Shown here in pieces: positions 1 through 64,000 of a stretch of DNA of 64,000 nucleotides. The number at the start of each line of letters is the position of its first letter. Position 1 is the stretch's first letter. A program made the translations under genes and the position numbers. The stretch covers positions 67,766,001 to 67,830,000 of the forward strand of contig NC_042999.1 of NCBI RefSeq assembly GCF_006345805.1, given 5' to 3'. The notes under the pieces were generated by a model. That model was given only the letters and a program-made list of their open reading frames with translations, did not search any database and was not told the origin of the DNA. This DNA comes from Octopus sinensis. Its lineage: Eukaryota.

Positions 1-859
1 CTATGATGATTTGATGGTTTTGGTGAAGGTGATGGTAAGAGAAGTTAATAATTATTGTGATAATGATAGCTAAAGTGGTGATAATAATGAGGATAATGGG
101 TTCTGGGAGGATATTTAAAGTGATGATGATGATGATGATGATGATGAATGTAATGGTAGTGGTGATGATGTGGATGATAATGGTGTTTATATTGATGTCA
201 ACATGATATCTCATATAAATCTTGTGATAACATTCATATCTCTTCCTTTTCCAAGGCCCTTCATTACTTCACATGCCACAATCTATATCTATTTATTTGT
301 GTGTGTGTGTGTGCGTGTGCGCGTATACATAGACATTAAAGGTGACTAATTACAAGAATGAAGTCCCAGACATCACTCAGAAAATCTGTGCCAAAGTTAG
401 TTCCCTCCTCCTGTATACTTGAACCGTTTTAAAAGGTTTTATGCCTGTCTAACTCTGAAGACACTGTTTCCACTGTGTATATAAAGCTGGAAAGGGTTTA
501 CAAAGCAATACAAATCAAAGGTTATAAGTTAAATAGTAAAAATAGAAACAACACGAAAATATGTTTAAAGATTCCTTTTATATTTGTTACATTGAGTGGC
601 TTTTATAAAATATTACCAGGTTCAATGTACATGTCCATCTTATCAAATATCAAAAATTCAAAGTCAAAATTAGGAAGTAAAAAAGAATTAGGAAATAAGA
701 AATAAATTAGAAATTAAAAACAGTTCGTTATCATATTCTGTGTGCAGTTAAGAACGCATCGAATCTAGTAATATTTTACAAAAGTCATTTAATGGAAAAA
801 ATATAAAACAATCTATAAACATACTTTCGTGCTCCTTCCACCTTTACTTTTTAACTATG

Positions 860-1083
860 CAGTAATCCCTTGCCATATCGTGGTTCACCGATCACAGTTT
901 ATTATTTAAGCTTACACCGATTCATCTGTGGTGTCGTTTTGCATTTATAATAAAATAAATGTATACAAATTATGAAAATAAGTTTTTAAAAATATACAGT
1001 ACAGTACTGTTTCTACTTCGTGGGTTTTCACCTATCATGGGGTGTTTTGGAGTGTAACACCTATGATACTCAAGGGGTTACTG
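860..1083. mobile_element. Tigger/pogo-like MITE (non-autonomous DNA transposon)
   Basis: Terminal inverted repeats CAGTAATCCCT / AGGGGTTACTG, TA at right flank, no ORF. Confidence 0.6.
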
Positions 1084-1127
1084 TATATACATACACACAC
1101 ACATATATATATCACATATATATATAT

Positions 1128-1158
<31 letters not shown>

Positions 1159-1392
1159 CACACACTGAGGACAGGTAGCCACCCAGAAACTCGAGTCTGT
1201 GTGTATCACGTAAAGCTAGAGATGGGAGCGATGACCTCCCCTCGCAAATACTAATCGGTCACAGAATGTGTGTCATTAGACAGCTGGAGGAGATGTCTTC
1301 TTGGGGCTATAAACATCAGTAGCACTGTCCTGTATAGGACACCACAATTAGTTGGCAAATATATGTTACACCATATATATATATATATATAT

Positions 1393-1637
1393 CATCATCA
1401 TCATCATCATCGTTTAACATCCGTTTTCCGCGCTAGCACGGGTTGGACGGTTTCGACCGGGGTCTGGGGAGCTAGGGACTGCCCCAGGCTCCAGTCTAGT
1501 CTGGCAGTGTTTCTACAGCTGGATGCCCTTCCTAACGCCAACCACTCCGCGAGTGTAGTGGGTGTTTTTTACGTGCCACCTGCACAGGTGCCAGAGGGGT
1601 CTGGCATCGGCCACGTTCGGATGGTGCTTTTTATGTG
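1393..1637 (-). mobile_element. Family D short retroposon (RTE-like (ATG)n tail)
   Basis: (CAT)n-CGTTTAAC...CTACAGCTGGATGCCCTTCCTAACGCCAACCACTCC motif shared with more than 12 copies in the window. Confidence 0.8.
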
Positions 1638-1768
1638 GGGGGGGTGCAGAAATATATAGGGGAGCACCAGTGGGGAGGGGTGGTTCAGAGAAATGATGAC
1701 AGGTTCTAGGCAAGTAGAACGTAGGATATCAAGAGAGGGGTAATGCATGGTGAAATAGCGTATTGAAG

Positions 1769-2096
1769 GTGAGGGCGCGTGGCTTAGTGGTTAGGGCATT
1801 CGGCTCATGATCGTAAGGTTGTGAGTTCGATTCCCGGCGACGCGTTGTGTCCTTGAGCAAGACACTTTATTTCACGTTGCTCCAGTCCACTCAGCTGGCA
1901 AAAATGAGTTGTACTTGTATTTCAAAGGGTCAGCCTTGTCACTCTCTGTGTCACGCTGATTATCCCCGAGAACTACGTTAAGGGTACACGTGTCTGTGGA
2001 ATGCTCAGCCATTTGCACGTTAATTTCACGAGCAAGCTGTTCCGTTGATCGTATCAGCTGGGACCCTCGTCGTCGTAACCGGCGGAGTCTTCCATA
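1769..2096 (+). mobile_element. Family B tRNA-derived SINE, full length
   Basis: A box TGGCTTAGTGG, B box GTTCGATTC, core TGTGTCCTTGAGCAAGACAC; 12-bp TSD AGCGTATTGAAG at 1757-1768 and 2097-2108. Confidence 0.9.
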
Positions 2097-2437
2097 AGCG
2101 TATTGAAGAGGGGGGTTCCAAGAGTAGACACCTATAATGGTGGTGGGAGAAGCGACATCCGGTATAGATGGAGCAAAAATATAGAGATATCCAGTATTGG
2201 GGGTGGGGGTGGGCAAGGGCGGGTGCACCGGGAATATGCGAAGGTTGAACTGACGGGCTGGCTTAAAAATGCTCTTAGCAATGGAAGGGGGGAAAGGAAG
2301 AGGGGGGGATGGCAGACAACGTAAAAGAGGGAGAGAGAGAAGGGAATAGTGGAACCCCGCGAAAATGGGCCGCCATTGAAAAAAAAACCCCTGTATGGAG
2401 AAATAATATGCAATACGAGGCGAAGCTGAAAATAGTA

Positions 2438-2468
<31 letters not shown>

Positions 2469-2501
2469 GCAAACTTTCGACCGAGGATCAAAGGGACAAT
2501 A

Positions 2502-2544
<43 letters not shown>

Positions 2545-2756
2545 ATCTTTTCTGCTATAGGTACAAGGCCTGAAATTTGGGGGTAGGGGTTAAGTCGTTT
2601 ACATCGACCCCAGTGTTCAACTGGTACTTAATTTATTGACCCTGAAAAGATGAAAGCAAAGTCGACCTCAGAATTTGAACTCAGAATGTAGCGATGAGCA
2701 AAATACTACTTAGCATTTTGTCCGGCATGCTAATGGTTCTGCCAGCTCACTGCCTT
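2545..2756 (-). mobile_element. Family C tRNA-derived SINE (MetaSINE-like central domain)
   Basis: Reverse complement of the family C consensus GAGCTGGCAGAA...GAGTTCAAATT...GTCGACTTTGCCTTTCATCC...AAGTACCAG seen in other copies. Confidence 0.75.
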
Positions 2757-2766
2757 AATAATAATA

Positions 2767-2809
<43 letters not shown>

Positions 2810-3088
2810 CATGGCCAGTCAGGCGGTACTGGCAACGGTCACACTCAAATGGTAAAAAAACACCATTTGAGCATGGCTATTGCCAGTATTGCATGACTGT
2901 CCCTCATGCCAGTGGCACATAAAAGCACCCACTACACTCTCGGAGTGGTTGGCATTAGGAAGGGCATCCAGCTGTAGAAACTCTGCCAGATCAAGATTGG
3001 AGCCTGGTGCAGCCATCTGGTTCGCCAGTCCTCAGTCAAATCATCCAACCCATGCAAGCATGGAAAGCGGATGTTAAACGATGATGAT
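2810..3088 (+). mobile_element. Family D short retroposon
   Basis: AAAAGCACCCACTACACTCTCGGAGTGGTTGGCATTAGGAAGGGCATCCAGCTG ending in (GAT)n. Confidence 0.8.
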
Positions 3089-3496
3089 ATATTCAGTTGC
3101 AGGGTTTGTAGAATCTAGGTATTTCGATGTGTAGGATATCAGGAGAAACCAGGAACCAGTCTTGCAATATTCAGTTGTCATTTGCTGGTTGTGTACTGCA
3201 AGTATGTACATACACATGTACACACCTATCCAAATATAAGTACACAGACAAGTGTATATTTACATATATAGGTACCCGATTCAATACAAAATGTAGAGCC
3301 ACCCTAAGGGTGGTTCTAAGAGTTCTTCTTTTATATACAGTCTTTTCTTTTATCCTTTTACTTGTTTCAGACATTAGCCTGTGGTTATGCTGGGGCACCA
3401 CCATCTTGAAGAATTTTTACTCGAACGAATTGACCCCTACATAAAATACATACCATCACATACTAAGAAGTGAAGAAAGAAAGACATATGTATAGT

Positions 3497-3712
3497 CACA
3501 GGCTTGGCTGTGTGGTAAGAAGCTTGCTTCCCAGCCACATGGTTCAGAGTTCAGTCCCACTGCATGGCACCTTGGGCAAGTGTCTTCTAGCTCCACACAT
3601 CTTGCAGCTCACCTGTGATGGACCGGCATCCCATCCAGGTGGGGAACCTATACTCCAAGGAAACCGGGAAACTGGTCCTTATGAGTCAGGCATGGCTCGA
3701 GAAGGAACAAAC
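3497..3712 (+). mobile_element. Chimeric SINE: family A head plus a tail shared with the family B copy at 35525
   Basis: Head GGCTGTGTGGTAAG...GGCACCTTGGGCAAGTG, then TGATGGACCGGCATCCCATCCAGGTGGGGAA...GCATGGCTCGAGAA, also present at 35675-35766. Confidence 0.6.
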
Positions 3713-3899
3713 ATCTATATACATACAGATAGATAGACAGACAGACAGACAGATAGTCCATAAGCTTTAACAACAAAATCTTATGTGGAATTCCCCCCAC
3801 AAGAATCATATGGACTCATAGTTAAAAAGTAAAGTGGAAGCAGCACAAAAGTATGTTTATAGATTGTTTTATATTTTTTCCATTAAATGACTTTTATAA

Positions 3900-4184
3900 A
3901 AGCTTTGCAAGTGGATTTGGTAGATGGAAACTGAAAGAAGCCCATCATATATTTATGTATCTATGTGTGTGTGTGTCATTGTGTCTGTATTTGTCTCTTA
4001 CCATCGCTTGACAACCGGTGTTGGTGTGTTTGCATCCCCATAACTTAGCAGTTTGGCAAAAAAAACTGATAGAATAAGAACAAGGCTTAAAAAATAAGTA
4101 CTGGAGTTGATTCATTTGACTAAAAATCTAAGGTGGTGCCCCAAAATGGCCACAGTCTAATGATTGAAACAAGTAAACGATAAA

Positions 4185-4187
<3 letters not shown>
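3900..4187 (+). mobile_element. Family A SINE, 3' part
   Basis: GTGGATTTGGTAGATGGAAACTGAAAGAAGCCC, internal microsatellite, tail GAAACAAGTAAA. Confidence 0.8.
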
Positions 4188-4216
<29 letters not shown>

Positions 4217-4222
<6 letters not shown>

Positions 4223-4525
4223 TTATAATTACGAGTATAATTATAATTAGGCTTCAGCAAAGATTTGCTTTACCACATACTGAAGTTTAGAAATAGCAGC
4301 CAAAGAACCTTTGTTATTTCTTTTGTTTTGTCCGGGAGTCTCTTCTTATAGTAGAAGAAATAGCTAAGGTTCTTTGGCTGCTATTTCTAAACTTCGGTAT
4401 GTGGTAAAGCAAATCTTTGCCGAACCCTAATTATAATTATACTCGCAATTATAAAATATTGTTTTTCATGCCGAATTCTACTTGGTGGAATTATTAATTA
4501 CTAGTTAATTAATTAATTTTACCCT
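4217..4525. mobile_element. Asymmetric fold-back element in (TA)n
   Basis: About 95-bp inverted arms (4217-4311 / 4367-4460) plus a one-sided extension; homologous to 34799-35053. Confidence 0.65.
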
Positions 4526-4574
4526 TTATTATTATTGTTATATATATATATATATACATATGTGTGTAGATAGA

Positions 4575-4605
<31 letters not shown>

Positions 4606-4689
4606 GTATATAGATACACATGTAGATAGAAAGGTAGACAGACAAACAAACAAAGAGTTACTTGGTAATATAGACTAAATCAAAGACTT

Positions 4690-4875
4690 TCAATTGGAAT
4701 CTCCCAGTCACATTCATCTACTTGGAGTCTTTAATCAATGAAAATATAATATGCAGCATAGAGACAAAGAGACAAACTGAAATAGCAACAGCACGACTGA
4801 GAAAGATGAATAAGATTTGGAACAGCGATAACATTACAAAGAGTAACAAGTCTAGGCTAATACAATCTTTGGTAA
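4690..4875 (+). pseudogene. RTE-clade LINE reverse-transcriptase fragment
   Basis: Manual translation FIYLESLINENIICSIETKRQTEIATARLRKMNKIWNSDNITKSNKSRLIQSLV matches the RTE FxYLGS...EIKRRI...KIW...TKxRL segment. Confidence 0.65.
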
Positions 4876-5052
4876 CTAATTGTATTGTAAGGACGTCTTA
4901 AGATTGGATTAGTGGTTCTCAACCAAATCATTCTATATGGATTCTCAAAAGCCCATATGATTCTTGGGGGAAGGGGGTGGATCCACATAAGATTTTGTTG
5001 TAAAAGCTTATGGACTATCTGTCTGTCTGTCTATCTATCTGTATATATATAT

Positions 5053-5286
5053 GTTTCTTTATTACCCACAAGGGGCTAAATATAGAGGGGACAAACAAGG
5101 ACAGACAAATGAATTAAGTCGATTACATTGACCCCAGTGTGTAACTGGTACTAAATTTAATTGACCCCGAAAGGATGAAAGGCAAAGTCGACCTCGGCGG
5201 AATTTGAACTCAGAACATAACGCCAGACGAAATATGGCTATGCATTTCGCCCGACGTGCTAACGTTTCTGCCAGCTTGCTGCCTTA
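5053..5286 (-). mobile_element. Family C SINE, full length
   Basis: Near-identical to 21143-21376, 22795-23020 and the reverse complement of 38357-38590. Confidence 0.85.
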
Positions 5287-5451
5287 CATACATACATAAC
5301 AAATGATTGTGATATCTTGAACAATAAAAATCTGCGAGACTTTAAAATTTAAAGGAGGATGAATGAAACAAGATACTTTCATTCACAGTCTTGCTAATAA
5401 GCAAGTGGCTGTTCAAAAATTAGCTCTAAATTAAAAATAGAAAAAGAAAAC

Positions 5452-5842
5452 ATGGTAAGTAGCTTGCTTACCAACCACATGGTTCTGGGTTCAGTCCCAC
5501 TGTGTGGCACCTTGGGCAAGTGTCTGCTACTATAGCCTTGGGGTGACCAAAGCCTTGTGAGTGGATTTGGTAGACGGAAACTGAAAGAAGCCCGTTGTAT
5601 ATATGTATATATATGTATGTGTGTGTATATGTTTGTGTGTCTGTGTTTGTCTCCCAACATCACTTGACAACCGATGCTGGTGTGTTTATTTCCCCGTAAC
5701 TTAGCGGTTCAGCAAAAGAGACCGATAAAATAAGTACTAGGCTTACAAAGAATAAGTCCTGGGGTCGATGTCTTCGACTAAAAGGCGGTGTTCCAGCATG
5801 GCCACAGTCAAATGACTGAAACAAGTAAAAGAGTAAAAGAGT
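5452..5842 (+). mobile_element. Family A tRNA-derived CORE-like SINE
   Basis: tRNA-like head (GGTTCAGTCCC B box), CORE-like GGCACCTTGGGCAAGT, central (TA/TG)n, tail AAGTAAAAGAGTAAAAGAGT. Confidence 0.85.
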
Positions 5843-6523
5843 ATAAATGCATACATACATCCATACATAAACACACATACACAACTGTCTTGTTGATGTT
5901 GTTGAAATTCCAACGAAGAGGTATTGGAGCTAGACTGGAAACTGGCCCTTTTCCCCATTGGAAAGGAATCTAGAAATAAACTTAATAATAGCATGCATGT
6001 CTACATACATACATACATACATACATACATACAGACAGACAGACAGACAGACACATTATATGCATGCATTCATAAATAAATATTCAGTTGGAAAACAAAT
6101 GAGAAAAAAAGTATTCAATACATGTAATAGAGTATATTCATTCATATGACTTAAATTATTGTGTGTGTGTGTGTGTACGGAGAGAGAGAGAGACTAATAA
6201 TGATGTTAATAAAAATAAGAATAATATGCATGTGTGTGTGTGTGTGTGTGTGTGTGCGTGCGTGCACGTCTATGTATGTAATACAGAAAAAACAAAAATT
6301 TACAAAGGCAAAAAAGAATATCTCGCATTCATTGAATGAGATGTCTGGCCAAGAAATAATGGTAATGCTGATGATAAGTAAACCATTTATGTAGAAAATG
6401 TTTATAGAAAGCAGATGGTGAAACGATAGATGGGTGGGTGGGTGGGTCGATGGGTACTTGGAAGTAGAGGTGTGTGTGTCTACGTGCATGTATATGTGTG
6501 TGTGTGTGCGTGTGCTTGAATGT

Positions 6524-6555
<32 letters not shown>

Positions 6556-8584
6556 ATGAATGTATGTATAGATGTATGAGTGGGGAGAGAGGGTGGTGGT
6601 GGTGGTGGTGATGGTGCAAGGAGGGGATGTCAGCAGAGAAGAACAGCTGTCAAGAGTCCTGCATCTGTGTCAGGAGTCAAGTAAGAACTGTTTGATGTTG
6701 CTTTTACAGTTTTATTAAGGATCTTTTTTTAAATGCTGAACGAAAATGGCCTTTCCTCCTCCTCCTACCCATCCCCCTTCTTGTTTTATCGTTTTCGTTT
6801 TTTTTTGTGTTTTTTTCCCCCCTATATGTTTTCCTCCCCCCCCCACACACACTATCTGTCTATCTTTGTTATTTTGCTTTCTTTCCTTTCTGCCCTCATG
6901 TGTCTCTCTTTCTTTTTTGCCCCTCTACTTGGCTTTCTATTTTTCTCTACCTTTATTCATCTTATGTCCTCATATTTGTCAGCCACTTTATCTTATAGTC
7001 TATCACTATCCATCCATCTATCTATCTATCTATCTATCTGTCTGTCTGTCTCTCTATCTGTGTCTCTATCTATCTGTGTCTATCTATCTATCTGTCTATC
7101 TATCTCTCTCTCTCTCTATCTATCTCTCTATCTGTCTGTCTCTATCTCTCTCTACTTATTTGTCTATCGGCATCTTTCTCTCTTCCCCACACATTTACTT
7201 ATTTATTTTATTTTATTTTATTTATTTATTGTCTGTTCCCATGAATGGAAAAGTTCAGCTGAGTTGAAAATAGAACAGAATCTCAGAATCTCTGGCACTG
7301 AGACACATATCTGCTTCTTAAGAACGGCCGTTATCCTATAATGGTGCCACATAAAAAGAACAAAAATACAACGAAAATAAAACAAAAACCATGGTAATTC
7401 CTCTTTAGGGAGAAATGGATTTATATTCTACAAGAATTGCAAAAATAAAACATCAATATTCAAACAGATTCTTCAAATTAAGATTTTTTTTTATACTTTT
7501 TTTTGTTTTCCTGATATTTTGTTCTGATATGTTTTCTTCCAAACTGAAAGCTTTTGCATTGATTGCTTTAGCTTTTATGAAGAATTTTTGAAGGATGGGG
7601 GGGAGGTGGTAGCATCAGTAGAGCACCGAACTAGATGTCTTAAGAATCAACAAGCAAACCTGTTTGTGGTCCTTTGACCTACTATATGCTAAAGATAGCA
7701 GCCAAAATCTTGTTCATATCAGTCCCAGCTTTTTACATTATGCTTTCAAATCTCCCCAAGGTCAAATTTGCTTTCATTTTTTTCGGTGTCCTTGAAATAA
7801 AATAACGCACCAGTCAAGTTCTAGGGTCAATGGAATCGCCTGACAACTTCCCTCAAAAATTGCTAGCCTTGTCCATAAATAAGGGACCATTATTATACAT
7901 TAGTGCATCTAGGACTACCTTATCTTAAGTGTCCTTCCAGTTTTAAGGTTGCAGTCATCTCTAAAATATCCCCAAGGAAGGATACTTTAGATAGGGTAGT
8001 CCTACATTCGCTAATATGTAATGATGCTTTATAATTCTGACACAGGCTGCCAGTTTTGAGGGAAAGTGTAACTTGATACCATCAACTCTAGTACTTGACT
8101 GGCATTTTATTTTATGGACCCTGAAAGCAAAAAAACCAAAGCTAACCTCTGCGGGATTTGAACTCAGAACATAGAGAACTGGAACAAATTTGTTGAGGGA
8201 AGGGGTAGTCAGTAACATTTGTAGAGCACAGACTAAGTGTCTTAAGAATCAACAAGCAAGCCTGAATGTAGTTATTCAACCTACTAGATTTCTTTAAAAT
8301 AGTAACCAAAATTTCACACCACTCATTACAGTCTTAAAAAGAAACATACTCTAGATCAGGGGTTCTCAACCACTTTTTTTTTTAATCAATGGACCCCTTT
8401 GATTAGTATTTTATTCTGGTGGACCCTATAGCTATTCAATGTTTAAAAATTAGTTTTATAGAAACTTCTTTCAAAATTCCTATTTTGTTTTTCACACATT
8501 CACTTGTGTGGGTTGAACTATGTCAAATGTTAAAAAAGAAACCTAGCTGTTCCTTGCAATAAATACCACAACCTAAAGTAAAAA

Positions 8585-8878
8585 CTTTTCAGGGGCCCTT
8601 GGGCCTCACAGAGGCAATGACTGAGACCTTTGGCATTATATCGTGCTTGAGAAGAAGACCCATGAAACCAAGCAAAATCGCAGTCGTGGCAGATACTGGT
8701 GTCACACAAATGGCACCCATGCCGGTGGCATGTAAAAGCACCCACTACACTGTTGGAGGGGTTGGCGTTAGGAAGGGCATCCAGCTTTAGAAAACTATGC
8801 CAAATCAGACTGGAGTTTGGTGCAGCCTTCCAGCTTATCAGCCCTGTCAATCCATCCAAACCATGCCAGCATGGACAA
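8585..8878 (+). mobile_element. Family D short retroposon with extended 5' part
   Basis: GGTTGGCGTTAGGAAGGGCATCCAGC core and CCATGCCAGCATGGA end. Confidence 0.7.
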
Positions 8879-9343
8879 TAGAATAATTACTAGGCTTACA
8901 ATGAATAAGTCCTGGGTCAATTTGCTCCACTTAAGGTGGCCGCAGTCAAATGACTGAAACAAGTACAAGAGTACCCTTGTTGAGAACTACTGAATTAGCC
9001 CAACCACGATTGCAAGAGAAAACCTTCACCAAGGTGTCAGGTGATGGATTAAGTCTGCCACCCATGTAGGAAGCTATGACAGGATTTGAAATCTGAATGC
9101 AAACACAGCAAGGCACCTGGTCTGACATTTTTACAATCCTACCAACACACCACCCTGGACTGATCCTCCTTTTATAGACCCCCAAATACTCAAAGGCAAA
9201 GTTGACCCTGGCAGGATTTACTCATAGGTTCGTTTCTCAGGGCAGATTTGGGCCTAAAAATTAAAAAAAAAATACATAACAAAGCTGACGGCAATAACAA
9301 CAACAAAAACAACACTACCAGCAAGCTCCATATGTGTTTTTAA

Positions 9344-9559
9344 CCCTTTCACATTTAGATTATTCTACCAAATGCAGAGCTAATTTATTCACAATTTTAA
9401 ATTAACCATGCTTTATCTTGTAGCTTCAAGGTTTTAATGATGTGAATGATATTACTATGAGACCGACATTATAGGGTGGGTGTAAGAGGCTGGATTTGGT
9501 CAGTTTGAACATAAAACAGATAGAATATTTAGACTGGACATGGTTTAAAGGCTAAAGGG
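9344..9559. mobile_element. piggyBac-like MITE
   Basis: TTAA|CCCTTT...AAAGGG|TTAA termini; related in opposite orientation to 19915-20100. Confidence 0.65.
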
Positions 9560-9958
9560 TTAAATCAATCTGATCAATAATTTAAGTCGTTTATATCTTA
9601 TGATATGATTGATTACCAAAATGTCTTCAGGCATCATACTAAGACAGCTCCTCCCTCTCCTCATTAGTGGGTTGGCTCGGTTGAATGTAGTTTCACTTTC
9701 TTCGAAATGTTAATTATATTAATGGTGGAGGTGATGATGGCGATAATGATGATGTTGGTGATAACGAGGAAGATAATAAAAGTGACAACGAAGATCATAC
9801 TGATGATAATGAGAATAATATTAGTGCTAATGATGTTGATGGATGATAATAAGAATAACAATGATGATGATAAGGAACACTGAAGCACACAGCATCTTTC
9901 AATTGTTTAAAGGTGGAAAATGAAGAGTAACATTGACTGCACGTGTGTGTGTGTGTGT

Positions 9959-9994
<36 letters not shown>

Positions 9995-10107
9995 TGACCC
10001 TCCCTGCCATCACTTGACAACAAGCATTAGTGCATTTATGTTTCGATACTAATTTAATGGTTCAGCAAACGAGACCAATAGGATAAGTACTAGGCTTTAA
10101 AAAGAGT

Positions 10108-10615
10108 CATCATCATCATCATCATCGTTTAACATCCGCTTTCCATGTTAGCATGGGTTGGACGATTTTGACTGAGGGCTGGCGAACCAGATGGCTGCAC
10201 CAGGCTCCAATTTTGATTTGGTGGAGTTTCTACAGCTGGATGCCCTTCCTAACGCTAACCCCTCCGAGAGTGTAGTGGGTGCTTTTTACGTGCCACCAGC
10301 ACGGGGGCCAGTCGGACGGTACTGGCAATGACCTCGCTCGAATCTTTTTACACATGCCACCAGCACAGGTGCCAGTAAGGCGACGTTGGTAACGATCACG
10401 CTCGGATGGTGCTCTTGGCACCCTACTAGCATGGGCACAATTGCCAGTAAGGCGATGCTAGTATCGATCACACTCGAATGGTGCCTTTTATATGCCACTG
10501 GCACGGAAGCCGGTTAGCCGCTCTGTCAACGATCATGCTTGCATGGTGCTCTTTGCACCCCGCTAGTATAGATGCCAGTCATCAAATGTGATTTTGATTT
10601 TGATTTCACTTGCCT
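10108..10615 (-). mobile_element. Family D retroposon (multi-module subfamily) inserted in a family A SINE tail
   Basis: Colinear with 25808-26352; family A sequence lies at 9990-10105 and resumes at about 10775-10857. Confidence 0.8.
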
Positions 10616-10785
10616 CCAGGCTTAAAAAAGTACAAAGCTTAAAAAAAATGTACTGGGCTTTAAAAATGGTATAAAAAAGTACTGGGATTAAAAGAAGTAC
10701 CAGATTTTTAAAAGTACCAGGTTTTTAAAAAAAATACTGGGCTTAAAAAAGAAGTACCAGGATTTAAAAAAAAGTACTGGGCTTG
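10616..10785 (+). repeat. Degenerate tandem repeat of an AAAAAGTACTGGGCTT-like unit
   Basis: Roughly 8-9 imperfect copies of the AAGTACTAGGCTT motif of the family A tail. Confidence 0.7.
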
Positions 10786-10915
10786 ATTTGTTCACCTAAA
10801 ATTCTTCATGGCAATGCCCCAGTACGGCCACAATCTAATGACTGAAACAAGTAAAAGGTTCATTATTTACTTTATTTACAGTTGACGGATATTTGTCCTC
10901 ATCTTGTTTGTTGCT

Positions 10916-10961
10916 AATACAATATTTCGGCTGACATACTCTCCAGCCTTCTTCAGGTGTC
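10916..10961 (-). ncRNA. Minimal type I hammerhead ribozyme core
   Basis: Minus strand GACAC-CTGAAGA-A-GGCTG(loop)CAGCC-GAAA-TATT-GTATT: intact CUGANGA and GAAA boxes, 5-bp stem II, palindromic stem III. Confidence 0.6.
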
Positions 10962-11243
10962 TTGGGGAAATTTCGAACCTGGGTTCTCATTCCTAAGGTA
11001 TTTTTCAATGTTATTATTATTATCGAACTTGGAATCTTGGGGTTAGTAGCCCACACTCTTAACCGCCATGCCATATGGCTGTGGGTGTAGTGGTTAAGAG
11101 AGTGGGCTACTAACCCCAAGATTCCAAGTTCAATTTCAAGCAATGACCTCAACAACGACGACGACGCTGCTGCCGCCGCCGCCACCACCTCAACCATCAA
11201 AAAATACCTTAGGGATGAGAACCCAGGTTTGAAATTTCCCCAA

Positions 11244-11290
11244 GACACCTGATGAAGGCTGGAGGGTATATCAGCCAAAAACAATGTGTT
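11244..11290 (+). ncRNA. Minimal hammerhead ribozyme core, mutated
   Basis: GACAC-CTGATGA-A-GGCTG(loop)CAGCC-AAAAACAAT-GTGTT; GAAA box mutated to AAAA. Confidence 0.5.
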
Positions 11291-11578
11291 AACAACAAAC
11301 AAGATGAGGACAAATATCCATCTAATGTAAATAATGTACCTAATTCCTCATCTCTTAAATATAGAACTGTAAGTAAAAGGTTGTTCTTTATACTAGAGGC
11401 ACAAGGTCTTAAATTTTGGCGGGAAGGAGCTCGTTAATTACACTGACCCACCTCCCCATACTTGACTGGTGCTTATTTCATCTACTCTGAAAAGATGAAA
11501 GGTAAAGTTCACCTTGGCATTGTTATATGCAATGTTTTGAGTTTTCTTTTCTTATTTCTTCAGTTCATACAAAAAATC

Positions 11579-11618
<40 letters not shown>

Positions 11619-12369
11619 GTGCAGATATGGTAGTGTGGATATCGAGCTTGCATAATAACCACCAGGTCACAAGTTCTATTTCTTTGCATGGCACTTTGAA
11701 TAAGGGTCTGCTACTCTATCCTTGGCTCAACTTATGCCTTGTGAGTGAAACAGGTAGACAGAAAGTGTGAAGTGTGAATGCGTGTGTGTGTGTGGCATAT
11801 ATGCTTACATTGTGTATCCAGGCATGAAAAGCACTGAGTGGAAAAACAGTTACACTTGTTGACATTCTCTGCAAACAAATCCTTCCGAAGCACTGCATTT
11901 TCAAAGACAAGTGGAATAGAAAATCCATTAGTTGTCAAACAAACGGGGTTTAATGATAGGAACAGCCTATGACTGTAAAAACAATAGCTGAATACATATT
12001 CATGTAACCCATGCAGGCATAGATAAACAGATGTAAAGTAAACAATGACATGAATATAATATATAATTCTCCACTATAGTTGGCATAAAAGGAACTTAAC
12101 TTTAATAATGCCCTTTAAGATATACATCATATTATCATTATATAACTGGACAGAACCAGTTTCAGCCAGCCAGCCACCCAACCCAGCCAGCAATATGATT
12201 GGATAGAAGCAATCTTAACCAGTCTATCATCGTTATCTTCATCAACATCATCATTATCATTTAATGTCCACTTTTCCATGCTTGCCTGGGTCAGGCGGAA
12301 TTTGTTGAGACAGATTTTCTACAGATGGATGTCCATCTTGTTACCCCAAGGCTAGATATGTCTTGCATG

Positions 12370-12758
12370 TGGAGGCGCAATGGCCCAGTGGTTAGGGTAG
12401 CGGACTCGCGGTCGTAGGATCGCGGTTTCGATTCCCAGACCGGGCGTTGTGAGTGTTTATTGAGCGAAAACACCTAAAGCTCCATGAGGCTTCGGCAGGG
12501 ATGGTGGTGATCCCTGCTGTACTCTTTCACCACAAATTTCTCTCATTCTTCCTTCCTGTTTCTGCTGTACTTGTATTTCAAAGGGCCGGCCTTGTCACTC
12601 TCTGTGTCTCGTTGAATATCCCCGAGAACTGTGTTATGGGTAGACATGTCTGTGGAGTGCTCAGCCACTTACACGTTAATTTCACAAGCAGACTGTTCCG
12701 TTGATCGGATCAACCAGAACCCTCGTCGTCGTAACCGACGGAGTGCTTCCATCCATCC
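12370..12758 (+). mobile_element. Family B-related tRNA SINE, full length, (CCAT)n tail
   Basis: A box TGGCCCAGTGG, B box GTTTCGATTC; 12-bp TSD ATGTCTTGCATG at 12358-12369 and 12759-12770; 3' half shared with 1769-2096. Confidence 0.9.
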
Positions 12759-13452
12759 ATGTCTTGCATGCAAGATTAGTAAATGAAAGACAGTTTGTAT
12801 GACACACACATTTGTTAACAACTATCACATGATGTTAAGACTAGGATACCCACACGTTTTCTTTTGTCTTGCTCAGTTACATTTTGGTTGTTTTGCTAAA
12901 TTTTTCTTGAGAACATTTCTTAGTGGTAAGACCATAGCGGATCTATTTCTAGCATAAGGGTGTCCACATAGTCGTTTCCCTGATATGTACATATATATAT
13001 ATATACATACATACATACATACGTATGTATATATACACACACATACACAAATACACACACAAAACAGGCCTCTTTCAGTTTCCACCTACCAAATCTTCTC
13101 ACAAGGCTTTGGTCTGCCTGAGGCTATGGTGGAAGACACATACCCAAGGTGCCATGTAGTAGTGGGAACTGAACCCAAGACCACATGGTTGGGAAGCAAA
13201 CTTCTTAACCACATCCTCATTCATCCCACACCCATCTACTAAAAATGTTTTAATTTAATATTCATATTTTTCTTATTTAGCCCTTTCTTTTCTCTCTTCT
13301 TAGTCAGGAGAGAAGGCAGTGTCTTTGACTTGATGGAGTGCCTCTGGAATTGGTGAACAGGAGACAAAATATCTTAAAACCAGGAACTTAATACAATAGA
13401 ATGGATTCTGCTAAAGGCGCCTAGTGATGGACTTCAATACAGTCTCTATAAA

Positions 13453-13671
13453 CCCTTTCATTACCAACCCGGCTGAAACCGGCTCTGGCTCTTTAGTATA
13501 AATGTCTTGTTTTCATAAGTTTTGAATTCAAATCTTCCTCCAAATTTAGTCGCAATTTATGTTCCTAACACTAGCTTAATGATAACGATGTTATTTTACT
13601 AATTCTTTGTTATATTTAAAATAATTGGAAGAAACACAGAGCATCTCAAAATAAATAGAGTAATGAAAGGG
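13453..13671. mobile_element. piggyBac-like MITE
   Basis: Perfect 12-bp TIR CCCTTTCATTAC / GTAATGAAAGGG, flanks TAAA and TTAA. Confidence 0.75.
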
Positions 13672-15178
13672 TTAATGAAATTTCATTCTTAAGACTTTGG
13701 TTGAGCCAAGGCTATAGAAGAAGATCCATATCTAAAATGTTGCATGCTGGGATTGAACCTGAAACCACACCACTGCAAAGCAAACCTACACAGCCATATC
13801 TTCACTAACTAACCAACCAACCAGCCAACCCAGACAGCTAACCAATCATCAAAATCATTTGTAGCAAGTAACCAATGAAATGTTGAACATCATCATCATC
13901 ATCAAATGTCTGTTTTCTATGCTGGCATGGGTTGATGGTTTGACAGTAGCTGGTGAACTTAAAGACTGCATCAAATTCCAATAACTGCTTTGGCATGGTT
14001 TCTATGGCTGGATGCCCTTCCTAATGCCAACCACTTTACAGAGTGTACTGGGTGCTTTTTATGTGGCACCAGCACCTGTGAGGTCTGCTTTGGTATGGTT
14101 TCTATGGCGGGATGCCCTTTCTAATGCCAGCTACTTAACAGAGTGTACAGGGTGCTTTTTACGTGGCACCAGCACCAGTGAGGTCACTAAACAACTCACA
14201 AGGCAAGACCCCTCAAATGAGGTGGAATGTATCAAGGGAGATAACTTTATGTCAGGTGATGCGAAGCTGAAGAATGATAGAGAGAGAGAGAGAGAGAGAG
14301 AAACAGACGTCATTTAGTAGAAGAGATACTAAATGGAAGAGGATGGTGGTGAAGATGTGTTAGTGTAACAGCTGCATATAGCTTTGGTTGTTCATTGTTG
14401 ATGCATTTAGATGCTACTGGTGTATCTAGATGTTATCATTGTGTCAAAGTTGTTGTTGTTGCTATATCAATGTTGTGCTTAGATTAGTGGTTCTCAACCA
14501 TTTTAATATCCAGGCCAGATCCAAAACCTGGATTCTTTTAGGGTGCAACACCGAAAAAAAAAAAGGTAAAATATGGGTCAATATTGGTAAAAACGGTAAG
14601 ATAACAAAAGAAAGTAAGAGACCTCAATATTATGTAAATAGAGGAAATTTATCTGTAAAATAATATTTGACAATTATTTGGTAGCCAGTTTTATCTTGGC
14701 TACCGAATAATTGTCATATATATATATATATATATACATACATACATACGTATGTATATATACACACACATACACAAATACACACACAAAACAGGCCTCT
14801 TTCAGTTTCCACCTACCAAATCTTCTCACAAGGCTTTGGTCTGCCTGAGGCTATGGTGGAAGACACATACCCAAGGTGCCATGTAGTAGTGGGAACTGAA
14901 CCCAAGACCACATGGTTGGGAAGCAAACTTCTTAACCACATCCTCATTCATCCCACACCCATCTACTAAAAATGTTTTAATTTAATATTCATATTTTTCT
15001 TATTTAGCCCTTTCTTTTCTCTCTTCTTAGTCAGGAGAGAAGGCAGTGTCTTGACTTGATGGAGTGCCTCTGGAATTGGTGAACAGGAGACAAAATATCT
15101 TCAAACCAGGAACTTAATACAATAGAATGGATTCTGCTAAAGGCGCCTAGTGATGGACTTCAATACAGTCTCTATAAA

Positions 15179-15398
15179 CCCTTTCATTACCAACCCGGCT
15201 GAAACCGGCTCTGGCTCTTTAGTATAAATGTCTTGTTTTCATAAGTTTTGAATTCAAATCTTCCTCCAAATTTAGTCGCAATTTATGTTCCTAACACTAG
15301 CTTAATGATAACGATGTTATTTTACTAAATTCTTTGTTATATTTAAAATAATTGGAAGAAACACAGAGCATCTCAAAATAAATAGAGTAATGAAAGGG
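15179..15398. mobile_element. piggyBac-like MITE (duplicate copy)
   Basis: Second copy within the tandem duplication, same TIRs. Confidence 0.75.
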
Positions 15399-16445
15399 TT
15401 AATGAAATTTCATTCTTAAGACTTTGGTTGAGCCAAGGCTATAGAAGAAGATCCATATCTAAAATGTTGCATGCTGGGATTGAACCTGAAACCACACCAC
15501 TGCAAAGCAAACCTACACAGCCATATCTTCACTAACTAACCAACCAACCAGCCAACCCAGACAGCTAACCAATCATCAAAATCATTTGTAGCAAGTAACC
15601 AATGAAATGTTGAACATCATCATCATCATCAAATGTCTGTTTTCTATGCTGGCATGGGTTGATGGTTTGACAGTAGCTGGTGAACTTAAAGACTGCATCA
15701 AATTCCAATAACTGCTTTGGCATGGTTTCTATGGCTGGATGCCCTTCCTAATGCCAACCACTTTACAGAGTGTACTGGGTGCTTTTTATGTGGCACCAGC
15801 ACCTGTGAGGTCTGCTTTGGTATGGTTTCTATGGCGGGATGCCCTTTCTAATGCCAGCTACTTAACAGAGTGTACAGGGTGCTTTTTACGTGGCACCAGC
15901 ACCAGTGAGGTCACTAAACAACTCACAAGCAAGACCCCTCAAATGAGGTGGAATGTATCAAGGGAGATAACTTTATGTCAGGTGATGCGAAGCTGAAGAA
16001 TGATAGAGAGAGAGAGAGAGAGAGAAACAGACGTCATTTAGTAGAAGAGATACTAAATGGAAGAGGATGGTGGTGAAGATGTGTTAGTGTAACAGCTGCA
16101 TATAGCTTTGGTTGTTCATTGTTGATGCATTTAGATGCTACTGGTGTATCTAGATGTTATCATTGTGTCAAAGTTGTTGTTGTTGCTATATCAATGTTGT
16201 GCTTAGATTAGTGGTTCTCAACCATTTTAATATCCAGGCCAGATCCAAAACCTGGATTCTTTTAGGGTGCAACACCGAAAAAAAAAAGGTAAAATATGGG
16301 TCAATATTGGTAAAAACGGTAAGATAACAAAAGAAAGTAAGAGACCTCAATATTATGTAAATAGAGGAATTTATCTGTAAAATAATATTTGACAATTATT
16401 TGGTAGCCAGTTTTATCTTGGCTACCGAATAATTGTCATATATAT

Positions 16446-16489
<44 letters not shown>

Positions 16490-16491
<2 letters not shown>

Positions 16492-16927
16492 CACAGGCAT
16501 GGCTGTGTGGTAAGAAGCTTGCTTTCCAACCACATGGTTCCAGGATCAGTCTCAATGCATGACACCTTGGGCAAGTGTCTTCTACTATAGCCTCCGGCTA
16601 ACCAAATCCTTGTGAGTGGATTTAGTAGACGGAAACTGAAAGAACCCCATCGTATGTGTGTGTGTGTATATATATATATGTATGTATACATACACACATA
16701 TATATATATATATGTATGTATCTATGTGCTTGTGTTTGTACCTGCCACTATCGCTTGGCAACCAATGTTGGTGTGTTTATGTCCCCATAACTTAGCAGTT
16801 CGGCAAAAGAGACCAAAAGAATAAGTACCAAACTTACAAAGAACAAGTCCTAGGGTTGATTTCTTTGACTAGAAGTCGGTGCTCCAGCATGGCTGCTATC
16901 AAATGACAAACTAGTAAAAGAACAAAA

Positions 16928-16930
<3 letters not shown>
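16490..16930 (+). mobile_element. Family A SINE, full length
   Basis: GGCACAGGCATGGCTGTGTGGTAAG head through GTAAAAGAACAAAAGAA tail, embedded in (TA)n. Confidence 0.85.
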
Positions 16931-16990
<60 letters not shown>

Positions 16991-17660
16991 TGTAAGGAAG
17001 ACTATTGAGGACTGCTGGAAGGATGCTTGAGGGAGGCTGATGGCCCTGGGAGCTGTGATTAAGGACCTCTGGTCTAGATGCTGTTGTACAGTCTAAATGC
17101 TATTTTCATGTCTAAAATTAGTTGTTGTTTAATGTTTGCACTGCTCTGAATTCTAACAAGTAGCAGGTGGTAAGCAATGAGGGAGAATCGGTGACCTTCA
17201 TGATGTTCAAATCATATCAACAAAAAAAAAAAGCAAAAAACAAAAAATGCATTGAGTCAAATCAGTAGTAGTTGCTATGACAACCATGACACTGTTTACA
17301 ATTGTCAAACATAGGAAATAATTTCATCATCATCAAACAACATCGAATGTCAAAACAACATTTCCAAATTGACAGCTTGTCATCACCGTCATTGTAATCC
17401 TCCACCTCACTTCCCATCCTCCTCCTCATCCTCCCTCAACAAACCAATAAATACCATTGCTGCATATGCCTCATAACAAGCTGCATACATATACATACAC
17501 ATGCAGGCACACACACACACACACACATACACACATACACATATATCACTTCCATAGACCTCTCTAGCACAGGAAATCAAAAATATTAAACCTGAAAGAT
17601 TATAGAAAAGATGAAAGAGCTCACCTCATGATGTCTGCTCACTCCCGCCCCCTCTCTCTT

Positions 17661-17704
<44 letters not shown>

Positions 17705-17869
17705 TGAGCTCCAACCAGACACATCACTTTTCACAACTACATGTCTAATTAACCACGAATATGTAAACATGTCAACTGTAACATTGTGACATCAGTCTTC
17801 AGCATGTCTCCTCCAATTACCTCTCTAACACAGCACAGATGCATGAATATCGCCATGACTCTCCAGATG

Positions 17870-19160
17870 ACTAGAACACTATGGAAAACTATCATAAAAC
17901 TACAGATATTTTAAACATGTTAACAATAATCTAGAACACTTTTACAACACCATGTATATTAAACACCTCAACAATGTACTATAGCATTACTATAATTCTA
18001 CAGATAGCTTAATGCCTTGAAAACACATCAAGAAATCCACTACAACCCCACAGATATCTAAACATGTTAAAAACAGAACAGAACACTACTACAGCACCAC
18101 AGATATCTAAACATGTTAAAAACAGAAGAGAACACTACTACAACACTAAAGATATCTAAACATGTTAAAAACAGAAGAGAACACTACTACAACACTAAAG
18201 ATATCTAAACATGTTAAAAACAGAAGAGAACACTACTACAACACTAAAGATATCTAAACATGTTAAAAACAGAAGAGAACACTACTACAGCACCACAGAT
18301 ATCTAAACATGTTAAAAACAGAAGAGAACACTACTACAACACTACAGATATTTAAACATGTTAAAAACAGAACAGAACACTACTACAACACCACAGATAT
18401 CTAAACATGTTAAAAACAGAACAGAACACTACTACAACACTACAGATATTTAAACACATTCACAATATTTCAGAAAATTATTACACCACCAGAGAATACT
18501 ATCACAGCACCACAGATATCTAAACGTGTTAAAAATACCACAGAACACTACTAGAACAGAGAACACTATTACACTACCACAGATATCTAAACGTGTTAAG
18601 AACACAAAACATTGCTACAGCACAAGAGAACACTGTGACACCATCACAATTATTTAAACATGTTAATAATATTCCAGAAGACTGCTACAACACCAGAGAA
18701 CATTATCGTAGCATTACAGATATCAGAGATGTTAAATGCACCATAGAACATCACTATAACACTATAGAACACTAGCACACCACCACAGATATCTAAACAT
18801 ATTAAGAACCACACAGAACACTGCTACAATGTAAGAGAACACTATTACAACATTACAGATATCTAAACATATTAAGAACCACAGAACACTATCACTATAT
18901 GACTGATATTTAAACATATTAAAACACGTGCCTGAATATTATTATAACATCATAGATATTTTTTAAACATGTTAACAGAAGATTAGAACACTACTACAAA
19001 TATCATAGACATCTAAACCATCTTAAAAACACATTATAACACCACAGAACATCATCATAGCATTACAGATATTGAAACACTGCTACAATTTCAGACACAT
19101 AACCACTACTACTCCAACAATAACACCACCTATATCTAAGCACCTTAACTATACTCCAAA
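17870..19160 (+). repeat. 49-bp minisatellite with homogeneous core and degenerate flanks
   Basis: Unit AGATATCTAAACATGTTAAAAACAGAAGAGAACACTACTACAACACTAA starts at 18052, 18101, 18150...; about 8 near-perfect copies to about 18450. Confidence 0.92.
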
Positions 19161-19414
19161 GCACCTCTACTATGGCAGCTACCATCACAACAGACTTCAC
19201 AGATAATCTTTCTACCAAATATATTTTGAGCCCACAATTTAGCCTCAATTTGGTTCCTCAGCCTGCTAGATGGAGCAACCAAATCTCCCTCAAATCACAT
19301 CTTACTATCATAAATGAACACATACACACACATGCATGCACACATACACAATTGTTCCAATACATTATGTCTGAGGGTAGACACAGATGGAATAATTTTT
19401 TCTTTCTTTGTAAT

Positions 19415-19820
19415 ATCATCATCATCATCGTTTAACGTCCGTTTTCCACGCTAGAATGGGTTGGATGGTTCGACCGGGGTCTGGAAGCCATGGAGGCTGC
19501 AGTCTGGAGGCTCTAGTCTGATTTGGCAGTGTTTCTACAGCTGGATGCCCTTCCTAACGCCAACCACTCCGTGAGTGTAGTGGGTGGTTTTTACGTGCCA
19601 CTGGCACAGGGGCCAGAGCAGGCTGGCAAACGGCCATGATCGGTTGCTTTTACGTGTCACCAACATGGATGCCAGCCAGGCAGCGCTGGCATCTGCCACG
19701 TTCGGACAGTGCTTTTTACATGTCACCAGCACGGGTGTCTTAACTACAATTTCCATTTGAATTTTTATTTTGATGTTGATATACCTGACACAGTAGGTCT
19801 CCTCAAGAACAACGGGTCAC

Positions 19821-19822
<2 letters not shown>
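19415..19822 (-). mobile_element. Family D retroposon
   Basis: (CAT)n start, shared core, internal TTTTACGTGCCAC modules. Confidence 0.8.
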
Positions 19823-19854
<32 letters not shown>

Positions 19855-19914
19855 TACATGAGTGTAATTGCATGCATTTGTGTGTAAAGTACACAAGAAC
19901 TAAGGTCAGCTTAA

Positions 19915-20100
19915 CCCTTTAAATATACAGGCCAAATATTCTAGCCATAGAGGCCATATCCAGTTCAAATATCCTAGCTACATACGCCATATCCAGTCCA
20001 AATATTCTACTTGCTCTATGTTCAACCAGCCAGATCTGGCCTCTCACACTTATTCTGCAATAAATATTACATTTGACAGAGTAATCGGAATGCTAAAAGG
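19915..20100. mobile_element. piggyBac-like MITE
   Basis: TTAA|CCCTTT...AAAAGG|TTAA termini. Confidence 0.55.
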
Positions 20101-20132
20101 TTAAGTGTGTCAAGTCACAGATTGTATATATA

Positions 20133-20686
20133 CGAGGGTGAGTCAAAAAGTAATGCCATTTTGTTTAGGACTGATATAATAACCAACATAGGAACATGTA
20201 TCATACATCAAAAGGAAGCTGGTCCTCTGCAGATCACATCCCTACTTCTCAACATAGTCACCGTCCCTCTCAATAGCAATGTTCCACCTTCGAATGAGAG
20301 CATGTATCCCTGCCCCATAAAATTCTGTTGACTGTTCTTTGAGCCACTTCTTCGCTAGTCTTGACTTCCTAGTCACTGGAATAATGTTTGCCTCTCAAAC
20401 CCTCTTTCATGGCACCAAAGAGATGATAGTCTGAAGGTGCTAAATTTGGTGAGTGTGGAGGTAGGGAAGAAGTGGCTGAAAGAACGGTCAACAGAATTTT
20501 ACGGGGCAGGGATACATGCTCTCATTCAAAGGTGGAACATTGCTATTGAGAGAAACGGTGACTATGTTGAGGAGTAAAGATGTGATTCACAGAGGACCAG
20601 CTTCATTTTGATGTATGATACATGTTCCTGTGTTGGTAATTGTACCTGTCCAAAACAAAATGGCATAACTTTTTGACTCACCCTCG
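20133..20686. mobile_element. Mariner-derived fold-back element built from two transposase 3' ends
   Basis: TA TSD; termini CGAGGGTGAGTCAAAAAGT; minus arm encodes PPHSPNLAPSDYHLFGAMKEG...RWNIAIERDGDYVEK*, plus arm KKWLKERSTEFYGAGIHALIQRWNIAIERNGDYVEE*. Confidence 0.9.
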
Positions 20687-21142
20687 TATATCTGCTAGGT
20701 CACTTAATTTCTGTATATATAACTGCGCATTCAGACATATACTTACTGAGTTTGGACGGAGTTTATTTGAGGTAGATTTTTTTAGAACTGGATGCCCTTC
20801 TAGCTATCAACTCTCACCTGATTCCAAGCAAGACAATATTTCTCCATGCCCAGACATGTTTTTGCAGAATATTGGAAATGAACAACACTGCTTCTATGAC
20901 AGGGACATTCATTTACAACTAAAGTTCCTTCCTTCTCATGGCATGCTGACTCCCCTCCAGGACAGGACGCTGGTCTGTTGCAGGATTACTCATTTTTGCC
21001 AGCTGTGGACTGGAGCATCATGAAATGAAGTGCTTTGCTCAAGAACACAATGCATTGCCTAGTCCAGGAATCGAAACCACACTCTTACAATCATGAGTCC
21101 AACACCCGAACCATTGACTCCACCTTGACTCATTTACAACTA

Positions 21143-21376
21143 CCTATTTCTTTACTACCCACAATGGGCTAAACACAGAGAGGACAAACAAGGACACACA
21201 AACGGATTAAGTCGATTACATCGACCCCAGTGCGTAACTGGTACTTAATTTATCGACCCCGAAAGGATGAAAGGCAAAGTCGACCTCGGCGGAATTTGAA
21301 CTCAGAACGTAACGGTAGACGAAATACGGCTACACATTTCGCCCGGCATGCTAACGTTTCTGCCAGATCGCCGCCT
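21143..21376 (-). mobile_element. Family C SINE, young full-length copy
   Basis: CpG-rich, matches family consensus end to end. Confidence 0.88.
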
Positions 21377-22794
21377 TTTACAGCTACCATGCACTGTCAT
21401 GACAAGGGAACACAAACAACAGACACACGGTGGCTTTCTTTCAGTTTCACTCACAAGATTTTTGTTGACCTGAGGCTCTGTTAGAAGGCACCAGCCAAAA
21501 GTGCCATACAGTGGGATTGAACCGAAAAATACATAGTTGCAAAGCAAGTGTCTTAACTACAGCCATGTTTACACCTATTCAGTAATAATGCAGTCACAAA
21601 GTGAATGGGTATTAAATGATAATTCCAGCACTTAATTACTGAGTATTAAGCAATAATTTAAACCACTATTTGCTTTCAAGTGAAAAAGACATTGTTTAGC
21701 AATAGAATGATAATGAAGGTATGACTGCTTCTGTAGAAATTCTTTGGAGGAATTTGACCAAATACAATTTAGATGAATCATGAGGGTAGGGTTATTGCTC
21801 CTTGACATATTTATTTAGAAGTGACGTTGAATGAAAATGATCAAATTCATTGACATTGTTGAGGTAATTAACAAGTCCGTTTGTAATGTTGTTGTTGTTG
21901 TTGTTATTTAAAGTTTGGCCAGTCTAGATTTGGTTGATCTATGATTAAAATCCTTTCAGCTTTGGCCATCCTATTTTTGTTTCAGGCATAGTGTATCAAG
22001 GACTATGTAATCCAATATGGCATTAAATTATTATTTTTGTTGTAAGGATAGGATGTGTGTGCATGTTAGGTGGGGGTTGTTTTTTTGTGGTAAGTGAGGG
22101 AAGAATCAACTACTATTTCTCACTGATTAAGCTTCCACGCAGATTTCTCTCTCGTGGGCAAGTTGTATGTCACAAGGTTGTCTTGAGAGAGAGGTTAAGA
22201 TAAAAGAGAGTCTTAGCCAGGAGTGATAATTTTGCTGACCCAGTAGAGCTATGAATAAAGGTCTTCCTCCTTTGACCATCAATTTTCTGTCTAGGACTAT
22301 ATTGCCTAATGTCTCTTTTCATTTATAAAGATGACTGGCTGTGATGTGATGTTTGAGGGTGATTTGATTGTTATTTCTAGCAGGTTGATTGACTGCACAC
22401 AGGCTCCTACTTTGACATGGGCTAAGGCTTTTTTCTCTTGGGTCATGGGTGACTGTCTTAACCAGTGGTTTTCAGCTGGGGTCCATATGGACCCTCAGGT
22501 GGTTATATAAGATTTTTGGGGTCACTCAACAAAACAGTAAATTGGGTATCATCATCATCATCATCATCATCATTGTTTAACGTCCATTTCCCATGTCTGC
22601 ATGGGTGAAACTGAATTAATTGAAGCAGACAGCTGGATGCACTTTCTGTCACCAACATTCCTCTGTTTCCAAGCAAGGTAATATTTTCTCATGGCTAGAC
22701 ATGTTTTTCATGAAAGACTTGAAGCAAAAAACACTGCTTAGCAAAAAACACTGCTTGTATGACACAGCCTTCTTTCAGTTTCTTATTTCTTTTT

Positions 22795-23020
22795 TATTTC
22801 TTTATTGCCCACAAGGGGCTAAACATAGAGGGGATAACAAGGACAGACAAAGGGATTAAGTCGATTACATCGACCCCAGTGTGTAACTGGTATTTAATTT
22901 ATCGACCCTGAAAGGATGAAAGGTAAAGTCGACCTTGGCGGAATTTGAACTCAGAACGTAATGGCAGATGAAATACCGCTAAGCATTTCGCGCAGCGTGC
23001 TAATGTTTCTGCCAGCTCGC
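22795..23020 (-). mobile_element. Family C SINE nested in a family A fragment
   Basis: Family consensus; CCTTCTTTCAGTTTCT duplicated on both sides. Confidence 0.85.
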
Positions 23021-24140
23021 TACCTTCTTTCAGTTTCTGTCTACCAAATTCACCCATAAGACCTTGATTGGCCCAGAGCTGTAATGGAAGACAGCTACCC
23101 AAGGTACCATGCACTAAGGGACTGAACCTGAAACCACATGGTTCATAAATAAGCTTCTTAACCACAAAAACAGAGGGATAAGACCTACAGTTTTTCCAGA
23201 ACTTCTCAGACTAGTTGAATTGGTGTAGACAATAGTCAGCCTGAATATCTGTAGATCAATATAGAAAATACATAGGTGAGGAAAGAGAATTTGGGAGACT
23301 GCATTGCGTGATTATAACAGAATGAACTCTGCTAAAAGCATCCAAAGACCAGGTGTTTGTTAAAACCAATTTGCATGTTTGAACCGTTTATTTTGTCTGT
23401 AATTCTTCTCTGAGGTGGTACCTCAGTTAGCATGATGTCACATTTGATGTAAATGATTTTACTCTTAACATTATACATTTAATGTGAATATTTAATATAT
23501 CTATATATTAAATGTTCATACACACACACATTTACAACGTATAAATATTCATATGTATATATATTATATATCTGTATCTATCTATCTATATATATATATA
23601 TGCACATATACATATGAATATATAAATATACTTATATATATAATGCCTTATAAATATTCATACATAATTATACACACACACATTATATATCTATATCTAT
23701 ATCTATATATATGCACATATACATATGAATATATATAAATATACTTATATATATAATGCCTTATAAATATTCATACATAATTATACACACACATATATAT
23801 ATACATGTTCTTTATTTGTAAAAAAATAATAGATAAATATATATATGTAGTAGCTGCCTTCTTGTATACATATGTATAAATGTATGTATGTATATATATA
23901 TGTATGTGTGTTTGTGTATGTATACATATATATGTATATGAACACACACACACACACACACATATGTGTGCACATACATATAATGTTGAATATTCAGATT
24001 GCAGCTATTTCCGGTTAGATATTGTACAATGGGGATTTTTCACTTGGATGACTGTAAAATGATGAGGATATTAATTTGATGATAAATTAAATAGCAAAAC
24101 ACTCTATGCAAGTGTGTACGTGTGTTTGTGTGCAAGCACA

Positions 24141-24208
<68 letters not shown>

Positions 24209-24704
24209 TTAGGACTGATTGTGTGGGCTTATATGTGTTAGAATGTTTGTAACAGTGAATATTTAGGTAGGTATGTATTTATATTTACATTTATGTGTGT
24301 GTATGTGGGCGTTGTGTGTGTGTGTGGGCGTTGTGTGTGTGGGCATCATGTGTGTGTGTGGGCGTCGTGTGTGTGTGTGTGTGTGTGTGTGGTAGTATGT
24401 ATTGTAAGACTGTCTAAATATGAGTGTGTCTAAATATGAAGGCTTGTACATGTATGTGTTTATGTCCAGCTTTATCTACGTGTGTCTGTGTGGTCTGAAG
24501 GCTTGTTACTTGTATACATTGGTATGTGTGGTGTTTATGGATGTGATTAAGTCACAGGGTGAGGCTTGAGCTGTAGTAAATGGCGATTTTAAAATGAACT
24601 TGACCCTACTATTTAGTTCTGAGTCAACAGTAAAGTCAATGCTCTATTGTAATCCTTAAAATTCCTTTAAAATAACAAAATCACAAGACAAATGCTTCAT
24701 ATAG

Positions 24705-24935
24705 CTATGGTTATATATAACTGTGATACGTACACACAATTTGCATCGCCAGTTTGGAACCCCGTCTTGTCCACAATATTGATCTACTGGAAGCTGTCCA
24801 AAGACTTGCAATGACATTAATACCCTGTCAGTCGCTTACCATATCTTGGACACCTTGCTTCTTTGGCACTGACACACTAAAGCTTCAACAGCTAACAATC
24901 GACTTGGGAGAAGCCCACAAAATTATCCACTATTT
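24705..24935 (+). pseudogene. CR1-like LINE ORF2 C-terminal fragment
   Basis: FASPVWNPRLVHNIDLLEAVQRLA...TLKLQQLTIDLGEAHKIIH resembles CR1 YASPVWSP...LERVQRRATK...RRLRGDLI..YKI; frameshifted. Confidence 0.7.
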
Positions 24936-24993
24936 TACCAATAACAACTTTGGCTACCGTTTGAATTCAATATTTTCACCATCAATAAAGGCC

Positions 24994-25690
24994 TAGGCAT
25001 GGCTTTGCAGTAAAAATCTTGCTTCCCAACCACATGGTTCTGGGTTCAGTCCCACTGTATGGCACCTTGGGCAAGTGTCTTCTACTATAGCCTTGGGCTG
25101 ATCAGAGCCTTGTGAATGGATTTGGTAGATGGAAACTGAAAGAAGTCCATCATATATATATATCATCATCATCATCATCGTTTAATGTCCGCTTTCCTCG
25201 CTGGCATGGGTTGGATGGTTTGACTGAGGACTGACAAGCCAGGAGGCTGCACCAGGTTCCAGTCTGATCTGGCAAGGTTTCTCCCACTGGATGTCCTTCT
25301 TAATGCCAAGCACTCCAAGAGTGTAGTGGGTGCTTTTTATGTGTGACTGGTGGGGGCCAGTCAGACAGCACTGGCATCAACCACACTTGAATGGGGCTTT
25401 TTACATGCCACTTGCACAAGAGCTAGTCAAGTGGCACTGGCATCAACCATGCTCGAATGGTGCTTTTTACATGTCACCTAGATGTGTATGTCTTTGTGTC
25501 TGTCTCCCCCAGCCACCACTTGACAACCAGTATTGGTTTGTTTGTGTCCCAATAACTTAGTGCTTCAGTAAAAGCCACCACTAGAATAAGTACTAGGCTT
25601 TTTTTAAAAAAAACAGGGTTCATTTGATTAAAATGTCAAAGAAGTGCCCCAACATGGCCACAGTCTATTGACTGACACAAATAAAAGAAT
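24994..25690 (+). mobile_element. Family A SINE interrupted by a family D copy (25162-25478, minus strand)
   Basis: A head 24994-25155, D insert at the central microsatellite, A tail 25485-25690. Confidence 0.8.
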
Positions 25691-25807
25691 AATGTGGCAA
25701 GCCAATAGAATTGTTAGCACACTGGGAAAAATGCTTTATGGCATTGAACTGTCCAACCCATGCTAGCATAGAAAGTGGACGTTAAACAATGATCATGATG
25801 ATATGTG

Positions 25808-26352
25808 TCATCATCAACCTCATCATCATTTAATGTCTGCTTTTCATGCTAGCATGGGTTGGACGATTTTGACTGAGGGCTGGTGAACCAGATGGCCGCA
25901 CCAGGCTCCAATTTTGATTTGGAAGAGTTTCTACAGCTGGTTGCCCTTCCTCACGCCAACCACTCCGAGAGTGTAGTGGGTGCTTTTTACATGCCACCAG
26001 CATGGGGGCCAGTCAGGAGGTACTGGCAACAACCTCGATTGAATCTTTTTACACATACCACCAGCACAGGTGACAGTAAGGCGACGTTGGTAACGATCAC
26101 GCTCGAATGGTGCCCTTTTACGTGCCACTGGCACAGAAGCCAGTTGGCTGCTCTGGCAACGATCACGCTCGGATGGTGCTCTTGGCACCTACTAGCATGG
26201 GCACAAGTGCCAGTAAGGCAACGCTGATAATGATCACACTTGAATGGTGCTTTTTATGTGCCACTGGCACGGAAGCCGGTTAGCCGCTCTGTCAACGATC
26301 ACACTCGTATGGTGCTCTTTGCACCCGCTAGCATGGATGCCAGTCATCGAAT
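25808..26352 (-). mobile_element. Family D retroposon (multi-module subfamily)
   Basis: Colinear with 10108-10615 with a different module number/order. Confidence 0.8.
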
Positions 26353-27117
26353 GTGGTGTGTGTTATATCTCTTCCTTCTTTCAGTCATTGGAATGTGGCC
26401 ATGCTGAGGCACTACCTTGAGGAATTTTAGTTCAACAAATCAACTTTGGTGCTTACATTTTTTAAAGTTTGGTACTTATTTTATTGACCTAATTTGATGA
26501 ACCGCTAAGTTATGGGGAGGTAAACACATCAACACCAATTGCCAGATAGTGGTGAGAAGACAAACACAGATGTGAACATGCACACACGCACACATCACTT
26601 AACATCCACTTTCCAAGCATATTACTCTATCTTTGGTATTTTTTCCACTTTGCTTTGCACTTATGTGTTCACCTGTGTGTGTGTGTGTGTGTGTGTATGT
26701 GTGTGTGTGCACTCGATCAAACCATCCAACCCCTGCCAGCATGGAAAGTGGATGTTAAACGATGATGATGATATATATATATATGTGGTGTGTCTTGCAG
26801 GCATGAAGTGGATTCGATCCACCATAGACAATTTTAAATTAACAGTTCAACAGAACTTTTCTCATGGTAGACCAATGGTTTTTCTCTGACAGCAGTTTTA
26901 CATTTGCCAGATGCCTTAGCTAGGCCTGAAATAATGTCTTCATCACTTGACCTTTCTAACCTCTTCTAGACCACCAAAAGCTAGAATTAAAATAACAAAT
27001 ACCACCAACTAAATCTATTGTTCTCAATGATATGTCAATCCTTCTGGATAGTTATAAAAACAAGAACCCCCAAGCAAAAATCAGTTAGTGACTTGGTGAC
27101 AACTGAATTAGTCAGCT

Positions 27118-27602
27118 TGTGACAACTCAATCAGTTAGCTAATGAATGACAACTCGTGAGTTGAGAGAGAATTTCTTTATTCACCATAAGGTTGAGTAAA
27201 AGAGGGGCACCAATACGAGGACAGACAAAGCAAACATTGGAGTCAGGGTATCGAATGAGACAGCCGAAACATATGAATAAACGAACAATTAAAATATATA
27301 CAATTAAATGAGAATGAGTGATTTACAAAAAATGAAGCGGAGGATGTGGTTGACCCCACAAACCACATACTCACACTGAAGACTTTGCTTTCTCCTTTTT
27401 TACATTCTCGTTTAAACCGGTTCTTTCACTCGCAACATACTTGCTATATACTTCCATCTTTTACGAAACACAGTTTGCGACAGGTATTTCTTCTCCAGCC
27501 TTATTTTCCGTTTCATGTGGAAAACGAAAAAGTCGATTAGCTCGAGACTGGAGAAGAGAGCTGATATCAGTTAGTGAACCAACCACTAGAATCATGATCA
27601 CA
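27118..27602 (-). mobile_element. Possible solo LTR
   Basis: TGTGA...TCACA termini, CpG-retaining unique sequence, AATAAA on the minus strand near the left end; TSD only imperfect. Confidence 0.3.
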
Positions 27603-27939
27603 AGCAAGACAGCTACTAAAGACAATGGTTAGACAGAGAAATTAAATTTACTGTCAGCAACTGTGAGACATCTACCCACGATTCTGCAACTTTCACTAGC
27701 TCTAAGTCTGTTCTCTTACAACATCATTCTACCTCTATCTGCAGATTACTGCTAAGAAATTGGGTACACTATACAAGGAAAATCTATGGCATCTAATTTT
27801 TATTTTGCATGCTCTACGATTTCATCACCTGCCCATGGAGGTAAGGTATTGTATAATGTAAAGGTAAAAATAAATATTTTCTTCACAACTTCATGCATTG
27901 TTTGCCTTACAACATGTCATTGCAATAAATTTCAACCGT

Positions 27940-27972
<33 letters not shown>

Positions 27973-28523
27973 AATGGACTTCTTTCAGTTTCCATCGATC
28001 AAAGTCACTCACAAGCCTTTGGTTAGCCTGAGGCGATGGCAGAAGACACTCACCCAAGGTGTCACGCAGTGGGACTGAACCCAGAACCATGTAGTTGGGA
28101 AGCAAACTTCTTACCACACAGCCACATTACTGGCTTCCGTGCCGGTGGCACGTAAAAAGCACCAACCGATCGTGGCCATTGCCAGCCTCCCCTGTGATCT
28201 GTGCCGATGGCACATAAAAAGCACCTTCCGTACGTGGCCAATGCCAGCGCTGCCTTGACTGGCTTCCGTGTAGGTGGCAAGTAAAAACCACCAACCGATC
28301 GTGGCCATTGCCAGCCTCCCCTGGCACCTGTGCCGGTGGCACGTAAAAAGCACCCACTACACTCACAGAGTGGTTGGTGTTAGGAAGGGCATCCAGCTGT
28401 AGAAACACTGCCAGATCAGACTGGAGCCTGGTGCAGACTCCTGGCTTCCCAGACCCCCGGTCAAACCGTCCAACCCATGCTAGCATGGAAAACGGACGTT
28501 AGACGATGATGATGATGATGATG
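27973..28523. mobile_element. Family A head (minus, 27973-28125) abutting family D (plus, 28126-28523)
   Basis: Both family motifs present; D ends in (GAT)n. Confidence 0.8.
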
Positions 28524-28972
28524 CAAAAATGAGTTTAAAGGGGATAAATTATCTTAGTGGTTACTGTGTTTCCCCTTGACTTGGTTTCAGTTGCCGGCTA
28601 ATAAGAAAATCTCCATACTCTTTATCAATATTAATACTATATACATACATATTCTATAATAGAAATTGAGAAACTCAGAGTAGCAACCTTGTGCAACCTC
28701 AGCATCAAGTAAATCAATAGACTTCTAGATAACTAGATGTATTAAATCCATTTTTTTTTTGTTCTCTTTCTCCGACTTGTACATCTAAATGCACACACAC
28801 ACACACACACAAGGGATATATCAACACACAGAATATATACATATATGCATACACAGGCAGAAACCCATACATACAGTCACACAAATACACATACACACAT
28901 ACACGTGTTATATAATGTCTATTTGGACTGAAAAACATTCAGCTTCATTATTCCCTTATTCTATTGTTCTTA

Positions 28973-29027
<55 letters not shown>

Positions 29028-29152
29028 ACTTGCTTTGTCTTTCTCTCCCTTGCTCTGCACATATCTCTTAATCACTCAGTATATCTCACCTCATATCTAT
29101 CACTCAGTCTCTCTCTCTCTCATTGCCTATTTTTCTTTGTCTTTCTCCTCAT

Positions 29153-29206
<54 letters not shown>

Positions 29207-30283
29207 TTCATTTCCCAGTCCAGATCTTACATAGCTAGTCATCATCACACTGCACGATCAGTACCTCTATCGATTTACTACTACAACAATACTAACAACA
29301 ACAATACCTCTATCAACACAACCGCACTATCTACAACAACAACAATGCCAATGATGATGATATCTCTTAACCATTGTAGTTACCTATCCAGATCGTTAGT
29401 CTATGACTTGCTGTCTAACTAACCATCTACCAACAGCTTCTAAATACACATACATACATACACACATTTATATTGATACACACACACACACATATATATA
29501 TATATACAAACATATATACACATACACACATATATATATATACAAACATATATACACATATATACACACACATACATAAAACACACATAAATACAAACAT
29601 ATACACATACATACAAACACATACACACATATATATACAATATATATATACACACACATACATTTATATACACACATACATATATATGCACATATGCAAA
29701 TGTGTGTGTGTGTGTGTGTGTATATATACACACACACACACAAACACACACATATATACATATACACATACATTTATATACACACATACATATATACGCA
29801 CATATGCAAATGTGTGCGTGTTAGTGTATACACACACACACACACATACATACATTCAATTACATAGCATATACACACAGCCTTTAGAATTTGTTTTTAT
29901 CAAAAACCTCTCGTTTCATTTCACATTTTTATTTATTACTTCTTAATATATTTTTTTTTTACCATTTTATATAATTATTCCAGTTTTTATATTTTATTGT
30001 TACCTTTTTGGCGGTGTGCATTTTCTTTTGTTTATTTTGTTATCTCATTACATTGTCTTTTCTGGGGTTTTTTTTGGTTCTTTTTCCTTTGATGTTGTTT
30101 AGTCTTTTATCTACCTACCTCTTTATTTAAGCATCTAATTATGTTACCTGGCTTACACACAAACATACACACTCACAACAAGTAGTTTTGTGTATGAATA
30201 TTGATGTAACTTATATATGTATGTTATACCTGTAGGTAACACACACACTTATATATGCATGTACATATATATATATATATATA

Positions 30284-30318
<35 letters not shown>

Positions 30319-30402
30319 TCCTTGGTCACACACTGCAGTTTTATATGTTTATATAACACTGTATAGCATATGCATGTATCTTATACATATATATATATAT
30401 AT

Positions 30403-30473
<71 letters not shown>

Positions 30474-30478
<5 letters not shown>

Positions 30479-30666
30479 CACACACACCCAGTTACCTGAT
30501 TTGTTTAATATATTTATCTAATACCTATATAACATGTTTGCACAGGTATATTATACAATATGCATATTTAATAAAGATGCGGTTACCTGATTTGTTTAAT
30601 ATATTTATGTAATACCTATATAACATGTTTGCGCAGGTATGCTATGCATATTTAATAAATATAATA

Positions 30667-30720
<54 letters not shown>

Positions 30721-30928
30721 CACACACACCCAGTTACCTGATTTGTTTAATATATTTATCTAATACCTATATAACATGTTTGCACAGGTATATTATACAA
30801 TATGCATATTTAATAAAGATGCGGTTACCTGATTTGTTTAATATATTTATGTAATACCTATATAACATGTTTGCGCAGGTATGCTATGCATATTTAATAA
30901 ATATAATATGTGTGTGTATATATATATG
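30474..30928 (+). repeat. Tandem duplication of about 242 bp, each unit with two ~90-bp subunits
   Basis: GTTACCTGATTTGTTTAATATATTTAT occurs four times; older copies at 31265-31460. Confidence 0.85.
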
Positions 30929-31219
30929 AAACGTGGAGTAGATAAAACAGGGGACAACTGATGAAGGGAATGTTCTTTATGTTGTATGTCTTGTTTCTCT
31001 ATTTGTTTCTTTCGTTCTTCGAAAAAAAGTTCATTTTCCATGTTTTTGTTTTTCATATACATGTTTCTCATTTTGTTCACGTTTTTTTTGACATCCTGTA
31101 CCCATATATGCATGTATATATACATATCTATGTATGCATGTATATATGCATATATATATTATTTGTATTAATATATGATCGAATGCCATGCATCTATTTC
31201 CACCTATATATATATATAT

Positions 31220-31261
<42 letters not shown>

Positions 31262-32239
31262 ACACAGTTACTTGATTTGTTTAATATATTTATGCAATAA
31301 AATATGTATATATATATATTTAATAAATATATAATATATTATATACACTCACATACATAGTTACTTGATTTATTTAATACATTTATGTAATACCTAGGTA
31401 ATGTATATACAGGTGTGTTATACAATATATATTTAATAAATATACTATAATATATAATATTATATATATATAATGTCCTTTGTTTAATGTGCTTGCATAT
31501 CTATCTACATACCTTACCAGTTTTATAGCAATGAAAGGAGAGAAAGGGTAAGAATAGAAGGGGAAAAGAAAGTGTGATAGAGAAAGGAACAGATTGCATG
31601 TGTGTATGTATGTGTGTGTCATCAGTAGATATTGATTATATCGTACCACTTAAAGAGAATGTTGGCATTTACTCAAATATTCTCAATAGATCTAGTTATG
31701 TAGAGACAACAGGTAGAGCATCTATCTTTGTATTGTTCATCGTTGCTGCACTGGTGTGTTGTGTTGTGAGCAGTTGTGTGTAGATTCACTGCAGTATTGT
31801 GCGTACACCTTGTGTACTTCTGTGTATGTGTGAGTATCTGTTGTGCTGTTGTATGCCAACTCACTGCACAATTACGTGTGTGGACACACATATATTCACT
31901 GCACGGTTATGTACAAACTTGCTGCATAGATGTGTGTAGAACCAGCTATGTATCAACAATGCGTTAAGCGACTGCATGTCTGTGCACTTAGTAACAACAC
32001 TGTCGGGTGTAATCTTTCTGCAGTGCTGTGTGTAAAGACACTTCTCAGCTGAATGTAATCTTTCAGCATAGCTATGTGTAATATCAGGAGATAACTATAT
32101 GTAAACTAACTGCACATACATGTGCAATATCTGTGCATCTGTGTGTAAACTCTCTGCAAAGCAATGTTAAACTTATTGCTGACATGCATAAGTTATCTGC
32201 ACAGTTATGTGCAATCTTAAAGTACACCTGTGAGTAAAT

Positions 32240-32592
32240 TGAAAGGGTAATGGGTAAAGACCCCCTTCGGTCATGAATGACCATGGGATTGCACCTAGAA
32301 ATTCCCCTCTGATGCACAAATCTGGTCAAGGTTGTTTATGGAAGACCAGCAGTCGCCCATGCATACCGGCCTCCCACCTCCATGCCACCGATTATTCAAA
32401 AGAAATGGCAATGGCTGATACAGCTTGACACCAGTGATATCGCAACACATTTCTACAGCTGAGTGAACTGGAGCAATGTGAAATAAAGTGTCTTGCTCAA
32501 GAACACAACACGTAGCCCAATCTGGGAATCGAACTCACTACCTCGTGATTGTGAGCCCAATACTCTAACCACTGAGCCATGCCCCTTCACTG
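32240..32592 (-). mobile_element. Family B SINE with alternative tail
   Basis: Head TGGCTCAGTGGTTAG...GTTCGATTCCC, core GTTCTTGAGCAAGACAC, tail GGTCATTCATGACCGAAGGGGGTC(TTACCC)n. Confidence 0.8.
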
Positions 32593-32834
32593 TGCAAACT
32601 TACTGCACAGCTATGCTTAAATGCACTCCACAGCTGTGTGTAAACTCACTGCACAGCAATGCGTAAACTCACAGCATGCCAGTGCATAAACTCATTATAT
32701 GTGTGCATAAGGTCTCAGCACATCTGTGTGTAAACTTACTATAAATGTGTGTAAACTTACTGAACACATGTGAAAAATTTATGCCTGACTATTTCCAATC
32801 CGAGAGTACACTTGCACATAAACTCACTGTATGT

Positions 32835-33396
32835 ATTCTTTTATTTGTTTCAGTTATTTGACAGTGGCCATGCTGAAGCACCACATTTTTAGTCAAACAA
32901 ATCAACCCCAGGACTCATTCTTTGTAAGTCTAGTATTTATTCTAGCCATCTCTTTTGCTGAACTACTACTGTTATGGGGGCGTAAACATACCAGCATTGG
33001 TTGTCAAGTGATGTTGGGGGGACAAACACAGACACACAAACATACATGCATACAAACACATATATAGGGGAAGAATTCACAAAAAAAAATATGACGAAGA
33101 CAGGTGTTGTAGACAACAAACAGATGCATTAGTATAATGCTCGGGAAGTGAAAAAGTGTTTAACATTTCGAGCCTTCGTTCTTCCACAGAAAGGAACACA
33201 GAAAGAAACAGGGAGAGAAAATAAGGAATATGTAGTGGCTAGTCATCTATCAGTTTCTGTCTACCAAATCCACTCACAAGGCTTTGATTGGCCTGAGGCT
33301 ACAGTAGAAGACACTTTGCTCAAGGTGCCACACAGTGGGACTGAAGCCAGAACCATGTGGTTGGTAAGCAAGCTACTTACTATACAGCCACTCCTG
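32835..33396 (-). mobile_element. Family A SINE containing a nested Penelope-like 3' fragment (33066-33245)
   Basis: A tail and head flank an unrelated insert at the central microsatellite; the insert has a degenerate hammerhead-like core. Confidence 0.7.
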
Positions 33397-33567
33397 TAAA
33401 CTTTCTGCACAGCCACATGTAGACATATGGTAAATGTGTATATCCTCTCTGCATAGATGTGTGTGTAAATTCACTGTTGTAAATTCCTTGTACAACTGTG
33501 TGTGAACTCACAGCACATCTCTGTGTAAACTTACTGTAGAAATGTATAAAGTGGAGATATGTGGTTT

Positions 33568-33725
33568 AGGCACAGGCATAGCTGCATGGTAAGAAGCTTG
33601 CTTCTCAACTACATGGTCGCCGGTTCAGTTTCACTGTGTGGCACCTTGGGCAAGTGTCTTCCAGTATAGCCTCAGGCCGATCAAAGTTTTGTGAATGGAT
33701 TTGGTAAACAGAAACTGAAAAAAGC

Positions 33726-33759
<34 letters not shown>

Positions 33760-33950
33760 CTGCTTGAGAATCAGTGTTGGTGTGTCTACATCCCTGTAAC
33801 TTAGCAGTTTGACAAAAGAAACTGATAGAATAAGTACCAAGCTTTAAAAAATAAATTCTGGAGTCGATTTGTTTGACTAAAACCCTTCAAGGCGGTACCG
33901 CAGCATGGCCACAATCAATAATGACTGAATCAAGTAAAAGATAAAAGATA
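33568..33950 (+). mobile_element. Family A SINE, full length
   Basis: Head to AAGTAAAAGATAAAAGAT tail. Confidence 0.85.
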
Positions 33951-34517
33951 TAGATTCTTGATAAATGTAGACATTAAATAAATATAGATGCTACATAAAT
34001 GCAGATACTTGATAATGCTACAGTAACCACTGAGTGCTATTTATAAGTACAGCTAACCTTTGCAAATATTAACTGATCAAACAGGTATCAAACTGGATTG
34101 GGAAATGCTACATCATGTGGACTAAGGTACTATCCAGGAGATGGCTCTGTTTTGCTTTTTACTCCAAAGTGGGGGTGTTAGTCATTCCCACATTGGTAAT
34201 ATCAGTGTAGTTGAAGGACAACTTAAAGGTCGTGTATGTGGGGGAAATCATAGATAAAGTGGTCTGCAGGGAAGGCCATGTATGGAAAACAAAAGTAAGG
34301 TGGGTTGTACAGAAGGGCATGTAAGGAAAATGATATGTGGAATGGTTTGTGTGGAAGGACATACATTTAAAACATAGATAAGGTACTTGGTAGGGAAAAC
34401 AGAAGCAAAGCATTCTGGAGAGAAGGGCATGTTAAGAAATCATAGGCAAAGTTAGAGTTTTATTATGGCAACCGCATAATTGTCATATATATATGTATGT
34501 ATACAGCTATATACATA

Positions 34518-34761
34518 CAGGGTTGGCCAGAAGTTACCCGACAGTATATCAAAATTCCATAAATACTTAATATTCAGTTTTATTTATTCATTCCAATTAT
34601 GAATATTTAATAACTGAATGTCGTGAATTAAAAAATCACCATTGTGTTTTTTTCAACGTTTGTCTATTTATTAGCAAAGTCACATATAAAATAATTTTTT
34701 GTTTTAATCTTGGAATTACATGGGTTTTGATTTACTGTCAAGTGACATATGGCTAACCCTG
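34518..34761. mobile_element. Tc1/mariner-type MITE
   Basis: TA|CAGGGTTGGCCA...TGGCTAACCCTG|TA with imperfect TIR extending about 27 bp. Confidence 0.75.
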
Positions 34762-34798
34762 TATGTATGTGTATATATATATATATCATTAAAGATAT

Positions 34799-35053
34799 AG
34801 GGTTAGAGATTATTAATTTAATAAAATCAACAAATTTCACCCAGTAGTTTTTCAGTATGGAAAAGGACCATATTCAGTAAAAACTTATATAAAAAGTTTT
34901 TTTTATATATAATTATAACAATAAGGGTTTAGCAACAAGTTGCTCGACCACATACTGAAAATTTTAGAAATAGCAGCCAAATGACAACTATTTCTATTTT
35001 CGGTATGTGGTCAAGCAACTTGTTGCTAAACCCTTATTGTTATAATTATATAT
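34799..35053. mobile_element. Asymmetric fold-back element in (TA)n, second copy
   Basis: Inverted arms 34904-34973 / 34988-35053; arm motif and extension homologous to 4217-4525. Confidence 0.65.
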
Positions 35054-35524
35054 ATATATATATTATATATATATATATATATAAGTGTAGTGGTTCCTGC
35101 TATAGCCTAGGGCCAACCTAAGCCTTGTGAGTTGATTTGGTAGATGGAAACTGAGAGAATCCTATTGTGTGCATGTGTTTATGTTCCTAAAACCCTTACA
35201 ATAAGGGTTAATATCAGGAAGAGCATCCAACTGTCGAATATTGCTGTTATAAGACTCATCCAACAAGAAGAAATGTGGACATAAAAGTAACAATAACAAC
35301 GAAGATGATGTGAGAAAATCAGAAATAGAATCGAGGAAAAATATACTACAATAATTCATTCAGATTTTGGTTCAAGGCCTGCAGTTTTTGAAGGACGGTA
35401 GAACTCAATGCATTAACCCCTGACCTGACTGGTACATATTTTATCAACCCCGTAAAGATGAAAGACAAAGTCAACAAATAAGAATAATAATAATCATGTA
35501 CATTGTTTTGTCTTGGTATAAAAG

Positions 35525-35769
35525 TGGAGGCGCGTGGCTTAGTGGTTAGGGTGTTGAACTCATGATCGTAAGGTTGTGGTTTCGATTCTTGGACTGAGCG
35601 ATGTGTTGTGTTCTTGAGCAAAACACTTCACTTCACATTGCTCCAGTCCACTCAGCTGGCAAAAATGAGTAATCCTGCGATGGACCGGCGTCCCGTCCAG
35701 GTGGGGAATTTCTACCCAACTGAAACTGGGAAACCGGCTCTTATGAGCCTAGCATGGCTCGAGAATGAA
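35525..35769 (+). mobile_element. Family B SINE with a third tail type, nested in an unclassified repeat (35495-36235)
   Basis: 13-bp TSD CTTGGTATAAAAG at 35512-35524 and 35770-35782. Confidence 0.85.
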
Positions 35770-36249
35770 CTTGGTATAAAAGATGGGCTAAAGCAAATAT
35801 TCTGCTCAATACCACAGAGTTGCTTGTCACTTGTTTGACCTTAACCAGATGAGCATGTCCCTTAGTGGTTGATGATATGTGCATCTCTGATCATGAGCAG
35901 AAGTAGTTGGGGAGCATCATAGTCATGTGTTGAGAGGGATTCTTTGGGGTTTGGATAATTCACCTTTGGAAACATGGGTGTTTCGTTCAACATCCTTAAA
36001 CAACATCCTTTTGAGCAGGATAGGTTAATCAACCAGAAGAAAATTCTAACTGGGCCCCGCCTGCCAGGTCATGTGCTGTTTCTCTTGATATGCGATCACC
36101 ATGTCATGCACATTTGGTTGTGATGCATGTGCCTTGTGTACCCTTGTCAGACGGGTAGTCATGATGTGTATACTGGGCTTCGTATATTTTACCTCAGTGT
36201 CACTTTGATGGTATGCACTGCTCTCTCACTCAATAATAAAGATTTTAAA

Positions 36250-37172
36250 ATTTGGAACAAGGCCAGCAATCTTGGGGGAGGGGCTAAGTTGATTAAATCA
36301 ACTCCAGTGCTCAACTGGTACTTATTTTCTTAACCCAAAAAGGATGAAAGGCAAAGTTGACTTCAATGACATTTGAACTCAGAATGCTAAGCATTACGCC
36401 CAGCGTGGTAACGACTCTGACAGCTAACTGCCTTTAATAATAATAATAATAATAATAATAATATAATAATAATAATCATTTCTACTACGGGCACAAGACC
36501 TGAAGTGGTGGGGGAGGGGCTAGTCAATTATATTGACACCAATGTGTAACTGGTACTTATTTCATTGGCCTTGAAAAAGTGAAAGGCAAGTTGACCTCGG
36601 CAGAATTTGAACTCAGAATGTAAGGACAGACGAAATGCTACTAAGCATTTTACCCAGCATTTCATGATAATTATTCTGCCAGCTCACCACCTTTATAATA
36701 ATATTAATAATAATATTGTAGAGGTACAATGGCCCAATGGTTAGGGCAGCGGAGTCACGATCATAGGATCACAGTTTCGATTCCCAGACCGAGTGTTGTA
36801 AGTGTTTATTAAGCGAAAAATCCCTAAGCTCCGTGAGGCTCTGGGCAAGGGGTTATGGCAAACCCTGCTGTACTCTTTCTCTACAATTTTCTCTCACTCT
36901 TTCTTCCTGTTTCTGTTGTACCTATATTTCAAAGGGCCAGCTTTGTCACACTCTGTCACGCTGAATCTCCCACAATGGCTAAACATAGAGGGGACAAACA
37001 AAGGGATTAAGTCAATTACATCGACCCCACTGCGTAACTGGTACTTAATTTATAGACCCCGAAAGGATGAAAAGCAAAGTCGACCTCAGCGGAATTTGAA
37101 CTCAGAACGCAGCAGCAGACGAAATAACACAAAGCATTTCGCCCGGCTTGCTAACGTTTCTGCCAGCTCGCA
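36250..37172. mobile_element. SINE cluster: three family C copies (minus) and one family B-related copy (plus, 36720-36970) separated by (TAA)n
   Basis: Family motifs at 36250-36435, 36478-36693, 36720-36970 and 36970-37172. Confidence 0.8.
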
Positions 37173-38356
37173 ATAATAATAATAATAATAATAATGTTGG
37201 TGTTCTCATTCCATTATTATAATGGAATAAAACCTATAATAAGGATTTACATTATTATAATAAATACCAGTCTGATAGGATTTACTGAAGTGAAAAGTTA
37301 GAGAAATAAACACATATATTCATGTGTATATATATAGGGTATGAAAAGAACGGAAGTCTTGAGGGAGACTGCTGGAAGTGAAGAAACTTCATTCAAGAGG
37401 TGAGTCCCTGAGTTTCTAAGTGAGCCTCATGGGGATGACAGAAGATATTTCCTTAGAAGAGAAACTTAGCAAACCATCATAAGAAAAAGAAATTGCTTTA
37501 AACACAATCGAGAGAAGTAGATAGAGAAAGAAAGAACAAACAAAACATTATATCAAAGGGGTTAGGTGTTAAACATAATGTCATAAGAGAGGAGATGCGA
37601 AAGGAAAGCAGTAAGCAAGCACATGGCTTAATGGTTAGGGGCTTCAGCTCATAATAGGAAGGTTGTGTTCTTGAACAAGACGCTTACAAGAGTAAGGTGA
37701 TAAGTTCAATTCCTGGAGACAAGTTGTGCCCTGGAGCAAGAGACTTTATTTTACATTGCTCCACTCCACTCAGCTGTCAAAAATGAGTAGTACCTGTATT
37801 TAAAAAGGCTGAATCTCCCTGAGAACTATGTTAAGGGTACATGTAAGACTGTGGAGTGCTTAACTACTTGCATGTTAATACCGCGAGCAGGCTGTTCCCC
37901 TGATCAAATCAGTTAGAACCTTCATCGTTGTGCCTGACAGAATGCCAGCTTTAAACATTAACTGGAAGAACAAAGGAAGAACACTAATTCCTACAGAGAT
38001 ACAAGGCCTCAAATTTTAACTGGTACTTAATTCATCAGTTCCAAAAGGGAAAAAAAAAATGGTCAAATTGTGTTTGAACTCAACATAAAACCTGGAAAAA
38101 TGCTGCTGGGTATTATGAAAAAGTATAAGCAACACCACTGCTGCTGAGGTGGTATTAATGTGAAGACACGCAGAGACAAACGCATACATGCATGTTCATG
38201 CCAAAACACACACACATATACACATACACACACACATATTTTTTACCATTTACTTCTTTCAGTAATTAGACTGTGGCCATGCTGGGGCATTGCTTTGAAG
38301 ATTAATAAACATGAAAACAAGTACTAATTGTCATCATTATTTAATGTTCTTCTTTA

Positions 38357-38755
38357 AGGCGGTGAGCTGGCAGAAACATTAGCACGCCGGGCGAAATGCT
38401 TAGCGGTATTTCGTCTGCCATTACGTTCTGAGTTCAAATTCTGCCAAGGTCGACTTTGCCTTTCATCCTTTTGGGGTCGATAAATAAAGTACCAGTTACG
38501 CACTGGGTCGATGTAATCGACTTAATCGGTGTGTCTGTCCTTGTTTGTCCTCTCTGTGTTTAGCCCCTTGTGGGTAGTAAAGAAATAGGTATTTCACCTA
38601 TCACTATGATCTGAGTTCAAATTCTGCTGAGATCGACTTTGTCTTTTATCTTTACAGGGTCTATAAATTAAACACCAATGAAACACTGGGATCATTGTAA
38701 TCGACTAGTCCCCTCCAAATATTTCAGGCCTTGTGCCTATAGTAGAAAGGATTAT
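38357..38755 (+). mobile_element. Family C SINE with partial tandem second unit
   Basis: GGCGGTGAGCTGGCAGAAAC head; GAGTTCAAATTCTGC...GACTTTG repeated. Confidence 0.85.
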
Positions 38756-39243
38756 TTTGTTCTTCTTTTCATACCGGCATGGGTTAGATGGGGCTCCTGA
38801 GACAGCGTTTTGCATTTGGATGCCTTTGCTGTTACAAACACTTATAGTCGCCTCTTCAGAAGCATAGGAACACAGTGTACCTATTTTAATACAGGGGCAT
38901 ATCTGGTGAAAAAAATATCAATAAATACTAAAATTTATAGTTTAAAAATGCTATTAAGATACTAATAAACATTTTTGAAAATACTAATGAAATACGTGAA
39001 AAAAATGTTAGTAGAATAGTTTTAAAATGATAAAAAAAAATATGTAGAAAATATACTAAAAAATATAGAAATAAGCTCAACCCCTAAAAAGAAGTTCACA
39101 GATAAAACGAAATAAAAAGAAAGCCTCTAATTAATAATTAAAAGATCTAATGTAAAAGGCGAGTAATTAATATTGGTTTTGAAAGTTGTGTGTTTATGTG
39201 TGCTTGCACATATATTCAAGTGAAGTTTGTTCGGAGAGAGAGG

Positions 39244-39302
<59 letters not shown>

Positions 39303-39479
39303 TGAATTTGTAGAAATAACGTTGACAGAACGGAGATAGTTGTAACATATAATTAGTAACATAATTAGTAACATAATGGTGGTTTTTGTGATTCTGAAGC
39401 TATAAAATACTGATTGGATAGTGGGGTGGAGGTAAGTGGGTGGGGGACAGGGAAAAATAAAGAATTACATGTGAGTGTG

Positions 39480-39516
39480 TGTCTATATCTATCTATACAT
39501 ATATACACACATATAC

Positions 39517-39547
<31 letters not shown>

Positions 39548-39903
39548 CATATATACATATACATACATATATATACATACATATACATAAACATACATAT
39601 ATACATACATATACATACATATATACATATATTCATACACATATATACATACATATACATATATACATACACATATATACATATATATACATAATACATA
39701 CACATATATACATATATATACATAATACATATATACATACATATATATACATGATACATATATACATACATATATATATATACATAATATATATATACAT
39801 ACATATATATATATACATATATATATATACATACATATATATATATACATAATATATATATACATACATATACATACATACATACATATACATACATACA
39901 TAC

Positions 39904-39940
<37 letters not shown>

Positions 39941-40156
39941 CATATACATACATACATACATATACATACATACATACATATACATATACATACATATACA
40001 TATATATATATATATATACATACATATACATACATACATATACATACATACATATACATATATATATATATACATACATACATATACATACATACACATA
40101 TACATACATACATATACATATATATATATATATAACATACATATACATACTACATA

Positions 40157-40188
<32 letters not shown>

Positions 40189-40421
40189 CATACATACATA
40201 TACATACATCATATACATACATACATATACTATATATATATATATACATACTATACATACATACATATATATACATACATATACATACATATATACATAT
40301 ATTCATACACATATATACATACATATACATATATACATACACATATATACATATATATACATAATACATACACATATATACATATATATACATAATACAT
40401 ATATACATATACATATATACA

Positions 40422-40452
<31 letters not shown>

Positions 40453-40816
40453 ATACATAATATATATATATACATACTATATATATATACATACATACAA
40501 TACATACATACATACATATACATACATACTACATATACATACATACATACATATACATATACATACATACATATACATATATATAATATACATACATATA
40601 CATACATCATATACATACATACATATACATACATATATATATATATATATACTACATATACATACATATACATATATATACATACATACATATACATACA
40701 TACATATATATACATATACATACATACATATATATATACATACATACACATATACATCCACACACACACACACACATATATATACACACATATATATAAA
40801 TATACATATACACACA
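39480..40816. repeat. Complex (TA/TACA)n microsatellite
   Basis: 1.3 kb almost entirely of A, T and C di/tetranucleotides. Confidence 0.95.
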
Positions 40817-41885
40817 TATGTTAGCATCCCGCATATCCTGACGGACTGTACCCTCTTCCCAGCACTGACACAGAAGCTCATGAAGGTACTGAAGCAGAGT
40901 GGTGTTTTTGCCAGCTTTGATGATCTCACTGGCTAGGGAGTCTATAGCCTTGGTGAGCTCTACTGTGGATGGCAAACTGTCAAGTTCACACATGGCTGGC
41001 AAGATCTTGACACCTTCGATTGCAACTTCAGCGACTGTGGTCTCCCCTGAGTAGAGATCCTGGTAGTACTCCACCCATCTATCCATTTGCTTGCTTTGGT
41101 CTTTGTCGAGATCTCCAGTAGTTGATTTCAGAGGGGCTGACTTGGTTGCTGATGGACCGACGGCCTTCTTCAAACCGGCATGCCTCCCACGGGTATCACC
41201 ACTGTCAGCAGCTGACTGGATACTCTGATAGATTTCCTGCCAATACCTATTTGCTCAGTGTCTGGCAGTCAGTTTGGTTTTATTTCTTGCCTTTCTGAAT
41301 TCATCGAGTGACTTTGTAGAAGAATCACTCTTGTATTGCATCAGAGCTGCATGCTTTGCTTTGATAACTGGTTCCAGCTCTGAGAGCCCAGCACTGAACC
41401 ACCTGGGTTTTGCCTTTCTCTCATGCCGAAAGTATCTATTGATGTGGTATACAAAGCTTCCTTGATATAATTCCACGTACTTTCAAAAGAGGAGGATGGG
41501 CAGCTACTGAGGGCAATCTTGACAAAAACAGCAAAAAGTTTTTGCAGTTTAGGGTCCGAGGTTCTAGCAGTGTTAATGCGTGGTTGGCCCATTTTCTTGG
41601 AATGATGGATTTTTTTAGGCAAAATTCTCACCCTGCTTCTTATTAGCGAATGATCAGTGTCACAATCTGTACTGTGGTAACTATGGGTCAGTTGGACAGA
41701 ATTCAGAAAGGATCTTCGTGTAATGATGAGATCCAGCTGGTGCAAGTGGTGAGATCTTGGACGTCTCCAAGATGCCTTGTGGGATGGCTTGCTGGCAAAG
41801 AATGTGCTGGTGATGCGTAGGTTATGGTATGTGCAAAATTCAAGCAGTCTCTGACCATTGTCATGCATGTTGCCAATGCCAAAAT
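40817..41885 (-). pseudogene. RTE-clade LINE: AP-endonuclease to start of RT (inverted segment)
   Basis: HFGIGNMHDNGQRLLEFC...HQLDLII...DCDTDHSLI (APE), [26 protein letters not shown]; frameshifts. Confidence 0.9.
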
Positions 41886-42346
41886 GTATGAGATGGCTAT
41901 GGAACATGGCAGAATTCTCACGGATATACTCTATAGAGAGCTTGCTAGGGGCACTAGGTTTGTTGGAAGACCGTTCTTACAATACAAGGATGTTTGCAAA
42001 AGGGACATGAAGGCCTGTGACATCAATATTAGCAACTGGGAAGCAGTTGCCAGCAACTGTGGAGATTGGTGATGCACTGTAGAAGAGGGAACACAAAGGA
42101 GTGACATAGAGAGAGAGGAGAAATGGAAAGACAAGAAAAGACGTCAACAAGAAACTATGACATTACAACCAGCCAGGCAAAGTCTTCACTACATTTGTGG
42201 CACCTGCCAGAGGGAGTGTTTGTCCAGGATAGGACTACACAGCCACAGCAGGAGATGTATTAAGGACATGAAATGTAAAAACCAGACTAGATTACTTTAT
42301 GCGCAACTCCATTGTCTCCTGAGACAAAAAGGATGCCAACAACAAC
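41886..42346 (+). pseudogene. RTE-clade LINE: C-terminus and 3' end
   Basis: MEHGRILTDILYRELARGTRFVGRPFLQYKDVCKRDMK, zinc-finger-like CGTCQRECLSRIGLHSHSRRC, 3' hairpin TGTCTCCTGAGACA and (CAA)n tail. Confidence 0.9.
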
Positions 42347-42373
42347 ATATATAGATACATATATACTCTCTTT

Positions 42374-42442
<69 letters not shown>

Positions 42443-42612
42443 CATACATATATATACATATATATATATACATACATATATATATATATATATACATACA
42501 TATATATATACATATATATATATACATACATATATATATATACATACATATATATATACATACATATATATATACATACATATATATATACATACATATA
42601 TACATACATACA

Positions 42613-42653
<41 letters not shown>

Positions 42654-42689
42654 ACATATATACATATACATACATATATATATAATACA

Positions 42690-42725
<36 letters not shown>

Positions 42726-42793
42726 CATATACATATATATACATACATATATATACATACATCATACATACATATACATAACATACATACATA

Positions 42794-42879
<86 letters not shown>
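42347..42879. repeat. (TA/TACA)n microsatellite
   Basis: Direct reading. Confidence 0.95.
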
Positions 42880-44019
42880 GCGGTTTGGTAAATGAGAGAG
42901 ACAAAATAAAAACCGGGCTTAAAAAATAAAAGTGCCGGTGTCAATTAGTTAGATTAAAATCTCTTTGAAGGCAGTACACCATCATGGATGCAGTCTAATG
43001 ACTGAAGCAAGATAAAAAATGTCTGTGTTTGTATATATTAATAAAGGTGCAGGTATAGCCATGTGGTTAAGAAGCCTGTCTTCTTATCACATGGTTTTGT
43101 GTTCAGTCCTGCTGTGTGGCATCTTGAGCAGGTGTCTTTTACTATAGCCCAAGGCCAACCCAAAGCCTTGTGAGTGGATTTGGGAGACAGAGTCTGAAAG
43201 AAGCCTACTGTACACACACAAATTATAACAGTTCCATATATGAGCCAACAACAAGTGGTGAAACACACACACACACAAGTATTTCATGAGAGGGTAAGAG
43301 TGCGAGACAGAGGCAGAGGCACAGTGAGAGACGAATGAGGAACAAGGAGTGATGACTAAGAGAGGGAAGACCTCCAGCCTTAATGCTAGTAATTGATAAA
43401 TTAAGCCCAACAAAAAACGAAACCTGTATAATGATATTAGATTTCAATATATTTGTTTTTAAATTTTTTTTACATTGTTCTAGTAATTCTTGATTTTAAT
43501 TTTACTTGATTTAAAAAAAAATTCCTCTTCTACTTATAATTGTTATTTCTATGTAGTTTCTTTTTTAATTTTATTTATATTATTTTATTTTTAAAAAATT
43601 CCTCTTCTTATAATCGTTATTTCTATGTAGCTTTTTTTTCAATTTTATTTATATTATTTTATTTAAAAAAAAAATTAGGTGATTTTTTTTTTTGCAAAGC
43701 TCTGGGTGGTTGAAATAGGGATGGGTTAGGGTTGTATATTTTAGTTTAGAGAATCGTTGATAAAGAATATAACAAGAGTCCATTGTATTGGCAGAGGAGA
43801 AGTTTGCGGGGGGGGGGGGGGTAGGGGGGTAGTTATTTATAAGTTGTAGGGATTCTTTGACACACAGACAGACATGCTGTTAGTGTCTGTTGTGTTGGAA
43901 ATGGGATAATGTTAAATCACAGTTTGTGATGACAGTGATGATGGTGGTGATGTAGGTGATGGAGTTAGTTAAGATGATTGTTGTTGTTGATGATGGTGGT
44001 GGTGGTGGTGGTATTTAAT

Positions 44020-44447
44020 ATCTTTTATCTTTTTCTTTTACTTGTTTCAGTTGTTAGGTTGGCCAAGGCCATGCTGGGGCACTGCCCTGAAGAAATTTTA
44101 GTCCAACAAATTGACCCCCACAACTTATTTTATTTGTCTAAGCTTGATACTTATTCTATTAGTCTTCTTTTGATGAACTGCTAAGTTATGGGTGCATAAA
44201 CACACTAACACTGGTTGCCAAGCAGTGGTGCTGGAACAAACACAAACATACATGCACTCACACATACACACACACATATATATATATGTGTATACGATGG
44301 GCTTCTTTCAGTTTCCATCAAACAAATCCACTTATAAGGCTTTGGTTGGCCTGAAGCTATAGTAGAAGACACTCACTCAAGATACCACATAGTGAGACTG
44401 AACTTGGAACCATGTGGTTGGAAAGCAAACATGTACCACACAGCCCA
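44020..44447 (-). mobile_element. Family A SINE
   Basis: Reverse complement of family consensus. Confidence 0.8.
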
Positions 44448-44737
44448 TAGGTTTTTTTTTATGGTGGTGGTGGTGGTGATGGCGGTAATGATATTAGTTA
44501 AGATGATAGTATTGATGATGATGGTGGTGGTGGTACATTTCACTTTGCCTTGGTAACTCCAAAAAGAGAGCCTTGATGTGGTCACTCAATATGACTGAAA
44601 TAGTATCCAAATTCCTATCAAATTACAACTGCCTTAAAAAGAGAAAGGCACACAAGCAAATGCATTCTGTTGTTTAACTAAAGCTGGTACTCCAGCATGG
44701 CCACAGTCAGATGACTGAAACAATTAAGAGAAGAAAA

Positions 44738-44779
<42 letters not shown>

Positions 44780-44781
<2 letters not shown>

Positions 44782-45128
44782 GCAGGAGTGGCTGCATGGT
44801 AAGTAGCTTACTTACGAACCACATGTTTCTGGGTTCAGTCTCACTGCATGGAACCTTGTGCAAGTGTCTTCTACTATAGCTTTGGGCTATATATAATGGG
44901 CTGAAAGAAGCCCATTATATATATGTGTGTGTGTGTTTGTATTTCTGTATTTGTACCCCCACAATCACCTGACAACCGATGTTGGTGTGTTCACGCCCTT
45001 GTAATTTAGTGGTTCAGCAAAAGAGACTGATAGAATAAGTACTAAGTTTACAAGAAATAAGTTTGTTCGACAAAAGGCGTTGCTCCAGCATGGCCGCAGT
45101 CAAATGACTGAAACAAATAAAAGGATAA
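44780..45128 (+). mobile_element. Family A SINE
   Basis: CGCAGGAGTGGCTG head to GACTGAAACAAATAAAAG tail. Confidence 0.8.
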
Positions 45129-45570
45129 CATGTATCATTTATGATGCATGGAGACTAAGGAAATATGTCTTGTGTGTCATAAGTGATAGACAGAACAGGG
45201 AAAGGGTAAAATTCTGAAAGAAACCAAACCAGACTGAATAAAACCAGATCAGACCAGACTGAAGAATGATATTGTGCAAGAATTCCATGGATTGTTGCCT
45301 AAGTATTTCATCAGATAACTCCACACCATGGGGCAGGCTGCAGGCAGCAGCACAAGAGGTTTTGATGATAACAATGGTCTCACAGTTAAAAAAAAAAAAA
45401 ATTCCTGCTTTATCTGGATAACATTGAAAGTATGGAAGGGCTTATAATGTATACCGACATAAAAAACCCAGCAAAAACAATAGGTAATGGTGGTGATGGT
45501 GGCGCTAGTGATGGTGCTGAAATATAGCATATTTAGTAACTAGCTATCAGATATATTTTGAGAGTTGATA

Positions 45571-45985
45571 GGCGGCGAGCTGGCAGAAATGTTAGCATGC
45601 CGGGCAAAATGCTTGGCAGTATTTCGTCTGCCGTTACGTTCCGAGTTCAAATTCCGCTGAGGTCAACTTTGCCTTTCATTCTTTCGGGGTCAATTAAATA
45701 AGTACCAGTTACGCACTGGGGTCGATATAATCGACTTAATCCGTTTGTCTGTCCTTGTTTGTCCTCTCTGTGTTTAGCCCCTTGCGGGTAGTAAAGAAAT
45801 AGGTATTTTGTCTGCTGTTACATTCTGAGATCAAATTCCACCTAGGTCGACTTTGCCTTTCATCCTTTTGGGGGTCCATTAAATAAGTACCAGTTACGCA
45901 CTGGGGTTGATATAATTGACTTAATCCGTTTGTCTGTCCTTGTTTGTCCTCTCTGTGTTTAGCCCCTTCTGGGTAGTAAAGAAAC
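45571..45985 (+). mobile_element. Family C SINE, head-to-tail dimer
   Basis: Full unit 45571-45801 followed by a 5'-truncated unit 45802-45985. Confidence 0.88.
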
Positions 45986-47673
45986 ATATATTCGGAGGGT
46001 TGATGGGGTGGAAGAAATAGCAATAGTAACGGTTCTCTCAATAGTTGCAGACCACTTACTCTTGACATCTAAGAAGCCATACTTCAAACACATGCACACA
46101 CACACACACACTTTCTCTCTTGCTCCACACATTATTCAAGAGCGCTCTTTAAAAGCAGACTGATTTTTAAATGAGACAAACTCAGAAAATAAACATACAA
46201 ATTGTTGATTTTTGCTTTTGTTTGCGATTATTTTGGTTTGTTTTCTTTTAATTATTATTATTTTTATTTTTTTGTATTGTTGTCTGGAAACTTGAAAATA
46301 AAAGAATCTTTCTTTAAACAGTTTCCATTAGCAAGTACTTGAGTAATTAATGTTTTGTTTAATCAAGTTATTTGTTTTATAAGCAAGTATGAAATTTTGT
46401 TATAATTACTTTGTACAAAATTGGTCTTGTGCAAAATGGAAAAAAAAAAATGCTGTTTCAAGTAAAATTATTATTTAGATGTGATATGGTAAATTTTCTT
46501 TATTATTATTATTATTATTATTGTTGTTATTATTATTATTATTTTGTAATTTTTCATTCGATTTTGTTTTCTTTAAATATTTTCAAAATATTTTTATCAT
46601 TCTTAAATAGGTTAGATAATTATACAAATTTTTATATTTAAATAAATTACTAGTGCAGATAATTGGCTGTGAGTTATAAAGATAATTATTTCATTTGAAG
46701 AAAGCAATTGGACTTGATGTGGCTAATTTATGTGATGGTGGCTCTTTATTTTCACATTAACTTTGACCAAACAAACCTTTGGTCAAAGACAACCCATCTT
46801 AACAAGGGTATCATCATCATCGTTTAACGTCCACTTTCCATGCTAGCATGGGTTGGACAAATGACTGAGGGCTGGCGAACCAGATGGCTGCACCAGGCTT
46901 CAATCTTGATCTGGCAGAGTTTCTACAGCTGGATGCCCTTCCTAACGCCAACCACGGTATCTAAAACTATATTATCACGTGATGATGAGATGTGATTTCA
47001 ACTAGATTTAGTTGCTATGTCTAGCATGTTGGACAACTATGTGGAGGCTTTCATAATGTTTTGTACTCTTAAGTCATGTTACCTTTTTCCGGTGGAAATC
47101 ACATGACCTAGTGGCCTTAGCACTGGAGGAGGCAAGGGTTTATCTCCCCACTATTAATATAAACAACAGTGTATTTTACACCAAAAGTCAATATGGGAGT
47201 TTCTCTCAAGGTAACTATTGCAGTATAATTTGTTCTAACAGTACTTCCATATTTAAGTGCGGATAAATATCACCTCTTGGTATTTATTCTGCCTCTATTA
47301 CTAATAAATGTTTTTTAACAACTTCTTTGACTAATCGCGACATCAGTGCCTGTTCCTGCACTGTTATTCTACATGTTGCTGGTGGGGAAATGATTTGCTG
47401 CTATCTCTAGCGGTCAACTATTCATCATTTACAAGACTAAACAACATCAAAATCACATGATCAGGTGGTCTTGCTTTGGAGGTGGCAATGATTTATCTCC
47501 CCATTAGCAATATAAACAAGAATGCATTTTGTACCAAAAGCCAATATTAGAGTTTCTCTCATGCTATCTAGTGCAGTATAGTTTGTCCTAACAGTACATC
47601 CATGATTAAGTGGAGATAAATGTTTTTTATTCACACAAAAATGTGTCAAAGGTAACCCACAAACATGCACATA

Positions 47674-48157
47674 CAGTGATACCTCGCAGTACGAGTTTAA
47701 TTCATTCCATGACTGAACTCGTCTTATGATTTACTTGTTTTACAAATCAATTTTCCCCATTGAAATTAACTAAAATATATATTTCTTTATTGCCCACAAG
47801 GGGCTAAACATAGAGGGGACAAACAAGGGATTAAGTCGATTACATCGACCCCAGTGCGTAAATTAACAAAAATATAATGAATCAAACCCAGCCCTCCAAA
47901 ACCACCCAACAAAAAATATTTTATGGGTTTTAAAACAGAAAAAGTCTAGTTACAAGTAAAATGACAATTATAAAAAAGAGAGTGCAAAAGAAATATGTAA
48001 ACTGGTTTTTATTAACTGAATTACCTTAAAGATGGAACAATTTATGTGCTTGTTCTGTGGATTTCTGCTCATACTTCAAGACAAAAATTTACATGAGTCT
48101 CAGCTTGTACAGCAAATTACTCGTACAATGGAGCACTCATACTGCGAGGTTCTGCTG
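47674..48157. mobile_element. Tigger-like MITE with nested family C tail (47782-47860)
   Basis: TA|CAGTGATACCTCGCAGTACGAGT...ACTCATACTGCGAGGTTCTGCTG|TA. Confidence 0.75.
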
Positions 48158-49361
48158 TATATGCAGTTTCCATCTACCAAATCCACTCACTAAACATTGG
48201 TTGGATCAGGGCTATAGTAAAAGACACTTGCCCAAGATGCCATGCAGTAGGATTGAAACAGGAACCATGTAGTTGGGGAGCAAACTGCTTGCAACAAACA
48301 CAGCCACACATGCACCTAGTTTTCTACAAAAACCTAACCCAGGCCTCCACCTTGGAGAGGAACTTGTCAGGTGCAGAAAATCTTGGTTAACTACAACCAG
48401 AACGGTCCTTTTGGTCCTTAAATTACTGAAACTAAGTTGTATCCCTGATTTGTCATTATTTAGTAGTATTTAGGACTACATTATCCAAATGTGCCCTTTT
48501 TGGAGGGTAAGGTAGTGGGCAGCATACAGGTGATTTCTTGTAAGTCCTGCTTATTATATGGTCTGAGATCTCACTTCTGATGTCTCAGAACTAAAAGGCA
48601 TGGTAGCTAAATAGACAACTAATGTCCCAAATGATAAGTATGTATGTGTAAGTGCATGTCTATAGTAGAAGGCCTTGTGCAAGTGTCTTCTACTATAGCC
48701 CTAGGCAAAAAGACTCATGTGGATTTTATAGGTGAAAATTGGAGGGAGCCTGTCATATGTATGCGTGTGTGTTTGTCTCCCACCACAACTTGACAACCGG
48801 TGTCGGTTTGTTTACACCACTGTAACCTATAAGTTCTGCAAAAGAGGCTGATATAATAAGTACCAAGTTTGAAATACTAAGAACTGCAGGTGATTTGTTT
48901 GTCTAAACATTTCAAGGTTATACCCTAGCTGAGCCACAGCCCTATAAATGAAGCACATACACAATAAATAAATAAATAAATAAATGAATAAATAAATAAA
49001 TAAATAAATAAATAAGGAACCTTGATTAATGGTGGAAATTAACTGAACTCAATAGAACTACAGAAATTCAGATTTCTTCCTCAATGTAAAAAGCCAAAAA
49101 AAATCTCTGTTACAGAAAACAAGGAACTATATATGATAGATATCTGAAACAATTTCTACGGAAAGCTAACAGGTTTCTGATAAAATGGTTTTCTAAAATG
49201 AAGGAATATTTTCAATCAATACACACTCTTCCCCTGCCATTCCTAATATCATCATTTGATAAATGTCAAAGGAACAGAGGTCTAACCTTTGAGAAAATAA
49301 AAGACTAAAACCATCCAAGAACTTGGCATATTGGGGTATGTTTTATATTTTCAGCTTATAT

Positions 49362-49376
49362 TGATATATATATATC

Positions 49377-49409
<33 letters not shown>

Positions 49410-49557
49410 GAGAGAGAGATAGATATGTATATATATAATATATATATATATATAAATATATATAGAAATAGATAGATAGATATGTATATATATATATATA
49501 TATATATAAATATATATAGAAATAGATAGATAGATATGTATATATATGTATGTATAC

Positions 49558-49617
<60 letters not shown>

Positions 49618-49903
49618 CTATATACGTGTATATATATATATGTATATATATGTGTATATATATGTATATATATATATATACATATTATATATATATACAT
49701 ATGTGTATATAATATATATATGTTTATACAAATATATACCTATATATACATACATACTCATAGATATACATAGAAGCATATACATATAAATACACACACA
49801 AATACACACAGATACACATTCACAGACAGACACAGATACACACACATATATGCATGCAGAATCACATACATATATATGTAAACACACACGTGTGTGTGTG
49901 TGT

Positions 49904-49961
<58 letters not shown>

Positions 49962-50055
49962 CATACATACACATATATATATATATATATATATACATTT
50001 AGATAGACACACATACATAACACATACTTGGACAAACACATACACATATACAAAT
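49362..50055. repeat. (TA/CA)n microsatellite block
   Basis: Direct reading. Confidence 0.9.
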
Positions 50056-50766
50056 GTACTTCGCTGTAGCTGCCTGTCTTTGATTCCAATATATCAAACT
50101 AATGGCTGATCATACCATTTCTCCAAGACTGACATATGACAGAAGAGAATCTGTTTTAAATATTGCAATATTGATAAGACAAAGAACCAATCAAATTACC
50201 ATCCCAAATTAATGGAGCAAAAGTCTGTGATTCTTCAGAATTGTTTGGAATTAAAATCATCAGGTGGCTTCTTTGAAATTAGCAAGGTTCATAGATTTTA
50301 TTAAGTTCCTTTATTTGTACGTACATATGTTCTCCCATGTGTGTATAATGTGTGTGAATGTGTATGTGTGCTTGTATGTGGATGTGTGGATGTGCATGTA
50401 TGCATGTATTTGCGTTTGCATTTGTGTGCGTAAGTATGTCTTACATGCATGTGTATGTGTGAATATGTATATGTGTTTATGTAGATGTGTATGTATGTTT
50501 ACGTGCATGGATGTACATTTGTATGTACATGTGTTTATGTATTTGCATGTATGTGTGTTTGCATGTATAAGTGTGTGTGTGTGTTGTATGTATATATATA
50601 TATATAAGTTCAGCAAAAATTTAGATTCAAATGAATATGGTACTTAAGTTAAAGGTTCCAGAATTTTGTATGGTAATATCCATATAAATCAAATGGGGTG
50701 ATTATAAATGAAGTAGCATGAAACAATTCTACTACTCTACCTTGGATATCCTTGTTGCTTATTTGG

Positions 50767-50809
<43 letters not shown>

Positions 50810-50900
50810 ATATATATATTCCAAAATGTAACTACGCGTGGACTGTTGGTGATTTTTTTCCCCTCTTCTTCCTTTTCTTTTGGACTTTCCTATGTCCCCG

Positions 50901-50935
50901 GTTTCTGAAGAAGAGCTTTGCTTGAAATCTAAAAC
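50901..50935 (+). ncRNA. Degenerate minimal hammerhead core in a Penelope-like 3' fragment (50828-51050)
   Basis: GTTT-CTGAAGA-A-GAGC-TTT-GCTT-GAAA-TCTA-AAAC. Confidence 0.45.
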
Positions 50936-51068
50936 AACCAATCTTGCTTTCCTTCTCTGAGTGTCTCATTAATACTTTGCATGTACCCCGTCCTCGCATT
51001 GTTGCTTTTCTTCTTGTCTTTCTTTCTCCGTTTTTTTTTTATCAACTATATAAATATATATATATATA

Positions 51069-51458
51069 TGCGCAGGAGTGACTGTGTGTTAAGTAGCTTG
51101 CTTACCTACCACATGGTTCCGGGTTCAGTCTCACTGTGCAGTACCTTGGGCAAGTGTCTTCTACTGTAGCCTTGGGCTGACCAAAGCCTTGTGAGTGGAT
51201 TTTGTAGTCGGAAACCGAAAGAAGCCTGTTGTATATATATATATATGTATGTATGTGTATTTGTGTTTGTCCCCACCAACATTGCTTCACAACCGATGCT
51301 GGTGCGTTTACATCCCCGTAAGTTGGCATTTCAGCAAAAGAGACTGATAGAATCAGTACTAGGCTTACAAAGAATAAGTCCTGAGGTTGATTTGCTTGAC
51401 TAAAGGCGGTGCTCCAGCATGGCCACAGTCACATGACTGAAACAAGTAAAAGAGTAAG
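51069..51458 (+). mobile_element. Family A SINE, full length
   Basis: GCGCAGGAGTG head to AAGTAAAAGAGT tail. Confidence 0.88.
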
Positions 51459-52084
51459 TATTTCTCTGTAAGGTAGTATCCACAATTATCATGCATCATT
51501 TACCATCAAATCTGCAGGATTTCTGTAAGATATCTATGATGCTGTTATAACTTTTGGCAATGGCTTCATACTTGAGTTGTTTCCTCTAAATCCAAGAATA
51601 GTTCAAGAAAAGTCAAAATAAAGATAAATCAGCTGTTTAGAAATATTTATTCATATTTTTGGTTTTAACTCAAGATCAGTTGGCTGAGATTATTGACACT
51701 ATTCCCTTGTAATGAATGTGTTCAGTTCACATATTGGTTAAAGATTATCTTACATCTTTCATTTGCTTCAGGTACTGGACTACGAAGTCGACTTCAATGG
51801 AATTTGAAACCAGAACATAAACAGCTGATGGCTTGTACGCACACAGTATTTCATTGTGCAACTATCTTTTCTACTCTAGACACAAGGCCCGAAATCTTTG
51901 GATTAGATTGACCTCAGTATGCAACTGGTACTTAATTTATCTACCCCAAAAGGATAAAAGACAAAGTCAACCTTGTCGGAATTTGAAATTGTGCAACTAT
52001 TATTTACTATAAAGTACATTAAAATGTTTTTAAAAGTCAATACTTTGTTCCATTGTGTTAGCAGTGTTCTTATTCTTAACAAAC

Positions 52085-52301
52085 AGGTGCAGGAGTGGTC
52101 ATGTGGTAAGTAGGCACAGGAGTGGCCGTGTGGTAAGTAGGCGCAATAGTGGCCGAGTGGTAAGTAGCTTGCTTACCAACCACATGGTTCCAGGTTCAGT
52201 CCCACTGCATAGCACCTTGGGCAAGTGTCTTCTACTATAGCCTTGGGCCAACCAAAGCCTTGTGAGTGGATTTGGTTGATGGAAACTGAAAGAAGCCAAT
52301 C

Positions 52302-52345
<44 letters not shown>

Positions 52346-52391
52346 GATTGGCTTCTTTCAGTTTCCATCTACCAAATCCACTCACAAGGCT

Positions 52392-52432
<41 letters not shown>

Positions 52433-52636
52433 TTGTGTCTGTGTTTGCGTCCCCAACATCGCTTGACAACCGATGGTGGTGTGTTTACGTGCCCCCTAAC
52501 TTAGCGGTTCGGCAAAAGAGACCGATGGGATAAGTACTAGGCTTACACAGAATAAGTCTTGGGGTCGATTTGCTCGACTAAAGGTGGTGCTCCAGCATGG
52601 CCACAGTCAAATGACTGAAACAAGTAAAAGAGTAAA
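52085..52636 (+). mobile_element. Family A SINE with triplicated 27-bp head and internal inverted duplication
   Basis: Three AGGYRCARKAGTGGYC..GTGGTAAGT units; hairpin 52255-52392. Confidence 0.85.
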
Positions 52637-53859
52637 CAAGGTGTTAAAATAAATATTGCAAAGCATTTTATCCACTGCTCCACAGGGTTTGCCCCTTCAC
52701 TACCTCTACGTTCCATGTGGAGACTGTCATTAAGGAATAGACCCATTACCCCTGTATATCATAAAAGGTGATTAAAAGAGGTCGAGGAAGGATTTTGCAC
52801 ACCAACCATGTAAATCCCTCACCAGCAATGGCTATCCAAACAGACTCATGGGTTGGAAGATTGTTGCCTGAGTGGTGCAAAGGTGTCATGTACCTGGAGT
52901 AGGAAATCACCATCATCATCATCATCATTTAACGTCCGCTTTCCATGCTAGCATGGGTTGGACGATTTTGACTGAGGGCTGGCAAATCAGATGGCTGCAC
53001 CAGGCTCCAATCTTGATCTGGCAGAGTTTCTATAGCTAGATGCCCTTCCTAATGCCAAATACTCCGAGAGTACCAATAAATGGTGAATGCAGTGAGGTGC
53101 TGTTCCCCCATACTACTATTCCAACCTCTATCCTAGAACTCATAACAACAACATGGACATTACACCACCACACTCTTTATTCTCTTAATAATAATGAAAT
53201 TACATAAAAGCTTGTTTTTAGCACCAATGTTCAGAGTGTATGGTTACCTGCGACCTACCACACACATTCTTTGTTGTTTTCAGGACTGTCTACTCAGCTT
53301 AGATATTCTCTCTTTTACTCTTTTACTTGTTTCAGTCACTCTACTGCGCCACACCAGAGCACCACCTTTAGTCGAATGAATTGAACCCAGGACTCACTCC
53401 CATTAAGCCCAACACCCACTCCACCAGTCTCCCCTGCTGAACCGCCAAATTATGGGGATGCAAACACACTACCATCGGCTGTCAAGCGATGTTGGGGTAA
53501 CAAACACAGACACACAAACACATACACACAAACACATACACACACACACATACATGGACATTATACAAGTATCATCTCCGTTTCTCTACAAAGTCAAAGC
53601 TTTTTGCCTATATCTAAAAAAAAGAAAAAAATCAATACTGCATTGTGAGCAGCAAAATCAATTATTAGTATTTTGTTCAACCGACGACCTCTTTAAGAAA
53701 CTGAAGAAAACATTGACAGCAGATCTTGCTCATAATTCTTCTAGTCTTTTACTGGTTTCACTCATGTGACTGTAGCTATATTGAGGCACCACCTTTAAAA
53801 GGTGGAACTGTGGAGGATTATACCAAGCTCACTACTTGCAGATTTATCTTTCTTTGCTT

Positions 53860-54159
53860 TTATTGTTTACTTGTTTCAGTCACTGACCTGTGGCCATGCC
53901 GGAGCACTGCCTTCAAAAGTATAGTCAAACAAATTGACCTCCACCCCCACTACTTATGTTATAAGTCTACTACTTATTCTATCAGTCTCTTTCGCTGTTA
54001 TGTACGGAAAAGGAGAAAGGGAGCTAGTTGTCCTTAGATTAGGGACTTGGTCCAATACAGCGTTATGTGTACATAAATAAATCAACACTGGTTGTCATGT
54101 GGTGGTGGTGGTAGAGGGACACCCAAACATGCAAATCATCAGAATTCAAAATTTGTTTT

Positions 54160-54194
<35 letters not shown>

Positions 54195-54360
54195 ACAATG
54201 GGCTTTTACACAGTTTTCATCAACCAAATTCACCTGCAAGGTATTGGTCAACCCAAGGCTATAAAAGAAGAAACTTGCCCAAGGTGCTATGCAGCGAAAG
54301 TGAACCCAAAACCTCATGGTTGCAAAGCAAGCTTCTTAACCACACAGCTATACCTGCACC
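53860..54360 (-). mobile_element. Family A SINE, degenerate, with 58-bp foreign insert
   Basis: Family motifs on both sides of 54001-54058. Confidence 0.7.
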
Positions 54361-55157
54361 CATACTTAATTTACCCTTTTTTTAATTACCATTTTCAGAG
54401 GAAGGAGGGTAGTGCTTGTGATCCTTGTCAGAGACACAAGGAATTGTACGGGAAAAGGAGAAAGGGAGCTAGTTGTCCTTAGATTAGGGACTTGGTCCAA
54501 TACTTGTAACAGTGTGGACTCTAATAAGGGTATCCAAGAATCAGGTGGAGGTGTCTACTCCTTTTAATGCCTGCAGGAAAATGAAAAGCCATGACCATCA
54601 ACTCAGAATTCTATAATACAACACTTTGTCATGTATCCTCCTGTAATTGTCCATATCGTCATGGTTTCAATGTCCTCTTTTTCAAACTTGCATGAAATTG
54701 TTTATTGGGGCAAATTTTCTATGGCCAGGTGCCCTTCCTGTCATCAACCCTCAACTGTTTCCAAGCAAGGTAATATTTCCCAATGATCAGACATGCTTAT
54801 GCAGAATCATCATCATCATCATCATTGTTTAACATCTGCCTTCCATGCTAGCATGGGATGGTTTCACAAGGGAGAAGCCTGCACCAGACCTCTGCGACTG
54901 TTTCGGCAGGATTTTTACAGCTGGATGCCCTTCCTAACACCAACCACTCAGCAGAGTGGACTTAGTGCTTTTCATGTGGCACAAGCACAGGTGAGGTCAG
55001 TTTTGGCAAGGTTTTTACAGCTGGATGCCCTTCTGAAAACCAACCACTCAGCAGAGTGGACTGGATGCTTTTAAATGGCAGAATATTTTAAATAAATGAC
55101 ATTCATTTACAACAATTATGCTATGTCAAGACAAGGTAACACAACCATGTACCCCAC

Positions 55158-55198
<41 letters not shown>

Positions 55199-55872
55199 AT
55201 ACACACACACACATACACACACACACACTTAGATTTAGACACTTGGATAAGTTTCAGCCAGTATTGGCCTATGTCATGTCTAACTTAATAGCACACTTGT
55301 TTTAGTCATGAGACTGTGGCCATGCTGGGGCATTGTCTTGAAGAATTTTTAGTCGAATAAATAAATCTCGGTACTTGTTTTTTTTTTTAGCGCTTATTCT
55401 ATTGGTCTCTTTTATGGAACCACGAAGTTACAGGGATGTTTGTCAAGTGGTGGTTGGGGACAAACACAGAGAGGAAGACACACACAAACACCCACATATA
55501 TATATTTCAGGCTTCTTTAAGTTTCCACCTACCAAATCCACCACAAGGCTTTGGTCTGCCCAAAGCTATAGTACAAGTCACTTGTCCAATGTGCCACGCT
55601 GTGAAACTGAACCTGGAACCTGTTGGTTAGGAAGCAAATTTCTCAAGCACACAGCCACACTTGTCCATAATTAATACAAAATTAATAGAAGAGAAATAAA
55701 TATTTTTGCATTATATAATTTTAAACCTGTCTCATCTGAGGCCCCAAATTTGAATGAAAACAGTTTTTTTTGACAGGAAGAAATAAAGGTGCAAAGAATT
55801 AATGAAAGATTATATGTAACATAACCTACTTTTGTTCTGTTTACCTTGAAGCATAACTTAAGAGATTATATT

Positions 55873-55956
<84 letters not shown>

Positions 55957-57756
55957 AGAGAGAGAGAGAGAAAATGATACGTATGTGTACATACAGCCAT
56001 ACATATATTAGACACACACATACACTCACTCACATATATATATACATATAGTATGCACGTATGTGTGGGTGTATATTTGTGTATGCACACACACACACAC
56101 ACACAAATACACACAGAGAAAGTGAATGTATTATATTGTTTCCGATACAGTTAATGAGAAACATTTGAAAGACTGAAAGGCTTCGGAATTAGTTCTGCAG
56201 CAAAGTAACATTACAATACCAAACACTATTTCTTCAGATTCTAAAGCCATTGCCTCGAGATATATTTTTAGCTTAATTATCAGTCAATTTCTAAACCAAT
56301 AGAAGAACCTGTACAACTAATTACTTCATTTCCAATTTGATATTTCTTGCATTCTTCTAATTGTTATCTTCATACTTCTGAGAAACCAAATTACCAAAAA
56401 TATGAACAGAAAAAAAAACAAAGCAACAAAACAAAACAGAGAAATATATTTATATTGTAGCTATTCTATCAAGGAGATGGCAGGACTGGTAAGGTATCTG
56501 ACAAAATATTTTGTCATAATATATGGTTATGATCCTTTAAATTCTTATTTCAAATCCTACCTATGTTGGCTTGGCTATTTTTCTGCCAATTTCGAGGAAA
56601 TTAATAAGTATACATATCTGTGCCCTAGTAAATGATGTTTTCTTAAGGTCTAGTCAAGTGTTTCTCAACTGTGGTCTGTACTGCCCCCAAAGGGTCGATA
56701 TACGGTTTTTTGGGGTCCATGCAACAAAACAGTAAACTGGAGATCCACAATAGCATTTTAAGGGTCCCTGAAAAAAAAATTTGCTTTAGATGTATGTATA
56801 GGTGCAGGCATAGCTGTACGGTTAGAAGTTTGCTTCCTATTCACATGGTTGTGGGTTCAGTAATACTGTGTGACACCTTGGGCAAATGTCTTCTGCTATA
56901 GCCCCAGGCCGACCAAAGCCCAGTGAGTGGATTTGGTGGAGGGGAAACTGAAAGAAGCCCATCATATATATATGAACCAGTTGCCATGCATGATTGCTTA
57001 AATCAACACATTTTTTTTATTCTCACAAAGTAGTGCCCCAGAATGGCCAAAGTCAAATGAGTGAAACAAGTAAAAGTTAAAGAAATTTATACCCCAGCAG
57101 AATATTTCTTTAATAAATTTTGTGTAGGCCAATCTTTACAGTCTTTTACAATATAATTTTTATTCATTTAATGTAATCTTTCATATCGTATTCACCTAAA
57201 TTTTATATTCAAATAATATTAATCTCAAAAAGGAATGGTCATAGATCAAATTGAGTTTATTTCTTTTTAAATGGTCATATGTTAAGTTCTTTGGGTGTTC
57301 AGGCTTTTAGTTTTAACTTTGATATACTTTAGATGTTTGCAATGGTAAACAAAAAGGTTCCTTGAAATCTTCTTTCAAGTATTATATAATTTATTTAATA
57401 CACAAATTTTTATAATATAAACTTTTGATTAAAATAGCCACTTTTAAAAAAATTTGCAAGATCTGTCTTATATTAGTTTTTAACTTTAATAAATAATAAA
57501 TACATATACACACACATCAAAAAACCACACACATGCAAATAAATCACATTTACAGCCCTGCCCTTGTGCCCACCTCTATACACAGATGTCTTCCTATGTA
57601 TGTGCACACTACTGTGCCCCCTTTTGCCCTCACTAATTATCTTCATAGAACTGCATTCCCACCCAGTGCCTAACTCCTTCACCTTACCTTTTTCCCCTTT
57701 TCTTTTGTAACCACATTTTCTCATTTATTCTCCTCTTATTTTTCTTTCCTATCTTC

Positions 57757-57790
57757 CTTCTGATGAAGGACTCATGTCCGAAAAGTCAAG
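57757..57790 (+). ncRNA. Minimal type I hammerhead ribozyme core
   Basis: CTT-CTGATGA-A-GGAC-TCAT-GTCC-GAAA-A-GTC-AAG: both boxes, 4-bp stem II, GUC triplet, 3-bp stem I; one stem III mismatch. Confidence 0.6.
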
Positions 57791-58007
57791 ACTCCTTCCT
57801 TTCTTCTTGAAAATGTTACAGCTAAGATGTTTAATTAAAACTTGTTCCTTCAGTGTTGTCTTCTTTTTGTGCCTCATCAAACTCCACCCCCCACCCCCAC
57901 ACACAAGTGAATTGTCATCATTTCAGCATTCACTTTTCCATGCTTGCATGGACCAGGCGGTGTATAAAAGAAGAGAAATAAAAGTGTTTCTAAGAGTATA
58001 TATATAT

Positions 58008-58049
<42 letters not shown>

Positions 58050-58085
<36 letters not shown>

Positions 58086-58282
58086 ATTGTTTGTCCCCCA
58101 ACATTGCTTGACAACCAATGCTGGTCTGTTTATGTCCCCGTATTTTACCACTTCGGCAAAAGAGACTGATGGGGTAAGTACTAGGCTTACAAAGAATAAG
58201 TCTTGGGGTCGATTTGCTCGACTAAAGGCGGTGCTCCAGCATGGCCACAGCCAAATGACTGAAACAAGTAAAAGTGTAAAGA
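58050..58282 (+). mobile_element. Family A SINE, 3' half
   Basis: Family tail; shares diagnostic variants and downstream flank with 52393-52745. Confidence 0.8.
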
Positions 58283-59158
58283 AGGAGTTAAAATAAATAT
58301 TGCAAAACATTTTATCCACTGCTCCATAGGATTTTCCCCTTCACTACCTCTGCATTCCATGTGGAGACTCTCATATTAAGGAACAGCTCCAAGCTGGCAC
58401 AGACCTATGTCCAAACGAAGGCCTCCTGGCCATCATATCATTACTTTTGTTAAAAATCATTGTAAGTTAATGAAAGTGTTGTTTGAAGGTGATTTTAGCT
58501 GCTATTTGTAGCTGATTGAGCATCAACTCGCAGACTCCCTGTGTTGATGGAAATTCTAACATGAGAAAGGGAGGGAAGATAATGGCAGCAACAGAGTATC
58601 TTGAAACAGTTAAAGGAGTTAAAATAAAACTCTCCCTTTCTCTCTTTCGATGGATGGATGGATCACATGATGAAAGGTCAGAAGCAACAGCCTCATATTA
58701 CCCCACACTCTCTTCTCTCCTCCATACATATACAGACACACACGTTTTTCGTCTCTCAACCACACTTGGATATACTGGCACACACATATACTTATACACA
58801 CACACTCCCTCTCTCTCTCTTTCACATATGTACACTTTCTCTCGCATAGATATACACACATTTTCATCTCTCAGTCACATACTTGAATATGCTGGCACAC
58901 GCATGCACTTATACACACACGCTCTCCATCTCTCTCTCTCTTGCACACACACACCTCTCTCTCTCACACATACACACACATGCATGCATCTCTCTTTCAC
59001 ACACACACTCTCTCTCAAACATATGTATACTTTCTCTTGCATAGATATACACATACACACACCCTCCATCTATCTCTCTCACATACTCTCCACCTCTTAC
59101 AGATACACACACACACACACACATACACACATTCACACACACTCTCCACCTCTTACAG

Positions 59159-59203
<45 letters not shown>

Positions 59204-59718
59204 CTCTCTCTCTCTCTCTCATGCACTAATACGTGCACACACAAACTTTCTTTCACTCTCTCAGAAACACACAAACACACATATACACACACATGTTCAC
59301 ACAAGACATACAGCTAGCATAAATAATCTGGATGTTTCTTTAAGACAGCAGGAAATCAAGTAGTAAGAAGGTTAGCAGACAAAGCAAACACACGGCAGCA
59401 ACGCCACCAACAACAGACTCGTTAGTTACATATGGGTGGTTAAGTGGAGTGAACAAGAGCTGGGAGAAATTGTTGAATGTAATAAAAACTTATTGAAAAT
59501 ACATTTTTATTTATTTAATTCTAAACATAAGACCACACATTTTGAGAGAAAGATCATGCTTTATTTATAAAGATCCTAGTATTTAACCGGTATTTATTTC
59601 ACCATTAATGAGAATTTGAAAAAGCCAACTCGACTCTCACTGGATTTGAACACAGAATGTAAAAGAAGGTAACTCCTTTATTTTCAAACAAATATTGCAA
59701 AGCAATATAATAATAATG

Positions 59719-59750
<32 letters not shown>

Positions 59751-59753
<3 letters not shown>

Positions 59754-60385
59754 GATTGAAAAACTCAGAAAGAAATCTGTAGGTAAAAAAGAAATGAAAA
59801 TGTTACCTTTTTCTTGAGTGAATGCAGTAAGCTAGCACAAAATGAGTATAAACACAGACATGGCTTTGTAAGAGTGCATTAGGATGTTGACTGATTGTAT
59901 AGCTTCAAAGTAACAGAAAGGTGGTATGAATATAAACCAGAGGCTGTGAGAGGAAAAAAAGAATTACATGGACTCCCCCATAAATACCAACCATGCTACT
60001 GAAGCAAGAATAATTGATATGATGATAAAGGATAAAAGAAATAAAACAGCAAAAGGTCATAGACTTTGCAAAAACACATGACAACAGAGTGGATACTAAA
60101 GAAACTGAAGAAAGTTGAGAAATATTAGGGCCTAGCCAGATAGATGAAGATACAGTGGAGGATTAAGAAGACAGTTATTCCCATAGTAACTGGTGTGTTT
60201 GACACAACATCCAAACTACAAAAGATATTGGAAATGTGGTTCGCATTATCAACCAGCAGAAAAGTGCAACCTTGTATTCTGCAAAAATCCTAAGAAAGAT
60301 TCTTAATATTTGAAGAAACTTGTTGCCACCAAACCTTAAGACAACATCCCTACTGACTAATGTAGTATGAAATAGTTGTGACAAT
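59751..60385 (+). pseudogene. R4/Dong-like non-LTR retrotransposon 3' end (zinc knuckle + restriction-like endonuclease)
   Basis: Manual translation SECSKLAQNEYKHRH, WYEYKPEAV, VIDFA, KVEKY, VIPIVTG, QKSATLYSAKILRKILNI*; many stops and frameshifts; preceded by (TAA)n. Confidence 0.75.
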
Positions 60386-61119
60386 AATTATAATGGTTTC
60401 TGTTTTAGGCACAAACTCAGCCTGGCCAGAGATTTCTTAGGTTGTCTGTAGTCCTTGGGCTAAAAGTCCCCTGAAACAGGCTGTTATTTAATAGTAAAAA
60501 TATTTATCATTCTCTCATGAAGAGTAAAACCCATCGCATATAAATAATTTATATATGACAATTGCATAATTATATACATGATGTTTTTATTCCGGTGAAA
60601 CAGCTGTCGAAGACAAATTATGAAGATTTAAAATTTATGCTTTTCTGATGTTTCCCATTATGTATGTGTTGCTCACAACTACCATTTAGCCAATTCTGTA
60701 TATAAGCACAAGCTTATTTTATCAATATTTACTGCATCATAATAAGGTATTGGAGTTTAACGATGTGTTATTAATAGAACTCTTAAACACTGAAGACATA
60801 TTTTATGATGTTTATACATTAACTTTGCGTCATTCTAATGTCCACTTTTCCATGCTAGCATGTGTTGGACAACGTTCATTGAGACAAATTTTCTTTGGCT
60901 GGATGCCCTTCTTGTCACCAAACCTCACCTCTTTCCAAGCAAGGTAACATTTTCCCTGTAGTCAGACATGTTTTTGCAGAAAAAGGGAAATGAATGACAC
61001 TGCTGCAACAGTGACAATTATTTTACAAATATCAATACAATGTCAAGACAAGGGAACACAAACATATACATTCTCACTCATACACACAAACACACACACA
61101 CAATTGTGTGTATGTGCAT

Positions 61120-61375
61120 GTGTGAAGGTGCATCACTTAGTGGTTAAGGTGTTACACTCACGATTGTGAGATCGTGGGTTCAATTCCCAGACTAGGCATT
61201 GCATTGTGTTCTTGAGCAAAGCACTTCATTTCGACACCTGACATGTGGCACCTGTTGCACCTGTGCAGGTAATGTCAATCTGATGGAGGGAGTGAGCTTA
61301 TATCTACACAAACATTTGACCACTATAAACAAATCATCTGTGTGGTTGTTCAGTAAGAAATTGTTGAACCCTCGT
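61120..61375 (+). mobile_element. Family B SINE, degenerate, different tail
   Basis: CTTAGTGGTTAAGG, GGTTCAATTCCC, TGTGTTCTTGAGCAAAGCAC. Confidence 0.65.
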
Positions 61376-61747
61376 GTATATACATATATATATATATATA
61401 TATTTATGAAGATTCAGGTGAATAAGGCACTTAAATGGTAATATACCAGGTTGGATCAAAGTTAAAATTGCATGCACAGCAAACTATAGACAAATACAAA
61501 CCTTGGTACCGAAGCACAGGTAGAAAGATATCCAGGTTATGTATACAATTAATTGAACCCCTATTAGTATATTATCAGCCCTTGGGCTAATCCAGAAATG
61601 CACATGGTATTAAATGTACGATCCATAAAAACTTTGGAATATGTGAGGAGCAGGTTCTGAGAATTTGAACTCACAGCGTGGCAACAAGTAAAATACTGCT
61701 AAGCATTTCGTCCAGTGTGCTACCGATTTTGCCTGCTCTCTGCCTTA

Positions 61748-62032
61748 CTTGCTTACTGATAGACATTGCAGTCCATTCTGACCAAAATATTGACCAAAAG
61801 GAAGTGGAGAAATTGACAAAGTACAAAGACCTCAAAATTGAAGTATTCAAGATGTGGGGCATGAAGGTGAAAGCAACAGCAGTAATAATTGGAGCATTGG
61901 GCATGATAAAAAAAAAAAACATATGAACAAAAACGTAGAAGCTATACCTGGACCCTCAACACTACACACATTCCAAAAAATAGTCCTGCTAGAAACAGCC
62001 TACATCCTACACAAGACACTATCAATTCAATA
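61748..62032 (+). pseudogene. Second RLE-type (R4/Dong-like) retrotransposon C-terminal fragment
   Basis: CLLIDIAV...KEVEKLTKYKDLKIEVFKMWGMK...VIIGALG, then FQKIVLLETAYILHKTLSIQ*. Confidence 0.8.
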
Positions 62033-62339
62033 ATACAACCTAAACAAAACAATCCTCAAACACTTGACACACTCTATGTAGCAAATATCAAATGAAAGAA
62101 AACTACTATTAGTAGGCTAGATATCCAACGTATTACACATACAACACTAATACAACAAAAAACTGCACTACACCCCATAAAAAGAGAAACTGATGCAATA
62201 CAGTGTTAGGAAGAGTTTGCACACTCCCAAGAACAAAACAAAAAACACAATGCTGCATGCACCACCACCACCACAACCACCACCAACACAGAGGTGTAGC
62301 AGGTGATGCAGTGGAAATTTGCTTGAAACTACCAAATGT

Positions 62340-62511
62340 AGAAGAAGGAGGAGGAGGAGGAGGCGGAGATGGAGAAAAAGGAGGAGGAGGAGGAGAAAAA
62401 GGAGGAGGAGGGGGGAAAGAAGAAGAAAAAGAAGAAGAAGAAGAAGAAGAAGAAGGAGAAGGAGCAGAAGAAGAAGAAGAAGAAGAAGAAGAAGAAGAAG
62501 AAGAAGAAGAA
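62340..62511 (+). repeat. (GGA/GAA)n polypurine tract
   Basis: Direct reading. Confidence 0.95.
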
Positions 62512-63484
62512 TTCAGTTCAAGATTTGAATTTAAAATTTGAACAATTTAATGCATAACAGAAGTGGTGCTGGATGGATTGCTATTGAAATGGTTAAAGAG
62601 GAAGCAATCAAGTCCTCAAGGAATTTGCAAACTGATTGATGTTATGGTAAAGCAAAACAGATTCTTAGAACTTATCTTCAAGTGAAAATATAAAATGTCT
62701 TCTACATCTGCATTCCCTCAAGCAGCGCAGAATGAAAATACATCAAAATGAAATATATCTGAGACCAAACATATATTCAAAAAAAAGAAAAAAAAAAAAG
62801 AGAAAAATGAAAGATTTTAAACTTTGGTTCCAAAAGGATACAAATTTAAAAGAAAGAGAGACAGCAGGACGGTGATGGTACAATGAATTTGGTAAAGTAA
62901 ACCTCAGGATCCGAGGAGACAAGCGAGTTTAAACCATTCCAAAAGTGGAATTTCACTTCTGATCTTTTTAAAGTAAATTGGATTTTTCTAAATACATTAG
63001 CAGAACAAATTATCAAGCTCACTACCCTGCCTCTGCTGGGATTTGAACTTTGTATGATAATGGAAGTAATTATATATATATATTCTTCAGGACAGTTCTC
63101 TATTTGTGTCACTAATGTAAAACAGAAGGAGCTTCTATATGGTCACTTGAACTAAAAATCACAGCCAACTCTTCTTTGAATCATACCCTCGTCATCATAA
63201 TTTTATATCTTCTTTACAAGGTGGCATGAGCTGGATACAAGCAAGCATCACCGTTTTTGCTCAAATGATGTCAACATGAAGACATTTGGAAACCAACACA
63301 CCTCTTCACACACATAAGATATCTTTATAGCTTCCATCTCCCAAATTTCTCTTACAAGGCATTAGCCAGACAAGGCTATAGTAGATGTCACATTCCCATG
63401 GTTCAATACTGAGGTGTGTGTGTGGGTGTGTGTGCATGTGCATATACATGTGTGTGTGTGTGTGTGTATGTACATATATATTTT

Positions 63485-63921
63485 TTTCCTTTTATTTGTT
63501 TCAGTCATTTGACTGTGGCCATGCTGGAGCACCACCTTAAGTCAAACAAATCGACCCCAGGACTTATTCTTTGTAAGCCTAGTACTTACCTTATTGGTCT
63601 CTTTTGCAAGACCATTAAAACATAACATCCCAACATTGGTTGTCAAGCAATGGGAGGGAGGGGGACAAACACAGACACACACACATATATATATACATTA
63701 TATATATATGTGTGTGTATATATATATATACATATATATATCATCATCATCATCGTTTAACGTCCGTTCTCCATGCTAGCATGGGTTGGACGGTTCGACC
63801 GGGAATCTGGGAAGCCAGAAGGCTGCACCAGGCTCCAGTCTTATCTGGCAATGTTTCTACAGCTGGATGCCCTTCCTAACGCCAACCACTCCGTGAGTGT
63901 AGTGGGTGCTTTTTACGTGCC
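63485..63921 (-). mobile_element. Family A tail (63485-63690) and family D copy (63741-63921)
   Basis: Family motifs on the minus strand. Confidence 0.8.
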
Positions 63922-63967
63922 ATATATATATAGTATATACATACATATATATATAATATCATATATA

Positions 63968-64000
<33 letters not shown>

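Follow-up and report, generated by a model that had tools for sequence, protein, structure and literature searches.

A 510-bp insert in the 64,000-nt stretch of Octopus sinensis DNA analysed here (the window) is read as two short, decayed end-repeats of a Penelope-like element (PLE), lying head-to-head within one target-site duplication (TSD), and the A/B-box segment that these repeats carry is likely the element's own Pol III promoter; for this reading as a whole we see a somewhat better than even case. The identity of the arms stands on much firmer ground, and we are highly confident that each of them is the end-repeat (pLTR) of an autonomous PLE with reverse transcriptase (RT) and GIY-YIG domains, not a SINE. 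A preliminary description had treated the same insert as a candidate new retroelement, namely a head-to-head dimer of tRNA-headed SINEs with Penelope-type hammerhead ribozymes in their tails. Except for the tRNA-derived head, all features named in that description are known PLE behaviour.

The insert and its parent element

The 510-bp insert is real, being flanked by identical 12-mers (Table 1), and its inverted arms match over 86 nt (91%), 66 nt (85%) and 43 nt (95%). The head motifs, the trinucleotide spacer and the hammerhead motifs were found where the preliminary description had placed them, and the additional 3′ piece of the right arm is present with a length of 26 nt, against the about 30 nt noted before. 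The palindrome centre formerly put at about 11073 was found to be wrong, since the arms meet at a 2-nt overlap further downstream; the 10-nt palindrome near 11073 lies entirely inside the left arm. Both heads are damaged: a 25-nt deletion at the 3′ end of the left head removes the 3′ part of its B box, and the first A box base is missing from the right arm. The window copy has no ORF beyond its pLTR part, and the tail of its right arm falls between two inferred reverse-transcription start sites.

Table 1. Features of the insert in the window and layout of the parent element. Numbers without a sign are window positions; numbers with a plus sign are pLTR coordinates, in which the base right after the stop codon of the parent ORF is +1.
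Feature	Position	Strand	Basis or remark
Left TSD, 12 bp	10849..10860	+	identical to right 12-mer
Insert, 510 bp	10861..11370
Left (inverted) arm, pLTR +25..+273, without tail	10861..11085	-	alignment to family majority
Minimal type I hammerhead, left copy	10916..10961	-	family alignment
ATG opening the PLE frame within the pLTR, left copy	10988..10990	-	frame not continued here
Short (TAA)n spacer, left arm	11010..11021	-
tRNA-derived head, left copy	11022..11085	-	motif and alignment evidence
Truncated B box, left head	11022..11030	-
Anticodon-like loop, left head	11043..11049	-
Decayed A box, left head	11063..11073	-
Head-to-head junction, 2-nt microhomology overlap	11084..11085	.	alignment to family majority
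Right (direct) arm, pLTR +38..+299, with tail	11084..11370	+	alignment to family majority
tRNA-derived head, right copy	11084..11148	+	motif and alignment evidence
A box, right head	11084..11093	+
Anticodon-like loop, right head	11107..11113	+
Decayed B box, right head	11126..11136	+
Trinucleotide spacer, right arm	11149..11194	+	drift from (TAA)n to GC-richer triplets
ATG opening the PLE frame within the pLTR, right copy	11215..11217	+
Minimal type I hammerhead, right copy	11244..11290	+	family alignment
PLE tail (+274..+299), next ORF piece	11345..11370	+	L161 and L045 continue into ORF
Right TSD, 12 bp	11371..11382	+	identical to left 12-mer
Parent layout: palindrome	+23..+34
Parent layout: tRNA-like head	+30..+103
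Parent layout: (TAA)n	after the head
Parent layout: start codon	+145
Parent layout: minimal hammerhead	+174..+219
Parent layout: 3′ end points	about +273 and +299

The insertion target was the 3′ end of another abundant repeat (window 10816-10860), a 45-nt stretch with 19 other matches within the window. Directly upstream of the insert lies a degenerate 20-nt A-rich tandem repeat (10616-10790), and GC-richer repeats of 64-72 nt occupy 10283-10571, also just upstream. A weak match of the right-arm spacer region to 44441-44485 (78% over 45 nt) is probably only the trinucleotide run.

With the right arm as query, 2444 first-look candidates were obtained in its own genome, and one of the first 30 arm matches (L004) placed the arm directly 3′ of a truncated RT and endonuclease ORF. 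The 35-nt 3′ end had 1840 exact genome matches, compared with 0 for the reversed control, from which the tailed copies are estimated at ~16,000 genome-wide, given a per-base identity of ~94%. Next, 30 loci were selected by RT protein alone, 23 of which retain the ORF end and 7 break off inside the ORF. The head was found ~20 nt past the ORF stop in 22 of the 23 (21 of 22 when the query locus is left out), and the exception, L052, retains the A-box part of the head followed by a deletion. In the RT-selected copies the head is followed by (TAA)n, the start of the ORF, a minimal hammerhead and the tail, and each arm of the insert corresponds to this pLTR of an autonomous RT and GIY-YIG element.

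The RT domain was recognized by Pfam (RVT_1, E 3.6e-11). The ORF C-terminus is collinear with the Pfam GIY-YIG domain of the homolog P0064 (42% identity over 548 aa); the endonuclease region itself gave no direct Pfam GIY-YIG match, its single-sequence fold reached a pLDDT of 45 and was set aside, and the 551-aa ORF of L036 had neither a PDB sequence match nor a Pfam match. Inspection of the translated linker between RT and endonuclease revealed no Zn-finger-like motif. As the absent Zn-finger linker is given as the character that separates Penelope/Poseidon from Neptune/Nematis (PMC8557442), the translated sequence points to the Penelope/Poseidon group. The element is ~2.65 kb long (a 2654-nt unit), and in the nearly full-length L161 the ORF is immediately preceded by 90 nt from the 3′ end of a pLTR and followed by another pLTR, which is the partial tandem PLE feature of a pLTR piece ahead of a full ORF. 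In L161 and L045 the tail leads straight on into the ORF and is thereby identified as an early part of it. Furthermore, the reading frame starts at the ATG at +145, upstream of the hammerhead, and the ribozyme motif is therefore coding. In the distant homologs P0003 and P0120 the hammerhead motif is read in frame as an N-terminal peptide, and, judged by these sequences, coding overlap of the hammerhead seems widespread among PLEs. The family ORF majority sequence contains one apparent frameshift, which falls in an A-run where the coverage is no more than 4-6 copies. Ahead of the main ATG there is also an upstream frame of two codons, which consists of an ATG at pLTR +36, a single further codon and a stop and overlaps the A box; the right window arm is without the +36 position of this ATG.

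Hammerhead motifs and head-to-head insertions

The family majority sequence has a CUGAUGA core, one extra base, a stem II of 5-6 bp, GAAA, a loopless palindromic stem III (ACGU), U17 and a 5-bp stem I. These features match those published for minimal hammerhead ribozymes (min-HHRs), as the preliminary description had proposed for the motif with loopless palindromic stem III. Among 106 gap-free copies the core is kept in 56 and the full fold in 13. Covariation of stem II was not visible within the family, the copies of which decay; in other PLEs the stem II sequence varies, with at least 4 pairs kept in 21 of 25, and stem III is palindromic in 23 of 25. In the window, the left hammerhead has an intact core and a stem III that is palindromic after two CpG-type changes, with one mismatch in stem I, and the right one carries mutations in the conserved GAAA (its G lost) and in the palindromic stem III and is predicted to be inactive. 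Decay of both copies, already remarked upon in the preliminary description, is borne out by these changes. Rfam returned only chance matches, neither tRNA nor hammerhead, for the insert in the window and for two copies of good quality. More divergent minimal-hammerhead motifs with a poorly paired stem II occur at L198/L225-L229, L199 and L215; L198 has a box-like segment upstream of its hammerhead and few relatives.

Because the two window hammerheads lie on opposite strands, one transcript of the locus would hold one sense and one antisense copy. The predicted fold of the insert is a single long hairpin (-293 kcal/mol) and not a hammerhead dimer, and an intramolecular dimer at this locus was rejected because of the opposite strands. 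The short copies of the family cover both sides of the predicted cleavage site, from which we infer that they came from uncleaved RNA; the term "ribozyme-processed" is therefore not retained for them.

The inverted arrangement recurs throughout the family. In a tail-selected sample (100 copies in genome order, 3 duplicates dropped, n=97), 65 copies have an adjacent inverted arm. Among 100 two-armed copies pooled from three samples, exactly one tail was found in 97, the short ends peak at +273 and the long ends at +299, and TSDs, mostly of 11-15 bp with a mode of 13, were found in 74 and none in 26. These counts agree with the recurrent palindromic insertions with TSDs that the preliminary description expected. 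The "dimer" is an ordinary two-primed inverted PLE insertion and not a dimeric SINE. For PLEs, inverted copies and a one-sided tail have been described (PMC8557442), a 2014 paper reports hammerheads from truncated PLEs that are paired on opposite strands at distances of 100-700 bp (PMC4209133), and in the anole element PAc both strands are nicked and extended, two internal RT starts define the tail, and uncleaved RNA is used as template (PMC11167929). The near-strict use of one start site of each kind by the two arms is an observation from this octopus family.

Two other origins of the arrangement were rejected: a MITE, as the ends are not symmetric, the TSD has 11-15 bp and the arms are PLE 3′ ends; and L1-type twin priming, as the arms overlap in sequence instead of being complementary pieces. 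Fold-back copies of 7-30 nt occur at the arm 5′ ends of L166, L167, L171, L172, L175, L177, L180, L184 and L187 (near 1490-1500), and look as if run-off cDNA had self-primed at the palindrome before the template switch. The near-identical insertions L078, L079, L081 and L082, with identical junctions on contig C1, are probably a segmental duplication and were counted once.

The preliminary description had gone further and proposed a Penelope-mobilised SINE/retrozyme hybrid. Its link to a PLE stood the comparison with the RT-selected loci; its distinct non-autonomous element did not, the head being inside the 3′ repeat of the autonomous one. An independent tRNA-SINE/retrozyme with its own masters, mobilised by the PLE and processed by the hammerhead, would fit the fact that short copies start at the head and far outnumber long ones. 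Transcription of solo pLTRs in which both boxes survive could make these secondary masters, and Schistosoma has SINE-like hammerhead elements with Pol III promoters (PMC6765202). Short and ORF-linked copies, however, do not differ in majority base at any of the positions compared (36 ORF-linked and 140 unlinked heads; 23 and 119 tails), and only 2 of about 220 positions reach P<0.01. Moreover, 8 of the 97 tail-selected copies match the ORF for 6-16 nt beyond +299, so that at least some templates were pLTR-ORF junction RNA. Together with the place of the head in the autonomous element, the coverage of the cleavage site and the lack of tandem arrays, these results make an independent element very improbable. 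The short copies appear to have no diagnostic sequence of their own.

The tRNA-derived head, the 5′ ends and a probable promoter

The 74-nt head was compared with 27 tRNA sequences of 6 amino-acid types (Ser, Leu and Tyr not among them) and scored 64 against the genome's tRNA-Arg(TCT), while the maximum in 200 dinucleotide shuffles was 49. It also contains the best A+B box pair in the whole unit (22.7 vs 10.0); the A-box weight matrix is best at +22 and not at the visible box at +37, so this score leans on the B box. ARAGORN detected no tRNA in the window and none in the 30 best head loci (30/30). Since neither ARAGORN nor Rfam recognizes them, the head and the ribozyme were identified by their motifs and by alignment. 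On this evidence the pLTR head appears to derive from a tRNA and to resemble the host tRNA-Arg, and the A and B boxes of the preliminary description are upheld. The co-occurrence of head and tail holds as well: of 30 loci selected by the head, 29 have the tail downstream of it; the exception, L191, consists of head and spacer only.

Arm 5′ ends form a wall just before this head. Of 88 arms that reach +50, 75 stop inside +10..+50, where the break rate is 3.6 per 100 nt compared with 0.17-0.46 elsewhere, a rate ~14x background. Resolved to single bases, the ends of 70 of 82 arms fall at +23..+48 and those of 0 at +3..+22; the other 12 arms continue into the ORF, 3 of them with an internal deletion. 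In the head-selected sample, which is biased to that length because its query began at +25, 23 of 30 copies start at +23..+27, 5 read through, one begins at +34 and one (L176) at +14. Transcription by tRNA-type promoters starts at a similar spacing before the A box, at a pyrimidine-purine step. The wall lies 13 nt ahead of the A box (+37), at such a step, and we are fairly confident that it marks the RNA start.

A structural origin of the pile-up was weighed against this, in which RT stalls at a hairpin over +10..+50 or the cDNA self-primes at the palindrome at +23..+34, and the head is no promoter. The region is predicted to form a hairpin of -13.4 kcal/mol, many junctions are short inverted snap-backs at the palindrome, and the breaks are scattered over +23..+48. 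A stall would be expected at the 3′ foot of the hairpin and would not produce a sharp boundary within the 5′ arm; 12 stops at +23..+27 lack any fold-back partner; un-inverted copies pile up at the wall also (7 of the 12 that reach the head); and box retention in two families would be left unexplained. We thus consider a purely structural pile-up distinctly unlikely, and RNA or DNA structure may add to the stops at +10..+50 around an RNA start.

The second of these families, the older sister family B, was found through its divergent hammerhead (loci L241-L270 and L381-L392), and the pieces of its ORF that were seen have 50-81% identity to the first family (A). Its parts follow in the same order, from the ORF end over a palindrome, an A-box-like and B-box segment and an in-frame ATG to a minimal hammerhead and a tail, and it has inverted arms. 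The tRNA-like segment lies at the same place with a score of 53 (shuffle P 0.01), and in both families the B box is better preserved than any other portion of the head and the cloverleaf is lost. Of 22 family B arms, 17 stop from the palindrome inward, 4 read through and 1 stops further upstream, about 24 nt before its palindrome. The alignment of families A and B did not clearly show a compensatory change in the palindrome, and none is claimed.

A search of the own genome for an unrelated PLE family to serve as TTTT control led back to the family itself, and controls were taken from PLEs of metagenome loci (80 fetched, some of them near-duplicates), with 40 open ORFs of at least 450 aa used for counting TTTT and 32 mappable 3′ regions. 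None of these 32 regions, which come from other organisms, scored above 46 for a tRNA-like segment. TTTT is absent from the sense strand of the 2654-nt unit, in ORF and UTR alike. By comparison, the 40 control ORFs contain 384 TTTT against 349 expected, with zero in 1 of 40, and 28 of the 32 control 3′ regions have at least one. The closest control, L275, has an ORF without TTTT, a T-rich 3′ UTR and no tRNA-like head. Against sequence-matched nulls, 0 TTTT were observed and 2.8 expected (P 0.028, synonymous shuffle); under Markov nulls P was 0.076 (order-1) and 0.25 (order-2). The absence of TTTT is compatible with Pol III passage through the whole element, and the nulls speak only modestly against chance.

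For short RNAs, we lean moderately towards a Pol III promoter in the head. That Pol III also makes the whole 2.65-kb coding RNA, from a captured tRNA promoter and along a coding strand purged of TTTT, is an extension that we hold to be less likely than not. If this extension were true, every truncated copy keeping the repeat would be a SINE-like source, and the arrangement would be old enough to be common to the two sister families. The same PLE and the same RNA start could also go with an internal Pol II promoter, the tRNA piece being the remnant of a captured SINE or tRNA with a role as initiator, enhancer or TFIIIC-binding insulator. Capping eases the translation of a protein-coding RNA, and the absence of TTTT is weak against the Markov nulls. 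In addition, the characterised promoter of Drosophila virilis Penelope, which speaks against the Pol III reading, is a TATA-less, LINE-like internal promoter in the pLTR with Inr/DPE (PMC2377424). A Pol II promoter is nevertheless judged unlikely, given the pyrimidine-purine step 13 nt before the A box with its tRNA-type spacing, a B box that is best kept in both families though the cloverleaf is lost, and an ORF and UTR without TTTT, unlike the controls. One raw RNA-seq run examined at L004 had similar depth on both strands without start or end pile-ups, and its pLTR enrichment was below that of a DNA-like run; this pattern fits read-through of scattered copies and is silent on the promoter.

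Under the Pol III reading, we propose that the RNA would start at about +24 and that the protein of the element would nick both strands of an AT-rich target ~13 nt apart. Each nick would prime one cDNA, with synthesis beginning at the +273 site for one of the two and at the +299 site for the other. For PAc, two internal RT starts, both-strand priming and an uncleaved template have been described in vitro (PMC11167929). The template would be either the 5′ pLTR-ORF junction of the long transcript or a solo pLTR transcript, with the hammerhead predicted to be uncleaved in the templates of short copies. RT would run off the RNA 5′ end after at most about 275 nt, and the two cDNAs would be joined by microhomology or by snap-back at the palindrome. 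SINE-like short copies would in this way arise as a by-product, without a separate SINE. With a Pol II promoter, or an idle one, the locus would be ordinary PLE debris.

Relation to known systems

A PLE whose pLTR contains a tRNA-derived segment did not turn up in our literature search; the family may already be listed in Dfam, Repbase or SINEBase, or in the repeat library or supplements of PMC13282606. Octopus repeat surveys give, in their accounts of repeat classes, Penelope and tRNA-SINE classes without such detail (PMC13282606, PMC8967140).

Among autonomous elements, EN+ PLEs of the Penelope/Poseidon clade come closest, and PAc of Anolis carolinensis in particular is alike in several respects as it has been described. 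It has a single ORF of RT and C-terminal GIY-YIG, and the hammerhead of its pLTR overlaps the ORF start (PMC11167929, PMC8557442); two RT starts in a stem-loop early in the ORF define its tail (PMC11167929); and its insertions have an inverted 5′-truncated copy at AT-rich targets that start with ATT (PMC11167929, PMC8557442). The octopus pLTR differs by its tRNA-derived A/B-box segment and (TAA)n, with most copies stopping at the front of the former. In the PAc experiments as reported, the start sites showed no strand difference (PMC11167929), whereas the octopus arms nearly always use different ones. The estimated ~16,000 tailed copies also allow the two-start-site model of PLE insertion to be examined in vivo, with one cDNA per nick and one tail per insertion. 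With the published min-HHRs the octopus motif shares the CUGANGA core, the extra base between positions 9 and 10.1, G10.1-C11.1, the palindromic loopless stem III and the 5-bp stem I (PMC4209133). It differs by U at position 17 and by the tRNA-like head, which does not figure in that paper's description of the motifs (PMC4209133).

Short elements offer a different likeness. Schistosoma Sm-alpha/Sj-alpha and non-LTR retrozymes combine a Pol III-type promoter with a type I hammerhead in a short unit, and are described as tandem repeats whose canonical hammerheads release monomers or circles (PMC6765202, PMC7229834); the octopus copies have a minimal hammerhead and are dispersed, single or head-to-head with TSDs, as pieces of an autonomous PLE. 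Similarly, tRNA-derived SINEs (SINE2) have an A/B-box head, about 275 nt and a high copy number, but their head is absent from the partner element and they have a consensus of their own, whereas the octopus partner PLE carries the head and the short copies have no separate consensus.

For the tRNA-type promoter piece, the nearest precedents in the literature as seen here are non-autonomous, namely Helenus/Cassandra (PMC10886601) and the hammerhead SINEs of Schistosoma (PMC6765202). The TRIMp3 elements (Cassandra, Helenus and Ajax; Kojima 2024) have a small-RNA-derived, presumed Pol III promoter in the terminal repeat, a segment that probably came from a SINE insertion (PMC10886601). They are described as non-autonomous LTR elements of 0.3-1.3 kb (PMC10886601), whereas the PLE that holds the octopus segment is protein-coding and 2.65 kb long. 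Documented cases of Pol III promoters in mobile elements concern non-coding passengers such as SINEs and Cassandra/Helenus/Ajax. A protein-coding PLE with a Pol III promoter in its pLTR would, if true, blur the divide between LINEs and SINEs, pose the problem of translating an uncapped Pol III RNA, and give a PLE a route to shed SINE-like copies without a separate parasite.
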